Source of the DNA: an uncultured delta proteobacterium
GTDB taxonomy: Bacteria > Myxococcota_A > UBA9160 > SMWR01
Assembly (NCBI GenBank): GCA_963832165.1
Contig: CAWHTE010000007.1
Coordinates: 896,001-960,000 of the forward strand
Length of the DNA: 64,000 nt
Direction of reading: 5' to 3'
Part shown: in pieces, positions 1 through 64,000 of the stretch
How the letters are laid out: each line of letters starts with the position of its first letter
Position numbering within the stretch: position 1 is the first letter of the stretch
Program-made: the position numbers and the translations under genes
The notes under the pieces: generated by a model
Told to the model about the DNA's origin: nothing
What the model saw: the letters and a program-made list of their open reading frames with translations, nothing else
The model's database searches: none

Positions 1-1543
1 CGCGGAACGCTCCGACCTGTGCCGACGCCCACGCCGCGTCGCGGCCGAGCTCCCCTGCGAGCAGGCTCGCGACGCGCGGGGCGATCTCGCTCGCCGCTCG
101 CGCGTCGAGCAGCAGTGCGCGCGTGCGGCGCGCGAGCGCGTCCTCGACGCTGCGCGCCATCTCGTGGCGCGCGCCGAACACGATCTGCGCGCCCGTGTAG
201 GGCAGGCGCGGGTGCAGCGGCAGAGCGAGGCTCGCATCCGTGCTCGCGATCTCCTCGATCGCGGGCAGGTCCGATCCGTACACGCGCCGTGCGTAGTCGG
301 CGGGATAGGCGGGATCGTTCCGGTCGAGGCTGCCGTGCAGGGCCAGCGTCTCGGTGACACACGGCCGCGACGGCAGCCCGCCGACCGCAATCGCGTCGAC
401 CAGCGCGTCCTCGGCCATCTTCCGGTAGGTAGTCCACTTCCCGCCCACGAGCGTCACGAGGCCCGAGTTGCTCACCACCACCGCGTGCTCGCGCGAGATC
501 TTCTTCGTGTCGGCGTCTTCGCCGCGCACGAGCGGGCGCTGGCCCGCGAACACCGAGAGCACGTCTCCGCGGCCCGGGTCCTTGGCGAGGAAACGGCCCG
601 CGTTGCGCAGCACGAATTCGATCTCCTCGGGCAGTGCGCGCGGCTCGATCTCGGCCGAGGGCATCGGCGTGTCGGTAGTGCCCACGAGGACGCGGCCGTG
701 CCACGGGATCAGGAACAGCACGCGGCCGTCGTCCGTCTGCGGAACCATGATCGCGTTCGGCCCGGGCTGGAACGAGGCGTCGAGCACGAGGTGGATGCCC
801 TGGCTCGGCGAGGTCATCGGGACGGCGTCGGGGTGATCGAGCCAGCGCAGCGTGTCCGAGAAGATCCCGGTTGCGTTCACCACGACGCGCGCGAGGATGC
901 GCCGCAGCTCGCCGCTCTCGGCGTCGCGCGCCACGACACCGCAGGTGTGGCCGTCGCCACCGCCGGCCTTGAGCAGCTCGATCACCTCCATGTAGTTGAT
1001 CAGCGCTGCGCCGTGATCGGCGGCCGTGCGCGCGAGGTGGATCGCCATGCGCGCATCGTCGAACTGCGCGTCGTGGTACATCGTTCCGCCGATCAGATCC
1101 TCCTGCTCGACGTTCGGGATCGCAGCGATCGTCGCGTCGCGGTCGAGGCCGCGGCTCGGCGCGAGGTTCAGGTCGCCCGCGAGCGCGTCGTAGAGCTTCA
1201 GTCCGATGCCGTAGAACGGGCCCTGCCACCAGCGGTAGCGCGGCACCACGAAGCCGAGGTTCGACACGAGGTGCGGCGCGTTGCGATAGAGCAGTCCGCG
1301 CTCGCGCAGCGCCTCGGTGACGAGCGAGAAGTTGAGCTGCTCCAGATAGCGCACGCCGCCGTGCACGAGTTTGGTGCTGCGGCTCGACGTGCCCTTCGCG
1401 AAATCGTACGCCTCGAGGAGCAGCGTCCGGTATCCGCGGCTCGCGGCGTCGACGGCCACGCCCAATCCCGATGCGCCGCCGCCGATCACGATGATGTCGA
1501 AGCTCTCCCGGTCGAGCCGGGCGATCATCTCCTCGCGCTTCAT
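1..1543 (-). CDS. glpD: FAD-dependent glycerol-3-phosphate dehydrogenase (3' end runs off the window)
   Basis: Manual translation from ATG at 1543: MKREEMIARLDRESFDIIVIGGGASGLGVAVDAASRG...DFAKGTSSRSTKLVHGGVRYL, the GlpD signature. Absent from the ORF track because there is no stop in the window. Confidence 0.93.
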   Translation of the reverse strand, partial: MKREEMIARLDRESFDIIVIGGGASGLGVAVDAASRGYRTLLLEAYDFAKGTSSRSTKLVHGGVRYLEQLNFSLVTEALRERGLLYRNAPHLVSNLGFVVPRYRWWQGPFYGIGLKLYDALAGDLNLAPSRGLDRDATIAAIPNVEQEDLIGGTMYHDAQFDDARMAIHLARTAADHGAALINYMEVIELLKAGGGDGHTCGVVARDAESGELRRILARVVVNATGIFSDTLRWLDHPDAVPMTSPSQGIHLVLDASFQPGPNAIMVPQTDDGRVLFLIPWHGRVLVGTTDTPMPSAEIEPRALPEEIEFVLRNAGRFLAKDPGRGDVLSVFAGQRPLVRGEDADTKKISREHAVVVSNSGLVTLVGGKWTTYRKMAEDALVDAIAVGGLPSRPCVTETLALHGSLDRNDPAYPADYARRVYGSDLPAIEEIASTDASLALPLHPRLPYTGAQIVFGARHEMARSVEDALARRTRALLLDARAASEIAPRVASLLAGELGRDAAWASAQVGAFR

Positions 1544-1621
1544 CCTGGGAGGATGCTACCGAGGGTGTACTCTGCCGCCATGCAAGCCTCGCGAGAGCCG
1601 AGGGCGAGCGGAGGCGATGGA

Positions 1622-4600
1622 GTGAGGCGCCTGGTCGTCTCGCCCGCGCGCCGAGGAGCGGCTCGCGGTGGCGCGCGCCTGGCTGCGCGCGCGCGGGCCG
1701 GGCGAAGAGGTGCTCGTGGTCGGCGCGACCGCCGACGCCGCGGCCGACCTCGTGCGCGGCGCCGCGCTCGACGCGGGTGGTGCATTCGGGTGGCATCGCA
1801 CCACGGTCGCGCGACTGGCCGCGGCGCTCGCGGCGCGCGCGCTCGTCGAGCTCTGCCGCGTCCCGGTCGGGCGGCTCGTGTCCGAGGCCGTCGTCGCGCG
1901 CGTGCTGCACGGTCTCGGCGAGCGCGGTGAGCTCGGTCGCCTCGCGCATACCGGGCGCGGACCCGGGCTCGCGCGCGCTCTCACGTCCGTGCTCGAAGAG
2001 CTGCGCGGTGAGCAGCTCGCGCCGGCTCGCGTCGCGGCGGTGGCGCCCGAGCTCGCGCGTGTGCACGAAGCCTACGACGCGGCGCTCATCGCCGCGGGGC
2101 TCGCCGATCGGGCCGTCGTCGAAGAGCTCGCGGCCGAGGCCGCGCGCTCTTCGCAGCACGCGGCGTGGCTCGATCTGCCGCTCGTGCTGCTCGACCTGCC
2201 CGCGCCCACCGCAACGGGGCGCGCGCTGCTCGAGGCCGTGGTCGCGCGCGCTCCCGACTGCCTCGCGATCGCGCCCGAAGGCGACGCGCGCGCAGTCGAG
2301 TCGCTCGCGTCCGTGCTGCGCGTCTCGCCCGAGCGCGTCGGTGCCGCCGACGCGCCAAGCGCGCTGCACGCGATGCAAGAGCATCTGTTCCGCGACAGCG
2401 CTCCCGCGCCGCGACCGCCCGACGATTCGGTGCAGCTGCTCTCGGCGCCGGGCGAGAGCCGCGAGTGCGTGGAGATCGCGCGGCGCATCCACGCCGCCGC
2501 GCGCAGCGGGACCCCGTTCGACCGGATCGCGGTGCTGCTGCGCGCGCCCGAAGCCTACGGCCCGTTCCTGGTCGAGGCGCTGCGCCGCGCGGCGATTCCC
2601 GCGCACTTCGCGCGCGGCGCGCGGCGCCCCGACCCGAGCGGGCGCGCGTTGCTCGCGCTGCTCGCGTGTGCTGCAGAGAGCTATTCGGCGCGGCGGTTCG
2701 CGGAGTATCTGTCGCTGGGCGAGGTGCCGCCGCGCGCGCCGGGCGGCGATCCGCCCGCTGCGCCGGCCTCGGGCGAGCGCTGGGTGCCCCCCGACGAGGA
2801 GCTCGTGGCCGCGCGCGTCGGTGCCGCGGACGAGGCGGATGGCGAGGCCGAGCCCGAACCCGCGCGCGGGAGCGGCAGCCTGCCCGCGCCGCGCCGCTGG
2901 GAGCGCCTGCTCGTCGAGGCGGCCGTGATCGGCGGACGCGAGCGCTGGCGGCGCCGCCTCGACGGACTCGCGCGCGAGATCGAGAAGAAGATCGACGAGG
3001 TCGAGGATCCCGATGGGCCGCTCGCGGAGCGGCTCCGCCGCGATTGCGCCGACCTCGCGCATCTGCGCGCGTACGCACTGCCACTCATCGACGCGCTCGC
3101 GAACCTGCCCGCGTCGGCGCGCTGGGCGGAATGGATCGACACGCTGAGCGCGCTCGCGGCCAGCGCGCTGCGCAGCCCCGAGCGCGTGCAGTCGGTGCTC
3201 GCGGAGCTCGCGCCGATGGCCGAGGTCGGGCCGATCGGATTGCGCGAGGTGCAGCTCGTGCTCACGCCGCGCTTGCAGCAGGTCGCGAGCCCGCCGCCGG
3301 GTGCGCGCTATGGCAAGGTCTTCGTCGCCCCGGTCGAGGCCGCGCGTGGGCTCGACTTCGACCTGGTCTTCGTGCCGGGTCTCGCCGAGAAGCTCTTCCC
3401 GCGCAAGATCGGCGAGGAGCCGATCCTGCTCGACGCAGTGCGCGAGCAGCTCGCCTCCGGGCTCGCCACCAACGAACGCCGGCTCGAAGCCGAACGCACG
3501 GCGTTGCGCCTCGCGGTCGGCGCCGCGCGCGAGCGGGCAGTGCTCTCGTACCCGCGCCTCGACGTCGACGGAGCGCGCCCGCGCGTGCCTTCGTTCTACG
3601 CGCTCGAGGCGCTGCGCGCCGCCGAGGGGGTGTTGCCGGGCTTCGACGAGCTCTCGCGCCGCGCGGAGATGTTCGGCGAGGCGCGCCTGGGCTGGCCCGC
3701 GCCCGAGCAGCCGGCCGCCGCGATCGACGCAGCCGAGTTCGATCTCGCGCGGCTCGCGGCGCTCGAAGAGGACGACGAGTCGAGCCGCGGCGCCGCGCGC
3801 TATCTGCTCGGCGCGAATCCGCACCTGGGCCGCGCGCTGCGCTTCCGCGGGCGGCGCTGGGAGGTGGCGGGCTGGACGAGCGCGGATGGGTTCGTGAAGC
3901 CGATCGAAGCGGGACGCCGCGCGCTCGCGGCGCACGCGCTCACCGCGCGCAGCTATTCGCCGACGGCGCTCCAGCACTACGCGACGTGCCCGTACAAGTT
4001 CTTCCTGCAGGCGGTCTGCAGGCTCGCACCGCGCGAAGAGCCCGAGGCGATCGAGGAGCTGGATCCGCTGCAGCGCGGATCGCTCGTCCACGCGGTGCAG
4101 TTCGCGTTGTTCGGCGCGCTGCGCGACGCGGGGCTCCTGCCCGTGACGCCGGCGCGGCTCGACGCCGCGCGCGCCCACCTCGACGCCGTGCTCGAGAAGG
4201 TCGCCGCCGACTACGCCGACGCGCTCGCACCCGCGATCGAGCGCGTGTGGCGGGACGGCGTCGACTCGGTGCGCGCGGACCTGCGCGAGTGGCTGCGCCG
4301 CGCGAGCGAGGATGGCTCCGGGTTCGTGCCGTGGCGCTTCGAGCTCTCGTTCGGCCTGCCGAGCGGGCGCGACGCCGATCCCGCCTCCCAGGCGGAGCCG
4401 GTCGCGCTCGAAACGGGGCTGTCTCTGCGCGGATCGATCGATCTGGTCGAGCGAGCGGAGGACGGACGCCTGCGCGTCACCGACCACAAGACCGGCAAGG
4501 AGCGCTTCGAGGACGGCGCCGTGATCGATGGCGGCCACACGCTGCAGCCCGTGCTCTACGCGCTCGCAGTCGAGAAGGTGTTCTCGGGCGCCCCCGTGGA

Positions 4601-4868
4601 TTCCGGCCGCCTCTACTACTGCACCTCCGCGGGCGGCTTCGCCGAGCACGAAGTCGCGCTGAACGACGCCGCGCGCGCCGCGGCGCGCACCGTGGCGCAG
4701 ACCGTCGGCACGGCGCTCGACGAGGCGTTCCTCCCTGCGGCACCGGCCCGCGACGCGTGCCGCTGGTGCGATTACCGGCCCGTGTGCGGGCCGTACGAGG
4801 AGCGCCGCGTGCAGCGCAAGTACGCGCCTGCGCTCGCGGCGCTGCACAAGCTCCGGGACGAGCGATGA
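1622..4868 (+). CDS. addB: AddB-like helicase/nuclease subunit (inactive helicase fold, PD-(D/E)XK nuclease, Fe-S staple)
   Basis: ORF 1668-4868: SYSPTALQHYATCPYKFF, LRGSIDLVE, DHKTG, CRWCDYRPVC (four Cys). Probable true start GTG 1622 with a 1-bp frameshift near 1644. ATGA overlap with the next gene. Confidence 0.85.
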
Positions 4869-7800
4869 GCCGCAAAGAGAGCTCGCCGATCGACGCCGAC
4901 GCGCGCCAGAAGATCGCCGCGCAGCTCGACACCACGCTGTTCGTCGAGGCCGCGGCGGGTACTGGCAAGACCACCGCGCTCGTGGGGCGGATCGTGGCGC
5001 TCGTGAGCAGCGGGCGCGCCGCCCTGAAACAGATCGTCGCGCTCACGTTCGCCGACAAGGCCGCGGGCGAGATGCGGCTGCGGCTGCGCTCCGAGCTCGA
5101 GCGCGCGCGGGTCGCGACGCCGCCCGAAAGCGAGGAGCGCAAGCGGCTCGACGCTGCACTCGAGCAGCTCGAGCTCGCGCGCATCGCGACGATCCACGCG
5201 TTCTGCGGCGACCTGCTCCAGGAGCGGCCCGTCGAAGCGGGCGTGGACCCGATGTTCGCGATCGCGGCCCCCGACGAGGCGGCGCGCCTGCTCGACCGCG
5301 CGTTCGACGACTGGTTCCAGCACGCGCTCGCAGATCCGCCCGAGGGCGTTCAGCGCCTGCTGCGCCGGCGCCCGCGCGGGCCCGACGCGCGCAGCGCGCG
5401 CGCCACGCTGTTCGAGGCCGCGCGCTCACTGGTCGAGCACCGCGACTACACCGCGCGCTGGCGCCGCGATCCGTTCGGGCGCGCCAGTGCAATCGACGAG
5501 GTGATGACGGAGCTCGACGCGCTCGCGGACCTCGCGCCGCGCGCCGCGGATCCCAGCGACTGGCTGTCGCAGAACCTCCAGAACATCGCGCGATTCGCGG
5601 CCGAGAACCGGCTGCGCGAGACGGTGCGCGGGCGCGATCACGACGCGCTCGAGGCCGAGCTGCGCGAGCTCGCGCGAACGCGCAAGGTCGGGTGGCACTA
5701 CTCGGGCCGCCAGCGGCGCGAGTTCGCGCCGGGCGTTCTGCGCAGCGAGGTGCTCGCGAAGCGCGATGCCGCGAAGCAGCGTCTCGATCGGCTGCTCGCC
5801 GACTGCGACGCCGACCTCGCGGCGTGCCTGCAGCCGGAGCTCTTCCCGGTGGTGGCGAAGTACGAGGAGCACAAGCGCGCCGCGGGCGTGCTCGACTTCG
5901 TCGACCTGCTCGTGTGCACGCGCGATCTGCTCGTGCGCGACGCCGGGGTACGCGCCGATCTCGCGCGCCGCTTCACCCATTACTTCGTCGACGAGTTCCA
6001 GGACACCGACCCGCTCCAGGCCGAGATCCTGATGCTGCTCGTGTCGGACGATCCGCAGCAGCGCGACTGGCGCGTGGCGATGCCCGCACCCGGGCGCCTG
6101 TTCGTGGTCGGCGATCCGAAGCAGTCGATCTACCGGTTCCGCCGCGCCGACGTGGCGATCTACGAGCAGATCAAGGAGCGCCTCGTCGCGCACGGCGCCG
6201 AGCTCGTGCTCTTGCGCGCGAGCTTCCGCGCGGTGCCGGCGATCCAGGCCGCCGTGAACGCGGCGTTCGAGCCCGAGATGCAGGCCGCCGCCGACCGGAG
6301 TCAGGCGCGTTATGTCGCGCTCGAGGCCGTGCGCGCCGACGAGCCGGCCCAGCCCGCCGTGGTGGTGGTCCCCGCGCCGAAGCCCTATGGCGATTACGGC
6401 ACGGTGGTGTCGTGGAAGGTCGCAGAGTCGCTGCCCGACGCGGTCGGCGCGTTCATCGACTGGCTGATCCGCAAGAGCGGCTGGACGGTCGAGGAGCGCG
6501 GCGCACGCGTGCCGGTGGCGGCGCGCCACGTGTGCCTGCTGTTCCGCCGCTTCAAACACTTCCGCGACGACGCGACGCGACCCTACCAGCGCGCGCTCGA
6601 GGCGCGCCGCATCCCGCACGTGCTCGTGGGCGGGCGCTCGTTCCACGATCGCGAGGAGGTGATCGCGCTGCGCAACGCGCTCACCGCGATCGAATGGCCC
6701 GGCGACGAGCTGTCCGTGTACGCCACGCTGCGCGGACCGCTGTTCGCGCTCACCGACGATGTGCTGCTCGCATTCCGCGCGGAACACGGAACGTTGCACC
6801 CGCTCGCACCCCGCAAGCCGGCGGAGCCGGCGCCAGCGAGCCGCAGGCGAGCGAAGTAGATGCGGTAGCGGACGCGATCGACGTGCTCGCGCGCCTGCAT
6901 CGCGGCCGCAACCGCCGCCCGATCGCCGACACGGTGGGCCAGCTGCTCGAGGCCGTGCGCGCGCATGCGGCGCTCGCGATCTGGCCCACGGGCGAGCAGG
7001 CGCTCGCGAACTGCACGCGCGTGATGGACCTCGCGCGCCGCTTCGAGCGCGCGGGCGCGTCGTCGTTCCGGGCTTTCGTCGACCGCCTCGAGGAGGACGC
7101 CGAGAGCGGCGACACCGAGGATGCGCCCGTGGTGGAGGAGGGCACCGAGGGCGTGCGGATCATGACGGCGCACCGCGCCAAGGGGCTCGAGTTCCCCGTC
7201 GTGGTGCTGTGCGATCCGACCGCGAACGCCACGCGCGATCAGCCGAGCCGACACGTCGACCCGGAGCGGTCGCTCTGGGCGGAGCCGCTCGCGGGCTGCG
7301 CGCCGCGCGAGCTGCTCGAGGCGAGCGCAGTCGAGCTCGCGCGCGATCGCGCCGAGTCGGTGCGGCTCGCCTATGTCGCCGCCACGCGCGCGCGCGACCT
7401 GCTCGTCGTCACGGGCGTCGCGGACGAGGAGCTCGAGGGCAGCTGGCTCTCGGCGCTGCACCCCGCGATCTATCCGAGCACGCTCTCCTCGGGCGAAGGC
7501 GAGCCGGCCGCGGGCTGCCCGCCGTTCCGCGGCGCAGCAGTGGCGGAGCGCCCCAGGAACGCGAAGCCCGGCAAGCGCGCGCCCGTGAACGCGGGCCGCA
7601 CGTCGGCGCGCGCGGGCCGACACTCGGTGGTGTGGTGGGATCCGAAGGCGCTCTCGCTCGACGCGCAGGAGCGCGTCGGGCTGCGCCAGCAGCGCATTCT
7701 CGAAGCCGACGAGGGCGGCAGCGCCGCGGCCGAGGGCGAGCGCGTGCACGCGCAGTGGCAGAGCGATCGCGAGGCACTGCTCGCGGCAGGCGCGCGCGCG

Positions 7801-8334
7801 ACCTTCGCGGTCGTTCCGGTCACGGCGCTCGCGGAGGAGCGCGCAGCGGTAGCGCCGGCGCCGCAGGTGAGAATCGAGACGGTGGTGTCGCGCGGCGCGC
7901 GGCCGGGTGGGCGCCGCTTCGGCACGCTCGTGCACGCGGTGCTCGCGGAGGTGGATCTGCGCGCGAGCGCGGACGAAGTCGCGCGGATCGCGGCGCTCCA
8001 GGGGCGGATCGTCGGTGCGACCGCGGACGAAGTCGCGGCCGCGAGCGCCGCGGCGGTAGCGGCACTCGCGCATCCCGTGATCGCGCGCGCGGCGGCGAGC
8101 GCCGCGCTGCGCCGCGAGGTGCCGGTCGCGCTTCGCCAGGAGGACGGGCGGCTCGCCGAGGGCGTGGTCGACCTCGCGTTCCGCGAGGATGCGCGCTGGA
8201 TCGTCGTCGACTGGAAGACCGACGCCGAGCTCGGCCCGCGCCGCGCGACCTACGCCGCGCAGGTGCAGGTCTACGCCGACGCGATCGCGCGCGCGACGGG
8301 CGAGCGCGCCGAGGCGCTGCTGCTCGTGGTATGA
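4865..8334 (+). CDS. addA: AddA-like UvrD helicase/nuclease subunit (frameshift near 6840-6860)
   Basis: MSRKESS start; Walker A VEAAAGTGKT, VDEFQDTD, VGDPKQSIYRFRRAD. Second frame (ORF 5692-8334) continues with MTAHRAKGLEFP, RLAYVAATRARD and nuclease motif GVVDLAF...VVDWKT. Confidence 0.88.
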
Positions 8335-8341
8335 ATCCGCC

Positions 8342-9415
8342 ATGCCGCCTCCCTATCGCGTGATCCAGTGGGCGACCGGTTCGGTCGGACGCGAAGCGCT
8401 GCGCGCCGTGCTCGACCATCCGCAGCTCGAGCTCGCGGGCGTGCGCGTCTATTCGGCGGACAAGGAAGGACGCGACGCGGGCGAGCTGTGCGGCGTCGCG
8501 CCGACGGGCGTGGGCGCGACGCAGAGCAGCGAAGCGCTGCTCGCGACCGACGCCGACTGCGTGCTCTACATGCCGCGCACGGCCGATCTCGGCGAGGTAT
8601 GCGCGCTGCTCGCGTCGGGCAAGAACGTGGTCGCGACGCCGTTCCTGTTCTACGGCCACGCCTATCCCGAAGCGGAGCGCGCGAAGCTCGAGCGCGCATG
8701 CGCGGAGGGAAAGAGCTCGGTGCACGGCACCGGGATCCATCCGGGCCTAGTCGGCATGGTGCTGCCGCTGGCGCTCTCGGGGATCTCGCGCCGGATCGAG
8801 TGGCTCACGATCCAGGAGCGCGCGAATTGGACCTTCTACGACAGCCCGCGCATCACGTTCGACAACATGCGTTTCGGCGCGCTGCCCGAGCACGCGACGC
8901 TCGCGGCGAATCCGTTCGCGCGCTGGAACGGCCAGCTGTTCGTGCAGCAGATCTGGCTGCTCGCGCACGGGCTGAACGCGCGGATCGACCGCGTGACGGA
9001 GGAGCAGGAGCTCGTCACCGCGGCCACGCGCTGCGAGATCCGCGGCGGCGTGATCGAGGCGGGCACGGTGTGTGGCCAGCGCTACCGCTGGCGCGGCGTG
9101 TCCGGCGAGCGGACGTTGATCGAGATCGAGGCGCTCTGGACGGTCGGGCCCGACTATCCCGAGAAGTGGCCGCGCCCGCGCGACGGCTGGACGATCCGGA
9201 TCGAGGGCGAGCCGTCGGCGCAGCTGCACTTCGTCTCACTCGCGAGCTTCGCGCGCCGCGACGTGCCGATCGATGAGCACGTGCACGCAGCCGACGTCGC
9301 GACCGCGATGCATGCGGTGAACTCGGTACCTGCGGTGTGCGAGGCGCCGCCCGGGATCCGCAGCGCGCTCGACCTGCCGCTCACGCGCGCGGGGATCGGC
9401 TTCGATGCCCATTAG
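8342..9415 (+). CDS. NAD(P)-dependent oxidoreductase, dihydrodipicolinate reductase-like / diaminopentanoate dehydrogenase-like family
   Basis: YRVIQWATGSVGREAL Rossmann start, KEGRDAGELCG, GTGIHPG, ATAMHAVNSVPAVCEAPPGI. Confidence 0.75.
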   Translation: MPPPYRVIQWATGSVGREALRAVLDHPQLELAGVRVYSADKEGRDAGELCGVAPTGVGATQSSEALLATDADCVLYMPRTADLGEVCALLASGKNVVATPFLFYGHAYPEAERAKLERACAEGKSSVHGTGIHPGLVGMVLPLALSGISRRIEWLTIQERANWTFYDSPRITFDNMRFGALPEHATLAANPFARWNGQLFVQQIWLLAHGLNARIDRVTEEQELVTAATRCEIRGGVIEAGTVCGQRYRWRGVSGERTLIEIEALWTVGPDYPEKWPRPRDGWTIRIEGEPSAQLHFVSLASFARRDVPIDEHVHAADVATAMHAVNSVPAVCEAPPGIRSALDLPLTRAGIGFDAH

Positions 9416-10031
9416 TCGCCTCCTCGAGATCATGGCGAAGCTGCGCGACCGCGACGGCGGCTGCCCTTGGGACCTCGAGCAGAGCTTCGAGACGATCGCG
9501 CCCTATACGATCGAAGAGGCCTACGAGGTGGATGACGCGATCCGCCGCAAGGACTGGGACGCCCTGCGCGACGAGCTCGGCGATCTGCTGCTCCAGGTGG
9601 TGTTCCACGCGCAGATGGCGCGCGAGGCGGGACACTTCGATTTCGACGACGTCTCTCGCGCGATCGGAGACAAGCTCGTGCGGCGCCACCCGCACGTGTT
9701 CGGCGATGCGAAGATCGCGAGCGCGGCGGCGCAGACCGACGCCTGGGAGCGTCAGAAGGCCGACGAGCGCGCCGCGCGCGGCGAACCGGGCGCGATGGAC
9801 GGCGTACCGCTGGCGCTTCCCGCCCTGTTGCGCGCGCGCAAGCTGATCTCGCGCGCCGCGCGAGCGGGGCTCGCGGAGTCCGGCTCGCCGGCCGAGCAGG
9901 TCACCGAGCGGTCGATCGGCGAGATGCTGTTCTCGGTCGTCGAGCTCGCACAGCGCGCAGGGATCGATCCCGAGCAGGCGCTGCGCGAAGCGAACGCCGC
10001 GTTCGAGCGACGCATGCGCGAGCGCGAGTGA
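9405..10031 (+). CDS. mazG: MazG nucleoside triphosphate pyrophosphohydrolase (shortened second domain)
   Basis: LRDRDGGCPWDLEQS, IEEAYEV, ELGDLLLQVVFHAQMA, KLVRRHPHVFG. Confidence 0.92.
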   Translation: MPISRLLEIMAKLRDRDGGCPWDLEQSFETIAPYTIEEAYEVDDAIRRKDWDALRDELGDLLLQVVFHAQMAREAGHFDFDDVSRAIGDKLVRRHPHVFGDAKIASAAAQTDAWERQKADERAARGEPGAMDGVPLALPALLRARKLISRAARAGLAESGSPAEQVTERSIGEMLFSVVELAQRAGIDPEQALREANAAFERRMRERE

Positions 10032-11156
10032 TCAGCTCTGCAGCTTCGCCAGTCGATCCACCGAGTCGATGTACTCCTCGACGAGCGTGTAGATCACGTC
10101 GCGCACCGCGAGCTTCTCGTTCATCGCGCCGACGATCTGGCCGACCGGGTTGAACGCGACCTTCTGCGCGGCCTTCGGGTAGCGGTGCACGCGCGTCATC
10201 GCCTCGGAGACGAGCATCCCCTGCAGCGGCATGCCGAGCGTGCCGGGCGACTCCTCCGATTCCCACGCGACGGTCCAGTCGTTCTTGAGCATGCGGGCCG
10301 GCTTGCCGGTCCACGAGCGCGACCGCACCGTGTCGCGGCTGGTGGCCTGGAGATACGAATCCATCTGCTCGGGCGACGCCTCGGCCTCCTCGACCGTGAG
10401 CCAGATCGAGCCGGTCCACACGCCCTGCGCGCCCATCCCGAGCGCAGCCGCGATCTGCCGGCCGCGGCCGACGCCGCCCGCCGCGAGCACGGGCGTCGGC
10501 GCCACCGCGTCGATCACTTCGGGCCAGAGCACCATCGAGCCGATCTCGCCGGTGTGGCCGCCGCCCTCGGTGCCCTGCGCGATGATGATGTCGACACCGG
10601 CAGCCTTGTGCTTCAGCGCCTGATCGGCGCGCCCGCATAGCGCGGACACCATCCGGCCCGACGCGTGGATGCGTTCGATCACGTCCTGGGGCGGCGTGCC
10701 GAGCGCGTTCGCGATCAGCTTCACTTTCGGGTGGCGCAGCGTGACCTCGACCTGCGGCGACGCGGTGGCCTCGGTCCAACCGAGCAGCTCGTTGCGGCGC
10801 TCCTCGCCGGCGGGCAGGTCGGGCACGCCGTGATCGGCGAGGATCTTGCGCGCGAACGCGCGGTGCTGCTCGGGGATCATCTTCTTGAGCATCTCCTCGA
10901 GCTTCTTCGGATCGGTCTCGCCGGTGCTCTTGCCCTCGTACTTGCCCGGGATCACGAAGTCGACACCGTACGGGTTGTCGCCGATGTGCTCGTCGATCCA
11001 GCGCAGCTCGACCTCGAGCTGCTCGGGCGTGAAGCCAACGGCGCCGAGCACGCCGAAGCCGCCCGCCTGCGACACCGCGACGACCACGTCGCGGCAGTGG
11101 GTGAACGCGAAGATCGGGAACTCGATGCCGAGCCGGTCGCAGAGTTCGGTGTGCAT
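10032..11156 (-). CDS. Nitronate monooxygenase family flavoprotein
   Basis: IFAFTHCRDVVVAVSQAGGFGVLG, IAQGTEGGGHTG, VLAAGGVG, GVWTGSIWL. Confidence 0.85.
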   Translation of the reverse strand: MHTELCDRLGIEFPIFAFTHCRDVVVAVSQAGGFGVLGAVGFTPEQLEVELRWIDEHIGDNPYGVDFVIPGKYEGKSTGETDPKKLEEMLKKMIPEQHRAFARKILADHGVPDLPAGEERRNELLGWTEATASPQVEVTLRHPKVKLIANALGTPPQDVIERIHASGRMVSALCGRADQALKHKAAGVDIIIAQGTEGGGHTGEIGSMVLWPEVIDAVAPTPVLAAGGVGRGRQIAAALGMGAQGVWTGSIWLTVEEAEASPEQMDSYLQATSRDTVRSRSWTGKPARMLKNDWTVAWESEESPGTLGMPLQGMLVSEAMTRVHRYPKAAQKVAFNPVGQIVGAMNEKLAVRDVIYTLVEEYIDSVDRLAKLQS

Positions 11157-11258
11157 GGGGGTCCTTAGGAGGTTAGAGGGATCAAGGTAACCGAAAGGGG
11201 TCGCGCGGCGTCTCAGGACGCGAGCGATCCACTATCCTCGAAAACGGAGGGCCAGACG

Positions 11259-11906
11259 ATGGGATTCCTCTCGCGCAAGACCGAGATGCCGACGCCGGCG
11301 ACCGCGCTCCCGGGGCGCGCGCAGGCGATGCCCGTGAAGCTCGAGCACTTCGTGCTGGGCAACCCGATCGCGCCGCCGTTCCCGGACGGACTCGAGCTCG
11401 CGCTGTTCGGCATGGGCTGCTTCTGGGGCGCCGAGAAGAAGTTCTGGCAGGCGCCGGGCGTCTACACGACGGCGGTCGGCTATGCGGCCGGCATCACGCC
11501 GAACCCGCTCTACGAAGAGGTCTGCAGCGGGCGCACGGGTCACAACGAGGTGGTGCGCGTGGTGTTCGACCCCGCGGCCACGAGCTATGCCGAGATGCTG
11601 CGGATCTTCTGGGAGACCCACGATCCGACCCAGGGCATGCGGCAGGGCAACGACGTCGGCACGCAGTACCGGTCGGGGATCTACGTCTACGGCGACACCC
11701 AGCGCGCGGCCGCGATCGCGTCGCGCGACGCCTACACCGCGCGCCTGCGCGCGGCGGGCTACGGCGCGATCACCACCGAGATCGTCGATGCGCCCGAGTT
11801 CTACTATGCCGAAGACTATCACCAGCAGTACCTCGCCAAGAACCCGCATGGCTACTGCGGGCTCGGCGGTACGGGCGTCTCGTGCCCGATCGGAACGAAT
11901 GCCTGA
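11259..11906 (+). CDS. msrA: Peptide-methionine (S)-S-oxide reductase
   Basis: [47 protein letters not shown]. Confidence 0.97.
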
Positions 11907-13154
11907 CTAGCTCAGGACCGGAGCCGGATCGAAGCTCACCCGCATTTCCTTCACGCCATTGATGAAGTTCGAGCGCAGCCGGCGCGGCTTGGCCGTGCGC
12001 TCGATGCCGTCGATGCGCGTGACGAGCTCGCGGAAGATCTCCTGGAGCTCCATGCGCGCGAGGTTCGCGCCGAGGCAATAGTGCTCGCCGTAGCCGAACG
12101 CCACGTGGTCGTTCGGCGAGCGGCGGATGTCGAAGCGCTGCGGCTCCGGGAACACTTCTTCGTCGCGGTTCGCCGACGGGTACCACAGGATCAGCTTCGC
12201 GTTCTCGGCGATCTTCTGGCCGCGGATCTCGCACTCCTGCGTGGCGGTGCGCCGGAACGAATGCACCGCGGGCGAGAAGCGCAGGATCTCCTCGACCGCA
12301 CCGTCGAGCAGTGACATGTCCTGCTTGAGCGCGCGCAGCTGATCGGGGTGGTCGAGCAGGCTGATCATGCCGTTCGTCGTGACGGTGCGCGTGGTCTCGT
12401 TGCCCGCGATCAAGAGCAGCAGGAAGAAGAAGTTGAACTCCTCGGCCGTGAGCTTGCGCCCGTCGAGCTCCACGTTCACGAGCGCCGTGGCGAGGTCGTT
12501 CCCGGGATGCGAGAGCGCCTTGTCGCGCAGCTTCGCGGCGTACATGAACATCTGCGCCGACAGCTGCATGTTCTCGTCGGCGGCCTCCTTCATCTCGAGA
12601 GACAGCGTCTTGCCGTCGTGGTACTCGGGGTCGTCGAAGCCGACCATCTTGTTGCCGATCTCGTAGACGTTCTGGCGATCCTCTTCGGGCACGCCCATCA
12701 GCTCGGTGATCACGAGCATCGGGAGCGGCGCGGCGAGCTCCTCGACGAATTCGCACTCGCCCTTTTCGATCACCCGGTTGACGATCTCGCGGCACATCTG
12801 CGCGATGCGCGGGCGCAGTCCGTCGACCATGCGCGGCGTGAACGCCTTGTTCACGAGCATGCGGTAGTTGCGGTGCTTGGGCGGGTCCATGCTGAGCATG
12901 ACCTGCTGGATGAACGCGAGCGCGCCGGGGTCGGGATCGCGGATCAGGCTGCCCTGTCGCTCCGACGAGAACTCGATCGGGCGGCGCGAGATCTGCTTCA
13001 GATCTTCGTACTTGGTGATCGCCCAGTAGCCCCCGCCCTTCGACTCCTCCTGCCAGAACACGGGTGCCTCGCGCCGCAGCACTTCGAACATGTCGTGGGG
13101 ACAGTCGCGCTCGAACGCGTCGAGGTCGTTCAGGTTCACTTCGGAGAGCTTCAT
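11907..13154 (-). CDS. Cytochrome P450 (CYP124/125/142-like)
   Basis: Start MKLSEVNL overlaps the TetR stop; SMDPPKH, LLIAGNETTR, EEILR, FGYGEHYCLGANLA heme Cys. Confidence 0.92.
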   Translation of the reverse strand: MKLSEVNLNDLDAFERDCPHDMFEVLRREAPVFWQEESKGGGYWAITKYEDLKQISRRPIEFSSERQGSLIRDPDPGALAFIQQVMLSMDPPKHRNYRMLVNKAFTPRMVDGLRPRIAQMCREIVNRVIEKGECEFVEELAAPLPMLVITELMGVPEEDRQNVYEIGNKMVGFDDPEYHDGKTLSLEMKEAADENMQLSAQMFMYAAKLRDKALSHPGNDLATALVNVELDGRKLTAEEFNFFFLLLLIAGNETTRTVTTNGMISLLDHPDQLRALKQDMSLLDGAVEEILRFSPAVHSFRRTATQECEIRGQKIAENAKLILWYPSANRDEEVFPEPQRFDIRRSPNDHVAFGYGEHYCLGANLARMELQEIFRELVTRIDGIERTAKPRRLRSNFINGVKEMRVSFDPAPVLS

Positions 13155-13783
13155 CGGTTTTCTCCCATGGCGTCTTCGGTCCGTGCTGCCGCGCTCGACG
13201 TGAGGCGCGCAAGCTTGCGCAGGAACTGGGTCTGGCGGTCGACGGTGGCGGTCGCGAGCGGGTCCTCGCCCAGCAGCTCGCCGATCAGCGGTGCCACTGC
13301 GAAGTAGCCCGCGATCAGCTGCACCCACATCGCCACCACGCGCGTGTGTTCGTCTTCCGTCCACGGCGAGCCGACCTCGCGCTTCATCTCGCCGAGCGCG
13401 CGCGCGAGGATCGGCTGGATCCAGACGCGCGTGAGCGGCAACAGGTGCGCGGCGCCCGTGAGCGCCTCGTGGTAGATCAGGCGCGCGACGTTGGGGCGGC
13501 GCGCGAGGTGCTCCATCGCGCGGCCGAGCGTCGCGTCGAGCGCATCGAGCTCGCGCTCGTGGCTCCCGAGGTCCTCGACCACGTCCATGAGCGGGCGCAG
13601 GCCGCGCTCGAGCACCGCGGCGTACAGCGCCTCCTTGCCCTCGAAGTGGTTGTAGAGGCTCGCCGCGGTCAGGTCGACGGCCGCCGCGATGTCGCGCACC
13701 GCGGTGCCCGCGAAGCCGCGCTCCGCGAACAGGGCCTCGGCCATGTCGAGGATGCGGTCGCGCGTGATGGGGGGCTGGGGCAT
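13151..13783 (-). CDS. TetR/AcrR family transcriptional regulator
   Basis: TRDRILDMAEALFAERGFAGTAVRDIAAAVDLTAASLYNHFEGKEALY helix-turn-helix. Confidence 0.92.
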   Translation of the reverse strand: MPQPPITRDRILDMAEALFAERGFAGTAVRDIAAAVDLTAASLYNHFEGKEALYAAVLERGLRPLMDVVEDLGSHERELDALDATLGRAMEHLARRPNVARLIYHEALTGAAHLLPLTRVWIQPILARALGEMKREVGSPWTEDEHTRVVAMWVQLIAGYFAVAPLIGELLGEDPLATATVDRQTQFLRKLARLTSSAAARTEDAMGENR

Positions 13784-13827
13784 GGGGATCCCGGGATCCA
13801 CGGCGGCTGCCGGGTCGGTCGGCCTGA

Positions 13828-13869
13828 TAAACGAACATTTGTTTACACGACCAAACGAGCGCGCGTCAA
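13828..13869 (-). promoter_or_regulatory. Putative sigma70 promoter with overlapping palindromic TetR operator
   Basis: Minus strand TTGACG-N18-TAAACA. AT-rich imperfect palindrome TAAACGAACATTTGTTTA (13828-13845, 14/18 symmetric) overlaps the -10, just upstream of tetR-P450. Confidence 0.6.
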
Positions 13870-13944
13870 CGCTTTTCTCGAGAAAATCGCCGCCTCCGGG
13901 GTCGAGGCGAAGACGGGGGTGAGTCCCTACAGGCCGGCGGTCGG

Positions 13945-15225
13945 CTACGCGCGCGGCGGCGGGCCGATCTCGATCATGCCGTCGCGGGCGAGCTCGACGA
14001 ACACCGCCACGAGCTCCGGGTCGAACTGGGTGCCCGCGCAGCGCTCGAGCTCGGCCAGTGCGCCGTCGAATCCGAGCGGGGTCCGGTAGCTGTCATCGGA
14101 CGTGATCCGATCGGCCGCGTCGCAGAGCGCGATGATGCGCGACTCGCGCGGGATCGCGTTGCCCTTCAGGCCGTCGGGATAGCCGCGGCCGTCGAACCAC
14201 TCGTGGTGGTGGTAGACGATCGGCGCGAGATCGCGCCAGAGCCGGATCCGCGACAGCATGCGGTGGCCGTACATGCAGTGCTTCTCGCAGGTGTCGCGCG
14301 TCATGAGCTGGGTCGTGTCGACCTTGAGCATGCCGATGTCGTGCAGCAGCGCCGCGAAGTGCAGGCGCGAGAGCGCCTGGTCGTTCATGCCGAGGCGCCT
14401 GCCGAGCCGATTCGCGAGCTGCGCCACGCGCTGACCGTGCCCGCGGTGGAAGCCCTGGTGCGCGTCGAGCGCGGTGGCGAGGATGTCGGTGACGTGCGAG
14501 AAGAAGTTGCGCTGCGACTCGCGCAGATCGGCGTTGTGGAGTGCGACGGCCGACATGCTCGCGAGGGTCGAGAGCGCGCCGAGCTCGCCCGCATCGAACG
14601 GCGCGGAGCCGTGGCGCAGCACCGCGATGGCTCCCTGCGCGACGGAGTTCGCGGGCAGCGGCACGGCCGCGGCGGCCATGTCGCCGGTCTCCGATACGCG
14701 CATCGCGGGCCGGCCCGTCTCGACGGAGAGGCGGACGATCTCCTCGATCGCGCCCGCGTGAGCGGTGTAGAGCCGCTCGGCTTCGGGGCCCGCGCTCTGC
14801 GCGAGCGCCGGCAGCGCGTCGCCGTCGCTCTTCAGGAACGCATAACCCGCTTCCGCCTCTTCGATCTCCCTCGCACGCGCGGTGGCGGACTCGAGCACGT
14901 CGCTCACATGCTCGGAGTCGCCGAGTGCGTTCGACCACTCGAGCAGGCCCGCGAGCCGCTCGTTGTCGCGCTTCATGCGCGAGAGTGCGCCGTGGATCAG
15001 GCGCCGCAGCACCAGGAAGGCGCCGAACGTGAGCGCGCCCGTGCCCACGAGTGCCGCGATCAGGCCGAGCTCGTTCGCGCGCCCCTCGAGGCTCGGCAGC
15101 GCGAACCGATCGACGACGAGCCCGAGCCCGATCAGCGGTACGACCGCGCCCAGGAAATAGACGATGAATGCGGCGCGATCGAGTTCGCCCGATAAGACCC
15201 GCTCTCGCCAGCCGCCAGTCCGCAT
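13945..15225 (-). CDS. Membrane-anchored GAF + HD-GYP cyclic-di-nucleotide phosphodiesterase
   Basis: Two N-terminal TM segments, GAF-like region, ALLHDIG, HHHEWFDGRGYPDGLKG, SRIIALCDAAD, GTQFDP. Confidence 0.85.
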   Translation of the reverse strand: MRTGGWRERVLSGELDRAAFIVYFLGAVVPLIGLGLVVDRFALPSLEGRANELGLIAALVGTGALTFGAFLVLRRLIHGALSRMKRDNERLAGLLEWSNALGDSEHVSDVLESATARAREIEEAEAGYAFLKSDGDALPALAQSAGPEAERLYTAHAGAIEEIVRLSVETGRPAMRVSETGDMAAAAVPLPANSVAQGAIAVLRHGSAPFDAGELGALSTLASMSAVALHNADLRESQRNFFSHVTDILATALDAHQGFHRGHGQRVAQLANRLGRRLGMNDQALSRLHFAALLHDIGMLKVDTTQLMTRDTCEKHCMYGHRMLSRIRLWRDLAPIVYHHHEWFDGRGYPDGLKGNAIPRESRIIALCDAADRITSDDSYRTPLGFDGALAELERCAGTQFDPELVAVFVELARDGMIEIGPPPRA

Positions 15226-15339
15226 GATCCCCGCGCAGAGTGATAGGCCCTCCCCGATCGGCGGATCGCCGCTCCCGCTGTAATAATAGAATGGCGCCCC
15301 GTGGGGTCGGCGGGAAGGCCCGGTATGGTTGGAGATCCC

Positions 15340-16215
15340 GTGCCCGAGCTCCCCGAAGTCGAGGTCACCCGCCGGCGGATCGCGCCCCATCTCGTGGGTC
15401 GCCAGATCCGGCGCCTGCGCACGACGCGGCCGAGCTACTTCTTCGTCACGTCGCCCGCGCGCCTGCGCCGCGCGCTCGCGGGCCGCACCGCGGTCGGGCT
15501 CGAGCGGCACGGCAAGTACCTGCTCGTGGTGCTCGACGACGGGGCGCGGCTCGTGCTGCACCTGGGCATGACGGGACAGCTGTTCTCCGCGGGCGTCGCG
15601 AGCCCGCGCCTGCTCTCGGCCACTGCGCGCGCGAGCCTCGCGCCCGAAGACCAGCTGTATTTCCGCCCGGACTCCCACACACATCTGTGTTTCGAGTTCG
15701 AGGACGGCGGACCCGAGGTGTACCTGCGCGACACGCGCAAGTTCGGAAAGGTGTTCTGGCTCGCCGACGGCGAGGCGCATCCGCGCCTCGCGCGGCTCGG
15801 CATCGATGCGCTCGAGGTCGACGGCGCGCGGCTGTTCGCTGCCACGCGCAAGCGGAGCGTGGCGATCAAGAACCTGCTGCTCGATCAGTCGATCTTCGCG
15901 GGCGTCGGCAACATCTACGCCGACGAGGCGCTCTTCCTCGCGGGCGTGCGGCCCACGCGCAGCGCCGCGCGCGTGACGCGCGCCGAGTGTGATGCGATCG
16001 CGCGTGGTCTCCAGCAGGTGCTTCGGCGCTCGATCGAGACGGGCGGCTCGAGCATCAGCGACTACGTCGCACCGGACGGGCGCGACGGCGAATACCAGAG
16101 CGAGCGCCGCGTGTACGCGCGGCGCGGCGAGCCCTGCCTCTCCTGCGGGGCGGCGATCGCGCGCGTGGTGGTCGGCGCGCGCGGCACCCACTACTGCCCG
16201 CGCTGCCAGAGGTAG
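15340..16215 (+). CDS. mutM: Formamidopyrimidine-DNA glycosylase (Fpg)
   Basis: (M)PELPEVE N-terminus, RHGKYL, HLGMTG, LLDQSIFAGVGNIYADE, zinc finger CLSC...HYCPRCQ. Confidence 0.95.
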   Translation: MPELPEVEVTRRRIAPHLVGRQIRRLRTTRPSYFFVTSPARLRRALAGRTAVGLERHGKYLLVVLDDGARLVLHLGMTGQLFSAGVASPRLLSATARASLAPEDQLYFRPDSHTHLCFEFEDGGPEVYLRDTRKFGKVFWLADGEAHPRLARLGIDALEVDGARLFAATRKRSVAIKNLLLDQSIFAGVGNIYADEALFLAGVRPTRSAARVTRAECDAIARGLQQVLRRSIETGGSSISDYVAPDGRDGEYQSERRVYARRGEPCLSCGAAIARVVVGARGTHYCPRCQR

Positions 16216-16218
16216 ACG

Positions 16219-17719
16219 GTGCTCAGCCTGCGAGAGCTCGAGCGTGCCACGGCGATCCTGCGCCGCGAGATCGTGGACCACCGGATCCAGCAGGTGGTGC
16301 AGCCCGACGCGACCACGATCGTGCTCGAGCTCTACGGCGGCGGGGAGAGAGAGGGGCGCCGGCGCTGGCTCGCGCTCTCCTGTGACGCCGCGCGCGCGCG
16401 CGTGGGTGAGCCGGGCGAATCGCCCGGCAGCGGCGGGGCCGCCCCGCCGCGCTTCGCGCAGTACCTGCGCGCGCACCTGCGTGGCGCACGCGTGTGGGAC
16501 GTGGAGCTGATCGACGGCGAGCGTCAGCTCGCGCTGCGCACGCGCGGAGCCGAGGGCGACCTCACGCTCCTGCTCGCGATCTTCGGGCGCAAGAGCAACC
16601 TCGTGGCCCTCGACGCAGAAAACAGGATTGCACTGACGATGCGCCCGCTCGCGGAGACGCGGCCCGAGCTCGCGCAGGGCGAGCCGTGGCGGCCGCCGGG
16701 CCGCACTCTGCCGCGCGCGGGCGAGGATCGCTTCGCGGCCGTGCCCGATGCGGACTATCTCGCGGCGATCGAGGCGCACTACGCCGAGCGCGATCGCGAG
16801 AGCGGCGAGCACGACCTGCGCCGGCGCATCGAGGGCGCGCTGCGCAAGGAGGTGAAGTCGCTCGATCGCAAGCTCGAGAAGGTGGCGCGCGAGCTCGCGA
16901 GCGCCGAGGCCGCGGCGCAGCTGGAGCGCCAGGGCGAGCTGCTCAAGAGCGCACAGGGGCGCGTCGAAGCGCGGCGACCGCGAGGTCGTGGTGCGCGACT
17001 GGGACAGCGGCGCCGAAGTGCGGATCGAGCTCGACCCGACGCTCGGCCCGAGCGAGAACCTCGAGCGGATCTTTGCGCGCTACCGAAAGGGCGTGCGCGC
17101 GCTCACCAAGGCCGGCGCGCAGCACGTCGCCGTGCGCGATGCGCGCGATGCGGCGGCGGCGCTCGAGGCCGAGCTCGCGGCGCTCGCGGACGGCCCGGCG
17201 CTCGAAGCGTTTGCGGAGCGCGCCGAGGTGGCGCGGCTCGTCAAGAAGTACGCGCCGGCGCCGGCGCCGGCCGCGCGCCCGGAAGCCCGGGAAGTGAAGG
17301 TCGCGGGTCGCGTGCTGCCCGCGAAGTATCTGCCGCGCCGCTACCGCACGGCCGACGATCTCGAGATCTGGGTCGGACGCAGCGACGACGCGAACGACTA
17401 TCTCACCACGAAGCTCGCGCGCGGGAAGGACCTGTTCTTCCACGTCGCGGCCACACCGGGCAGTCACGTGATCCTGCGCACGGGCGGCCGCGTCGACCCG
17501 CCCTCCGATGCGATCCTCGACGCGTGCGAGCTCGCGGTGCACTACTCGAAGGCCAAGAACGCGACGCGCGTCGACGTGCACGTGGTGCCGATCGCGAACG
17601 TGCGCAAGCCGAAGGGTGCCAAGCCCGGACTCGTCCAGGTGCACGGTGGCAAGAACGTGCACCTGCGCCGCGAAGAGGCGCGCCTGCGGCGCGTGCTCGA
17701 GGCGAGGATCGAGGATTGA
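16219..17719 (+). CDS. rqcH: NFACT/RqcH (Rqc2, FbpA-like) ribosome quality-control protein, frameshifted near 16965-16985
   Basis: N-terminal IQQVVQPD...RFAQYLRAHLRGAR...GRKSNL; after the frameshift IELDPTLGPSENLERIFARYRK, IWVGRSDDANDYLT, FFHVAATPGSHVIL, VRKPKGAKPGLV (NFACT-R). Confidence 0.82.
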
Positions 17720-18201
17720 GGGCGGCGGCGTGGATCGCGGCGCTCGCGCTGGTTGCGGCGCCACTCTCTGCGCGCGCCGAGACCCTGACGGGAAAGGTCG
17801 TCTCGGTCGCGGACGGCGACACGATCACCATTCTCGTGGATCGGGAGCAGGTCAAGGTGCGGCTGGCGGAGATCGACACACCCGAGCGCGGCCAGCCCTG
17901 GGGCAAGCGGGCGAAGCAGGCGCTCATCGAAAAGATCGCCGGCCACGTCGTACAGGTCGAGACGAAGTTCAACGACCGCTACGGCCGCCGCGTCGGCCAC
18001 GTCGTCTACAGCGGGCGTGACGTCAATCGCGAGCTCGTGCGCGAGGGACACGCCTGGGTGTACCGCCAGTGGCTGCGCGACGAGACGCTGCTCGACGACG
18101 AAGCCTACGCGCGCGCCGCGCGCGCGGGCCTCTGGGGCCTTTCCGAATCCGAGCGCGTGCCGCCGTGGGAGTGGCGTGACGCGACGCGTAGGGCGGACTA
18201 G
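17716..18201 (+). CDS. Secreted thermonuclease (SNase-like)
   Basis: TTG start overlapping the NFACT stop, signal peptide, VVSVADGDTI, VRLAEIDTPE, DRYGR, LVREGHAWVY, GLW. Confidence 0.85.
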   Translation: MRAAAWIAALALVAAPLSARAETLTGKVVSVADGDTITILVDREQVKVRLAEIDTPERGQPWGKRAKQALIEKIAGHVVQVETKFNDRYGRRVGHVVYSGRDVNRELVREGHAWVYRQWLRDETLLDDEAYARAARAGLWGLSESERVPPWEWRDATRRAD

Positions 18202-18264
18202 CCCGCAAGCTTCGCGCAACGAGCCGAAGGCGAGCGAAGACCCTCAGGCGGGCGTAATCCGCCA
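18188..18264 (+). repeat. GTAG-family REP palindrome
   Basis: GTAGGGCGGACTAG-CCCGC...GCGGG-CGTAATCCGCC stem with an inner GAGCCGAAGGCGAG segment, between convergent genes. Confidence 0.7.
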
Positions 18265-19044
18265 TCAGGCAAGGAACGCGAGCACCGCCTCGGACAATGC
18301 CTCCGGCGCGTCGAGCTCCGCCATGTGGCCCGCGCCCGGAAGCTGGCGGACCTCGGCGGGGGCGCCGAGCGCGTCGGCGAAGCGCTTGGCATAGCTCGGC
18401 GGCACGAGCCGATCTTCGGCGCCCCAGACGACGAGCGTGGGCGCGGTGATCCGGTGCAGGCGCTTGGCGAGGCCCGTGTCGGTGAGCGGCCAGAGCAGGC
18501 GCGCGACCGCCTCCTGCGCGCGCGCGGTCTCGATCTCCCACTCGACGGGATCGGCTCCGTCGGGCAGCGCGAGGAATGCTTCATAGCGGTCGGGGTGCGT
18601 CGAGAGCAGCGGCGGAATCGCCGAGAGGCGCTGTGCGAACAGATCGGCGGGCGGCTCGCCGACGTCGAACAGGCCCAGCGGCGCGATCAGCACGAGGCGC
18701 CGAACGCTCGCGCGCGAGAAGGCGGCGACCTCGGCCGCGAGCGTCGCGCCTACCGACGCACCGACGAGATCGACCGGCCCCGGCGCGCACGCGTCGAGCA
18801 GGTCGAGCGCCGCGATCACCCAGTCCGCGAGTCCGTCGAGCGCACGGTGCCCATCTGCACCCGGAAAGCCCGGCAGCGACGGCGCGATCACGCGCCGCGT
18901 GCGCGCGAGCTCGTCGAGGAATGCGGGCCAGCGCGGGAGCCCGCGCAGGCCGCCCAGGAACACGAGGGGCTCACCGTCGCCGCGTTCCCAGACGCGCGCC
19001 TCGATGCCGCGCGGAAGCGAGACGCGCCTTTCGCGCACGCTCAC
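18265..19044 (-). CDS. Alpha/beta hydrolase
   Basis: IAPSLPGF, DLVGASVGA nucleophile elbow, VWGAEDRLVP, GAGHM; start overlaps the LLM stop. Confidence 0.85.
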   Translation of the reverse strand: MSVRERRVSLPRGIEARVWERGDGEPLVFLGGLRGLPRWPAFLDELARTRRVIAPSLPGFPGADGHRALDGLADWVIAALDLLDACAPGPVDLVGASVGATLAAEVAAFSRASVRRLVLIAPLGLFDVGEPPADLFAQRLSAIPPLLSTHPDRYEAFLALPDGADPVEWEIETARAQEAVARLLWPLTDTGLAKRLHRITAPTLVVWGAEDRLVPPSYAKRFADALGAPAEVRQLPGAGHMAELDAPEALSEAVLAFLA

Positions 19045-20294
19045 GGGCGCAGCTCGCGCGGCCGCGCGCGGTCGGCCGTGGCGACGGGCCGCGGCCACCA
19101 GCGGTTCTCCCACTCGTCGTCGAAGAGCCCCGCGAGCTGCGGCATCACGCGCTTCGCGAACAGCTCGGTGTTGTACGTCGTGAGCTCGCGACTCATGTTG
19201 CCGAACTGCATCAAGAGCATCAGGTGCCCGACATTGAGCTCCGTGGCCACTTCGCGCAGCTGCTCGGCCACCTCGTCGGGGCTGCCGATGATCACGAAGC
19301 CCTGCGAGACGATGTCTTCCATGCGCGGCCCGCCGCCGCGCGCGCCGCTCTCGCGCGACTGCGCGGCCGCGCGTGCCACCTGCGACTGCACGCGTGCGCG
19401 CAGCGACGCCTCGCTCATGTAGCCGGGCGCGGTCGCGAAGCGCGGGTCGACGTGCAGGCACCGCCCGTAGAAATACTCGGCGGGCTCGCGGTAGAGCTCG
19501 AGCGCCTCTTCGCGCGACTCCGCGACACCGACGAACTGGAGGAATCCGCCGCGATACGGATTGGGCTCGACGCCGAGTCGCGCGAGCTCGTTCCAATACC
19601 CCTTCATCGTGGCGCGCCCGAGCTTGTAGCCGAAGTACGAGAGGTAGGAGTAGACGTAGTCGCGCTCGGCACACCAGTGCCAGGTCTCGATCGAGCCGCC
19701 GCCGGGGATCCACACGGGCGGGTGAGGCTTCTGCACCGGACGCGGCCATACGTTCACGTAGCGCAGCTGGTTGTAGCGCCCGTTCCACGTGAACGGCTCT
19801 TCCGCCTGCCACGCGCGCAGGATCAGGTCGTGCGCCTCGAAATAGCGATCGCGCAGCTGGCTCGGATTCTGGCCGTACGCATAACAGGTGTCCATCGGCG
19901 TTCCGACCGGGAAGCCCGCAACGAGCCGGCCGCCCGAAATGCAGTCGAGCATCGCCATCTCTTCGGCGACGCGAATGGGCGGGTTGTAGAGCGCGAGCGA
20001 GTTGCCCATCACCACGAGTGCAGCGTCGCGCGTGCGACGCGCGAGACCCGCCGCGATGAGGTTCGGCGAGGGCATGAGTCCGTAGCCGTTCTGATGGTGC
20101 TCGTTCACGCAGATGCCGTCGAAGCCGATCTCGGCCGCGTGCTCGAGCTCGTCCATGAACTCGTTGTAGAGCGCGTGGGCGAAGCGCGCGTCGAACAGCG
20201 CCGGGTCGATGTCGACCCACACCGAGGCGTGTTGCTGCGCGAAGTCTTCGGGCAGTCGCGTGTAGGGCATCAGGTGGAACCACAGGATTTTCAT
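19041..20294 (-). CDS. LLM class flavin-dependent oxidoreductase
   Basis: GFDGICVNEHHQ, PIRVAEEMAMLDCISGGRL, WPRPVQKPHPPVWIPG. Confidence 0.9.
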   Translation of the reverse strand: MKILWFHLMPYTRLPEDFAQQHASVWVDIDPALFDARFAHALYNEFMDELEHAAEIGFDGICVNEHHQNGYGLMPSPNLIAAGLARRTRDAALVVMGNSLALYNPPIRVAEEMAMLDCISGGRLVAGFPVGTPMDTCYAYGQNPSQLRDRYFEAHDLILRAWQAEEPFTWNGRYNQLRYVNVWPRPVQKPHPPVWIPGGGSIETWHWCAERDYVYSYLSYFGYKLGRATMKGYWNELARLGVEPNPYRGGFLQFVGVAESREEALELYREPAEYFYGRCLHVDPRFATAPGYMSEASLRARVQSQVARAAAQSRESGARGGGPRMEDIVSQGFVIIGSPDEVAEQLREVATELNVGHLMLLMQFGNMSRELTTYNTELFAKRVMPQLAGLFDDEWENRWWPRPVATADRARPRELRP

Positions 20295-20332
20295 TGCCAC
20301 CCTCCCGCGGCTGATGAATCATCGCGGCGCCG

Positions 20333-20791
20333 ATGCGAAGATTCCTTCACGCACTCCTCTTCACGGCAGCGCTCGCCGCCGCGTGCGGCAATGGTACTCC
20401 GCCCGCGATTCCGGGTGCGCAGCTGCCCGTCGACTGGCTCACCGTAGATGGCCACCGGATCACCGTCGAGGTCGCTCGCCGCCCCGCCGAGCGCAGCCAC
20501 GGCCTGATGTTCCGCGAGAGCCTGCCGCCCGATCACGGCATGCTCTTCCTGTTCGAGAGAGACGAGGTCCAGACGTTCTGGATGCGCAATACCGTGATTC
20601 CGCTCTCGATCGCGTACGCGGATGCGGACGGGCGCATCCTGCGCATCGCCGACCTCGAGCCGCGCGACGAGCGAGTCGTCACGAGCATCGCCCCGGTTCG
20701 CTATGCGCTCGAGATGAATCGCGGCTGGTTTGCCGCGCACGACGTGGTACCGGGCGACTCGATCACGGGAATCCCGAAGGGAATCCCGTAG
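20333..20791 (+). CDS. DUF192 family lipoprotein
   Basis: Lipobox LAAAC; VEVA...GLMFR...GMLFLF...FWMRNTVIPLSIAY...YALEMNRG. Confidence 0.88.
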   Translation: MRRFLHALLFTAALAAACGNGTPPAIPGAQLPVDWLTVDGHRITVEVARRPAERSHGLMFRESLPPDHGMLFLFERDEVQTFWMRNTVIPLSIAYADADGRILRIADLEPRDERVVTSIAPVRYALEMNRGWFAAHDVVPGDSITGIPKGIP

Positions 20792-20886
20792 GGCGGGAAA
20801 GCGAGCGAAGCGAGCGCATCCCGCCATCAGATGAAACGCGACGAGCTGCCGAAGGCGGGATCCGCCTTCGGCTCCTCCCGCCCTAC
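20788..20886. repeat. Inverted pair of GTAG-family REPs (REPIN-like)
   Basis: GTAGGGCGGGA-AAGCGAGCGAAGCGAGCGCA-TCCCGCC on +, and GTAGGGCGGGA-GGAGCCGAAGGCGGA-TCCCGCC on -. Confidence 0.78.
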
Positions 20887-21185
20887 AGGATCACCTCGAA
20901 GCCCTCGAAGCGCGGATGTCCGAGATAGGTGCCCGCGGGCGCGCGCGCCTGCTGGTGCGCCTTGCGGAAGCTCTCCGACTCGGTCCACGCCTCGAACGCC
21001 TCGCGCGATTCCCAGATCGTATGCGAGGCGTAGAGCGTGGACTCTGCGTCGCTGGGCCCGCGCAGCAGATGGAACTCGCGGAAGCCCGGCACGTCGTCGA
21101 GATACGAGTCGCGCTCGCGCCAGAGCTTCTCGAAAGTCTCCTCGGCGCCGGGCGCGATGCTGAAGCGATTCATGGCGATGAACAC
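20883..21185 (-). CDS. Antibiotic biosynthesis monooxygenase (IsdG-like heme-degrading family)
   Basis: MFIAMNRF, VPGFREFHLLRG, WESREAFEAWTESESFRKAH. Confidence 0.85.
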   Translation of the reverse strand: MFIAMNRFSIAPGAEETFEKLWRERDSYLDDVPGFREFHLLRGPSDAESTLYASHTIWESREAFEAWTESESFRKAHQQARAPAGTYLGHPRFEGFEVIL

Positions 21186-21225
21186 GTGCGATCTCCTCGG
21201 TCGGCTCGCTCGCAGGCTACCGCGC

Positions 21226-21558
21226 CTAGAACCAGCCCGCCCAGCGCGCCACGGCGGCCGCCGCGGCCGAGAGCAACCAGAAGCTCGCGATGCAGCCGAG
21301 CAACAGGCGCGATCTGCCGCGGCGCTGGTTGCGGATCACCGCGTCGGAGCTGATCCAGAGCATGACGAGCACCGCGGCGATCGAGAACGGATTGCGCTCG
21401 AGTGCCATCAGCAGCGCCGACGCGCCGAGCACGACGAAGATCGCGCCGACCGTGACGAGCACGGGCCACAGCGTCGAGTCGCGGAAGTAGGGCGCGAGCC
21501 AGAACTCCGCGCCGTGCGGCTCGTCGCGTTCGGGACGCGCCGGATCGCGATCAGACAT
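21226..21558 (-). CDS. Small membrane protein, function unknown
   Basis: 110 aa with three hydrophobic segments; fills the gap between two clear genes. Confidence 0.6.
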   Translation of the reverse strand: MSDRDPARPERDEPHGAEFWLAPYFRDSTLWPVLVTVGAIFVVLGASALLMALERNPFSIAAVLVMLWISSDAVIRNQRRGRSRLLLGCIASFWLLSAAAAAVARWAGWF

Positions 21559-21600
21559 CGAGGGGATGCTAGCCTGGGACCGCTCTCTGGAGGCACCGCC

Positions 21601-22188
21601 ATGGCCGACACCACCTTCACCCGCATGCAGGACGCCACGCGCGAGGACTACCAGGTCATCGGCCGGCACAGCCTCGAGTTCTTCACGGGACTTCCGGATC
21701 GCTTGCTGCGCCACCTCGAGCTGCTCGACTCCGACACGGGCGGCTATGCCGTCACGCGGCTCACCCACAGTCTCCAGACCGCTACGCGCGCCGAGCGCGA
21801 CGGGCGCGACGAGGAGTACGTGGTCTGCGCGCTGCTGCACGACATCGGCGACACGCTCGCGAGCGCCAACCACTCCGAGCTCGCGGCGACGATCCTGCAG
21901 CCGTTCGTCTCGGAAGAGAATCACTGGATCGTGAAGCACCACGGCGTGTTCCAGGGCTACTACTTCTTCCACCACTTCGGCCTCGACCGCGATGCGCGCG
22001 AGGCGCACCGGGGTCACCCGTGGTTCGGCGAGTGCGCGGCGTTCTGCGCGCTCTACGACCAGAACAGCTTCGATCCCGAATTCGAGACGCTGCCGCTCGC
22101 GCACTTCGAGCCGATGGTGCGCAAGGTGTTCGCAGCCCCGAAGCAATCGATCTACGTAAACCCCTCGACCGGCCGGATGGGCCCGTAG
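21601..22188 (+). CDS. HD-domain metalloprotein (PhnZ-like)
   Basis: RBS GGAGG; HSLQTATRA, ALLHDIGD, NHSELAA, KHHG, YDQNSFDP. Confidence 0.82.
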   Translation: MADTTFTRMQDATREDYQVIGRHSLEFFTGLPDRLLRHLELLDSDTGGYAVTRLTHSLQTATRAERDGRDEEYVVCALLHDIGDTLASANHSELAATILQPFVSEENHWIVKHHGVFQGYYFFHHFGLDRDAREAHRGHPWFGECAAFCALYDQNSFDPEFETLPLAHFEPMVRKVFAAPKQSIYVNPSTGRMGP

Positions 22189-22351
22189 TCGCGGGGTTGG
22201 CCCGATCGTCCGACCCGCCGGTATGCGGACGTATTTCGATCGGGTGAAGGAGCATCCGGCCAATGGACAGGCCAGCGACCCGGCCGTTCGGGACGGGACC
22301 TCCGCTATTCTTACGTCCGCCGGGGTTCAGGAACGGCTGGAGTCCAGATAG

Positions 22352-22993
22352 TTGGCGACTACGCATCAGAAAGTCGAGCAGGGCGCGCGCAGCCGCGAGG
22401 CGCTGCTCGATGCCGCGATCGAGCTGATCTCGGAAGGCGGTTACACGGCCACGGGAGTCGACGCGATCGCGCGCCGGTCCGGCGTCGTGAAGAGCGCGCT
22501 CTACTGGCACTTCGGGAGCAAAGACGGCCTTCTGGTGGCCGCCCTCGAGCGCACCGCGCGCGAATGGGTCGCCGAATTCGAGGCGTCGGTGGTGCTCAAC
22601 GCCGCGCCAGAGCAGCGGCTCGAGAACCTGCTGAACCACGTGCGCACCCTGTTCTACGACCGCCCGGACCGGCTCCGGCTGCTGCTCTCGGCGCTGATCG
22701 AGCGCGGCCCCGACAACGAAGAGGTGCGCGAAGGCGTCGAGCGGATCATGGGCGTGTTGCGCGACGCGATCGCGGGCGGGATGAGTTTCCTGCCGATCCC
22801 GCAGGAACGCGTGCACGGTATCGCGACGCTTGCGTTCGAGACGCTCACGGGCGCGTTCTTCGACTACCTCTCGAACCCCAAACGCGAGATCTTCGAGCAG
22901 CGGCTCAAGGTGATCCGCAAGATGCTCGCGCTGTTCGTCGAGTACGAGATCAAGCACGCGAACCTGAACGACCGGTTCCGAGCTTCTTCTTGA
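22352..22993 (+). CDS. TetR/AcrR family transcriptional regulator
   Basis: SREALLDAAIELISEGGYTATGVDAIARRSGVVKSALYWHFGSKDGL. Confidence 0.9.
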   Translation: MATTHQKVEQGARSREALLDAAIELISEGGYTATGVDAIARRSGVVKSALYWHFGSKDGLLVAALERTAREWVAEFEASVVLNAAPEQRLENLLNHVRTLFYDRPDRLRLLLSALIERGPDNEEVREGVERIMGVLRDAIAGGMSFLPIPQERVHGIATLAFETLTGAFFDYLSNPKREIFEQRLKVIRKMLALFVEYEIKHANLNDRFRASS

Positions 22994-23019
22994 CACTTGC
23001 GCGCTGCGCCTGATAGAAG
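22990..23019 (+). promoter_or_regulatory. Putative sigma70 promoter for the acylase gene
   Basis: Perfect TTGACA (22990-22995), 18-nt spacer ending in TGA, then TAGAAG (extended -10-like). Confidence 0.45.
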
Positions 23020-23145
23020 CGCCAGCGAACCGATCGGTACGCTCACCGAGGGCTTCCCTCGGGGGGCACTCGAAGCGCGCCTTCGGTTTCCACGCACATG
23101 CTCGATCGGCTGCTGAGCCGGTTCTTCTCGGCGAAGGGGAACGGG

Positions 23146-26100
23146 ATGGCGCTCGCTCGCTTTCTGGTGTCGCGCTGCTGGATCTTCGGTCTAGCCCTCA
23201 CTGCAACTAACGCCTCCGCGCAGCAGTCCCCGCTCGTCGAACCGCCCGGCGCGAACGACTACCGCGGGACGGGCGGTGTCTACAACATCCTCCCGGCGGG
23301 GCAGAAGGGCGTCTTCAGCCTGCTCGAGGAGGTGCAGATGGCGACGGTCTGCGATCCCCTCGGCCTGATCCGGCCGTGCTCGCGCAACGAGGCCGACTAT
23401 CCCGCGTACACGATCGACCAGCTGCTCATGTACGACGGGCTCCTGCGAGGCGCGCCCACACTCACCCCCGCGACGATCACCGACTACTTCAAGGACGCCA
23501 CGTTCGGCGTGCCCGCGGACAAGATCGCGCGCGAATACTCGCCGGGTGGACTCGCGGGCGTCGTGGTGATTCGCGACGTCGACTTCAACGTGCCGCGCAT
23601 CTACGCGAACAGCCGCAACGATGCGATCTTCGCCACCGGCTATGTCTCCGCCGAAGACCGGCTCTTCCTCATGGATGTACTGCGCCACGTCGGTCGCGGC
23701 CGGATGTCCGAGTTCCTCGGGCCGAGCCCGAGCAATCTCGCGATGGATCGCGATACCTATCGCGTCACGGGCTACACGGAAGCCGAGCTGCAGCAGATGG
23801 TCGACAACCTCGACGACCAGTACGGCACCTACGGCGCGCTCACGCAGCAGGGATTCCAGGATTTTGCCGACGGCGTCAATCAGTACATCGCGGAAGCGCT
23901 GCTCGACCCGAGCAAGCTCCCCGGCGACTATGTGACGCTGCAGCAGGTGCCCCTGCCCTGGAAGCCCACCGACACCGTTGCGATAGCGAGCTTGATTACG
24001 GGCATCTTCGGTGTGGGCGGCGGCGGCGAGCTCGGCAACTGCAAGTTCCTGCAGGAGCTCCAGACCCGCTACGGCAACGCTGTGGTTGCGCGTCAGGTGT
24101 TCGAGGACTTCCAGCAGGACGACGACCCCGAGAAGCCGCGCACCACCGACAACTCGTTCCCCTATCTCGTGCAGGGTCCCGTCGATCCCGCCGCGGTGGC
24201 GTGCCCCGATGCCGGCACTCTGCAGGCGGCGCTCCAGGGCGCGACGAGGATCGGTAACGGCTCGGTCGACGGTCCGGGCGGGCCGATCCCGTTGGCCGCG
24301 AAGTCGGCCGCGTCGAACGCTCTGCTCGTCGGTGCGTCGCGTTCTGCGACCGGGTACCCGATCGCCGTGTTCGGACCGCAGGTGAGCTACTTCTCGCCGG
24401 AGATCCTGACCGAGATCGAGGTGCACGCGCCCGGCGAGCCCGGCAATCCGCTCGCTCCCGCGATCGACGCGCGCGGCGCGGCGTTCCCGGGCATCAGCCT
24501 GCTCGTGCTGCTCGGGCGCGGCCGCGACTTCTCGTGGAGCGCGACGAGCGCCGGCAGCGATCTCGTCGACGTCGTCGCGGCGCCGCTGTGCGAGCCGGAC
24601 GGCTCCACGCCGACGGTCGCCTCGCGTCACTACCTCTACCTGGGCCAGTGCCTGCCGATGTATCAGCGCACGGACGTCTGGATCGCGAAGCCCGGTGCCG
24701 GCGGCATTCCCGCGTTTCCGCCCGCGCTGCCGACGCCTCAGATTCCGCCGCTCACGCCGGATCTCCTGAGCGATCCGCTGTTCATCCTCGGCCCGCCCGA
24801 TCTGCTCACGGGCAACATCCTGGTCACCGCGAAGGTGCTGCGCACGTCGCACGGCCCCGTGCAGTCGTTTGCGACCGTGAACGGGCAGCCGGTGGCCTAC
24901 GTGCGCCAGCGCTCCACGTGGTTCCACGAGCCCGACGCGGCGCCGTCCTTCCTCAAGATGAACAGCCCCGATCTCGTGACCGACGCCGCGAGCTTCCAGC
25001 AGGCGATGGGTACGATCGCGAACTCGACGTTCAATTGGTTCTACGTCGACAGCAAGAACATCGCGTTCGAGGTATCGGGCAACTATCCGATCCGGGCCGC
25101 CGGCATCGACCACGATCTGCCCTACTTCGCGACCGGTCAGTGGGACTGGCAGAACTGGAACCCGGCGACATTGACCGCCGACCGCATGTCGCAGCCGCAG
25201 CTCCCGAAGGACATCGACCCCGCGAAGGGCTACATGACCTCGTGGAACAACGCGCAGGCGCCGGGCTGGAACGCCGCGGACGCGAACCTCTCGTACGGAT
25301 CGCTGCACCGCAGCCAGCCGCTCGACGATCGGATCCTCGCGGATTCGTCGATCACGCAGACCGAGCTCGTGCAGTACATGGAGGACGCGGGCACCGTCGA
25401 CCTGCGCGGCGACAAGGTCGTGCCCGTGATCGCGCAGCTGCTAGGCGCGGCCACTGGCGATGCGAACGCCGATCTCGGGCTCTCGGTGCTCACGGCCTGG
25501 AAGGCCGCAGGCGCGCACCGGCGCGACCTCGACGGCAACGGCGTCTATGACCACGCCGCGGCCGTCGCGCTGATGGACCGCTGGTGGGTCCCGCTCACCG
25601 ACGCGGTGTTCGACACGCTCGGCCCCGCAGTTCGCGCGTCGATGCCGCTCGGTCGTCACGACGCCCCGGGACCGATGGGCTCCTCGTTCATCGAAGGCTG
25701 GTACGGGATCGTGCACAAGGATCTGCGCGGCGCGATCGCGGGCGCGCCGATCGCGCCGTTCTCGCGCGTCTACTGCGGCAACGGTGTGCTCGCAGACTGC
25801 AAGACCGCCGTGCGCAACAGCCTCGCCGCGGCAGTGGCATCGCTGGGCCCGAATCCCGCGACGTGGGATGCGAACGAGGCCGGCGACCGCATCCAGCTCG
25901 CCGCGGCGGGAACCGCCTCGGTCCCCGACATGGACTGGGTGAACCGACCGACGTTCCAGCAGGTGGTGGAGTACCGGCTCGACGCACAGAGCCCGGACAC
26001 TGACGGCGACGGCCGCAACGACGACAACGACAACTGTCCGTTCGTGGCGAACCCCGGCCAGCAGGACACGGGTGGACTCACGACTACGACTCCGGACGGG

Positions 26101-26364
26101 ATCGGCAACGCATGCCAGTGCGGCGACGTGACCGGGAACGGAATCGTGAACGGCCAGGACGCCGCCGTGATCAAGCGCCACGCGCTCCACCTGGAGCCGA
26201 ACCCGCTATTCGCGGTGCCCGGAAACTGCGACGTCACGGGCAACGGCCAGTGCAACGGCCAGGACTCCAACTCCGTGAAGCGCGCTGCGCTCGGGTCGCC
26301 GGGGCCCACGTTCGGCCAGAACTGCCACAACGCCACGGGTGATCCGCTGCCGCCGGGCCTCTGA
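23146..26364 (+). CDS. Secreted penicillin acylase family (Ntn-hydrolase) with C-terminal TSP3 repeat and dockerin-like domain
   Basis: Signal peptide; VPRIYA, GYVSAEDRLFLMDVLR, catalytic SNALLVG, FNWFYVD, SWNN, NRPTFQQVV; tail DTDGDGRNDDNDNCP...CQCGDVTGNGIVNGQD...CDVTGNGQCNGQD. Confidence 0.85.
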   Translation: MALARFLVSRCWIFGLALTATNASAQQSPLVEPPGANDYRGTGGVYNILPAGQKGVFSLLEEVQMATVCDPLGLIRPCSRNEADYPAYTIDQLLMYDGLLRGAPTLTPATITDYFKDATFGVPADKIAREYSPGGLAGVVVIRDVDFNVPRIYANSRNDAIFATGYVSAEDRLFLMDVLRHVGRGRMSEFLGPSPSNLAMDRDTYRVTGYTEAELQQMVDNLDDQYGTYGALTQQGFQDFADGVNQYIAEALLDPSKLPGDYVTLQQVPLPWKPTDTVAIASLITGIFGVGGGGELGNCKFLQELQTRYGNAVVARQVFEDFQQDDDPEKPRTTDNSFPYLVQGPVDPAAVACPDAGTLQAALQGATRIGNGSVDGPGGPIPLAAKSAASNALLVGASRSATGYPIAVFGPQVSYFSPEILTEIEVHAPGEPGNPLAPAIDARGAAFPGISLLVLLGRGRDFSWSATSAGSDLVDVVAAPLCEPDGSTPTVASRHYLYLGQCLPMYQRTDVWIAKPGAGGIPAFPPALPTPQIPPLTPDLLSDPLFILGPPDLLTGNILVTAKVLRTSHGPVQSFATVNGQPVAYVRQRSTWFHEPDAAPSFLKMNSPDLVTDAASFQQAMGTIANSTFNWFYVDSKNIAFEVSGNYPIRAAGIDHDLPYFATGQWDWQNWNPATLTADRMSQPQLPKDIDPAKGYMTSWNNAQAPGWNAADANLSYGSLHRSQPLDDRILADSSITQTELVQYMEDAGTVDLRGDKVVPVIAQLLGAATGDANADLGLSVLTAWKAAGAHRRDLDGNGVYDHAAAVALMDRWWVPLTDAVFDTLGPAVRASMPLGRHDAPGPMGSSFIEGWYGIVHKDLRGAIAGAPIAPFSRVYCGNGVLADCKTAVRNSLAAAVASLGPNPATWDANEAGDRIQLAAAGTASVPDMDWVNRPTFQQVVEYRLDAQSPDTDGDGRNDDNDNCPFVANPGQQDTGGLTTTTPDGIGNACQCGDVTGNGIVNGQDAAVIKRHALHLEPNPLFAVPGNCDVTGNGQCNGQDSNSVKRAALGSPGPTFGQNCHNATGDPLPPGL

Positions 26365-26519
26365 GCGGACTCGTTGATTCGATCGACGAACTAGTTCGCC
26401 CCGGAAACTCGCGCGGGCAAGTAGTTGCGCGGGCAGGAGGGCGAATTTCACCCCATAATTTTCAACCAACGGTTGTTAACTTCGGGCGATAATCATCGTC
26501 CCCTTAGGAGGATCCCCCC

Positions 26520-28100
26520 ATGAAGCCTTCCGATCGCTCGCTCGAGATTGCCGTGCTCGGGCTCGGGCAGGCCGGCGCGAACATCGCTGCCGAGTTCCAG
26601 CGCCGCGGCTACCGCTCACTCGCGTTCAACACCGCACGGACCGATTTCACGTCGCTGGGCGCGACGCTGCCCGAATCGCAGCGGATCCACATCGGGCTCG
26701 AGGGCTCCAACGGCGCGGGCAGCGACGTCGAGCACGGGCGCGAGTGCATCGCGGCCAACGCCGACCGGATCAAGTCCCTGGTCTCGGAGCACGCTGCGCT
26801 CGCCGACGTCGTCGTGATCGCCGCGGGCCTCGGCGGTGGCGCCGGCTCGTGCGCGGCCGACCTCGTCGAGCTCGTCCGGGAGCTCGATTTCCCGATCCTG
26901 GTGCTCACCGCGCTTCCGCATCATCACGAAAGCGGAATCAACAAGGTGAACGCGCTCTGCGCGATTCGCGATCTCGCGCAGTTGCCCGGATTCGGCTGGG
27001 TGATGATCGACGACGCGAAGCTCGCGCGACTCCATCACGACGTTCCGATCAGCTCGTATTTCGAGACGATCAACCGCGACATCGTCGAGCCGCTCGACAC
27101 GTTCAACCGGCTCAACGACCGCGAGTCGATCGCGCCGATCCGCACCCTCGACGCGGAAGACCTCCGCACGCTGCTGCTCGCGGGTGGCATCCTGAACTAC
27201 CACTCGCGCGTGCTGCCGAAGCTCAGCGTCGATGCGGTGCTCGAGACGGTGCGCGTCTCGCTCGCAGAGAACCCGATCATGCCGAGCGGGTCCGATCTCG
27301 CGAACGCGGCCTACCTCGGGATCGTGATCGAGGCCTCCGAGCGCGCGCTCGCCGAGAGCCCGTTCTCGCTCTTCGAGGAAGTCGCGGAGCAGACCAAGCG
27401 CGAGACCGGTGGCGCGGCGGTGTACCTGGGCCTGTATCGCGCGCTCGGAGTCGACGACGCGTCGGCGACCGTGCGCATCCTCTCGTGCACGCCCGCGCTT
27501 CCGTCTTCGATCGGCGAGATGATGGCCGAGGCGCAGCGCGAGGCCGGCGCGATCCAGCAGAAGGCCACGCGCCACGTAGACGGGCTCGACCTCGGCGGCC
27601 TCGAGCGCCTGCGCCCGACGCCGGTTCCGCACGTCGCGCGCTCGCGCCGCGGCGGCGACGCGAACGCCGCAGCGCCGGCGCCCGTGACCGCGAAGAAGGC
27701 GGCGCGCGTCGCGAATGAGCCGGCTCCATCGGTAGCGGTGACCGAGCCGGCGCCGTCCGTGGCGTCGAATCCGCCGGCCGCGCGCGCGCCGGCCACCCAG
27801 GCCTCGTCGCGCAATGGCGATTCCGGGGCGACGCTGCCGTCGCGCGGGCGCTACGAGCGGCTCGCAAACGCGTTCCGCGAGGCCACCGAGGACGACAAGC
27901 GCTCCAAGATCGGGGGCGAGCTCGTGTCGGCGCTGCAATCGAATGAGGCGCTCGAGCGCTTCTACGCGGTCAACGCGATGTCGCGCGTGAATCCGGGCTA
28001 CTTCAAGGAAGCGCTGCGGAAGGCCGCGCGCGACGCGGACCGCCACGTGTCGGACCTCGCACGTCGAGCACTCGAGAAGCTCACGGTCGGGCGCGACTGA
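26520..28100 (+). CDS. Divergent tubulin/FtsZ-superfamily GTPase with Pro/Ala linker and C-terminal HEAT-like domain
   Basis: RBS AGGAGG; GLGQAGANIA, AFNTA, NGAGSDVEHG, AGLGGGAGS, LDAEDLRTLL; tail LERFYAVNAMSR...LRKAARDADRHVSDLARRALEKL. Confidence 0.85.
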   Translation: MKPSDRSLEIAVLGLGQAGANIAAEFQRRGYRSLAFNTARTDFTSLGATLPESQRIHIGLEGSNGAGSDVEHGRECIAANADRIKSLVSEHAALADVVVIAAGLGGGAGSCAADLVELVRELDFPILVLTALPHHHESGINKVNALCAIRDLAQLPGFGWVMIDDAKLARLHHDVPISSYFETINRDIVEPLDTFNRLNDRESIAPIRTLDAEDLRTLLLAGGILNYHSRVLPKLSVDAVLETVRVSLAENPIMPSGSDLANAAYLGIVIEASERALAESPFSLFEEVAEQTKRETGGAAVYLGLYRALGVDDASATVRILSCTPALPSSIGEMMAEAQREAGAIQQKATRHVDGLDLGGLERLRPTPVPHVARSRRGGDANAAAPAPVTAKKAARVANEPAPSVAVTEPAPSVASNPPAARAPATQASSRNGDSGATLPSRGRYERLANAFREATEDDKRSKIGGELVSALQSNEALERFYAVNAMSRVNPGYFKEALRKAARDADRHVSDLARRALEKLTVGRD

Positions 28101-28105
28101 ACGCG

Positions 28106-28777
28106 TTGAGAGCGCTGATCCACCTGGTTCCGCGCGCGGGCGCGGGCGATCGGTTCGCCTCGCGCATCGCGTCGCTCGTGCCCGAGCTGCGCGAGCGCGC
28201 GGCGGCGCGCGGTCTGGTCGTGAACGCGCTGCATCGGCTCGAGCGCGATGCGTTCGGCAAGCACACGCCGTATCGCGCCGCGCTCGAGCTCACGGGCGCG
28301 CAGCTCGTGCCCGATGAGGTGCTGGCCGTGGTCGGCGATCTGGGCCCGCGCATCGATGACGTCGCGCATCCCGATACGTCGACGCTGCTCATCGGCGCAG
28401 ACGCCGTGTTCGTGGCGCCCGCAGAGCGCTCGCCGGTCCGTTACCAGTACCTGATGCGCCGCAACGCGAGCTTCACGCACGCGGCCTATCTCGAGCGCTA
28501 CCGGACGATCCACTCGCGATTCGGCCTCGTGACGCCGGGCCACCAGGGCTACGTGCAGCTCCACGTCGATCCGGATGCGTCGCGGCGCACGGCCGTGCGC
28601 GCGGGTCTCGGGGTGTGGGGCTGTGACAGCGTGTCCGAGCTGCACCTCGAGTCGCAGGAGAAGTTCCTGCGTGCACTTGCGAAGTCGGGCTTTGGCAAGG
28701 AGCCGATCGAAGACGAGGAGGTCTTCGTCGACCGCGCGAGCTCGTTCGACCTGTGCTCGACGGTCGATTGGGGCTAG
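28106..28777 (+). CDS. EthD domain-containing protein
   Basis: YLMRRNASFTHAAYLERYRTIH, GYVQLHVD, DSVSELH, EDEEVFVDR. Confidence 0.7.
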   Translation: MRALIHLVPRAGAGDRFASRIASLVPELRERAAARGLVVNALHRLERDAFGKHTPYRAALELTGAQLVPDEVLAVVGDLGPRIDDVAHPDTSTLLIGADAVFVAPAERSPVRYQYLMRRNASFTHAAYLERYRTIHSRFGLVTPGHQGYVQLHVDPDASRRTAVRAGLGVWGCDSVSELHLESQEKFLRALAKSGFGKEPIEDEEVFVDRASSFDLCSTVDWG

Positions 28778-30222
28778 GCGCGCGGGCGATTCCGACCGAG
28801 CAGCGCGAGCAGCGCGATTCCAGCCGCGAGCGCGAGCCTTCCCGGCTCCGGCAGCGATGCGATCGCCTCCTCGACGTCCGCGCGCGGGAACGAGAGCCCG
28901 TTGCCCGGGTTCGTCACGAGCGGTCCGCTATCCGCGAGCGCGTTGCGGACCTCGTCGGGCGTGAGGGTCGGATCCGCGTCCAGGAGCAGCGCTGCCTCGG
29001 CCGCCGCGTACGGGCTCGCGGCCGAGGTTCCGCCGAACGAGGTCGTGAGGCCGCCGCCCACCGCGCTCGTCGCCGTGCGGTAGTCGGGAGCGAGGATGTC
29101 GAGCAGCGCGCCGCTGTTGGTATGGCAGACGAACACGTCGGGCGCGGTCGTACTGTCGGTGCATTCGGGAAATAGCGCACAGAGCGGAAGACCCAGGAGC
29201 ACCTCGCCGCACCAGGACACCGAGCCCACGTTCGCGTCGTAGACGCCGCCGACCGAGATCGCCTGTGCGACGCAGGCCGGAAACGAGATGCCCTGGTCGT
29301 GGCTCTCGTTCCCCGAGGCGACGAATACGGCGATGCCGGCCGCGTGCAGTCCGGCGATCGCATTCGCGGTGTTGCTGCCGGTGCACTGCCCCAGTGACGA
29401 GTTCGCGTACTGGCCGCCGTCGCCCAGACTCATGTTGACGACGCGCACGCCCGCTGCGGCGCCTCCGGGGCCGCTCTCGCTGAGCACCCAGTCCAGACCC
29501 GCGGCGATGTCGGAGAAAGTCCCACCGCCCGCGTTGTCGAGCACCTTGACCGCGACGATCTCGGCGCCCGGCGCCACGCCGAGCGGCGCTACGACACCCG
29601 CCGAAGTGATGATGCCCGAGACGCTCGTGCCGTGGCCCTGATCATCTTCGGCGCTGTCGTCCTCGTTCGACCCATCGGGGCAGCATCCCTGGCAGAAGCA
29701 GTGCTGGGCGGCGATGTCGTCGGCCAGGTCCGGGTGGTTGGTATCGATGCCCGTGTCGACCACGGCCACGCGCACGCCCGCCCCGGTATAGCCCTGGGTG
29801 TGAACCGCGGGGGCGCCGATCATGGCCGAGCCCTCGACCAGCCGGGCACGGACGCGCCCATCGAGCGACACCGCGGCGACGCGCGGATTCGCCAGGAGAG
29901 CGTGGATTCCCTGGGCCAGGGCACCGCCCGAGAGGCCCGCGATCGAGCGGTAGCGGCGCGTCACCGAGAACACACCCGCCGGCAGTGCCGACAGCAGGCC
30001 GTCCTGGAGCTCCGCCACGCGCGCGCTGCGGGCCGGACCCAGCGGCGGCAGCGAATCACCCTCCGCGAGCACCACCTCGATCTGCAGCCATTCGCCCGCG
30101 GTCGCCGCGGCGAGTGCGCGCTCGAGTGCGGGGTCGAGTCGAGCTCCGGGCTCGCTCCACCCCGGGTGCGCCAGCGAGAGGACGGCCGCGAACAGCACGA
30201 GCGAGCGGGGCAGGGGGCGCAA
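28774..30222 (-). CDS. Secreted S8 subtilase with propeptide and PEP-CTERM-like tail
   Basis: Triad VVDTGI / GHGTSVSG / GTSAASP, oxyanion ASGNE; C-terminus LPEPGRLALAAGIALLALLGRNRPRA. Start codon uncertain. Confidence 0.88.
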   Translation of the reverse strand: MRPLPRSLVLFAAVLSLAHPGWSEPGARLDPALERALAAATAGEWLQIEVVLAEGDSLPPLGPARSARVAELQDGLLSALPAGVFSVTRRYRSIAGLSGGALAQGIHALLANPRVAAVSLDGRVRARLVEGSAMIGAPAVHTQGYTGAGVRVAVVDTGIDTNHPDLADDIAAQHCFCQGCCPDGSNEDDSAEDDQGHGTSVSGIITSAGVVAPLGVAPGAEIVAVKVLDNAGGGTFSDIAAGLDWVLSESGPGGAAAGVRVVNMSLGDGGQYANSSLGQCTGSNTANAIAGLHAAGIAVFVASGNESHDQGISFPACVAQAISVGGVYDANVGSVSWCGEVLLGLPLCALFPECTDSTTAPDVFVCHTNSGALLDILAPDYRTATSAVGGGLTTSFGGTSAASPYAAAEAALLLDADPTLTPDEVRNALADSGPLVTNPGNGLSFPRADVEEAIASLPEPGRLALAAGIALLALLGRNRPRA

Positions 30223-30425
30223 GCGATCTCCAAGCGAAGCCACAACGACAGCCGAAAAATCCGATGTCTGCGCATCGTCCCATGGCGGGGGTCCGCAGCG
30301 CAACCCGTGCCGGAATAAGGATGGGTCCGAGCGCGCGGTCGGACGGGCACGAGCCCCGCAACATGTCGAGAAAGATTGACTAACCGGTGCTCAAGCTCGG
30401 AACGGGGCATGTCGCTACGGCGCAG

Positions 30426-31415
30426 ATGGCATTCCCTCATTCTCACGCCGTGCGGCGCGCCCTCGGCGCTTGCCTCGTGCTATGGGCCTCGCTCGCGAGC
30501 CCGGCCTGGGCCGCCGGCGCGCCCGCCAACACCGCGATCAACAACACCGCGACGGTGACCTTCACCGATCCGGATGGCCAGCCGCAGACGATCAACTCGA
30601 ACACGGCCACGCTGCGCGTCGACGAGCTGCTCGGCGTCGCGGTCGTGAGCAACGATGCGGGCAACGTCGGCGTTCTGTCTCCGGACGACGACGATGCGCT
30701 CTCGTTCACGATCACGAACCCCGGCAACGGATCGGAGGCGTTCGCGCTCGCTGCGAACGCGGCCCTCGGTGGCGATGAATACGACCCCACCGACGTCCGG
30801 ATCTTCCTCGATGACGGCGACGGCGTGTTCGAGCCCGCGCAGGACACGCTCTATGTGGTCGGCGTGAATGATCCCGTGCTCGCGCCGGACCAGTCGCTCG
30901 TCGTGTTCATCTCGGCAGACACCCCGGCGGGCCACGCCACGGGCGATACCGCTGCGGCCCAGCTCACGGCGACCGCGGTCACGGGCAGCGGGACACCGGG
31001 CACCACGTTCGCGGGGCAGGGCACCGGCGGCGTGGACGCCGTGGTCGGCGCGACCACGGCGACCGCAGATGCGCAGGGCACCTACTCGGTGTCCCAGACG
31101 CTCACGACGCTCTCCAAGAGCCAGACCATCGAGGACCCGTTCGGCGGCACCAGCCCGGTTCCGGGGGCCGTGATCACCTACACGATCACGATGACGCTCG
31201 CGGGCTCCGGCACGATCACGGGCGCGCAGATCGACGACTCGATTCCCAGCAACACGACCTACGTCCCGGGGAGTCTGCGCCTCGATGGCCTGCCGCTCAC
31301 CGATGCCGCGGACGTCGACGCCGGGCAGTTCACCGGCAGCGCGATCGCGGTGAGCCTGGGCGCCGTCACGGCTCCCGGCTCGCACACCGTGGAATTCCAG
31401 GTCCAGATCAACTGA
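30426..31415 (+). CDS. Secreted DUF11-repeat protein, putative pilin A
   Basis: Signal peptide (..SPAWA), then AGAPANTAINNTATVTF..INSNTATLRV; C-terminal DUF11 TLSKS..DPFG..VPGAVITY..IDDSIP..TVEFQVQIN. Confidence 0.75.
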   Translation: MAFPHSHAVRRALGACLVLWASLASPAWAAGAPANTAINNTATVTFTDPDGQPQTINSNTATLRVDELLGVAVVSNDAGNVGVLSPDDDDALSFTITNPGNGSEAFALAANAALGGDEYDPTDVRIFLDDGDGVFEPAQDTLYVVGVNDPVLAPDQSLVVFISADTPAGHATGDTAAAQLTATAVTGSGTPGTTFAGQGTGGVDAVVGATTATADAQGTYSVSQTLTTLSKSQTIEDPFGGTSPVPGAVITYTITMTLAGSGTITGAQIDDSIPSNTTYVPGSLRLDGLPLTDAADVDAGQFTGSAIAVSLGAVTAPGSHTVEFQVQIN

Positions 31416-31429
31416 GGAGGTCCGCGACC

Positions 31430-31933
31430 ATGACGCGTCTTCACTATCGAACTGCGCTCGCCGGATTCACCGCCGCCTGGCTGCTTTTCGCCGTGGCGCC
31501 GCCGGCGGCGGGGGCCGATGGGCTCGAGCTCCGCAACGCCGTCTTCCAGGAGGTCGACGTCAAGGCGGCCGATGGAACCACGAGTCGCGAGCGCGTGCCC
31601 GCAGCGAAGGTCGTGCCGGGCACCGAGGTGATCTACGTGATCACCTATCGCAACGGGGGCGAGCAGCCCGCGACCGACGTCGTGATCACCAACCCGGTCC
31701 CGTCGGAGCTCGCCTACGTGCCCGAGGGCCAGCCCGGCGCGTCCGCGGCTCCCGAGGTCTCCGTGGACGCGGGCAAGCACTGGGGCGCGCTCGCTTCGCT
31801 GCGCGTGCTCGGGGCCGACGGCAAGCCGCGCGCGGCCCAGGGCAGCGATGTCACGCACCTGCGCTGGAAGCTCGGCGCCCCCGTTCGCGCCGGCGAAGAG
31901 GGGTCCGTCAGCTACCGCGCGGTCCTCGAATAA
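31430..31933 (+). CDS. Secreted single-domain DUF11-like protein (putative chaperone/terminator)
   Basis: RBS GAGGAGG; signal peptide; VVPGTEVIYVITYRNGG..ATDVVITNPVP..VTHLRW..SVSYRAVLE. Confidence 0.75.
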   Translation: MTRLHYRTALAGFTAAWLLFAVAPPAAGADGLELRNAVFQEVDVKAADGTTSRERVPAAKVVPGTEVIYVITYRNGGEQPATDVVITNPVPSELAYVPEGQPGASAAPEVSVDAGKHWGALASLRVLGADGKPRAAQGSDVTHLRWKLGAPVRAGEEGSVSYRAVLE

Positions 31934-31996
31934 CACGATTTCCGTGATCTGAAGAAGAACCAGAACCAGTTACACGCTGAACCAGAAGCAGGAGCG

Positions 31997-33104
31997 ATGA
32001 TCCCCATGAGACCCTTCCACTCGAGATTCCTCGCCGTCCTCGCGGGCACGCTGTTCGCAGCCGCCCAGGCGGCCGCCCTCGGCGCCGATACCAATGCAGG
32101 GACGGACATCAGCAACACGGCCACGGTCGACTACGTGGTGGGCACCGTGAACCAGCCCGACGTGAACTCCAACACGGCCACCTTCGAGGTCGACCGGAAG
32201 CGTCCTCCTGACCGTCGCCGAGGTCGGCGGCGCCTACACGGACGTGGCGCCCGGCGATGTCGAGCAGGCGCTCACGTTCACGGTCACCAACGACACCAAC
32301 GGGCCGGTCGACTTCCGGCTCGTCGCCAGCCAGGACGCCACCGGGACCACGGAGGCTCACGGCGGCACGGACGACTTCGATGCGGCCACCCCCGTGGTGA
32401 TCATCGATTCGAACGGCAGCGGCAGCTACGAGGTGGGCGTCGACACGGGATCCTTCCTCGACGAAGTTCCCGAAGGCGCGACGCGCACGGTGTTCATCGT
32501 ATCGACGATCCCGATTCGCCAGCCCAACGGCGACACCGCGGGTCTCACGCTCACGGCGCACGCGGCCCTGGCCGGCGTCGCCGCGACGCTCGGCGCAGAC
32601 CTCGCCGAGAGCGCTAGCGACGATCGGACCGACGGTCATCGACACGGTGCTCGCCGACATCGCGGGCGATACCGACGGAGCGCGCGACGGCGCCCACAGC
32701 GACGACGACGCGTACCGCATCCAGACCGCGACGCTCACGGTGACCAAGACGTCCACCGTGATCAGCGATCCGTTCAACAACCTCGCCAATCCCAAGCGCA
32801 TTCCGGGCGCGGTGGTCGAGTACTGCGTCACGGTGGAGAACGGCGGAGACGCGGATGCCACTCTCCGTGGTGCTCACCGACGTCCTGACCGGCCAGCCGG
32901 TGACCTATCAGGCGAGCAGCCTGTTCACGGTGGACACGGGCGCCGACTGCACGGGTGGCGACGCGGAAGACGACGACGCCGCCGGGGCGGACGAGACGGA
33001 CGACAACGGCGCCTCGGAGAGCTTCCGGGACGGTTTCGGCGACGTTCCAGACCGTGCCGGCCGGTGCCGGCAAGGCGATGCGCTTCCGTGTGACGATCAA
33101 CTAG
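31997..33104 (+). CDS. Secreted DUF11-repeat protein, putative pilin B (about four frameshifts near 32200, 32630, 32863, 33030)
   Basis: Joined frames: signal peptide, TNAGTDISNTATVDY..VNSNTATFEVD, LTFTVTND, TLTVTKTSTVISDPFNNLANPKRIPGAVVEY, VVLTDVL, final KAMRFRVTIN-stop at 33104. Paralogous to 30426-31415. Confidence 0.7.
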
Positions 33105-33225
33105 GCGTCGCGAATCGTGCTCCGAGGCAGCGGGTGCGCCGGATTCCGGCGCACCCGCTGCACGCAGCGCGAGCGGCCGCATGTACTGCGAGCGCGTGAG
33201 GTCGGTTTGGCGCCGCTATCTCGCG

Positions 33226-36200
33226 ATGGCGCGCCAGACGACCGCGCGGACGGCGCTCGGCGTGCTTCTGGTGGCCGCTTTCGGCGCCCAGGCGGCCACC
33301 GTCTCGAACACCGCGCGGCTCTCCTACCTCGATCCGACCGGCGGACCGGTCGATCAGCCCTCGAACACGGTCACGTTCCAGACTGCCCCGGGCCTCTCTC
33401 CCGGACTAGTGACACTTCTGCGTTTCGCACCCGGCGGGGGTTTGGCACAGCCGACCCAGGCGGACGGAGCGTCATGCGGAAACGGTGCGGGCGGATTCTG
33501 CGCCGTCGCCCTCGCTCTGGGCGAATGGCGGCGCGCTCGATCTCTCCGCACCGGTGCCGCTGCTCGACGCCACGTCGTATCACGCGGGCGAGCCCGTATT
33601 CCTCACACTCACCGACTCGAATCGCAACGCGGATCCACTGCTGCGCGAAACGATCGACGTGCGCATCACGACGAGCGGCGGCGACCAGGAAGATCTGCGC
33701 CTGCAGGAGACTGGACCCGACACGGGCATGTTCGCGGGTGGAATCCAGAGCGCGCGCATTCCGCCACCTCTCGCGGCCTTCGATTGCCGGCTCTCTCTTC
33801 CCGAAAACACCATGCTCTCCGCGGACTACGTCGATGCGATGGACGCGTCCGACACCAGCGAGGATCAGGCGCTCGTCGACCCGTTCGGGTTCGCGTTCGA
33901 TTCGGCGAGCGGGACCCCGATCGATGGCGCGCAGATCACGTTGATCGACGTCGACACCGGATTGCCAGCGACCGTATTCGGCGACGACGGCACGAGCGCC
34001 TTTCCCGCGAGCGTCACGACGGGCGGCAGCGCCACGGACAGCGGAGGCGCGCTCTACACCTTCCCGCCAGGTGGCTTTCGCTTCCCGGTCGTCCCGACTG
34101 GCAACTATCGCTTCGAGATCACGCCGCCGCCGACCCACTCGGCGCCTTCGACCGTTCCGCCGAGCGTGCTCGCCGACGTACGGAGTCCGAGTGGCGACCC
34201 GTATGCGATCGTCACGGGCTCGTTCGGAGATGTCTTCGTGGTGATGCCGGGCCCGACGCTGCGCATCGACGTGCCACTCGATCCGCTCGGCGCCGGTGGA
34301 CTCTCGCTCGAGAAGCTCGCGTCGCGCGAAGAGGTCTGGGCGGGTGACTTCGTGCAGTACCAGCTGCGGCTGCGCAACGCGAGCGCGGCGCTCGGTACCG
34401 GTGTGCAGCTCACCGACGTGCTGCCGTTCGGGTTCCGCTACCAGTCGAGCTCGCTGCGCTACGGCGGGCTGCGGCGGCCGGACCTGCCGCCCCCGCTCGA
34501 AGCGGGCGACGGGCGCACGCTGACGATCCCGGCGGGCGACCTTCGCACCGGGCGCGACGCTGCTCGTCACCTACGTGGCCGAGGTCACGGCGGGCGCGCC
34601 GCCCGGCGACGCGGTCAACAGCGCGATCGGCCGCGCGGACGGCGGCGTCACCACGAACCAGGCGAATGCGTCGGTGCGCGTGAAGGAGCCGTTCTTCGGC
34701 AGCTGCGCGGTGCTGGTCGGCCGCGTCGTGGAGGGCGAGTGCACCACGCCACAGGAAGAGCTCGGCGGCGTCGGAAACGTCCGCCTGCTGCTCGACGACG
34801 GCACCTACACCAGCACCGACCCGAACGGCCAGTTCCACTTCGAGAAGGTCTGCGACGGAACGCACGTGGTGCAGCTCGATCTCGAGAGCCTGCCGCCCGA
34901 CAGCGAGGTGATTCCGTGCATCCAGAACACGCGCTTCGCGGGCCGCTCGTTCTCGCAGTTCGTCGACGTGCAGGGCGGCACGCTCTGGCGCACCGACTTC
35001 TACGTGCGGCGAAAGCCGAACGCATCGGGCGCTCCCGCTGCTGAGACCACACCGGCGCCGAAGCCGGCGCCCCCGGCCCCGGACGCGCTCGCGGCGCGCG
35101 CGCCGCGATCCCCGACGACGTGATCGCGGCGGGCGGAAAGATCGACTGGCTCCAGGAGGCGATGCGCGCGGCCGGCCCGGGATGGCTGTTCCCGCGCGAG
35201 AACCACAATCCGCGCGCGCCCACGCTGCGCGTCGCGATCCGACACGATCCGGCGCATCACGTCGAGCTCTCGAACGGCGGCACGCCCGTCGACCCGCTCA
35301 CGTTCGACGGCACCCAGATGAGCGCCGACGGCCGCATCGCGGTGAGCGTGTGGCGCGGCATTCCGCTCGTCGAGGGCGACAACGAGCTCGTCGCGCGCGA
35401 TCGTGGACAAGGCCGGCAACACGGTCATGAAGCTCTCGCGCGTGATCCACTTCGCGAACGCACCCGCGCGCGCCGAGCTCGTGCCCGAGCAGTCCGTGCT
35501 CGTCGCCGACGGAATCGCCAAGCCGGTGATCGCCGTGCGCCTGCTCGATCGCGACGGAAGGCCCGTACGCGCCGGTATCACCGGGTCCGTTCACGATCGG
35601 ACCGCCCTACGTGCCGAAGAATGCAATCGACCAGCAGCAGCGGCGCCAGCTCGCGGGTCTGGATCGCTTCCAGCCCACGTATCGCGTCGAGGGCGACGAT
35701 GGCATCGCCTACATCGAGCTTCAGCCCACCACCGAGAGTGGCCAGGTGGTGCTCGACTTCGCGTTCCAATCCGATCGCGAGCTCGAGCACAACGTGCGGC
35801 ACGAGCAGCTGCGCACCTGGCTCGAAGCCACCCAGCGCGACTGGGTGATGGTCGGCTTCGCCGAGGGATCGCTCGGTTACGAGACGCTGTCCGGGAACAT
35901 GGAGGCGCTCGACGAGACCGGACACGAGGACGACGACGAGGTCACGACGGACGGCCAGATGAGCTTCTACACGAAGGGGCGAGTGATCGGGAAGTGGCTC
36001 TTGACCGTCGCCTACGAGTCGGATCGCCACGAGCAGATGCCGGTCCGCGACGACGAGACGCTCGCCGCAGGTGATCGACCCCGACGAGTTCTACACGATC
36101 TACGGCGACGGCAGCGAGCAGCGCTACGGCGCGCCGAGCCAGAAGAAGCTCTACGTCAAGCTCGAGCGGCCGCAGTTCTACGCGCTGTTCGGCGACTACG

Positions 36201-38503
36201 AAACCGGCCTCACGCAGACCGAGCTCGCGCGCTACAGCCGCTCGCTCACGGGCTTCAAGTCGGAGTACGGCGGCTCCGTTTTCCAGTACAACGCGTTCGC
36301 GTCGGATACGGCGCAGCGCTACGTGCGCGACGAGATCCAGGGCGACGGCACGTCGGGGCTCTACCGCCTGTCCGGCCGGCACATCGTGATCAACAGCGAG
36401 AAGATCGCGCTCGAGACGCGCGACCGGCTCCAGAGCCACGAGATCCTCGAGAGCCGCGTCCTGCTGCGTCACATCGACTACGACATCGACTACACCAACG
36501 GCACCCTGTTCTTCCGCGAGCCGATCTTCTCGCGCGACACGGCCTTGAATCCGATCTTCATCGTGGCCGACTACGAAGTCGAGGACGGCGGCGAGGACGA
36601 GCTCAACGCGGGCGGGCGCGCATCGACCCGGCTGCTCGACGGCCGGCTCGAGGCGGGCGTGTCGTTGATCCGCGACGCCGAGGCGTCGAGCGAGACCGAC
36701 CTCGGCGGCGTCGATCTGAAGGTGAAGCTCCTTCCCAACACCCAGCTGCGCCTCGAAGCGGCCGGCAGCAAGGGCGAGCTGGCCGGGGATGACCTCGAGG
36801 GGGGCGCCTACCTCGCCGAGATCGAGCATTTCGGCGAGCGCTTCGACTCCGTGGTGTACGCGCGGCGTCAGTCTGACGAGTTCGGGGTCGGCCAGCAGTT
36901 CAGCGCCGAGTCCGGCCAGGAGAAGCAGGGCCTGCTCGGCCGCGTGCCGCTCGGCGAGAAGACCGCGATCACGGGCGAGGCCTATCGCCAGGAGAATCGG
37001 ACCAGCGAGGTGGAGCGCCTGGCCGGCGTGATGCGTCTCGAGCGCAGCTTCGAGAAGGGCAAGGTGTTCGGCGGCGCACAGTACGCGCGCGACGAAGACT
37101 CGCAGGGCGACGAGTTCGAGTCGCAGCAGATCGTACTCGGCGCGAGCCGCAAGTTCCTCGCCGACAAGCTCGAGCTGCTCGGTCAGGGCGACGTGTCGAT
37201 CGGCGGCAAGGACGACAGCATCGACTTCCCGAGCCGTTACCTCGCGCAGGCCGGCTACGACCTGACCAAGTCCGTGAAGCTGATCGTCGCGGAGGAGGTC
37301 ACGAGCGGCTCCTCGTTCGACACCCAGACCACGCGCGCGGGTGCGATCGTGAATCCGTGGAAGGGCGCGAAGCTGAACAGCACCGTCAACCAGGACCTCG
37401 GCGAGTACGGTCCGCGCACGTTCGGATTGCTGGGCCTCACGCAGTCCGTGCTGCTCGGCGAGCGCTGGGGCGTGGACGTCGGCGTCGACCAGAGCACGAC
37501 CTTCGCGGGCTCGCGCCGCGCGGATCAACCTCCGCAGATCAACCCGGGCTATCCGATCGCTGCGGGATCGGGGCACGTGGCGCGCACCGCGACCGGCACC
37601 CCGGGTGTGTTTGGCCTGTCCACCGAGGACTTCATGGCCGTGTCGGCCGGCGCCACGTACCGCGCGGACCTCTGGTCTTTGAACACGCGCGGCGAGCTGC
37701 GCGATGGCGAGAGCGACGACCGCTGGGGCGTGGTGGCGAACTTCCTGCGCGAGGCTCGCGCGGGCGTCGCGTTCGCGAGCTCCGGGCGCTTCTTCGAGGC
37801 CGAGCGCGCGGGGGGTACCGAGGGACTGTTCGGTAGCGTCGACCTCTCATGGGCCTATCGCCCGCTCGGCAGCCGCTGGTCGCTGCTCGACCGGCTCGAA
37901 TTCAGCCTCGATCAGCTCGACGGCGGCACGGGCGTGCCGGGCTCCGGTTTGTTCGGCGCCAACAGCCTCACGACGACCGGCGACGCCGTCTCGCGTGCGG
38001 TGGTCAACAACTTCAACCTGAACCGCGTCTCGCGCGCGTGGACCGCGAAGGACCGCAAGGGCAATCTCTTCGACCTGAACCAGCGCAACCAGTGGTCGTT
38101 CTACTACGGCTCGAAATACTCGTTCGACGAGTATGACGGCGTCTCGTACACGGGCTACACGGATCTGATCGGTGCGGAGTGGCGCTTCGATCTCACGACC
38201 TGGCTCGACATCGGCGCGCAGACCTCGATGCTGCACTCGTGGAACGCCGAGAACTACCAGTTCTCGGCCGGTCCGTCGGTGGGCTTCTCGCCGATCGCGA
38301 ACAGCTGGATCAGCATCGGCTACAACGTGATCGGATTCCGTGATCCCGACTTCGACGCGGCGCGCTACACCGCGCAGGGCGTGACCTTGAAGCTGCGAAT
38401 CAAGTTCGACCAGCTGACGCGTCTTCCGGGTCACGACAAGGACGATCCGCGCGCGGTCAGCCCGTTCGCGTGGCCGGGCCGTGCCGAGGGCGAGCCGCGA
38501 TGA
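33226..38503 (+). CDS. Large (~1,760 aa) outer-membrane protein: N-terminal NTA segment, Ig/DUF11/SdrD-B-like domains, C-terminal beta-barrel (about six frameshifts)
   Basis: Pieces in ORFs 33181, 33485, 34575, 35120, 35403, 35611 and 36071 follow each other without gaps. Signal peptide ..AQA/ATVSNTARLSY; complete DUF11 LEKLAS..TDVLP..AVNSA; many amphipathic strands ending GYNVIGFRD..GVTLKLRIKF. Confidence 0.7.
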
Positions 38504-39999
38504 GGGTATGGAAGGCGATCGCACTGCTCGCGCTGCTGGCGACGCTGGCCCCCGAGGTCGCACGCGCCTACGGCGTGAACCAGTGTGCCGGCGATCGCTT
38601 CGGGTCGAACCTCGGCTGCACTGCCAACGACGTCCAGATCACGAACATGCAGGCGCTGAGCGCGCCGCCGTCGTGTGTGGGCGGCGGGACGATCTCGCTC
38701 GATCTCCTGCTCACGGTCAACTTCGGCAGCGCGAGCCGCTGGGACGTCGGCATCTTCCTCTCGAACGATGGAAAGAATCCGCAGCTCACGGTGGCCAACG
38801 GTGGATCGAACAGCTGCTCGGTGGCGATCCTGCCGACGACGAGCCCATTCCTGAATCTCGACTCGAACGGCGGCACGGATACCTGCGGCGACGGCAACAG
38901 CTCGATCGGGGGTGGAACGGGCAGCGGCCAGTTCGTCATGACCAACGTCACCGTGAAGTGTCAGGCGCTCAGCAGTAGTGGTCAGCTCTGGGTGCCATTC
39001 GTCGTGAGCTGGGACAACCAGGCCAGTCCGTCGGGCCTCACGTGCCGGACGGTCGCCGATCCGGTGCCGAACACGAAGTCGAAGTGCAACGCGCCCGTGA
39101 TCGGGCTGACGCCGCAGGTGATCGTGTTGCCCACGATCACGAAGACCGACGGAAAGACCCAGATCACGCCGGGCGAACCCAATACGTATACGATCGCGAT
39201 CACGAACAACACCGGCATCACCCTCTCCGCGGGCAACGGCAACGCGGCGCTGTTCAAGGACCCGGCCGTCACCAATCTCGCGGTGAGCAGCGTCACCTGC
39301 GCCGTGACCACGGGCACGGCCACGTGTCCCGCCGCCGGCAGCGTGACGGTGGCGGCGATGCAGGGCGCCGGGATCACGATCCCGTCGATGGCGGATGGCA
39401 GCGTCGTGACCTTCACCGTGAATGCACAGCTCAATGGGAACCCCACCGGCACCCTCACCAACGTCGCGACCGTGACGTCGAACGGGCAGACTGCGAGCGC
39501 GAGCGACGCGGATACGATCGTCTACCCGAGCCTCGTCAACGTGAAGAGCTCGCAGGCGGTGAGCGATCCATACAACGGCACCACCAACCCCAAGCGCATT
39601 CCCGGCGGTGCCGTGCGCTACGACGTCGCGGTCAGCAACACCGGGCCCGGCACCGTCAACACGGATACGCTCTTCGTCTACGATGCGGTTCCCGCCAGCA
39701 CCGATCTCTACGTCACCGACATCGGAGGGGCGGGGTCGGGACCGGTCGCGTTCAGCAATGGCTCCCCCACGAGCGCGCTCACCTATACGTTCACCTCGCT
39801 CGCGAGCACCACCGACGATCTCAGCTTTTCGAACAACGGCGGCGCCACGTACAACTACACCCCGGTCCCGAACGGGAACGGGGTGGACCCGACCGTCACG
39901 CACCTGCGCATCAACCCGAAGGGCACGTTCGCGGGCGACCCCGTGGCGGGCGCTCCCAGTCCGATCTGCACGATGAGTTTCCGCGTTCGCATCGAGTAA
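38500..39999 (+). CDS. Secreted Cys-rich DUF11 protein, putative tip adhesin
   Basis: ATGA overlap with the barrel gene; signal peptide; Cys-rich N-domain; complete DUF11 (TITKTD..FKDP..TLTNVATV); C-terminal VKSSQAVSDPYNGTTNPKRIPG..YDAVP..MSFRVRIE. Confidence 0.72.
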   Translation: MRVWKAIALLALLATLAPEVARAYGVNQCAGDRFGSNLGCTANDVQITNMQALSAPPSCVGGGTISLDLLLTVNFGSASRWDVGIFLSNDGKNPQLTVANGGSNSCSVAILPTTSPFLNLDSNGGTDTCGDGNSSIGGGTGSGQFVMTNVTVKCQALSSSGQLWVPFVVSWDNQASPSGLTCRTVADPVPNTKSKCNAPVIGLTPQVIVLPTITKTDGKTQITPGEPNTYTIAITNNTGITLSAGNGNAALFKDPAVTNLAVSSVTCAVTTGTATCPAAGSVTVAAMQGAGITIPSMADGSVVTFTVNAQLNGNPTGTLTNVATVTSNGQTASASDADTIVYPSLVNVKSSQAVSDPYNGTTNPKRIPGGAVRYDVAVSNTGPGTVNTDTLFVYDAVPASTDLYVTDIGGAGSGPVAFSNGSPTSALTYTFTSLASTTDDLSFSNNGGATYNYTPVPNGNGVDPTVTHLRINPKGTFAGDPVAGAPSPICTMSFRVRIE

Positions 40000-40008
40000 G
40001 ATGCGGGC

Positions 40009-40776
40009 GTGGAACTCGGGTTGGCGGGCACTTCGGCGGCGGTGATCGGCGCCGGGCAGGGGATCGGTCGCGCGACCTCGCTCCTGCTCGCGCGTGCGGG
40101 CGCGCGCGTGGCGCTCGTCGACGAGGTCGAGGAGCGGGCGCGCGCGGTGGCGCGCGAGGTGAAGGAGTGCGGCGTCGACGCGCTCGTGATCGCCGCCGAC
40201 GTCACCGACGCGAAAGCGGCCGAGGCGGCGATCGAGCGCGCCCACGCAGAGCTCGGAGGGCTCGCGAGCGTGATCAACATCGTGGGCGCTGCGAGCTGGG
40301 CGCCGCTGCTCGAGCTCGACGACGACACCTGGCATCGCGACTTCCGCGTGAACCTCGAGCACCACCTCCACGTGGCGCGCGCCGCCGCCGCGCGCTGGCG
40401 CGGCACCGCCGGCGCGGGCAGCCTCGTCGCGGTGGCGAGCGTTTCGGGGGTGTTCGCAGCGCCGCGGCACGGCGCCTACGGCGCGGCCAAGGCGGGTCTG
40501 CTCTCGCTCGTGCGGACGATGGCGGAGGAGTGGTGGCCGAGCGTGCGCGTGAACGCAGTGGTGCCGGGCATGGTGCGCACGCCGCGGATCGAGGGGATGT
40601 GGGCCCGCGGTGAGATCGCGCGCCCCACCGACGACATGCTGGATCGGATGGCGGAGCCCGAGGACATCGCGGGTGCCGCGGTATTCCTGTGCTCGGCTCT
40701 CGCGCGCCGCATCACGGGCCAGGCGATCGTGGTCGACGGCGGCACGAGCACGCGCTTCCCCTATCCGATGTCCTGA
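40009..40776 (+). CDS. Short-chain dehydrogenase/reductase
   Basis: GAGQGIG, YGAAKAG, VRVNAVVPG. Confidence 0.9.
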   Translation: MELGLAGTSAAVIGAGQGIGRATSLLLARAGARVALVDEVEERARAVAREVKECGVDALVIAADVTDAKAAEAAIERAHAELGGLASVINIVGAASWAPLLELDDDTWHRDFRVNLEHHLHVARAAAARWRGTAGAGSLVAVASVSGVFAAPRHGAYGAAKAGLLSLVRTMAEEWWPSVRVNAVVPGMVRTPRIEGMWARGEIARPTDDMLDRMAEPEDIAGAAVFLCSALARRITGQAIVVDGGTSTRFPYPMS

Positions 40777-40792
40777 ACGCCTCGGAGGAGAT

Positions 40793-41965
40793 GTGTTCGA
40801 CCCGTTCGCACCGATGCCTGCCGGCGAGCGCTATGCAGCACTCGCAGAGCTGCGCGGTCGGACGCCGCTCGTGCGCCTCGCAGCTGGCCCGTGGCTCGCC
40901 ACCGACATGGCGTCCGTGCTCGCGGGTCTGAAGGCGGTCGACCACTTCGCGGGCAGCTTCGGGGCCACGGGCGCGGGTCCCGAGGACGATCAGGTGATGG
41001 CCGCCATTCCGGAGCCGCGCCACGGCAAGATCCGCAAGGTGTTCAACAGCGCGCTTGCCTATCACCACGCTTCGCAGATGGAGCCGTTCGCACGCGAGCT
41101 CGCGACGCAGCGGCTCGACGCGGCCTGTGCCGCGAGCCGGCGCGACGGCGAGGTCGAGGTGGTAGAGCACTGGCTCGCGCCCGTCCCCTCGGCGGTAATC
41201 GCGCGCGTGCTCGGCGTACCGGACGCGGACCACGCGCGCTTCGCGCGCTGGTCCGACGAGCTGCTCGACCGCCAGGGCCAGAGCGACGTCGAGCACACGG
41301 GGATGGCCGGCGCCCATCCCGAGTTCGCCGCGTACGTGGACGGGCTGATCGCGGAGCGTCTCTCGGCGGCGACGCCGCCCGACGACGTGATCTCGCGCCT
41401 GCTCTTCACGGAGATCGAGGGGGAGCGCCTGTCGGCGCGCATGGTGCGCACGCAGACGATGTTCCTGATCGTCGCCGGGAACGAGACCACGCGGAACCTG
41501 ATGGGCAACTGCGTGTATCGGATCGCGTGTGATCCCGCGCTGCAGGAATCGCTGCGCTCCGATCCGGCGCTCGTGCCCGCGGTGATCGAGGAGACGCTGC
41601 GCCTCGACGCGCCCGTGCAGCTGCTCGGACGCAGTTGCACGAAGGCACTCGAGCTCGATGGTGTGCCCGTCGATGCGGGCGAGCGCGTGCTGTTCCATCT
41701 CGCCTCGGCGAACCGCGACGAGGCCTGTTTCGAGGAGCCCGACGTATTCCGGCTCGCGCGACGCAACGCGCGCGATCACGTCGCGTTCGGCGCGGGCGCA
41801 CACGTGTGCCCGGGCGCGTTTCTCGCACGCATGGAGACGCGCGTCGTGCTCGAGACACTGCTAGCGCGCACCGAGAAGATCGCGCTCGCGCCGGGCTACG
41901 TGTGGGACCCGAACCCGGTGTTCTGGGCGCTCGGTCCGCGCACGCTGAAGGTCACACTGTCCTGA
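40793..41965 (+). CDS. Cytochrome P450
   Basis: RBS GGAGGA; IVAGNETT, EETLR, ASANRDE, FGAGAHVCPG. Confidence 0.9.
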   Translation: MFDPFAPMPAGERYAALAELRGRTPLVRLAAGPWLATDMASVLAGLKAVDHFAGSFGATGAGPEDDQVMAAIPEPRHGKIRKVFNSALAYHHASQMEPFARELATQRLDAACAASRRDGEVEVVEHWLAPVPSAVIARVLGVPDADHARFARWSDELLDRQGQSDVEHTGMAGAHPEFAAYVDGLIAERLSAATPPDDVISRLLFTEIEGERLSARMVRTQTMFLIVAGNETTRNLMGNCVYRIACDPALQESLRSDPALVPAVIEETLRLDAPVQLLGRSCTKALELDGVPVDAGERVLFHLASANRDEACFEEPDVFRLARRNARDHVAFGAGAHVCPGAFLARMETRVVLETLLARTEKIALAPGYVWDPNPVFWALGPRTLKVTLS

Positions 41966-41980
41966 CGGGAGGGATGCGCC

Positions 41981-43150
41981 GTGAAGCTCGACCTGCTCTA
42001 CGAAGTCGACGCGCCGAAGCCGTGGGGGAAGCCACATCCGTGGGGCCAGCGCGAGCGCGAGCGGCGCGCCTACTACGATGCGATCGAGCAGATCCGGCTC
42101 GCGGATCGGCTCGGCTTCAACACGATCTGGGCCGTCGAGCACCACTTCCGCGAGGGGCGCTCGCATTGTCCCGCGCCCGAGGTGCTGCTCGGCGCGCTCT
42201 CGCAGATCACCGAGCGCATCCGGCTCGGCTTCGGCGTGACGCTCACGCCCTTCGGCTTCACGCACCCGGCCCGGATCGCGGAGAAGGTCGCGACGCTCGA
42301 CATCCTCTCGCGCGGCCGCGCCGAGTGGGGCACCGGGCGCTCGACGCCGATGGAGCAGACCGCCTTTCACGTCGACCGCGAGAAATCGCGCGAGCAGTGG
42401 AAGGAGGCGATCCAGATCGTGTGCGGAATGTGGCGCGAGGAGCGCTTCTCGTGGAACTCGGACACGTTCCAGTTCCCCGAGCGCGTGGTCACGCCGAAGC
42501 CCTATCAGGATCCGCATCCGCCGTGCTGGATGGCGGCGACGAGCGACGGCTCTTGCGAGGTGGCCGGCGAGAACGCGCTCGGCATGCTCTCGTTCGCGAT
42601 CATGCAGCCGCTCGAGCGCATGGCGCAGCAGATCGCGGCCTATCGCCACGCGCAGGAGCGCGCGGTGCCGCTCACCGACGTCGCCACCAACAAGGTGGCT
42701 GCGTACACGCTCGTGCACTGCGCGGACACGATGGCGCAGGCCGAGGCGAACGAGATCTGGAGGAGCGTCGCGTGGTGGTACCAGCACCTCGCGCAGTTCA
42801 CGCTCGACTGGGAGCTCGTGCACCTGTCGAAAGCAGAGCAGGATGCGACCTTTCCGCTCATGAAGCCGCTGCTCGAGGGCAACGTCCCGATCCAGCACTT
42901 CCACGATGCGGACATGATCGTCGTGGGCGACGCCGAGCGCTGCCTCCAGAAGATGAAGCACTACGCCGATCTCGGCGTCGACCAGTTGATCTGTTACGTG
43001 CAGTTCGGATACCACTCGCACGAGTCGGTGATGCGCACGATCGAGATCCTCGGCAAGGAAGTGCTGCCGGAGATCGAGAAGTACCGGCCCGCGCCTCCGA
43101 AGAGCGCGGCGGTATCCGGGACCGAGCGACTTGCGAAGTTCGTCGACTGA
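41981..43150 (+). CDS. LLM class flavin-dependent oxidoreductase
   Basis: LGFNTIWAVEHHF, AEKVATLDILSRGR, PKPYQDPHPP. Confidence 0.9.
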   Translation: MKLDLLYEVDAPKPWGKPHPWGQRERERRAYYDAIEQIRLADRLGFNTIWAVEHHFREGRSHCPAPEVLLGALSQITERIRLGFGVTLTPFGFTHPARIAEKVATLDILSRGRAEWGTGRSTPMEQTAFHVDREKSREQWKEAIQIVCGMWREERFSWNSDTFQFPERVVTPKPYQDPHPPCWMAATSDGSCEVAGENALGMLSFAIMQPLERMAQQIAAYRHAQERAVPLTDVATNKVAAYTLVHCADTMAQAEANEIWRSVAWWYQHLAQFTLDWELVHLSKAEQDATFPLMKPLLEGNVPIQHFHDADMIVVGDAERCLQKMKHYADLGVDQLICYVQFGYHSHESVMRTIEILGKEVLPEIEKYRPAPPKSAAVSGTERLAKFVD

Positions 43151-44165
43151 ACGCGCGCGGCCTTCGGAGGTCGAGCCCTACCTGCGCGGCTGTGCGTGGC
43201 CGGCCGCGGAGTGGGCGGCCTACCCGCGCTGCGATCCGGGGCCGGCCGGAGCGCGGCTGCCCGCCGACACGCGCGCGCAGGCGGCGCTGCCCGTGGGCGT
43301 GCGTCTCGAGTTCACGGGGGAAGTGGAGGCGGTGGAGCTCGACTACGAGACGGCGACCGCCGAGCTCGGGCCGCGCGGAGACGGCGCGGGCACGACGTTC
43401 GCGCTCTATCGCGGTGAGCGGCTCGTGAGCGAGGTGCCCGCGGTGCTCGGCAAGGGCACGGTGCGCCTCGCCGCGGGCGCGGGACCCACGCGCGGCATCG
43501 TCTATCTGCCCGAGGCCATGCGCCCGGTCGTCCTGGGATTCCGCGCGATCGGCGGCGCGCTTGCGCCCGCTCCGCCGCAACGGCGCTGGCTCTGTTATGG
43601 CGATTCGATCGCGGAAGGCTGGCGCGCCGCGGGGCCCGCGGGCGCGTGGCCCGCGCGCGCAGGGCGCGCCTGTGAGCTCGATGTGGTCAACCTGGGCTAT
43701 GCGGGAGGCGCTCGCGGCGAGCTCGCGTCCGCGGAGGAGCTCGCGCAGCTCTCGGCGGACGTGATCAGCATCGCGCACGGCACGAACTGCTGGACGCGAA
43801 CGCCTCACGACGTCGACTTGTTTCGCGCCGGGCTCGCGAGCTTTCTCGCGATCGTGCGGCAGCAGCATCCCGCGCTGCCGATCGTCGCGGTCAGCCCAGT
43901 CCTGCGCGTGGACGCGGAGGAGACCTGCAATCGGCTCGGCACGACGCTCGCCGATCTGCGCGGCGCGTTCGAGGACGTGGTGCACGAGCGGATCCGCGAT
44001 GGCGATGCGCGGCTCTCGCTCGTGCCGGGTCTGCCGCTCTTGCCCGCAGAGCGCTTCGCCGATGGCATTCACCCCGACGACGAAGGCCATGCGCGGCTCG
44101 CGGCTGCGCTCGGCCCGCTGATCCGCGCCGCGTGCGACCGCGCGGCGCTCGAGGACGACCGGTGA
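43131..44165 (+). CDS. SGNH/GDSL hydrolase family protein
   Basis: YGDSIAEG, NLGYAG, HGTNCW, DGIHP. Start uncertain. Confidence 0.82.
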   Translation: MRSSSTERARPSEVEPYLRGCAWPAAEWAAYPRCDPGPAGARLPADTRAQAALPVGVRLEFTGEVEAVELDYETATAELGPRGDGAGTTFALYRGERLVSEVPAVLGKGTVRLAAGAGPTRGIVYLPEAMRPVVLGFRAIGGALAPAPPQRRWLCYGDSIAEGWRAAGPAGAWPARAGRACELDVVNLGYAGGARGELASAEELAQLSADVISIAHGTNCWTRTPHDVDLFRAGLASFLAIVRQQHPALPIVAVSPVLRVDAEETCNRLGTTLADLRGAFEDVVHERIRDGDARLSLVPGLPLLPAERFADGIHPDDEGHARLAAALGPLIRAACDRAALEDDR

Positions 44166-44965
44166 GTGATTTCTTCGACGTGTTCCGCCTCGACGGCCGC
44201 GTAGCCGCCGTCACGGGCGCGGCCAGCGGCATCGGGCGCGCGGTCGCAGAGGTACTCTCGGCCGCGGGCGCGCGCGTGATGCTGGGCGACCTCGACACCG
44301 CGGGTGCGCAGTCGGCCGCGCGCGAGATCGAGGCGCGCGGCGGCACGGCGATCGCGCAGCGCGTCGACGTGTCCGTGCGCGCGGATCACGAAGCGCTCGT
44401 CGCGCGCGCTCTCGCGGAGTGGGGCCGCCTCGACGTGATGGTGAACGTCGCGGGCGTGCCGAGCGACGGCCCGCTCGCGGACGTGGATGAGGCGGAGATC
44501 GATCGCGTGATCGCGATCAACTTGAAGGGGACGCTGTTCGGGTGTCAGGCGGCCGTGCGCGCGATGGCGCAGCGCGGCGGCGGCAGCATCGTGAACGTCG
44601 CCTCGGGCGCCATCGATCTCGCCGTGCCGAACTACGGGCTCTACGCGCTCACGAAGTCCGCGATCGCGATGATGAGCCAGACGCTGGCCACCGAGGTCGG
44701 CCGCCACGGCATTCGCGTGAACGTGATCGCACCCGGCGCGACGCTCACGAATTTCACGCAGCGCCACCTGCGCGACGCCGAGGGCAACGTCGACCCCGCG
44801 CGCCTCGACGTGTTCCTGGCTGCGATGCGCGAGCGTTCGCCGCTCGGGCTCGTGGGCGAGCCGATCGACCAAGCCTGGCTCGTGCTCTATCTCGCGTCCG
44901 ATGCTTCGCGCTTCTGCACGGGTCAGATCTGGCGCGCGAACGGCGGCCAGACGATTCCGCGCTGA
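44162..44965 (+). CDS. Short-chain dehydrogenase/reductase
   Basis: VTGAASGIG, VNVAG, YALTKSA, GIRVNVIAPG. Confidence 0.9.
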   Translation: MSDFFDVFRLDGRVAAVTGAASGIGRAVAEVLSAAGARVMLGDLDTAGAQSAAREIEARGGTAIAQRVDVSVRADHEALVARALAEWGRLDVMVNVAGVPSDGPLADVDEAEIDRVIAINLKGTLFGCQAAVRAMAQRGGGSIVNVASGAIDLAVPNYGLYALTKSAIAMMSQTLATEVGRHGIRVNVIAPGATLTNFTQRHLRDAEGNVDPARLDVFLAAMRERSPLGLVGEPIDQAWLVLYLASDASRFCTGQIWRANGGQTIPR

Positions 44966-44981
44966 GATCGCCTGGCGGCAT

Positions 44982-45749
44982 TCACTCCGGCTTTGCGCTC
45001 TCGTACAGGTCTTCGAGCCGCGGCGACATCCAGCCGTTCGGCGGTGTGAACCCGGGGGCGAGCGCATGCACGCGCGCGAAGGACTCGACTGCGCGATCCG
45101 TCTCTCCGATCGCGGCCAGTGCGCTTCCCGTGACGAACGCAGTGCGCGCGGAGAGCGAGCGCGCCGCCGCGGAACCCTTTACGCTCGCGAGGGTCTCCTC
45201 GGCATCGCGTGCGCTCTCGAGTGCGGACTCGAAGCGCGCTGCGCGGTACTCCTCGAACGCGTGGTCGACGAGCTCTTCGGCTCGCTCGATCTGGGGATCG
45301 GGCGCGTCCGTTGGAGCCGTGGGCGGAGGGGCACGGGGCGGCGTCTTGGCTGCGACCGCCTTCGGCTTGGTCTTCTCCGCAGGCAACACGGCCTGGGGTG
45401 GAAGGATCAGCCGCTGCCCGACTTCGATCCGATCCGAAGTGCGCATTCGATTGAACCAGGCGATTGTAGAAACAGGCACGCTATAGCGCCGCGCCACGTT
45501 CTCAAGCGACTCTCCTTCGTGTACGCGGTGAACGATCAGTGCGCGATTGGGGATCCGGAGGATCTGGCCGGCCGCAATGCTCTTGGGGTCGCGAATTCGG
45601 TTCTCGCGCGCGAGTCGATCGACGCTCACGCCATAGCCCTGTGCGATCCAAGCCAAAGTATCGCCGGCTCTCACGCGGTGGTACGCTGGCTGGCGCCGGG
45701 CGGCGATCGTTTCACATGCGCACAGCAGCGCGGCGATCGCTGCGATCAC
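44982..45749 (-). CDS. Lipoprotein with two LysM domains and a C-terminal TPR-like helical region
   Basis: LLCAC lipobox-like; YHRVRAGDTLAWIAQGYGVS..N.I..P..I..GQIL.IP and HRVHEGESLENVARRYSV..IEVGQRLILP. Start uncertain. Confidence 0.75.
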   Translation of the reverse strand: MIAAIAALLCACETIAARRQPAYHRVRAGDTLAWIAQGYGVSVDRLARENRIRDPKSIAAGQILRIPNRALIVHRVHEGESLENVARRYSVPVSTIAWFNRMRTSDRIEVGQRLILPPQAVLPAEKTKPKAVAAKTPPRAPPPTAPTDAPDPQIERAEELVDHAFEEYRAARFESALESARDAEETLASVKGSAAARSLSARTAFVTGSALAAIGETDRAVESFARVHALAPGFTPPNGWMSPRLEDLYESAKPE

Positions 45750-45792
45750 CGCAACGCCGCGCCGGGTATCGATTTTGCGTGAGGATCGCGCG

Positions 45793-47310
45793 ATGACGAA
45801 CGCCGCCCCTGCCCGAGGACGAGCAGGCGCGATCCATCTCGACGTGAGGGCGCTCGTCGCGGCGTGGACGGGCGATCGACCCAGCCCAGAGTTCTGGATC
45901 GAGACGGACGCGATCCAGAGCGCGCGGCGCGAGATCGAGAAGGCGCTCGGCAGCCGGCCCGATCCGATCCTGATCACGGGCCCGAGCGGCCGCGGAAAGT
46001 CGCACCTCTTGCGTTCGCTCTGGTATCGCCCGCTGAGCGGATATGCACCCACGGTGGTGCCGTCCTCGACCGCCGAGCCCGATCGGATCGCAGCCCAGAT
46101 CCTCTCGGCGACGCGCGCGGGCCAGGTCCACGACGCCGACGCCGCGCTGACGCGTCTCTTTTCAGCAAAAGCGCTGCGCGGTGACGTCCCGGTTCTGCTC
46201 ATCGACGACCTGCACTCGATGCCCCACGCCAGCCTATCGCACTTGCTCTCGATCGCTGATGCTTCTCGCGTCGAGGTGAGGGTGATCGCTGCGGGATTGG
46301 AGGGACCCGCGCTGGAGGCGGTGGTTCCGATCCTTCCGGGGCGGATCCTCAGGGTCGAGATCGCCGATTCCTGGACCCGCGCCGACGCAGAGCGCCTGAT
46401 CACGCGCATCGCCGAGGCGATCAAGGCCGAGCCGGAGAAGCTGCTCGCGCAGATCGATATCGACGAGGTGATTCGCGCTTGCGATGGCAATCCCCGCCTC
46501 GTGCGCGCCGCGCTCGCGCAGCAGCTCGACGCGCTGGGCCTGGACCGCCTGAAGGCCGAGCAGGTGTCGGCTCCGGCAACGGCGCCCGAGGTTCCTGCGA
46601 GTTCCGAGCGCGTCGATTCTGCGGCAGTGCCTCCGATCGCGTCATGGAGCTCGGCCCGGGTTCCGCTTTCGGAGCGCATGGCGCCCCTCCGCGCGGGGCT
46701 CGCGCAGCCGACCAAGTCAGGGGTGCGGCTGCTCGCGCGACTGTTCGCGTCGCGTCCCGATGTGCGGCTGCGCGGGTCGTCCAAACACGCGCGACAGATC
46801 ACCTTCGCAGGGATCGCCGCCTGCATCGCGATCGCATGGCTGTTCGATCGCGGCTTCGCGATCGCCGCATGGTCGGCGGGCACCGCGTCCGCCTATCGCG
46901 CGGACGTTCTGCGACGAGCCGATGCGTCTGCGCCGCCCGAGTCCGCGGCGGTGCAAGAGCCCGTGATGGAGAGTGCCGAGGTCGATGTCGAGGCCGCGCC
47001 GGTGGAGACCGCGCCGGTGGAGCCCGCCGAGCCGCCGATCCGAGTGGCCGTGAACTCCGACCCGTGGGCGGAGGTGCAGGTGGATGGAATCGTCGCGGGC
47101 ACCACGCCGTTCACGCTCGAACTCACCCCGGGTCTGCACCGCTTCCGCGCCGTGATGGCGGATGGACGCGTGGTCGAGCAGGACCACGAGATCGCGCCGG
47201 GCCGAGATCGCGTGGTATTCCGTCAGGACGTCGCGGAGAAGAGCGACAAGAGCGCGCGGACGCCCTCTGCGAAATCCGGCTCGGGCACGAGCAGGGACAC
47301 GACGAGGTAG
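45793..47310 (+). CDS. ExeA/GspA-like AAA ATPase with TM segment and C-terminal PEGA domain
   Basis: ITGPSGRGKS, LLIDDLH, CDGNPRLV; TM ITFAGIAACIAIAWLF; VNSDPWAEVQVDG..GTTP..LTPGLH. Confidence 0.7.
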   Translation: MTNAAPARGRAGAIHLDVRALVAAWTGDRPSPEFWIETDAIQSARREIEKALGSRPDPILITGPSGRGKSHLLRSLWYRPLSGYAPTVVPSSTAEPDRIAAQILSATRAGQVHDADAALTRLFSAKALRGDVPVLLIDDLHSMPHASLSHLLSIADASRVEVRVIAAGLEGPALEAVVPILPGRILRVEIADSWTRADAERLITRIAEAIKAEPEKLLAQIDIDEVIRACDGNPRLVRAALAQQLDALGLDRLKAEQVSAPATAPEVPASSERVDSAAVPPIASWSSARVPLSERMAPLRAGLAQPTKSGVRLLARLFASRPDVRLRGSSKHARQITFAGIAACIAIAWLFDRGFAIAAWSAGTASAYRADVLRRADASAPPESAAVQEPVMESAEVDVEAAPVETAPVEPAEPPIRVAVNSDPWAEVQVDGIVAGTTPFTLELTPGLHRFRAVMADGRVVEQDHEIAPGRDRVVFRQDVAEKSDKSARTPSAKSGSGTSRDTTR

Positions 47311-48383
47311 GGACCGCGCTCGAAGTCGTAGAGCCAGCCCGGCTGCACGAGCACGCCGTGCTCCTCGAGCAGCGAGAGAGCCCATTCGTCGTCGGAGCGC
47401 GTCGCGGGCAGGCGCAGTACGCCGTACCAGCCGCCCTCGGCGTGCAGGAGCGTCGCGGGACTGCCCTCGAGCGCGCGGGCGAGCACCCCCCGGTTGTGCC
47501 CGAGGCGCGCTCCGATCGCAGCGCGCGTCTCGCGTGCGTGCGCGAAGATCTGCGGCAGCGCGAGCTGGACCGGGGTGGCCAGCGACAGGTACGCGTCGGC
47601 GAGGATCTCGAGGCGCGCGAGCGCTTCGGGCGCCTCGCGGCCTCCGGCGATCATCCACGCGAGCTTGAGCTGCGGCAGCGCTGCGTACTTCGAGAGTCCG
47701 CCGAGCGCGAGCACGAGCGGCGCGTCGCCCGCTGCGTCCAGCAGCGACGGCGTCCGCTCCGGATCGCTCGCGAACGCGTATGCCCCGAAGACCTCGTCGC
47801 TCACGATCGGAAGCCCGAGCGCGCCGAGCGCGCACATCTCCTCGTGCGACACGAACGAGCCCGTCGGGTTGTTCGGGTTCACGCACACGATCGCGCGCAC
47901 GCGCGGCTCGCGCGCTCGAACGCGCAGATCGGCGAGGTCGATGTGCCAGGCGCCGTCGTAGGCGAGGCGATACGCGCACAGCTCTACGCCGTCGGCACGC
48001 GCGAGGTGTTCGAGCAGCGGATAGCTCGGGCGCGGCACGAGCACGCGGTCACCCGGATCGCAGAGCAGCCGGAATGCGAGCGAGTAGGCCTCGCTCGTGC
48101 TGCACAAGAGCGCGATGCGATCCCAGCTCGTGGGCGCACCTCCGCGTGCGAGCTCCTCGGCGACCGCGAGCCGCGCCTCGGGGTGGCCGAGCGGGTGCGG
48201 CTCATAGCGGGCTCCGCGCGGGTCCGCGAGCACCGCGAGCAGTGCAGCCGGTGTGGGGAAGCCCGCGGCCGTGGGGTTGCTCTCGGTGAGATCGACGATG
48301 CGCGCGCCGCGCTCGCGTGCGGCGGCGAGGGCGCGCGCGAGCGCGTTGGGCTCGCGTTCGAACGCGGAGCGATCCGAGAACAC
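47223..48383 (-). CDS. PLP-dependent aminotransferase class I/II
   Basis: DLTESNPT, VNPNNPTG, VSDEVF, LGGLSKYAALPQLKLAW. Confidence 0.88.
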   Translation of the reverse strand: MFSDRSAFEREPNALARALAAARERGARIVDLTESNPTAAGFPTPAALLAVLADPRGARYEPHPLGHPEARLAVAEELARGGAPTSWDRIALLCSTSEAYSLAFRLLCDPGDRVLVPRPSYPLLEHLARADGVELCAYRLAYDGAWHIDLADLRVRAREPRVRAIVCVNPNNPTGSFVSHEEMCALGALGLPIVSDEVFGAYAFASDPERTPSLLDAAGDAPLVLALGGLSKYAALPQLKLAWMIAGGREAPEALARLEILADAYLSLATPVQLALPQIFAHARETRAAIGARLGHNRGVLARALEGSPATLLHAEGGWYGVLRLPATRSDDEWALSLLEEHGVLVQPGWLYDFERGPYLVVSLLVPEPDFAEGVRALLSLFSATS

Positions 48384-48471
48384 GCGCGCAGTGTACTTCC
48401 AGATGCCGGGCCATCGCGCGGCTCTCGCGCGATCGTTCGGTAGGCTGTGGCCGCGACGGAGGTGAAACTAC

Positions 48472-49447
48472 ATGTGGCGCGCCCTGGCTGCGCAGGGAAA
48501 CGGGGAGCCGAGTCGGATCGAGACCGCCGAGCAGCTCCGCGCGGCACTCGCCGCGGACAAGGGGGGCGTCTGGATCGACTTCTTCGAAGCCACTCCCGAA
48601 GAGGTGAAGCTGCTCGCCGAGACGTTCCAACTCGACCCGCTCACCGTCGAGGACTGCGTCAACGACCTTCACCATCCCAAGATCGACGACTTCGGGAGCT
48701 ACCTCTACCTCGTGGTGCACGGCGTGCGCGCGGGATCGCGGCGCGGCGAGATGAAGACCGTCGAGCTCGACGTGGTGATCAAGAGGAACGCGCTCGTCAC
48801 GTTCCGCCACTCGGAGATGCGCAGCGTCTCGGACACCTGGCACCGCGCGGAATCGCGGCCGGGCTACCTCGCGCACGGGCCCGTGTTCCTGCTCCAGGCG
48901 ATCCTCGCTTCGCAGGCCGACCACTACATCGACGAGGTCGAGACGCTCCAGGAGGAGATCCACAAGCTCGAAGCGAACGTGTTCGCCGACCGCCAGCCGG
49001 TGGGCTTCGAGCGCCAGGTGTTCTCGGTGAAGCGCGACATCGCGCACCTGCGGCAGATCCTCGGCGCGCAGCGCGAGCTCGTGCACCGGATCGGCCGCGG
49101 CGATTTCAGCGAGGTGCCCGAAGCGGATGTGCATGGTCTTCCGCGACGTCTACGACCACCTCTACCGCGCCACCGAAATGCTCGACACGCTGCGCGACCT
49201 CTCGATGGCGCTGCTCGAGACCCACCTCGCGATCGTCGCGAACCGCACCAACCTCGTGATGCGCGTACTGACCACGGTGGCGACGTTCATCCTGCCGCTC
49301 ACGCTCGTGACGGGCTGGTTCGGGATGAACTTCCGCGGGCTCTCGCTCCTCGGGATCGAGAACCCCGACCTGTTCGTTCTGGGGCTGTTCGCGGTCGTGA
49401 CCCTCGTGATGGTGCTCGTGCTGCGCCGAGGGGGCTGGCTCCAGTAG
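48472..49447 (+). CDS. corA: Magnesium/cobalt transporter CorA (frameshift near 49125)
   Basis: PLTVEDC..HPKIDDF; second frame FRDVYDHL..MRVLTTVATFILPLTLVTGWFGMNF (GMN motif). Confidence 0.88.
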
Positions 49448-49528
49448 TTCCCCTCGGGGAGCCCGCTGACGAACGCGTTTCCCCGCTCGATCTGGCAGAA
49501 TCGGAGGCGCTGCAATGGAGCCGAACCG

Positions 49529-50665
49529 ATGCTGACTGCTGATCGCGACCCGTTCTCGAACACCGCCGATCCGGCCGCGTACATCCCGCGCACCGCGACG
49601 GAGTTTGCGCTGGTTCAGCTCGAGATGGCGCTGCACGACGGCTGCGGCGTGTTATGTCTCGAAGGGCCGGCGGGATCCGGCAAGACGCTGCTCTTGCACG
49701 TGCTCGAGGAGCGGCTCGCGGGAGATTTCTCCACGCTGCGCGTGCCGTATCCGATGCTCGATCCCGACGAGTTCTGTCGCTGGGCTCTCGACGCGCTAGG
49801 CGGCGACCTATCGGCGCCCGATCCCGGGAGCGCGCTCGCGGTGCGCATCGACCGCCTGGCTTCGTCCGGCAAGCCGCTCATCTGGATGATCGACGACGCC
49901 GACAGCATGCCCGCCTCCACGCTGCGTCGTCTGTTGCAGCTGCAGCGCAGTGCGGGCGATGCGCTGCGCCTGCTGCTCACGCGTTCGGGCGAGCTCGTGA
50001 TCGACGAGCTCGCGCAGGCCGGTGTCGCTCCCGAGATCGTCGAGCTCGAGGGCGAGATGGACCGCTCGGAGATGGCGCAGTACGTGCGCGCGCGCCTCGA
50101 CCGCTCGGGCGCTCCACCCGACGAGCGCGAGCAGATCGAGAGCGCGCTCGATCGTCTCTACGCGCGCTCGCACGGGAATCCCGGCCAGCTGCACGCGGCC
50201 GCGGCGGTGCTGCTCTGCTTCGGCTTCGACCGGCTCTGCGCGCTTCCCGCAGACGGGCCCGCAGAATCGCCCGTTCAGGGCGATGTCGCTGCGGCGGTCC
50301 CGGACGAGCGCGTTTCGATCGAGTCGCTAGTCGCAGAGGCGGTTGCGGCGGAGCAGCCCGCGGAGGAGATCACCGCCGCGCTCGATTTCTCACCGGATCC
50401 CGAGTCCGAGCCCGACCCCCAGCCCGATCCCCAGCCGGCGAGGGCTCCGAAGCGGATCCGCCTGCGCGGCGGCTCGGCCGGCGCTAACCGCCAAAGGAAC
50501 CCCCATTGCCGCGCGCTCGTCTGTTCACGGCGATCTCTGGACTCGTCTTTGTCGCTCTGTTGTTGCCGAGCTGCGTTCGCACCGTCGATTCGGGGCACGG
50601 CGCCGTGCTCTGGACGCTGTTCAGCGGCACACAGGAAGAGGTCTATGGCGAGGGTGTGCACCTGA
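49529..50665 (+). CDS. ExeA/GspA-like AAA ATPase with acidic/Pro-rich tail (true end may be near 50487)
   Basis: DPFSNTADPAAY, LEGPAGSGKT, WMIDDAD, YVRARL, SHGNPG. The ORF overlaps the next gene by 160 bp, suggesting a 3' frameshift. Confidence 0.7.
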   Translation: MLTADRDPFSNTADPAAYIPRTATEFALVQLEMALHDGCGVLCLEGPAGSGKTLLLHVLEERLAGDFSTLRVPYPMLDPDEFCRWALDALGGDLSAPDPGSALAVRIDRLASSGKPLIWMIDDADSMPASTLRRLLQLQRSAGDALRLLLTRSGELVIDELAQAGVAPEIVELEGEMDRSEMAQYVRARLDRSGAPPDEREQIESALDRLYARSHGNPGQLHAAAAVLLCFGFDRLCALPADGPAESPVQGDVAAAVPDERVSIESLVAEAVAAEQPAEEITAALDFSPDPESEPDPQPDPQPARAPKRIRLRGGSAGANRQRNPHCRALVCSRRSLDSSLSLCCCRAAFAPSIRGTAPCSGRCSAAHRKRSMARVCT

Positions 50666-51306
50666 TCGCACCCTGGAACCGCTTCACGCGCTACGACGTG
50701 CGCACCCAGGACCAGAAGGAGATGCTGCACATCCTCTCCAGCAATGGACTCTCGGTGAATATCGAGGCCTCGATCCGCTTCCACCCGCTGCGCGACGAGC
50801 TCGCCCAGCTGCACACGGAGATCGGCCCCGGCTACTACGAGGTGATCATCGCGCCGGTTCTGCGCAGCGAGGCGCGCAAGGTGGGCGGGCGTTATTCGCC
50901 CGAGGAGATCTACGCGAGCAAGCGCGAGGTGGTGGAGCACGAGATCCTCGAGGTCGTGCGAGGGGCGATGATCGGCAAGCACGTCGAGCTCGAGGCGATC
51001 CTGATCCGCGACGTCGATCTGCCCGAGAACATCAAGCGCGCGATCAGCGAGAAGCTCGAAGAGGAGCAGAAGTCGCTCAAGATGCAGTTCACGCTCACCC
51101 GCGAGCGCCAGGAGGCCGAGCGCAAGCGGATCGAGGCGCAGGGGATCGCCGATTTCCAGCGCATCGTCGCCACGGGGATCAGCGACGAGCTGCTGCGCTG
51201 GAAGGGCATCGAGGCCACCGAGAAGATCGCGCAGAGCAGCAACACGAAGGTGGTCGTGATCGGACAGGGCAAGGACGGCCTGCCGCTGATTCTCGGCGGA
51301 AACTGA
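50506..51306 (+). CDS. Prohibitin/SPFH (band 7) family protein
   Basis: LLLPSC, VDSGHGAV, EGVHLIAPW, ILIRDVDLP, EAERKRIEAQGIA, GKDGLPLIL. Confidence 0.88.
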   Translation: MPRARLFTAISGLVFVALLLPSCVRTVDSGHGAVLWTLFSGTQEEVYGEGVHLIAPWNRFTRYDVRTQDQKEMLHILSSNGLSVNIEASIRFHPLRDELAQLHTEIGPGYYEVIIAPVLRSEARKVGGRYSPEEIYASKREVVEHEILEVVRGAMIGKHVELEAILIRDVDLPENIKRAISEKLEEEQKSLKMQFTLTRERQEAERKRIEAQGIADFQRIVATGISDELLRWKGIEATEKIAQSSNTKVVVIGQGKDGLPLILGGN

Positions 51307-51312
51307 CGCGCC

Positions 51313-51918
51313 GTGCGCGAGCTGCTGCCGGGCATCTCGACGTGGGGGCGGCTCTCGGAGCGCCACGGCTACGACTTCAACGGCACGCTCGTGCTGCACG
51401 CCGATGGGAACCTCTGCATCGACCCGGTCGAGCCCGACGCGGCGACTCTCGATCGGCTCGCCGAGCTCGGCGTCGCGCGCGTGCTGCTCACGAATCGCAA
51501 CCACGCGCGCGCTGCGAACACGGTGCGCGAGCGCACGGGCGCCACCGTGGCGATCCACGCCGCCGACGCGGACTACGCGCGCGGACAGGGTGCGCAGGTC
51601 GACGCGGAGCTCGCGGTGGGTGAGCGCGTGGGCCCGTTCACGGTCGTCGGCGTGCCCGGCAAGTCGCCCGGAGAGGTCGCGCTCTTCGACCCCGCGCGCA
51701 AGATCCTCGTGGTGGGTGATGCCGTGATCGGGAATCCCCCGGCGAAGCTCTCGCTGCTCTCCGAGCGCGTGATGGACGATCCGGCGCTCTTGCGCGCGAG
51801 CCTGCGCCGCCTGCTCGAGCTCGACTTCGATGCGATCGTGGTGGGAGACGGCGTGCCGATCCTCACGGGCGCGCACGAGCGATTGCGCGAGCTCGTGGCG
51901 GGCCTTCCGTCTCCCTAG
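51313..51918 (+). CDS. MBL-fold protein with degenerate metal motifs
   Basis: LCIDP, LLTNRNHAR, VPGKSPGE, VVGDAV, VVGDG. Confidence 0.7.
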   Translation: MRELLPGISTWGRLSERHGYDFNGTLVLHADGNLCIDPVEPDAATLDRLAELGVARVLLTNRNHARAANTVRERTGATVAIHAADADYARGQGAQVDAELAVGERVGPFTVVGVPGKSPGEVALFDPARKILVVGDAVIGNPPAKLSLLSERVMDDPALLRASLRRLLELDFDAIVVGDGVPILTGAHERLRELVAGLPSP

Positions 51919-53026
51919 GCCGCGATCGTACTTCGTCGACCGCGATCTTCCCGATCGCGAGCATGGGCGCCGCGACGATCGCCCCGGCGACGCCCCACAG
52001 CCAGGACCCGAGCGCTACCGCGATCAGCAGCGCGATCGGATCGAGCGCGAGCCGCCGCCCGAGCAGCGCCGGAGTGATTGCCATGTTCTCGACCCCATTC
52101 AGGATGATGTAGGTGAGCGGCACGAGCAGCGCTCTCCCGGTGTCGTCGAAGCTGATCAGCGCAACGCCCGTGAGCACGATCGTGGTGACGAAAGCCCCCA
52201 GATAGGGCACGAAGTTGAGCACGCCGGCCATCACCCCCCAGAGCAACGGGCTCGGCATGCGCAGGAACCACATCGCGATCCAGACCGCGGACCCGAGGCC
52301 GATGTTCACGACCAGAACCGTGAGCAGATATCGCGAGACCTGTTGCTCGGCCTCATCGAGGAGTGTCTTCGCCGAGCTGCGCGACGCGTCTGGGATCGCG
52401 CGCGCGAGGAGGTCGGTGAGCGGCTTGCTCGAGGCGAGCAGGAAGTAGAGCAGGGAGAAGCTCAGCGCGAAGCCGATCAACAGCGATCGCGCACTCGCGA
52501 CCACGATCGTCGCAAAGCTGTGATCCTGGACGGCGACTTCCGGCTCGGCTCCCTTGAGCGAGGCGATATCGGCCACCCTCGCGGTGGCCTCGGCCACGCG
52601 TTCGATCGGGCGCCAGAGCGACTGGACCTTCTGCTCGATCTCGCGGAGCGTGTGCGGAGCGCGCTCCAGCCACTCGGACGCCGGAGCCGACAGCACCGAG
52701 ACACCGAACGCGATCGCGGTCAACGCTCCTATCACCACGATCCCGGCGCCGACCGGGGTGGGAATGCGCGCGCGGTACAGCGCGCGGACCACTGGCCGCA
52801 GTGCCGCGCTCGCGAGCAGCGCGATCGCGATCGGAAGGAAAATCTGCGAGGCGTCGCGCAGCGCGTTCAGTCCCAGCAGCACCGCGATCGCGATCAGACA
52901 GACCGATTGCACAGATTGCAAGTCGAAGCGCCGCAGCGGCGGCGCACGCCGCTCGTCACGCGCACGCTCGGTGCCCGGATGCACGATCTCGGCAGCCGAC
53001 GGCGGTCGCTCGGATTCGGGGAACAT
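51863..53026 (-). CDS. AI-2E family transporter
   Basis: FLPIAIALL, QVSRYL..NIGLG, LWGVMAGVLNFVPYLG, WLWGVAGAIVAAP. Confidence 0.88.
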   Translation of the reverse strand: MFPESERPPSAAEIVHPGTERARDERRAPPLRRFDLQSVQSVCLIAIAVLLGLNALRDASQIFLPIAIALLASAALRPVVRALYRARIPTPVGAGIVVIGALTAIAFGVSVLSAPASEWLERAPHTLREIEQKVQSLWRPIERVAEATARVADIASLKGAEPEVAVQDHSFATIVVASARSLLIGFALSFSLLYFLLASSKPLTDLLARAIPDASRSSAKTLLDEAEQQVSRYLLTVLVVNIGLGSAVWIAMWFLRMPSPLLWGVMAGVLNFVPYLGAFVTTIVLTGVALISFDDTGRALLVPLTYIILNGVENMAITPALLGRRLALDPIALLIAVALGSWLWGVAGAIVAAPMLAIGKIAVDEVRSRPRETEGPPRARAIARARP

Positions 53027-53070
53027 CGACGTCCTTCTTGCGAGTATGTGAATTCGCTTCGATCCGTCAC

Positions 53071-53086
53071 CGCAAGATGCGCGCCA
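53071..53086 (-). promoter_or_regulatory. Sigma54 (-24/-12) promoter for the AI-2E gene
   Basis: Minus strand TGGCGC-GCATC-TTGCG, exact GG-N10-GC, 45 bp upstream of the start. Confidence 0.65.
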
Positions 53087-53157
53087 AGAGCGACCTGTTG
53101 TTCGATAGCGCTTTGTAGAATCTTCTTCGCGCGCCGAACTGTCGATGCGCGCGCGGC

Positions 53158-53173
53158 AGGCATGAGTCTTGCT
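53158..53173 (+). promoter_or_regulatory. Sigma54 (-24/-12) promoter for the nucleotidyltransferase operon
   Basis: AGGCAT-GAGTC-TTGCT, exact GG-N10-GC. Confidence 0.6.
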
Positions 53174-53185
53174 CCGTACGATCAC

Positions 53186-53827
53186 ATGAGTGAATCGGAG
53201 CGTCCGGGAAGCGCGTGCCACGAGGGCAGCGCCGGCGGGATCGATCAGCTCACCGAGGTGATGGGGGAAGCCGTTCGGGCGTTCGACAAGAACGCGATCG
53301 ATTACCTGTTGATCGGCGGCCAGGCCTCCGCTCTGCTCGGACGGCCGCGCTGCTCGAGCGACATCGATCTGTTCGTGACGCCCGAAGACGCACCCCCTGC
53401 GCTCGACGCGCTCGATCGCGCGGGCTTTCGCACCACGCGCGTCAACCCGCACTGGCTGTACAAGGCGTTCCGCCGCGACATCCTGGTGGATCTGTTGTTC
53501 AAGGTGCGCGGCGAGATCTATCTCGACCAGGAGATGCTGCGCCGGTCCACGGTGCACCGATTCCGCGGCACCACTCCGGTGCGCGTCGTTCCGCCCGAGG
53601 ACCTGATCGTGATGAAGGCGATCGTCCACGACGAGGAGACGCCGCGGCACTGGGGCGATGCGCTCGCGATCCTGCCGGTGACCGACCTGGATTGGGACTA
53701 TCTGCTGACTCGGTCGCAGCGCGCGCCGCGGCGCATGCTCTCCTTCCTCTGTTATGCGTCATCGGTCGATCTGCCCGTCCCGAGGGACGTGTTGCGTCGC
53801 CTCGGCCGTCAGGTGTTCGATGGGTGA
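53186..53827 (+). CDS. Pol-beta superfamily nucleotidyltransferase family protein
   Basis: YLLIGGQAS..RCSSDIDLFV, WLYKA..LVDLLF, VPPEDLIVMK, LDWDYL. Start uncertain. Confidence 0.78.
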   Translation: MSESERPGSACHEGSAGGIDQLTEVMGEAVRAFDKNAIDYLLIGGQASALLGRPRCSSDIDLFVTPEDAPPALDALDRAGFRTTRVNPHWLYKAFRRDILVDLLFKVRGEIYLDQEMLRRSTVHRFRGTTPVRVVPPEDLIVMKAIVHDEETPRHWGDALAILPVTDLDWDYLLTRSQRAPRRMLSFLCYASSVDLPVPRDVLRRLGRQVFDG

Positions 53828-54080
53828 CGACCGCGCAGCCGAACGGGCCCAGCTCGTCGCGAGAATTCGCGATGCGCTGGCCCGGGGTGAAGGCGAGTTG
53901 GGCCTCGATGTGACCGTCGACGATGACGGCGTGGTGACGCTGCGCGGCGTCGTGCAGTCGAACGAGCGCCGCTGGCGGATCGAAGCCCTCTCACGCCTGC
54001 TCTCGAGGGGGCTCCTGGTCGTGAACGAGATCACGGTCCTTCCACCCGAGTCACCGGATAGACCGGAGACGCTCCAGTGA
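53820..54080 (+). CDS. Single BON-domain protein
   Basis: RIRDAL..LDVTVDDDGVVTLRGVV..VVNEITV; overlaps both neighbours. Confidence 0.75.
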   Translation: MGDDRAAERAQLVARIRDALARGEGELGLDVTVDDDGVVTLRGVVQSNERRWRIEALSRLLSRGLLVVNEITVLPPESPDRPETLQ

Positions 54081-54832
54081 TCCGCGTCGCCGCGGTCGGC
54101 GACCTCCACGTCGGAACCGATGCGTGCGCCCGCTGGCGCGACGCGCTGAAGCCCGTGTCGGACGACGCCGACGTGCTGCTGTTGGCCGGCGACCTGACCC
54201 GGATCGGCACCACCGAAGAGGGCGTAGCCGTCGCGACTGCACTCGAGCTCGTGTCGATTCCGATCTTCGCCGTGCTGGGCAATCACGACTATCACAGCGA
54301 CCGCGAGGCCGACATTCGCCGCCTCTTGTCGTCGCGCGGCGTGCGCGTACTGGAGGGCACCGCCGCAACCGTCCAGGTCGGGAGTGCGCGCATCGGCATC
54401 GCGGGCTCGAAGGGTTTCGGTGGCGGCTTCGCGAACGCATGCGGCAGCGATTTCGGCGAGCCCGAGATGAAGGCGTTCATCCGGCACACGGCCATGCTCG
54501 CGGGCCGGCTCCGGCGCGCGCTCGAGGAGCTCGACACGGATCTGCGCGTGGCGCTGCTGCACTACTCGCCGATTCCCGAGACGTTGCAGGGCGAGCACCT
54601 GCAGATCTACCCGTTCCTGGGCAGCTATCTGCTCGGTGAGGCCATCGACGCCGCGGGCGCCGATCTCGTCGTGCACGGCCATGCGCACTCGGGCAGCGAG
54701 AAGGGCGTCACGCCCGGCGGCATATGCGTGCGCAACGTCGCGCAGCCGGTGATCCACTCGGCCTATCGCGTGTATTGCTTCAACGAGCGCGGCGAGGTCA
54801 AGTGCGCCGAACCTGCGGCGAGGAGAGCCTAG
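54077..54832 (+). CDS. Calcineurin-like metallophosphoesterase
   Basis: GDLH, AGDLT, LGNHD, LLHYSP, HGHAH. Confidence 0.9.
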   Translation: MIRVAAVGDLHVGTDACARWRDALKPVSDDADVLLLAGDLTRIGTTEEGVAVATALELVSIPIFAVLGNHDYHSDREADIRRLLSSRGVRVLEGTAATVQVGSARIGIAGSKGFGGGFANACGSDFGEPEMKAFIRHTAMLAGRLRRALEELDTDLRVALLHYSPIPETLQGEHLQIYPFLGSYLLGEAIDAAGADLVVHGHAHSGSEKGVTPGGICVRNVAQPVIHSAYRVYCFNERGEVKCAEPAARRA

Positions 54833-54844
54833 GAGGAGGACCCA

Positions 54845-55912
54845 GTGCGCATCGCGCAGATCGCACCGCTGTACGAGAGTGTGCCCCCGCTCGGCTATGG
54901 GGGAACGGAGCGCGTGGTGTCGTACCTGACCGAGGCGCTTCAGGCAGGACGACACCAGGTGACGCTGTTTGCGAGCGGAGATGCGCGCACGAGCGCACAG
55001 CTCTGTGCGGGCGCGCCGCGTGCGCTGCGGCTCGATCCGCAGCGCGGCGACCCCGTGGCGCTCCACCTGTTGATGATCGAACGGGCGTTCGAGCGCGCGA
55101 GCGAGTTCGATGTGATCCACGCGCACCTCGACTACCTGACCTTCCCGGTGGCGCGGCGCTGTGAGGTGCCCGTCGTCACGACGCTGCACGGACGCCTCGA
55201 TCTTCCGTGGATCGCGCCCGTGTACCGGGAGTTCACCGAGCAGCGGCTCGTGTCGATCTCCAGAGCGCAGCGCGCGCAGCTGCCCGAAGGCAACTGGGTC
55301 GGGACCGTCCACCACGGCCTGCCGCACGATCTCTATCGCTTCCACCCCGACGCGGGCCGCTACATGGCGTTCGTGGGCAGGATCTCCGTGGAGAAGCGAG
55401 TGGACCGTGCGGTGGAGGTCGCTGCCCGTTCGGGCGTTCCGCTGCGGATCGCGGCGAAGGTCGATCCGAGCGACGAGGAGTACTTCCGCGCCCACGTCGA
55501 GCCGCTGCTCGATCATCCGCTCGTGGAATACGTGGGCGAGCTCGGCGACGCCGACAAGGACGACTTCATCGGCAACGCCGCGGCGCTCTTGTTCCCGATC
55601 GACTGGCCCGAGCCGTTCGGTCTCGCAATGATCGAGGCGCTCGCCTGCGGAACGCCCGTGATCGCCTGGCCGCACGGCGCCGTGCCCGAAATCATCGAGG
55701 ACGGCGTGTCGGGGCGGATCGTCGACAGCGTGGAGTCGGCCGCGCGCGCGATTGCAGAGATCGACCAGATCGATCGGCGCCGATGCCGCGCCGAGTTCGA
55801 GCTGCGTTTCACGGCCGAGCGCATGGCGCGCGACTACGTGAAGCTCTATACGAAGGTGATCTCCGGTTGCGGCCCGAGAGGCCGCGAAGCCGACGCACAA
55901 TGCATCGCGTAG
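54845..55912 (+). CDS. Glycosyltransferase family 4
   Basis: MRIAQIAPLYESVPPLGYGGTERVV, FVGRISVEK, WPEPFGLAMIEALACGTPV. Confidence 0.92.
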   Translation: MRIAQIAPLYESVPPLGYGGTERVVSYLTEALQAGRHQVTLFASGDARTSAQLCAGAPRALRLDPQRGDPVALHLLMIERAFERASEFDVIHAHLDYLTFPVARRCEVPVVTTLHGRLDLPWIAPVYREFTEQRLVSISRAQRAQLPEGNWVGTVHHGLPHDLYRFHPDAGRYMAFVGRISVEKRVDRAVEVAARSGVPLRIAAKVDPSDEEYFRAHVEPLLDHPLVEYVGELGDADKDDFIGNAAALLFPIDWPEPFGLAMIEALACGTPVIAWPHGAVPEIIEDGVSGRIVDSVESAARAIAEIDQIDRRRCRAEFELRFTAERMARDYVKLYTKVISGCGPRGREADAQCIA

Positions 55913-58062
55913 ATCCTTCCGGTCAGGCGTACGAGATCGTCTCTCCGCCCGCACCGATCGGCGACGACCGTACCCTCGTGCTCGCGAGTGGGGATACGTT
56001 CGCGATCTTCGATCGCCACGGAGAGATGCACCCTGCGCCCGCATCGCGCCACGGCCTCTACTCGGGTGGGACGCGCTTTCTCTCGGGCCTCTGGGTGCAC
56101 ATCGCGGGGTTCCGGCCGCTCCTGCTCTCGTCGGGCGTGCGCCATCGCGAAGGCGGCGCGTTCGTGCACGAGACGAATCCAGGCGTGCAGGGCGAGGACC
56201 TGCAGCTCGCGCGCGACCAGGTCCACGTCATACGCCGCATGCGTCTCGAGGACGGGCTGTGCGAGATCGAGCTGTCGTTGCGCAGCTACGCGAGCTCCGC
56301 GATCCGCATTCCGATCCGCATCGGGTTCACCTGCGACCACGCCGACGTGTTCGAGGTGCGCGGCGCACGCCGCGAGCAGCGCGGACGGCCGATCACGCCC
56401 GAGATCTCGAAGGGCGCGGTGTCGCTCGGCTACCTGGGTCTAGATGGTGTGGTTCGCACGACGCAGCTCGACTTCGATCCGGCGCCGGCGCGCGTGAGTG
56501 CGGGATCGGCCGAGTGGATCGCGTCGCTCGCTCCCGGAGAGCGCATGAAGATCGGGATTCGGATCGCGTGCGCGCTGCGCGAGGGAGAGAAATTCCGCGC
56601 GCCCGGCCGTTATGCCATCCGCAACGGCGGAACGCCGCGAGACGGCCTGGAGGTTCGTCTCTCGACCTCGAGCCCCGCGATGAACGCGTGGATCCGCCGC
56701 TCGGCGGGCGATCTCGCGATGCTGACCGCCGCGACCGCGCATGGACCGATGCCCTACGCGGGGATCCCGTGGTTCTGCACTCCGTTCGGTCGCGATTCGC
56801 TGATCGTCGCCCTGGAGACACTCTGGATCGAACCGGAGCTCACGCGCGGCGTGCTGCGCTTCCTCGCGGCACATCAAGCCGATGCGGACGACCCCGAGCG
56901 CGACGCCGAACCGGGAAAGATCATCCACGAGATGCGCAGCGGAGAGATGGCGGCGCTGCGCGAGATTCCGTTCGAACGCTACTACGGCAGCGTCGATGCG
57001 ACGCCGCTGTTTGCGATGGTGGCCGCCGCATATTTCGAGCGCACGGGCGATCTCGCGCTGCTTCGCGAGCTGTGGCCTCACCTCGAACGCGCGCTCGCGT
57101 GGATCGACGGCCCGGGCGATCCGGACGGCGATGGCTTCGTCGAGTATCAGCGCCGATCGACTCGCGGGCTCACGAACCAGGGATGGAAGGATTCGTGGGA
57201 TTCGATCATGCACGCGGACGGGAGCCTCGCTGAAGGGCCGATCGCGCTCTGTGAGGTGCAGGCCTATGTGTACGGGGCGCGCTCCGGGCTCGCGCGCGCG
57301 GCGAGCCACCTGGGCCACCACGAGCGGGCCGCGCAGCTCGCGAGTGCCGCCGAGAGGATGCGCAGCGCGTTCGCGGATGCGTTCTGGTGCGAAGAGCTCG
57401 ACACCTATGCGATCGCGCTCGACGGCGACAAGCGCATCTGCCGCGTGCGGAGCTCGAACGCGGGTCACGTGCTGCTCACGGGGCTCGCGCGACCCGAGCA
57501 CGCCGAAGCCGTCGGCCGCACGCTGTTGTCGCCGGAACTCTTCTCGGGTTGGGGCGTGCGCACGCTCGCGACCTCGGCCCCGCGCTACAACCCGATGTCG
57601 TATCACGACGGCTCGGTGTGGCCGCACGACAACGCGCTGATCGCGGCGGGCCTCGCGCGTTACGGAGACACCCGCGCGGCGGCCACGATCGCGAGCGCGC
57701 TGTTCGACGCATGCCGCGCGCTCGAGGACGATCGCCTGCCCGAGCTCTTGTGCGGCTTCGATCGCCACCTCGGAGAGCCGCCGACTCTCTACCCGACGGC
57801 CTGCTCGCCGCAGGCGTGGGCGTCGGGCGCGGTGTTCCTGCTGCTCCAGGCCCTGCTCGGGCTGGCGATCGACGCCGAGGCGGGCACGATCGAGTTCGCG
57901 CAGCCCGCGCTGCCCGCGGAGGTCGATGCGATCTCGATCCGCGGCCTCGAAATCGGCAGCGGCTCGGTCGACCTCTCGCTCACGCGAAGTGGCGATGCGC
58001 TCGACCTGCGAGTGCTCCGGCCGTGCGAGGGGATCGACGTGCGGGTCAGCCGGACGCGCTGA
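55900..58062 (+). CDS. Amylo-alpha-1,6-glucosidase / glycogen-debranching family protein
   Basis: AGIPWFCTPFGRDSL, EPGKIIHEMR, YYGSVDATPLF, NQGWKDS, YHDGSVWPHDN, PQAWA. Confidence 0.9.
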   Translation: MHRVDPSGQAYEIVSPPAPIGDDRTLVLASGDTFAIFDRHGEMHPAPASRHGLYSGGTRFLSGLWVHIAGFRPLLLSSGVRHREGGAFVHETNPGVQGEDLQLARDQVHVIRRMRLEDGLCEIELSLRSYASSAIRIPIRIGFTCDHADVFEVRGARREQRGRPITPEISKGAVSLGYLGLDGVVRTTQLDFDPAPARVSAGSAEWIASLAPGERMKIGIRIACALREGEKFRAPGRYAIRNGGTPRDGLEVRLSTSSPAMNAWIRRSAGDLAMLTAATAHGPMPYAGIPWFCTPFGRDSLIVALETLWIEPELTRGVLRFLAAHQADADDPERDAEPGKIIHEMRSGEMAALREIPFERYYGSVDATPLFAMVAAAYFERTGDLALLRELWPHLERALAWIDGPGDPDGDGFVEYQRRSTRGLTNQGWKDSWDSIMHADGSLAEGPIALCEVQAYVYGARSGLARAASHLGHHERAAQLASAAERMRSAFADAFWCEELDTYAIALDGDKRICRVRSSNAGHVLLTGLARPEHAEAVGRTLLSPELFSGWGVRTLATSAPRYNPMSYHDGSVWPHDNALIAAGLARYGDTRAAATIASALFDACRALEDDRLPELLCGFDRHLGEPPTLYPTACSPQAWASGAVFLLLQALLGLAIDAEAGTIEFAQPALPAEVDAISIRGLEIGSGSVDLSLTRSGDALDLRVLRPCEGIDVRVSRTR

Positions 58063-58308
58063 ATCTCTTCTGGTCCGCCGAGTCCGCGGCCGCTTCGGCG
58101 ATGGCTCGCGCCCTGCGACACCGGACAGGCTCGACAGGCGCCGTCTTTCGGTACATGCGCTGGCTCCTGCTCCGTAGGGTCGTATGGGCGCGGCGTCGGC
58201 CGCGAACTCGGCGGTGCCGTGCACCAGTGCAAGCGAAGTGCCAGCGACTCGAGACGCAATCCGGCTCGCGCGGGCGATGCGGGACACCGCGCGGCGAGGT
58301 CAGTGGTG

Positions 58309-58385
58309 CGCAATTTCTACATTGCGATGCGCGCGCCGATTCAGTTCGGCGTCGACCGAGGCGCGATCGCGGCACATCACTTGCA
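58309..58385 (+). promoter_or_regulatory. Sigma54 promoter with upstream inverted repeat (candidate activator site)
   Basis: CGGCAC-ATCAC-TTGCA at 58370-58385; inverted repeat CGCAAT-N6-ATTGCG at 58309-58326. Confidence 0.7.
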
Positions 58386-58428
58386 ACCCTCGCAGCCAGT
58401 AATGCGAGAAGACAAGGGAGAACGAATC

Positions 58429-58941
58429 ATGGCAGGCAAGGCAGTCGTGGGCATCGTGAAGAGCGAGCTCGAGGCCGCGCAGATCTTCGAGGACCTCCAG
58501 GAAGCGGAATTCGAAAATGCCGACATTTCGATCCTGATCCCGGAAGGGAACGGAGTCGGTCACGAGAAGGCGACCAAGATGCCGGAAGGCGCCGCTGCCG
58601 GAGCGGCCGCAGGAGGCGTGCTAGGTGGAACGCTGGGACTGTTGGTGGGCGTCGGCTCGCTCGCGATACCGGGTCTCGGCGCATTCATCGCCGCCGGACC
58701 GATCATGGCGGCGCTCGGCGGTGCTGCCGCGGGCGCGACGGCAGGTGGATTGACCGGAGCTCTGGTCGGGCTCGGAATTCCCGAGTACGAGGCGAAGCAG
58801 TACGAGTCGAGAATGATGGAAGGCAACCTGCTGATCTCGGTGCACACCGACTATGACGATCAGCGCGCGATCGCGCGCGAGATCTTCGAGCGCAATGGAG
58901 CCCAGGCCATAGCGACTTCGAGCCTGAGCACTCCGCGTTAG
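58429..58941 (+). CDS. General stress protein-like, glycine-zipper membrane protein
   Basis: DISIL, EGAAAGAAAGGVLGGTLGLLVGVGSLAIPGLGAFIAAGP, LGIPEYEAKQYE, LISVH. Confidence 0.8.
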   Translation: MAGKAVVGIVKSELEAAQIFEDLQEAEFENADISILIPEGNGVGHEKATKMPEGAAAGAAAGGVLGGTLGLLVGVGSLAIPGLGAFIAAGPIMAALGGAAAGATAGGLTGALVGLGIPEYEAKQYESRMMEGNLLISVHTDYDDQRAIAREIFERNGAQAIATSSLSTPR

Positions 58942-59582
58942 GCGGCGAGTCGCTGCTGGTGCTCCCCGAGCACCTTCTGCCAGGCAGGACGCGACTCGCA
59001 ACGCGCGAGATAGGCGGCGACCTTGGGCACGGCGTCGAGGAGATCGGTCTGCTGCAGCATGCGCAGCACGGTCGCCATCAGGATGTCGGGCGCGCTGAAT
59101 TCGGGACCGGCGACGTAGGGATGGAGCGCGAAGCGGGCTTCGAGCGTCGCGAGGCGCTTCTTCACCTGCTCGACGACGGCGGGTCGGCGCTGCCGTGACC
59201 ACGGCTGCTCCGCGAAGAACGCGTCCATGACGAACAGCTCCGCGACCGCAGGCTCGACCGTGTTGACGGCGGCGAATGCCCACTGTGTGGCGAGGGCGCG
59301 TCCCTCGCGCGTCTGCGGCAGCAGGTGGCCCGCCTTCTCGGCGACGTAGAGGACGATCGCGGCCGACTCGAAGAGTGTGAATCCGTCGTCGTCGATCGAG
59401 GGAATCTGACCGAACGGGTGGATCCGCGTGTAGTCGGGCTGCTTGAGCTCGCCGCGCTCGTAGTCCAGGCGCTGCAGCCGGTAGGGGAGTCCCGACTCCT
59501 CGAGTGCCCAGAGCGCGCGCAGGTCGCGCGTGACGTTGCGGACCGGAATGGGTGCGTTGCCGAACACGTAGACGGTGATCAT
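58938..59582 (-). CDS. Glutathione S-transferase family protein
   Basis: RALWALEESGLPY, HPFGQIP, LFESAAI, FSAPDI, RPAWQK. Confidence 0.9.
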   Translation of the reverse strand: MITVYVFGNAPIPVRNVTRDLRALWALEESGLPYRLQRLDYERGELKQPDYTRIHPFGQIPSIDDDGFTLFESAAIVLYVAEKAGHLLPQTREGRALATQWAFAAVNTVEPAVAELFVMDAFFAEQPWSRQRRPAVVEQVKKRLATLEARFALHPYVAGPEFSAPDILMATVLRMLQQTDLLDAVPKVAAYLARCESRPAWQKVLGEHQQRLAA

Positions 59583-59702
59583 GGCTGCTCCTCCGTATTT
59601 GTCTGAGCGAATTCCGCTCTGACGACGAACGAGCGAACCCGAGATCGACAGTCCCCACGGGAGAAACGCCAGAAAGAAACGAACGAGGATGCGCGGCTGG
59701 GC

Positions 59703-60629
59703 TCAGTGCTGGTGCCCGACGCGTACCTCGATGTCCGGGTGCGCGACCGCGAACGCGCGCAATTTGTGGAAGCTCGCCGCGCTCTGCTCGGGATCGGCGG
59801 AGTAGGTGCCCGGTTCGACGTCGTTGTCCCAGCCCCAGCGCGTGTGCGATGCGTCGCCCGTGAGCAGCACGGGGCCGCGCGCGGTCCTCACGAGATAGGC
59901 GGTGCTTCCGGGTGTGTGGCCCGGCACCCAGAGGGCCCACACGGTGCCGTCGCCGAATACGTCGACGACGCCGTCGAAGCGCCCGGCCGTGTCGGGAGTG
60001 AAATTCCACTCGCCCAGTGGCCCGTGTCCGTCGAGCAGCCGTTCGATGTTCGGGCGCAGGACCGGGTTCAGCATCGACTTCGGTGTCGTCTCGCCGGGCC
60101 CCGCGAAGATCGGCGTCGTCGGGGGGACGTCCGGCATGCCCATCACGTGATCGAGGTGGAGATGGGTCACGAACACGCCCGCGAGCGGACCACTCCGCGC
60201 GAGGAACGTCGCGAGATCGGTGCGCACGACGAGCTTCTCCTCGATCTCCATGTAGCTGGCGACGAGGCCGCGCACGGCGGCGCGGTCGGGATCGTGGACG
60301 GCGCGCTCGACACCCGTGTCGACGATGTACATGCCGCGCGTGGGATGCCGGATCACGTGGAACGGCACGACGATGGGCTCCGGCCGATCCGAGAGACCCG
60401 CCGCTCTTGCGTTGGGATGATCGAGATTCAACAGACCGGACAGCGGCACCGACCAATCGGCCGAATCGATGCTCTCGAGCTCGATCGGTCCCGGCCGATC
60501 GAGCACTGCGAGCAGGTCGTCGGAGGACCTCGCGACTCCGAGCGCGCTCGGGGTGGTCGCGTGGTGAGAGTAGGCGCAGCCGACGAGCAGCAGGACGAAC
60601 GCGACCGCGATCGGAGCCTTCATCCTCAT
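59703..60629 (-). CDS. MBL-fold metallohydrolase lipoprotein (AHL-lactonase-like)
   Basis: Lipobox LVGC; THLHLDH, DVFGDG, PGHTPG, LLTGDA, VGH. Confidence 0.85.
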   Translation of the reverse strand: MRMKAPIAVAFVLLLVGCAYSHHATTPSALGVARSSDDLLAVLDRPGPIELESIDSADWSVPLSGLLNLDHPNARAAGLSDRPEPIVVPFHVIRHPTRGMYIVDTGVERAVHDPDRAAVRGLVASYMEIEEKLVVRTDLATFLARSGPLAGVFVTHLHLDHVMGMPDVPPTTPIFAGPGETTPKSMLNPVLRPNIERLLDGHGPLGEWNFTPDTAGRFDGVVDVFGDGTVWALWVPGHTPGSTAYLVRTARGPVLLTGDASHTRWGWDNDVEPGTYSADPEQSAASFHKLRAFAVAHPDIEVRVGHQH

Positions 60630-60733
60630 CACGATGAGGGAGCGCGGCACCGACCGTCAAGGTGTAACTCCTCGCCTCTCGCCTATTCTCTGGCCCCATT
60701 GCACCGACCCCATCTCTCACTGGAGAACCCACA

Positions 60734-61537
60734 GTGGCCGAGCCCGCCGTCATCGTCGAGAAGGACGGACACGTCCTCACCGTCACGCTGAACCGCCCCG
60801 AGAAGCGCAACGCGATCAACTGCGAGTCGATGTGCCGGCTCTACGACGCCTGGAAGGAGCTCGACCAGGACGACGAGCTGCGCGTCGCGATCCTCACCGG
60901 CAAGGGCACCACGTTCTGCGCCGGCATGGATCTCTCGGAGATCGCCAAGATGAGCTCGGGCAAGCCCGAGAACGAGTGGATCGAGCGCGCGCTGAAGGAG
61001 CCCGGACTGATCTATGGCGCGTGGCTCAAGACCTATCGGCCGACCAAGCCCGTGATCCTCGCCGTCGAAGGCTTCGCGCGCGCGGGCGGCACGGAGATCC
61101 TCCAGGGCACCGACATCCGCGTCGCGGGCGAGAGCGCCGTGTTCGGCGTGACGGAGGTGCAGCGCAGCCTCTTCCCGATGGCGGGATCGACGGTGCGGCT
61201 GCGCCGACAGATCGGCTATGCGGTGGCGGCCGAGATGCTGATCTGCGGCGAGGACCTGCCCGCGAAGCGCGCGTACGAGCTCGGGCTGATCAACCACGTC
61301 GTGCCCGACGGGCAAGCGCTCGCGAAGGCCAGGGAGATCGCGGGGCGCATCGCGAAGAACGGGCCGCTGGCCGTCAAGGCGATCGTCGCGACGCTGCGCC
61401 AGACGGAGACGCTTCCGGAGGAGGAGGCGTTCACGATCGAGCAGAAGCACGGCATGGTCGTGATGGCTTCGGAGGACGCGAAGGAGGGACCGCGCGCCTT
61501 CCTCGAGAAACGCGCCCCCGTGTTCCGCGGGCGGTAG
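60734..61537 (+). CDS. Crotonase/enoyl-CoA hydratase (EchA19-like)
   Basis: LNRPEKRNA, FCAGMDL, AGGTEILQGTDIRVAGESA, EDAKEGPRAFLEKR. Confidence 0.9.
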   Translation: MAEPAVIVEKDGHVLTVTLNRPEKRNAINCESMCRLYDAWKELDQDDELRVAILTGKGTTFCAGMDLSEIAKMSSGKPENEWIERALKEPGLIYGAWLKTYRPTKPVILAVEGFARAGGTEILQGTDIRVAGESAVFGVTEVQRSLFPMAGSTVRLRRQIGYAVAAEMLICGEDLPAKRAYELGLINHVVPDGQALAKAREIAGRIAKNGPLAVKAIVATLRQTETLPEEEAFTIEQKHGMVVMASEDAKEGPRAFLEKRAPVFRGR

Positions 61538-61549
61538 CGGCCGGATCTG

Positions 61550-62710
61550 TCAGGCGCGGAAGCGGCGGAAGAAGGCGCGGATGTCCTCGAGCAGGAGCTG
61601 TGGCTGCTCCAGGGCCGCGAAGTGGCCGCCGCGCGGCATGTCGGTCCAGTGCACGACGTTGAACGCGGCTTCGCACCAGCTGCGCGGTGACGGCAGAACC
61701 TCCTTCGGGAAGCACGCGTGTCCGACGGGCGTCTCGAGGCGCGGCTGCGGCAACACGCTTCCCGCGCGCATGGCCTCGTAGTAGAACCGTGCCGATGACG
61801 CACCCGTGTTGGTGATCCAGTAGATCATCACGTTCGTGAGCAGGACATCGCGCGAGATCGCGTTCTCGATCACGCCGTCGCAGTCGGTCCAGGTGCGGAA
61901 CTTCTCGGCGATCCAGCCGAGCTGTGCCACGGGCGAGTCCGCGAGGCCGAGCCCGAGGGTCTCGGGCTTCGTCGACTGGATGCCCACGTAGCCCGACTCG
62001 CCGGCCGAGTACGCCTGGAAGCGCTTCCACTTCTCGCGCTCCGAAGCCGGAAGCTCGTCGAGCTTCGCGATCGCATCCGGCGTCGGCGGCATCGCGAACA
62101 GGAGGTTCAGGTGGATCGCGAAGCAGTGAGCCGGGTCTTCTCGAGCGAGCCAGTTGCTGACGAACCAGCCCCAGTCTCCGCCCTGGGCGCCGTAGCGCTC
62201 ATAGCCGAGCCGGGACATCAGCGTTGCCCAGGCGCGGGCGGTGCGACGGGGCTCCCAGCCCTTCGCGTTGTTAGGCTGGGAGAATCCGTAGCCCGGCAGC
62301 GACGGGACGACGACGTGGAAGGCGTCCTTGGGATCACCGCCGTGGGCCGCGGGATCCGTGAGAGGACCGATCAGATCGACGAACTCCACGACGCCGCCCG
62401 GCCAGCCGTGCGTGAGGATCAGCGGAGTCGCATCGCGCACCGCAGAGCGCACGTGATAGAAGTGGATGTCGTGCCCGTCGATCTCTGTGCGGTACTGCGG
62501 CCAGGCGTTGAGGCGCGCTTCGTGCTTGCGCCAGTCGTACTCTTCGAGCCAGTAGCGGACCAGATCGCGCAGGTAGGCCTGCTCGATGCCGTACGCCCAG
62601 GTGGAGTCGTCGAGGGCGGCGGGCCATCGCGTGTTGCGCAGGCGTGCGTGGAGATCGTCCAGCACCTCGTCGTCGACGTGGATCTCGAAGGATTCGATGG
62701 ATTTGCTCAT
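61550..62710 (-). CDS. Epoxide hydrolase (microsomal type)
   Basis: YDWRKHEARLN, LTHGWPG, PSLPGYGFS, QGGDWG, GGHFAALEQP. Confidence 0.92.
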   Translation of the reverse strand: MSKSIESFEIHVDDEVLDDLHARLRNTRWPAALDDSTWAYGIEQAYLRDLVRYWLEEYDWRKHEARLNAWPQYRTEIDGHDIHFYHVRSAVRDATPLILTHGWPGGVVEFVDLIGPLTDPAAHGGDPKDAFHVVVPSLPGYGFSQPNNAKGWEPRRTARAWATLMSRLGYERYGAQGGDWGWFVSNWLAREDPAHCFAIHLNLLFAMPPTPDAIAKLDELPASEREKWKRFQAYSAGESGYVGIQSTKPETLGLGLADSPVAQLGWIAEKFRTWTDCDGVIENAISRDVLLTNVMIYWITNTGASSARFYYEAMRAGSVLPQPRLETPVGHACFPKEVLPSPRSWCEAAFNVVHWTDMPRGGHFAALEQPQLLLEDIRAFFRRFRA

Positions 62711-62733
62711 CGGGTTGTGATTTCCTGACGCCC

Positions 62734-63624
62734 ATGAAAAGCGATCAATTGAAGTTCGTCACCGATATGCTCCGCAACGCGCCGGCCGTCAACGGTGCCG
62801 ACGTCCTCGCCATGCGCAAGAACATGGAGGCGGTCGTCGGCGCGATGCCGCCTCCCGAGGGCGTCTCCTTGAGCCCGGTCGATGCGAATGGAGTTCCGGC
62901 CGAGTGGACGGTGGCCGACGGCGCGCGCGACGACGTCGCGATCGTCTGCTTCCACGGCGGGGGCTACGTGATGGGGTCGCTCCTCACCCACCGCGGCCAC
63001 TGCGCGCGCCTCTCGCACGCGGCGCGCGCGCGCGTGCTGAGCGTGGACTACCGCCTCGGCCCCGAGCATCCACACCCGGCGGCTGTCGAGGATGCTGTCG
63101 CTGCAGTGCGTTTCGCGCGCGAGAGCGGCATCGCGCCGGGGCGCACCGCCGTCGCGGGCGACTCGGCAGGGGGCGGCCTCACGCTCGCAACCCTCGTTGC
63201 TTTGCGCGATGTGGGCTACCCCGCTCTGGCCGCGGGCCTGTGCATCTCTCCTTGGACCGATCTGGCGTTCACGGGCGATTCGATCGTGACGAAGGCTGCC
63301 GAGGACCCGATGGTGCGCGCCGCCGATCTCGCGCTGATGGCGAACGCCTATCTCGCGGGTCGCGACGCGACGACGCCGCTCGCCTCGCCGCTCTACGCAA
63401 ACCTCGCGGGCCTGCCGCCGCTGCTGCTGCAGGTCGGGAGCGCCGAGATCCTGCTGGACGACGCCGTGCGCGTCGCCGAGCGTGCGCGCGCAGCCGGCGT
63501 CGAGGTCGAGCTGCGCGTGTGGCAGGACATGTTCCACGTCTGGCACGCCTTCGCACAGATCCTGCCCGAGGGGCAGCAGGCGGTGGAAGAGATGGCGCAC
63601 TTCCTCGAGAAGCGCCTCGCCTGA
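62734..63624 (+). CDS. HSL-family esterase/lipase
   Basis: FHGGGY, VDYRLGPEH, GDSAGG, EILLDD, MFHVW. Confidence 0.92.
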   Translation: MKSDQLKFVTDMLRNAPAVNGADVLAMRKNMEAVVGAMPPPEGVSLSPVDANGVPAEWTVADGARDDVAIVCFHGGGYVMGSLLTHRGHCARLSHAARARVLSVDYRLGPEHPHPAAVEDAVAAVRFARESGIAPGRTAVAGDSAGGGLTLATLVALRDVGYPALAAGLCISPWTDLAFTGDSIVTKAAEDPMVRAADLALMANAYLAGRDATTPLASPLYANLAGLPPLLLQVGSAEILLDDAVRVAERARAAGVEVELRVWQDMFHVWHAFAQILPEGQQAVEEMAHFLEKRLA

Positions 63625-63635
63625 CGCCACCGCGT

Positions 63636-64000
63636 TCAAGCCTCATCACCGCCGAACACACCGCCTAGCACCGGGTTGGTGGCGTCATCGATGCCCCGGT
63701 GGCGCTGGCGCGCGGCGACGCGCCACGGGTCGCCTTCGGGCGGGAGCACCCAGAAGCGGTTCTCGCGGATCGCCGCGAGCGTGCGCTCGGCGAGCACGCG
63801 CGGGTCGACGCCCAACGAGGCCACGTTGCTCACGGCGGCTTCCACCTGCCTCGTCTCCTCGGGCAGATCCTCCTCGGCTTCGCGCTTGAGATCCGGGGGC
63901 CGATTGCGCCCGGCCTGGAAGATGCGCGTATTCACGAGCTCGGGGCACACGACGGAGACGCCGACCGGGCAGCTCTCGCGCGCTGCGAGCTCGTGGAAGA
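63636..64000 (-). CDS. SDR family oxidoreductase, C-terminal part (5' end outside the window)
   Basis: HELAA..VGVSVVCPELVNTRIF..RNRP..LAAIRENRFWV. Confidence 0.7.
   Translation of the reverse strand, partial: FHELAARESCPVGVSVVCPELVNTRIFQAGRNRPPDLKREAEEDLPEETRQVEAAVSNVASLGVDPRVLAERTLAAIRENRFWVLPPEGDPWRVAARQRHRGIDDATNPVLGGVFGGDEA

Follow-up and report, generated by a model that had tools for sequence, protein, structure and literature searches.

The window, i.e. the whole 64,000-nucleotide stretch of DNA that was analysed, contains at positions 26520..28100 of the plus strand a gene for a 526-residue TubZ-like tubulin with a HEAT-like tail (P0001), identified from its ORF, Pfam matches and an AlphaFold model. 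A Shine-Dalgarno sequence, AGGAGG (26506..26511, plus strand), is located 8 nt from the ATG, in the final stretch of an intergenic gap of 155 nt that is AT-rich in part. Consensus searches found neither a sigma-70 site nor a terminator near the gene, no iteron array was found before it, and no small tubR-like gene precedes it in the window. The window is ordinary chromosome: the host contig is 1.07 Mb long, the neighbours of the tubulin gene are metabolic genes, and its codon usage is native (it ranks at the 70th percentile among 1047 long ORFs from contigs C7 and C11). The initial annotation had seen no dcw genes and no partition genes of plasmids or phages nearby, and a Pfam scan of the 51 window ORFs agrees, with no match to dcw, plasmid, phage or integrase families; no defence-type family was seen near the gene in the Pfam scan of the window.

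The protein belongs to the tubulin/FtsZ superfamily. The Pfam Tubulin model (PF00091) matches it at 54.5 bits, against a cut-off of 33, and a two-domain tubulin fold is found in the AlphaFold model (mean pLDDT 86.9, from a 79-sequence alignment) and by structure comparison. From the N- to the C-terminus, all on the plus strand, it is formed by a tubulin core comprising the GTPase and activation domains (about residues 8-328, 26541..27503; delimited by Pfam, AlphaFold and structure matches), followed by a TubZ/PhuZ-like helix H11 of 27 residues (329-355, 27504..27584), observed in the model and in the structural alignment to TubZ, which extends through residue 348-353. The next segment is the motif LDLGGLERL (27585..27611), which reads LDLGE[IL]E in the family, or LDLGx[IL]E in its general form. 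Its conservation among the 79 aligned members (L356 in 76, D357 in 73, L358 in 78, G359 in 73) makes it a candidate “acidic knuckle” that would grip the next subunit. A disordered Ala/Pro/Arg/Ser linker (about 365-440, 27612..27839), a low-confidence region of the model whose length ranges from 36 to 243 amino acids across the family, connects this motif to a five-helix HEAT-like domain (about 441-524, 27840..28091) recognised from motifs, model and structure matches. A helical segment and a Pro/Ala linker had been described earlier at this place; both are present, and the segment can now be identified as the TubZ-type H11. The protein has no transmembrane segment (maximum 19-residue hydropathy 1.57).

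The helical, HEAT-like character proposed for the C-terminal end is supported. Folded alone, the tail yields five helices with a pLDDT of 92.8, and the family shares the tail motifs R[FY]YAVxAM and D-x-D-x-x-V. HEAT_2 matches 35 of the 79 aligned members at E<=0.01, P0001 itself not being among them; an alphaRep match was also obtained (E 0.0024). Structure matches of the tail are HEAT/alpha-solenoid proteins, with Z values of at most 11.1, which is a non-specific range. In the family this domain thus has helix-pair repeats with matches to HEAT profiles and alpha-solenoid folds, and it amounts to ~2.5 HEAT repeats. TOG chains are retrieved at Z 7.8-8.9, mixed with unrelated solenoids; a TOG domain consists of six HEAT repeats with tubulin-binding loops.

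P0001 is a non-division tubulin and not FtsZ, since the genome possesses a canonical ftsZ in a dcw cluster. Of the two Tubulin-family matches in the query genome, the other scores 155.5 bits, adjoins ftsA, ftsQ, murB/C/G, ftsW, murD and mraY (read from translations), and encodes a protein ending in the peptide LDVPTFLRR. A C-terminal peptide of this type is absent from P0001, as was first noted from the letters alone. A high-scoring FtsZ is also present in seven of eight other Myxococcota-type carriers, the eighth having a split match. P0001 shares with FtsZ the fold and the catalytic Asp ending T7, but the FtsZ equivalog TIGR00065 scores 57.1 bits against a cut-off of 295.2, FtsZ_C is found in none of the 79 aligned members, T7 (RTLDAED) lacks the Asn of the FtsZ signature NxDxxD, the C-terminal domain is helical, the gene does not lie in a dcw context, and the AU test rejects a placement with bacterial FtsZ (p 3e-35). 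The non-division assignment of the initial annotation therefore stands. Could the protein modulate the FtsZ of its host, by co-polymerising with it or sequestering it, as do Hyphomicrobiales FtsZ paralogues? Canonical FtsZ co-occurs in the carriers, and an FtsZ paralogue reported to inhibit division offers a precedent (PMC13732431). Such paralogues are however FtsZ duplicates, at odds with the AU result, and no divisome genes neighbour P0001; this role is very unlikely.

The protein had been called an orphan, a label that no longer holds. A sequence search that scored 8000 proteins retrieved 93 at E<=0.001, i.e. 92 besides P0001, and 125 of 429 pattern matches in GTDB genomes were confirmed. 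The alignment used throughout (A1) contains 79 of the 93 proteins and leaves out 14: fragments, short or distant matches, and one close relative (P0009). The GTDB matches listed include 79 loci, all from MAGs. Of these, 67 bear labels of Myxococcota, Polyangia-level taxa or Deltaproteobacteria; the labels of 10 name other bacteria or are generic, and two loci are distant sequences outside the family. Tail and core are in the same ORF in 62 of 79 loci that have a core match; in five the ORF is cut by the contig end, and in 12 it ends with no tail match. The distribution of the family is patchy. In the query's own genus five of seven genomes carry the gene (two matches being partial), while the other 34 genomes taken from its family and order gave none; the family is present in at least 4 of 301 genomes of a phylum sample, and in at least 29 of 151 genomes of the order of one Polyangiaceae-labelled carrier. 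The ESM Atlas contains an automatically named 51-member cluster, Tubulin + TubZ-like_C + HEAT_2, whose commonest phylum is Myxococcota, and a metagenome scan that included the wider clade yielded eight loci, one of them close.

Comparison of 80 genomic regions revealed no conserved operon: no family-wide neighbour was found and synteny is lineage-specific, the commonest neighbour cluster (kinase-like by eye) occurring in 23 regions and GreB in 12. AAA_22 ATPases flank the gene in two related loci and lie ~18-23 kb off in this window, a weak lead. Among labelled rows, the family tree tracks host labels: Polyangiaceae account for 15 rows and Sandaracinaceae for four, with one change each. The place of the query is among sequences labelled Sandaracinaceae (SH-aLRT 93), which suggests that the gene may have been transferred into its genus. 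Between the P0001 core and two same-genus copies, dN is 0.24-0.27 and dS 0.69-0.73: this lone chromosomal gene is under purifying selection, and its modular build is conserved. The family is apparently undescribed. P0001 has no PHROG match, neither NCBIfam nor Pfam offers a curated model that names the family, and no published description of it was found in the openly accessible literature, as judged from titles and abstracts; the string “Myxococc” occurs 0 times in the main text of PMC9871819, PMC13732431 and bioRxiv 10.64898/2026.02.15.705738.

Where does this family originate? The initial annotation had spoken of CetZ/tubulin-like motifs, but the nearest kin are TubZ and phage tubulins, not CetZ or eukaryotic tubulin. 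The B. cereus TubZ structure 4ei7 ranks first (Z 37.8, rmsd 2.5 over 340 residues including H11), followed by B. thuringiensis TubZ (Z 35.2), CetZ2 (32.4) and the best FtsZ (29.4); BtubAB, eukaryotic and Asgard-type tubulin structures reach only 26.4-26.8. A phage tubulin leads the matches in a viral structure library (E 7.5e-27), the best PDB value, from a different library, being 3e-20. Identity of P0001 to any solved homologue is at most 24%. TubZ-like_C is detected in 35 of the 79 aligned members, P0001 itself excepted, while CetZ_C, Tubulin_2 and Tubulin_C, like FtsZ_C, are detected in none at E<=0.01. Trees were built with annotated plasmid and phage genes and with archaeal loci anchored to PDB entries as references, and contain no BtubAB or eukaryotic tubulin rows. 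In a 61-row tree under the LG+C20 mixture model, the family forms a clade of its own (100/100), is joined by a wider bacterial clade (97/97) and falls inside the TubZ, PhuZ and phage group (98/92), apart from CetZ (100/99) and FtsZ (100/100); a 125-row quick tree agrees on the placement of the family. Since AU tests on 35 rows reject neither the family with CetZ (p 0.115) nor the family with all FtsZ (p 0.169), an origin in the TubZ/PhuZ radiation, beside phage tubulins, is favoured and not proven.

The resemblance to TubZ/RepX (PDB IDs 4ei7, 2xka, 3v3t) encompasses the fold, with a TubZ-like activation domain, the C-terminal H11, the flexible tail, a [LF]DxxD/E-type T7 without Asn, and the same branch of the tree. 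In contrast to TubZ, P0001 is chromosomal and solitary, no TubR, tubC or TubY having been found; beyond the linker its tail is closed by a folded HEAT-like domain, and identity is ~22%. An intact type III partition system can be discarded, as tubR and tubC iterons are not adjacent and the gene is not located on a plasmid or phage. A segregation motor that serves the chromosome or a secondary replicon in trans, its adaptor being encoded elsewhere, would still draw on the TubZ-like fold, H11 and tail logic, and a relative from the wider clade, P0206, is fused to a ParA/MinD domain. Small upstream ORFs are seen beside the reference TubZ genes, at the tubR position. The window offers no such small gene and no iterons, a small co-oriented upstream ORF is found in only 5 of 70 loci, and plasmids and phages returned no family-level match, with two distant records each. 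A role in DNA segregation is thus the least credible of the alternatives considered here.

Among the nearest outside relatives of the family is a group of uncharacterised large-phage tubulins (e.g. UniProt A0A6J5RW92; IMG/VR L154-L162) in which, as in PhuZ and here, H11 is followed by a short acidic/hydrophobic motif. These phage proteins harbor an N-terminal extension and no HEAT tail, whereas P0001 is host-encoded and HEAT-tailed. N-terminally extended relatives are found on viral contigs (9 of 18 loci, 38-43% identity), which are low in GC and carry helicase and sugar-modifying genes alongside; the family itself yields only distant matches on viral contigs. PhuZ proper is far from the family on the tree, and P0001, which is outside the PhuZ clade and not phage-encoded, is not a PhuZ.

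Hydrolysis-dead PhuZ disturbs phage DNA positioning. A captured phage tubulin could accordingly be turned against phages, co-assembling with or capping the spindle of large phages, with hydrolysis-poor variants as dominant poisons. The close outside relatives on viral contigs, the solitary and patchy gene and the transfer suggested by its place among Sandaracinaceae-labelled sequences are consistent with this idea. It is countered by stable synteny with housekeeping-type genes (e.g. greB in 12 loci, msrA), by the lack of defence-type families nearby in the Pfam scan and by a tree that tracks host family labels; moreover, co-assembly is doubtful because identity to phage tubulins is low. An anti-phage function is improbable, if slightly less so than the FtsZ-directed one.

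CetZ, known from archaea and some Chloroflexota (PDB IDs 4b45, 4b46, 3zid), resembles the family in its GQAGG T1, its DN in T6, its non-division chromosomal nature and structure matches of Z 31-32. T7 ends in Asp in P0001, against DASE/DASD in CetZ. A CetZ-like cytoskeleton at the envelope, for cell shape or motility, would be in keeping with the GQ-type T1 and Asn-less T7, with the CetZ2 match and with the AU value for a CetZ-sister position, and fusions in the wider clade tie that clade to wall and shape proteins (Cds6_C in five, one of these with YkuD; PilM/FtsA in one). TubZ, however, has the same T1 and T7 features; there is no transmembrane segment, no shape or motility gene adjoins, and the wall and shape fusions fall outside the HEAT-tailed family. 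PF21011 (CetZ_C), listed for all 120 CetZ-type proteins shown, is missing from all 79 aligned members, and CetZ forms a clade without the family. The protein is not a CetZ, and a CetZ-like role is unlikely.

FtsZl1 and FtsZl2 (PMC2875224) are, like the family, bacterial non-FtsZ members with extra C-terminal domains. P0001 differs in having an intact T6-H7-T7 and no operon; as these proteins are defined in that source, the match is excluded by Tubulin_2 in 0 of 79 members and by the lack of a long coiled coil or 300-residue alpha/beta region. Assignment to BtubAB, eukaryotic or Asgard tubulin is disfavoured by the absence of Tubulin_C from the 79 members, the structural likeness being limited to the Z values given above. 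The named members of the wider clade belong to Zixibacteria, Fibrobacterota and the FCB group. Besides the Cds6_C tails, the 83 members scanned include single fusions to PilM/FtsA, ParA/MinD (P0206) and HD domains, all lying outside the HEAT-tailed family.

The nucleotide-binding loops had been read correctly: T1 GLGQAG (14-19), T3 NGAGSD (64-69), T4 GGGAGS (105-110), T6 IDDA (163-166) and T7 LDAEDL (210-215) are present in the ORF. The alignment (79 members) gives them their context, the family consensus being canonical: GLGQAGGN, DGAG[SA]D, GGGTGS, DN and RTLDGED. On the plus strand, T1 reads GLGQAGAN (26559..26582), the G20A change being found only here; T3 reads GSNGAGSD (26703..26726; GxDGAG[SA]D in the family, hence D64N); T4 reads GLGGGAGS (26826..26849), with the Ala108 codon at 26841-26843; T6 has DD (27009..27014) for the DN of 76 of 79 members; and T7 is RTLDAED (27141..27161), without the FtsZ-type Asn. 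Its Asp214 aligns with Glu200 of phage c-st TubZ, a catalytic residue (PMC5322520). The unusual T4 and T6 noted before are present in the query as assembled, but T4 Ala occurs in 1 of 79 aligned members and T6 DD in 3, so they are traits of a sub-lineage and not of the family; in particular, Ala in T4 does not define the family.

Ala108 aligns with Thr100 of c-st TubZ and corresponds to Thr108 of E. coli FtsZ (numbering via a mutagenic primer in PMC5979038). It thereby matches two laboratory mutants that assemble but hydrolyse poorly. E. coli FtsZ T108A (GGGAG) is reported to have near-zero GTPase activity and no treadmilling while rings still form (PMC5979038; its behaviour is also described in PMC13732431), and TubZ T100A assembles with up to 20% GTP-bound subunits, against 4% (PMC5322520). 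As read in the assembly, the Ala108 codon GCC is one base from ACC (Thr), and an assembly frameshift lies nearby, so that the exact residue should be taken as provisional. The near-invariant residues changed in the query are G20A, L43F, D64N, Y72H, T108A and N165D, all in or beside nucleotide loops, in addition to one linker-edge column.

The T4 Thr is kept (GGGTGS) in 59 of the 79 aligned members and replaced in 20, by Ile in 17 and by Ala, Val or Leu in the others. In a tree calculated with the motif columns removed, the 20 Thr-less rows form one clade (SH-aLRT 95) and 59/59 others keep Thr; the query branches at the very base of this clade, in an order that the tree does not resolve. Three other loci of the same genus keep GGGTGS, which indicates that the erosion is recent. 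Within the clade, T4 Gly106 is changed to Glu or Asn in 14 rows, T7 Asp211 to Gly in 11, and T3 is variable. Sites that are near-invariant outside the clade are broken within it at 7 of 20 in T3/T4/T7, against 5 of 63 elsewhere (p 0.006, by a Fisher test that treats sites as independent and compares loops chosen by the analyst), or at 6 of 19 when the defining Thr is removed (p 0.016); three of the five broken sites outside T3/T4/T7 fall in T1/T2. The altered nucleotide handling once suspected for this protein may thus be retained, by inference, for the 20-member sub-lineage and not for the family.

Such changes might also reflect relaxed selection in this sub-lineage of an otherwise normal, dynamic TubZ-like family, the GTPase decaying while the gene is being lost or only the tail matters. 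The changes in T2, T3, T4 and T7, which differ between the 20 rows and do not converge, would fit such a decay, as would L079, a relative with a degenerate T4 in which an in-frame internal deletion leaves the N-terminal 116 residues and the tail, and the finding of the gene in only one genus of the query's order (41 genomes searched). On the other hand, all 20 rows are full length; P0001-P0023 (22 rows, 20 of them Thr-less) have a mean identity of 74% over the core and 76% over the tail; 20/20 retain E137, D164, N185, R208 and the T7 acid, with the activation domain, H11 and tail almost untouched; and the Ile that replaces Thr in 17 of 20 has the look of a fixed change, not of drift. Relaxed selection is no better a candidate than a CetZ-like role.

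The explanation preferred here is that of a domesticated TubZ-type filament whose tail docks a partner and which is slowed in this sub-lineage; taken whole, it is about as apt to hold as to fail. Its parts may be ranked. There is good reason to believe that an ancestor captured a TubZ-type gene from the plasmid/phage radiation, and that a tethered HEAT-like domain was then acquired while the DNA adaptor, TubR/tubC, disappeared. With comparable confidence, GTP-bound subunits are predicted to stack head to tail into protofilaments, with T7 Asp214 completing the site of the neighbour, and H11 and LDLGx[IL]E clamping the next subunit; in TubZ and PhuZ, H11 and the following tail are reported to contact the next subunit and to recruit partners (PMC3678025, PMC5322520). 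It is likely, although less firmly so, that the tethered tail stands out from the filament and binds a single, conserved partner protein; with the DNA adaptor replaced by this docking domain, the filament is proposed to position or scaffold non-division cellular cargo. Slightly less probable again, on balance, is that the loss of T4 Thr and the erosion of T3 and T7 slow or abolish hydrolysis in the 20-member sub-lineage, which would trade dynamics for stability and turn a treadmilling filament into a long-lived scaffold. The protein may accordingly form slow or static filaments, as judged from its loops. This reading has to accommodate that no conserved neighbour gene names a partner, that the distribution is patchy in both the phylum and order samples, and that the internal deletion of L079 fits decay.

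The known bacterial tubulins other than FtsZ are mostly those of plasmids and phages (TubZ, PhuZ) or, like BtubAB and the CetZ-like proteins of Chloroflexota, are restricted to few lineages. A chromosomal family that is conserved in Myxococcota and has its own docking domain would add one more cytoskeleton to those of bacteria, and would show a cell taking over the filament of a mobile element. It also provides a natural paired experiment, canonical GGGTGS members being found beside a clade with the change used in the laboratory to stop treadmilling, so that the need for GTP hydrolysis is directly testable on natural proteins. A bolder reading, which is tentative and more doubtful than the preferred one, considers a new cytoskeleton of Myxococcota and related bacteria, derived from a phage/plasmid tubulin and fitted with a swappable C-terminal cargo module; here it would be a static scaffold of a hydrolysis-poor or pseudo-GTPase, its own HEAT domain possibly serving as a built-in assembly factor on its own lattice. 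The candidate cargo modules in that reading are the HEAT-like domain here, and Cds6/YkuD, PilM/FtsA, ParA or HD in relatives.

Directly upstream of the query tubulin, a single fusion (window 23098-26364) combines a penicillin amidase with TSP3 and dockerin-like repeats, an arrangement also found near the tubulin at locus L073. Two AAA_22 ATPase genes, whose products we take to be ExeA-like, are located at 45775-47307 and 49529-50662. Their closest relatives adjoin the tubulin on both sides at locus L087 and upstream of it at L073; as a tubulin partner, the AAA_22 ATPase is only a tentative lead. The tRNA-Asp (ATC anticodon) predicted by ARAGORN within an ORF at 46862-46955 is probably spurious. 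The window also harbors a cluster of DUF11-type exported proteins (30387-39996), of which one paralogue, at ~31997-33200, is broken across reading frames, and this split suggests that the assembly contains indel errors. Frameshifts also seem to affect the mur genes of locus L003 (12232-16811).

One variant is the 176 amino-acid tubulin copy at L079 (7980-8507), in which an in-frame deletion joins residue ~116 to the HEAT tail, and whose T4 loop reads GEGIGS. It is either a genuine deletion or a misassembly. The carriers of loci L088 and L089 have retained the tubulin gene although their genomes are small (2.7-2.9 Mb); there, it lies in the vicinity of dnaN, together with carotenoid genes and the gene for a T3SS/flagellar-type ATPase.

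Among the wider clade of TubZ-like tubulins, outside the HEAT-tailed family, P0161, P0165, P0166, P0171, and P0185, as well as P0240, carry the NTF2-like domain of the Cds6 C-terminus as a fusion; one cluster member is labelled Zixibacteria. One Cds6-fused tubulin exhibits a weak match to a YkuD L,D-transpeptidase. Such fusions join a tubulin to a cell-wall module and are of interest in their own right. Other fusions, P0145, P0206, P0186, and P0207, are one-offs with PilM/FtsA (actin-like), ParA/MinD, HD or glycosyltransferase partners; as two of the clusters are small (three members for P0206, one for P0145), some may be artefacts.

Archaeal tubulin-like proteins (L125 and L138) are 460-470 amino-acids long, and the best PDB matches of L125 are Asgard tubulins and gamma-tubulin (E-values of 1e-17 to 1e-13). 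The tubulins of L154-L162 and L150, encoded on mostly low-GC viral contigs, possess an N-terminal extension and apparently form an uncharacterised phage group. Their genes neighbor helicase, DnaB-like, and glycosyltransferase genes and, in L150, adjoin prohead protease and major capsid genes.

Follow-up and report, generated by a model that had tools for sequence, protein, structure and literature searches.

A candidate surface-fibre operon of diderm bacteria in which an isopeptide domain appears to be divided between subunits

Five consecutive genes (A to E) lie in a 64,000-nucleotide stretch of DNA from an uncultured delta proteobacterium (hereafter, the window) and raise the question of whether a bacterium with two membranes could build a surface fibre whose subunits lock to one another covalently. 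To our knowledge, pili of two-membrane bacteria are considered to be held together non-covalently, whereas covalent pili, built with the help of sortases, are regarded as typical of Gram-positive bacteria. An initial annotation of positions 30513–33104 had proposed that the Lys, Asp and Asn of an isopeptide triad are split between acceptors, which keep a first-strand Lys and a core Asp, and donors, which keep an Asn in an NTA motif. All of these motifs could be located (Table 1), the Lys/Asp pairs TLSKS/IDDSIP in A, TVTKT/LTDVL in C and VNVKS/VYDAVP in E, and the NTA motifs in A, C and D, although not all of them lie where they had been placed. The third acceptor is real but belongs to E (38500–39999), beyond the annotated interval; complete DUF11 domains with all three residues do exist, but in D and E, likewise outside it; and the Lys and Asp motifs of the C acceptor fall in different reading frames owing to four frameshifts. 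The same interval also contains an acceptor-type domain, encoded by gene B, that had gone unmentioned. Our analysis leans, with some confidence, towards the reading that A-B-C-D-E is a diderm surface-fibre operon in which one CnaA-type isopeptide domain is split between neighbouring subunits.

Table 1. Features of the A–E locus, in window coordinates; the positions of Lys, Asp and NTA motifs come from a six-frame translation search.
Feature	Position	Strand	Details
Gene A, candidate major subunit	30426..31415	+	329 aa, intact ORF
A signal peptide	30426-30512	+	
A donor hairpin	~30525-30620	+	Directly past signal peptide
A Asn40 codon	30543..30545	+	Strand 8 (first hairpin strand); candidate bond-forming Asn
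A Asn59 codon	30600..30602	+	Strand 9 (second hairpin strand)
A middle Ig-like domain	30621-31094	+	Matched by own profile (mid)
A acceptor domain	31095-31412	+	Matched by own profile (acc)
A TLSKS motif	31107-31121	+	Lys231 codon 31116..31118, first acceptor strand
A IDDSIP motif	31230-31247	+	Asp271 codon 31236..31238, candidate catalytic Asp
Gene B	31430..31933	+	167 aa, intact, secreted; single acceptor-type domain
B Arg35 codon (Lys site)	31532-31534	+	
B Asn88 codon (Asp site)	31691-31693	+	
Gene C, second donor-middle-acceptor subunit	31997..33104	+	Split by four frameshifts, frames 2>0>1>2>0
C donor hairpin	32096-32194	+	Asn codon 32114-32116; NTA motifs 32114, 32171
C TVTKT motif	32737-32751	+	Lys codon 32746-32748
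C LTDVL motif	32873-32887	+	Asp codon 32879-32881
Gene D, barrel protein	33181..38503	+	~1770 aa; likely start 33226
D N-terminal donor hairpin	33298-33381	+	Asn codon 33307-33309; NTA motifs 33307, 33364
D frameshifts	33.4 to 36.07 kb		Six
D complete DUF11 domain	~34290-34650	+	Among the Ig-like domains of D
D C-terminal all-beta region	36071-38503	+	
Gene E, candidate tip	38500..39999	+	499 aa, intact; start overlaps D stop by 4 nt
E N-terminus			Cys-rich domain
E complete DUF11 domain			Lys215, Asp254, Asn321
E acceptor			Residues 340-499; without hairpin
E VNVKS motif	39535-39549	+	Lys349 codon 39544-39546
E VYDAVP motif	39676-39693	+	Asp395 codon 39682-39684

A DUF11 domain in two parts

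The acceptors of A, C and E correspond to a DUF11/CLIPPER domain that ends after strand 7 and retains the Lys and the Asp, and the absent hairpin of strands 8 and 9, with the Asn, is found behind the signal peptide in A, C and D. The donor, previously taken for a single strand, is in fact this two-strand hairpin. The C-terminal domain of A aligns with columns 15–110 of the canonical tandem repeats (hhalign, 99.4%, E 5e-22), stopping at repeat column 110 of 150, and in a profile-profile comparison the N-terminus of A takes up columns 114–141 (probability 63.7%, P 6.7e-5). The same type of alignment places Asn40 on the Asn of the canonical NTATV strand and Asp271 on the Asp of the canonical ISDxLP motif. 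A narrow hidden Markov model, built from the repeats of one adhesin, matched the hairpins weakly (E 2.3 and 0.097), the profile-profile comparison being clearer. In A the Pfam DUF11 match breaks off at position 83 of the 114 in the profile, with two residues of the 342-residue ORF left, and the C-terminal match in a C ortholog ends at 83 of 114 as well; in a D ortholog the DUF11 domain spans profile positions 3–113. The complete domains of D and E have Lys, Asp and Asn within one contiguous domain, whereas the acceptors of A, C and E break off at Pfam position 83 of 114 or repeat column 110 of 150.

When the 5.5-Mb genome was searched in six frames with a hairpin profile, three matches were obtained at E<=0.01, and these were the N-termini of A, C and D only; E, searched with the same profile, yielded no donor. 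The A, C and D hairpins belong to a single family, and a common profile matches the C and E acceptors. Gene A scores above the cut-off of TIGR01451 (39.8 bits, cut-off 24) and below that of Pfam DUF11 (20.7 bits, cut-off 24.6), and B reaches 29.7 bits with the latter. The AF2 model of A (pLDDT 92.2, pTM 0.71) allows a structural comparison, in which the acceptor (model 222–329) superimposes on chain residues 18–109 of the CLIPPER crystal structure 9IFR over 91 residues, of which 22% are identical (VIA-align; Z 8.5, rmsd 2.5); a Z near 8 is middling by itself, and the match is backed by the profile alignment. A sequence search of the PDB with A, its acceptor or the canonical adhesin P0122 left 9IFR unmatched, the A-family profile found weak PDB matches only (a histidine kinase, E 0.004; AbpX, E 0.012), and Foldseek with the whole A model returned only multi-domain matches of low TM (integrins, CfaB or Saf fusions; TM <0.3). 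One related protein, P0142, contains the postulated joint in fused form, an E-type acceptor followed directly by a hairpin and middle domain, and carries a further hairpin at its N-terminus and a further acceptor at its C-terminus, both of them free. What looked like two middle domains at another locus (L080) was a single one, covered by two separate profile matches.

Conservation of the operon and of the triad

The A family comprises 357 cluster representatives at E<=1e-30 and is present in Alpha-, Beta-, Gamma- and Campylobacterota-type genomes. Related loci, sought with a 15-sequence alignment, come from Sphingomonadales, Moraxellaceae, Steroidobacteraceae, Microbulbifer and Campylobacteraceae, and wherever enough sequence is available A is followed by B (67 of 67), C (63 of 63) and the barrel gene (54 of 54), with the order A-B-C-D kept in all 54 loci long enough for judging. 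Three neighbouring genes of the window were considered as further parts of the system and set aside: a divergent S8 subtilase with a PEP-CTERM tail, as a processing protease, an EthD gene and an FtsZ-like gene, each of which stands beside the operon in none of the other loci searched.

The residues of the putative triad are well conserved, so that poor conservation in homologs, which would have spoken against the original proposal, is not what is seen. Among A relatives, Lys231 is kept in 233 of 238 and Asp271 in 234 of 238; the C family keeps all three residues in every one of its 61 sequences; and in the E family (alignment A3) Lys215, Asp254, Asn321, Lys349 and Asp395 are invariant (43/43). 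The strand-8 Asn of the donors occurs in 196 of 202 sequences (A 68/73, C 69/69, D 59/60). The strand-9 Asn, at the Asn59 site, is found in 214 of 238 A relatives and merely 17 of 69 C donors. Asn40 is present in 217 of the 238 A relatives; the other 21 have Ser or Thr with Lys and Asp kept (18 cases) or Ala (three), which means that a bond would not be universal, and four relatives have neither Asn40 nor Asn59. In P0056, P0057 and P0058, Asn40, Lys231 and Asp271 are lost together, being replaced by Ala, by Leu and by His or Asn, respectively, and Asn59 stays.

B follows a different pattern. In its family (66 sequences) the Asp site is occupied by Asn in 65 and the Lys site by Lys in 27, and, by its sequence, B is a natural negative control, an acceptor devoid of both the reactive pair and the hairpin. 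The last 810 residues of D are modelled by AF2 as about 30 long antiparallel strands (pLDDT 75.6). This piece has no Pfam family; Foldseek relates it to large outer-membrane barrels (SlpA, LptD, TonB-dependent receptors, FimD and PapC) at TM 0.15–0.36, and in the ESM Atlas it matches unnamed clusters and, at rank 15, one that has Porin_4 in 33% of its members. The Microbulbifer ortholog of D has an OmpA-type peptidoglycan-binding domain between hairpin and barrel, and the D hairpin may therefore be periplasmic, which counts against the fibre reading.

Docking, bond formation and competing explanations

A complex model of E 206–499 with A 31–224 scored ipSAE 0.79, 0.78 and 0.79 (best of three controls, 0.00), with at least 99% contact agreement between runs and partner pLDDT of at least 91. 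Among 157 solved complexes 116 attain this mark, as do 2 of 215 mismatched pairs, and the pass may reflect likeness to complete domains instead of real binding. In the model, A 42–45 pairs with E 391–394, adjoining Asp395, and A 56–59 pairs with E 347–349, at Lys349; the Asn strand runs alongside that of the Asp and the last strand alongside that of the Lys, as has been described for CnaA-type domains (PMC12617251). At the level of strands, then, the three residues are not far apart. Among the lowest-error pairs, Lys349 contacts Ser58 and Asn59, not Asn40, and in the model Asn59 is the lateral neighbour of the acceptor Lys, and probably not the bond partner. Since E has an acceptor without a hairpin and D a spare hairpin, part of the complementation would have to be in trans, and these orphans, together with the E–A model, lend model-level support to the earlier suggestion that docking in trans completes the triad.

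How far trans docking extends to A and C is a matter of probabilities. The hairpin strands of A are confidently placed in its AF2 monomer (pLDDT >90, pTM 0.71), which is also compatible with docking on the same chain, and because the donor-acceptor spacing is nearly constant (150–174 residue bin in 232 of 241 proteins), self-docking fits as well as neighbour docking. A and C might be circular permutations, in which their hairpins dock on the C-terminal domain of the same chain, with an intramolecular bond and the middle domain alongside. Pairing in trans would then be confined to the orphans, the D hairpin meeting the acceptor of E or B, and the outcome would be an anchored adhesin and no polymer. 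Matches of the whole A model to mu-homology domains do take in the N-terminus (model range 22–329). Structure predictors, however, often fold a donor strand into its own groove. Inserted domains are described as tolerated by CnaA folds (PMC12617251), in favour of permutation, and closed monomers are described in the Tafi paper (PMC11821415), which weakens the case for it. Self-locked A and C would moreover have no free end and no join to D or E, although no other genes of the operon are as well conserved (63/63, 67/67); the A hairpin docks on the E acceptor in the complex model; hairpins and acceptors are each shared across subunits, as noted above; and the stretch from donor to acceptor is 1162 residues in P0142 and 252 in P0193. 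Taken together, we regard permutation as improbable. The same holds, in our estimate, for a fibre of trans-docked hairpins that is never locked, with Lys, Asp and Asn serving packing or hydrogen bonding, which we would expect only with low probability. The 18 A relatives with Ser or Thr for Asn40 would suit it, some DUF11 domains are described as having no bond (PMC12617251), and BsaA oligomers without the bond are reported to be SDS-stable until heating (bioRxiv 10.1101/2024.11.04.621531); against this stand the near-invariance of Lys and Asp in three acceptor classes, the joint loss of all three residues in one clade, the systematic swap in B of the catalytic Asp only (65/66), and the alignment of the residues with a proven triad of the same domain family.

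A separate question concerns the copy in the window. The shifts, four of them in C and six in D, are confined to the stretch between 32.2 and 36.07 kb. A, B, the barrel part of D and E are open, as are the other long genes in the window, and if these roughly ten shifts were real the local copy would be dead and this genome unable to build the fibre. We consider this doubtful, though by no means negligible. Each broken piece is 37–60% identical to intact orthologs, with about 50% for the unbroken barrel part, and C orthologs are intact (for example L013:3938-5113). Nine of the ten shifts are +1, the exception being in D at ~35.03–35.12 kb (frame 3 to frame 2), and the assembly, with 11 contigs of which one exceeds 1 Mb, suggests long reads with residual indel errors. 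The sole sequencing run found contained 6% of the sampled words and gave seven short contigs, none across a frameshift site. The frameshifts in C and D are possibly assembly errors.

Returning to the split-domain fibre, the secreted proteins would probably plug together head to tail and may become covalently locked into a barrel-rooted fibre. The acceptor would provide strands 1–7 with Lys and Asp, and the donor, the strand 8–9 hairpin with Asn, would be the mature N-terminus of the next protein; docking of the hairpin would complete the fold and bring Asn, Lys and Asp together, and a Lys-Asn isopeptide bond could form without sortase. E, which has an acceptor but no donor and carries an additional head domain, would form the distal tip; C and A, having donor, middle domain and acceptor, the adaptor and the shaft. 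D, which combines a donor, and no acceptor, with a large outer-membrane barrel, would serve as the base and perhaps as the export pore. B, acceptor-like and without the catalytic Asp, may hold hairpins reversibly in the periplasm. The analysis shows the divided domain architecture, the conservation and joint loss of the three residues, the kept gene order and a confident docking model; what we infer in this scheme is the docking of A on A in trans, the covalent bond made without an enzyme, the subunit order, the role of B and the topology of D. A more far-reaching version, which we put forward only tentatively, is a distinct diderm pilus pathway in which the CLIPPER split yields sortase-free, natural Tag/Catcher subunits, B is a disarmed catcher (Asp to Asn) that chaperones the reactive hairpin in the periplasm and prevents self-locking, D is both export barrel and covalent anchor, and the several donor-acceptor pairs, maybe orthogonal, are usable for ligation. 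If the proposal is true, self-locking via a split isopeptide domain would give diderm surfaces a new principle of assembly, a gene set that is common yet unannotated would be explained, and natural peptide-protein ligation pairs would be at hand, with B as a ready non-reactive control. The split DUF11/CLIPPER fibre is testable in cultured carriers, which include Microbulbifer aestuariivivens, Sphingomonas glacialis and Aquisediminimonas sediminicola.

Comparison with known systems

The domain family common to the operon is that of the CLIPPER/DUF11 domains (PF01345, TIGR01451) of fibrillar adhesins, with which the Lys on strand 1, the Asp and the Asn on the penultimate strand agree. In CLIPPER the nine strands are contiguous and the bond is intramolecular, as in 9IFR, where Lys715 is joined to Asn806 with Asp748 (PMC12617251); in the operon, strands 8 and 9 are absent from the C-terminal domains of A, C and E and stand at the mature N-termini of A, C and D.

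A likeness in chemistry is seen in BsaA of Clostridium perfringens, a member of the TasA family with the triad Asn35-Lys74-Glu56, for which 'donor-strand exchange and lock' is described (bioRxiv 10.1101/2024.11.04.621531). As in the operon, the Asn is on an N-terminal donor strand and the Lys and acidic catalyst in the acceptor of the neighbour, and a spontaneous intermolecular isopeptide is proposed there; a donor Asn, an acceptor Lys and an acidic residue are conserved here as in exchange-and-lock fibres, the last being Asp here and Glu in BsaA. The fold appears to differ, a TasA jelly roll as opposed to a CnaA-type Ig domain, as does the donor, one strand against a hairpin. The BsaA host is a monoderm with SipW and, as far as the cited account describes it, has neither an outer-membrane barrel nor a B-like protein. 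Its triad was tested by mutagenesis, whereas that of the operon is a putative one, read from sequence and models. Pfam matches to TasA or camelysin were not found, the middle domain of A reaching AbpX weakly (E 0.012 over 51 residues), nor did the peptidase S26 family show up among the five genes of the operon or the scanned flanking genes. The Sulfolobus acidocaldarius thread Saci_0406 is similar in combining donor-strand complementation with an intermolecular isopeptide for which the cited account names no known enzyme: Asn57 is bonded to Asp24 of subunit n+2 through the alpha-amine of that N-terminal residue (PMC9715654). It differs in being archaeal, in belonging to the TasA superfamily and, as described there, in having no Lys-Asp pair (PMC9715654).

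Chaperone-usher pili (type 1 Fim, P pili Pap) share the logic of the parts, an acceptor-only tip, a shaft with both and a last subunit tied to a barrel, as well as the grouping of the genes in one operon. The completion of an Ig fold by the N-terminus of the next subunit, familiar from these pili, is supported here by the docking model for E with the A hairpin. In the present operon, by contrast, base protein and barrel form one fused protein that also bears a donor, each donor supplies two strands, a covalent lock is probable, and B would cap donors, not acceptor grooves. The genome (89% complete) has no match to PapD-type chaperones (PF00345), B matching DUF11 only, and none to ushers (PF00577); Foldseek compares the D barrel to FimD and PapC at TM 0.21–0.23.

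Unlike the subunits of sortase-assembled Gram-positive pili, A, B and E showed, by eye, no LPXTG sorting signal, ending in VQIN, AVLE and RVRIE, respectively, and the only sortase-family match of the genome is on another contig (C4:217361-217723). Full-text literature searches turned up no account of a DUF11/CLIPPER pilus with a split domain, although bioRxiv supplements, which lie outside such a search, may list related families. The SpyTag and SnoopTag Tag/Catcher pairs are man-made splits of isopeptide domains from Gram-positive adhesins, with one reactive residue on a strand and the other residue and the catalyst in the remainder. Compared with these, the split in the operon would be natural and is based on a hairpin, with three versions each of the donor and of the reactive acceptor in a single operon.

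The operon and its distribution

The five genes of putative surface-fibre proteins, A to E, lie head to tail between 30.4 and 40.0 kb, in a window of ~70% G+C and a genome of 5.5 Mb (11 contigs, 89% complete). All five proteins begin with a Sec-type signal peptide, as judged by eye.

Coordinates and state of the operon genes and their neighbours in the window
Feature	Position	Strand	Remarks
Tubulin/FtsZ-domain gene	26520-28100	+	526 aa; N-terminal GTPase domain (E 2e-14), long Ala/Pro-rich tail
EthD-domain gene	28106-28777		comes after the tubulin/FtsZ-domain gene
S8 subtilase	28774-30303	-	Peptidase_S8, E 3e-41; divergent from the operon
Gene A	30426-31415	+	329 aa, open
Gene B	31430-31933	+	167 aa, open
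Gene C	31997-33104	+	four frameshifts
Gene D	33181-38503	+	~1770 aa, six frameshifts
Gene E	38500-39999	+	499 aa, open; start overlaps the D stop by 4 nt
Short-chain dehydrogenase and cytochrome P450	40009-41965		directly 3' of E

The frameshifts of C and D all fall inside 32.2-36.07 kb, a stretch of less than 4 kb, and +1 shifts account for nine of the ten; because of them, C has its Lys motif and its Asp motif in different reading frames. The genes flanking this stretch are open, as are the other long genes of the window, and the orthologs of C and D are open, in the related genome L013 as well as in the 73 other loci. Since each frameshifted piece keeps 37-60% identity to its orthologs, the frameshifts may be assembly errors; their clustering at 32200-36070 could reflect a local fault of assembly or polishing, or recent decay.

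A matched 831 proteins at E<=1e-3 among the candidates scored; 357 cluster representatives were matched at E<=1e-30. The 73 loci from species-representative genomes, which include those of the cultured strains Microbulbifer aestuariivivens NBRC 112533, Sphingomonas glacialis CGMCC 1.8957 and Aquisediminimonas sediminicola CH68-4, derive from Sphingomonadales, Moraxellaceae, Steroidobacteraceae, Microbulbifer, a Betaproteobacterium and a Campylobacteraceae MAG. Gene order was counted over the 69 loci with an A-type acceptor, each count being limited to those with enough downstream sequence: A is followed by B in 67 of 67 loci (at least 600 nt downstream), by the second middle domain, that of C, in 63 of 63 (at least 2 kb) and by the barrel in 54 of 54 (at least 9 kb). 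The S8 protease (which by eye has a PEP-CTERM-like tail, LPEPGRLALAAGIALLALLGRNRPRA), the EthD gene and the FtsZ-like gene are beside the operon in none of the other loci. The dehydrogenase and the cytochrome P450 are probably unrelated to it, as each was found nearby in just one further locus.

Acceptor domain, hairpin and the Lys-Asp-Asn triad

The C-terminal domain of A, which like those of C and E ends after strand 7 and is here called an acceptor, scores 39.8 bits against TIGR01451 (cut-off 24) and 20.7 bits, below threshold, against Pfam DUF11; the latter match spans profile positions 11-83 of 114 and stops two residues short of the end of the 342-residue ORF. For comparison with canonical domains, 29 tandem repeats from six Firmicute adhesins found with the A query were aligned; beyond the strand that corresponds to the last one of A, these repeats continue with 'I-x-N-T-A-T-V', a loop and one closing strand. 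Using hhalign, the acceptor of A was placed on repeat columns 15-110, where the protein stops (probability 99.4%, E 5e-22), and residues 34-60 on columns 114-141 (probability 63.7%, P 6.7e-5). Taken together, the two sequence alignments identify the N-terminus of A as the strand 8-9 hairpin missing from its own domain type. At E<=0.01 the hairpin profile gave only three hits in the whole genome, one at the N-terminus of each of A, C and D. In the AF2 model of A (pLDDT 92.2, pTM 0.71), residues 222-329 superpose on the CLIPPER (DUF11) crystal structure 9IFR (Z 8.5, rmsd 2.5, 91 residues aligned, 22% identity), and residues 66-223 make up a middle domain of their own, Ig or macroglobulin-like.

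This middle domain carries invariant Asn/Gly/Asp motifs, TNxGNGxE and DxxGDG, that might bind calcium, and the middle-domain profile, over residues 69-119 (window ~30630-30782), weakly matches AbpX, an archaeal fibre protein of the donor-strand kind (9sj2, 9rhp; E 0.012-0.015). The acceptor profile also matches a separate minus-strand gene on another contig (C5, ~293270-296410), which carries six or more DUF11-type domains in tandem and presumably encodes a fibrillar adhesin of the classical type.

The initial annotation had placed a Lys-Asp-Asn isopeptide triad, split between subunits, at 30513..33104. The motifs that it quoted are all present where it had read them, but the acceptor of E (VNVKS/VYDAVP) and both complete DUF11 domains, in E and D, lie outside that interval. 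Far from being poorly conserved in homologs, the triad residues are retained in most or all members of the A, C and E families. In 238 A-family sequences of 290-375 aa, which are related among themselves and not independent, Lys231 is present in 233, Asp271 in 234, Asn40 in 217 and Asn59 in 214, and all four occur together in 194. The C family, collected from the loci, has Asn, Lys and Asp in 61 of 61 members each; in the E family, Lys349 and Asp395 of the acceptor are invariant (43/43), as is the triad Lys215/Asp254/Asn321 of the complete domain preceding it (43/43).

Three A-family members (P0056, P0057 and P0058) have jointly lost Asn40, Lys231 and Asp271 and kept Asn59; in 18 others Asn40 is replaced by Ser or Thr, with Lys and Asp retained, and four sequences are without either Asn. 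In species-representative genomes, the donor hairpins keep the Asn of strand 8 in 68/73 cases for A, 69/69 for C and 59/60 for D; the Asn of strand 9 is kept in only 17 of 69 C hairpins. Homology, co-loss and the contrast between strands 8 and 9 all agree, and point to Asn40 rather than Asn59 as the candidate reactive residue.

Gene B encodes an acceptor-type domain that likewise ends without a hairpin. Among 66 family members, the position of the catalytic Asp is occupied by Asn in 65, the sole Asp being that of L013, and Lys is found at the Lys position in only 27. B thus serves as a natural control, showing that the fold does not require the triad. The triad is retained in those acceptors onto which a partner with a hairpin would be expected to lock, and is disarmed in B, which may act as a chaperone of hairpins.

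Probable pairing between chains

E retains Lys and Asp in its acceptor and has no hairpin anywhere in the chain, and D combines a hairpin with a complete DUF11 domain, which in a D ortholog covers Pfam positions 3-113 of 114. The orphan acceptor of E and the surplus hairpin of D can therefore be satisfied only by pairing between chains. A complex of E 206-499 with A 31-224 (hairpin and middle domain) was modelled in three runs with three controls, giving ipSAE values of 0.79, 0.78 and 0.79 versus 0.00 for the best control; contacts were at least 99% alike between runs, and the pLDDT of the partner was 91 or higher. Of 157 solved complexes, 116 reached the ipSAE mark applied, as did 2 of 215 mismatched pairs; these counts hold only roughly here, own alignments having been used. 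In the modelled complex, residues 42-45 of A pair antiparallel with E 391-394, adjoining Asp395, and residues 56-59 pair in parallel with E 347-349, the last of which is Lys349. This modelled register is that expected for a hairpin in place of strands 8 and 9, and would put Asn40 and Asp395 on the same side of their sheet. The result may partly reflect likeness to complete domains. The earlier proposal that the split triad is completed by a donor from another chain has computational support; a covalent bond and A-to-A polymerisation are what we further infer.

A and C each possess both a donor and an acceptor, and might instead dock their own hairpin, which in the AF2 monomer of A is modelled with high confidence. 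The donor-acceptor spacing is nearly constant, at 150-174 residues in 232 of 241 proteins, the outliers including P0193 (252 residues) and P0142 (1162 residues). Self-locking would, however, leave A and C without a free end, the complex model has the A hairpin docked on the acceptor of another protein, E, and the donors of A, C and D constitute one family. For these reasons we prefer a chain, in which hairpins dock on neighbouring subunits, to self-docking.

The metagenomic protein P0142 (1335 aa) comprises a hairpin, a middle domain, ~680 residues of other domains, an E-type acceptor, a hairpin, a middle domain and an acceptor. With the E-type acceptor directly followed by a hairpin and middle domain, and with a free N-terminal hairpin and a free C-terminal acceptor, it is possibly a fused joint of two subunits.

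Export and relation to known systems

The last 810 residues of D, modelled with a 30-sequence alignment, form ~30 long antiparallel strands (pLDDT 75.6, pTM 0.68). By Foldseek, this model is best matched by large barrels of the outer membrane (Deinococcus SlpA, LptD, TonB-dependent receptors and the ushers FimD/PapC), with low TM values of 0.15-0.36, and the barrel part matches no Pfam family. The D ortholog of Microbulbifer aestuariivivens (L027:12717-19058) has an OmpA-family peptidoglycan-binding domain (residues 699-802) between its Ig-like domains and the barrel, within a variable region of ~500 residues that is absent from D of the window. Judging from this placement, the N-terminal part of D may stay periplasmic and tie the fibre base there. 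The barrel of D would be a candidate export route. The sole sortase-family match in this Gram-negative genome (C4:217361-217723, minus strand, 111 bits) is on another contig, unlinked to the operon.

Full-text literature searches turned up no account of a fibre built from split CLIPPER domains. The logic of parts is similar to that of chaperone-usher pili, but both defining families, PapD-type chaperones and ushers, are missing from the genome (89% complete). In the Sulfolobus thread, strand donation is described together with a bond of Asn to the N-terminal amine (PMC9715654). The homologous domain is CLIPPER, as DUF11 has recently been renamed, and is described only as forming an intramolecular bond: in 9IFR, Lys715 is joined to Asn806 with Asp748 nearby, and the bond of CnaA-type folds links residues of the first and penultimate strands, in opposing sheets (PMC12617251). 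The nearest parallel in mechanism is BsaA of Clostridium perfringens, in which Asn35 of the donor strand and Lys74/Glu56 of the acceptor form an intermolecular bond, as tested by mutagenesis (bioRxiv 10.1101/2024.11.04.621531); it differs from the operon described here in fold, host envelope and partners.
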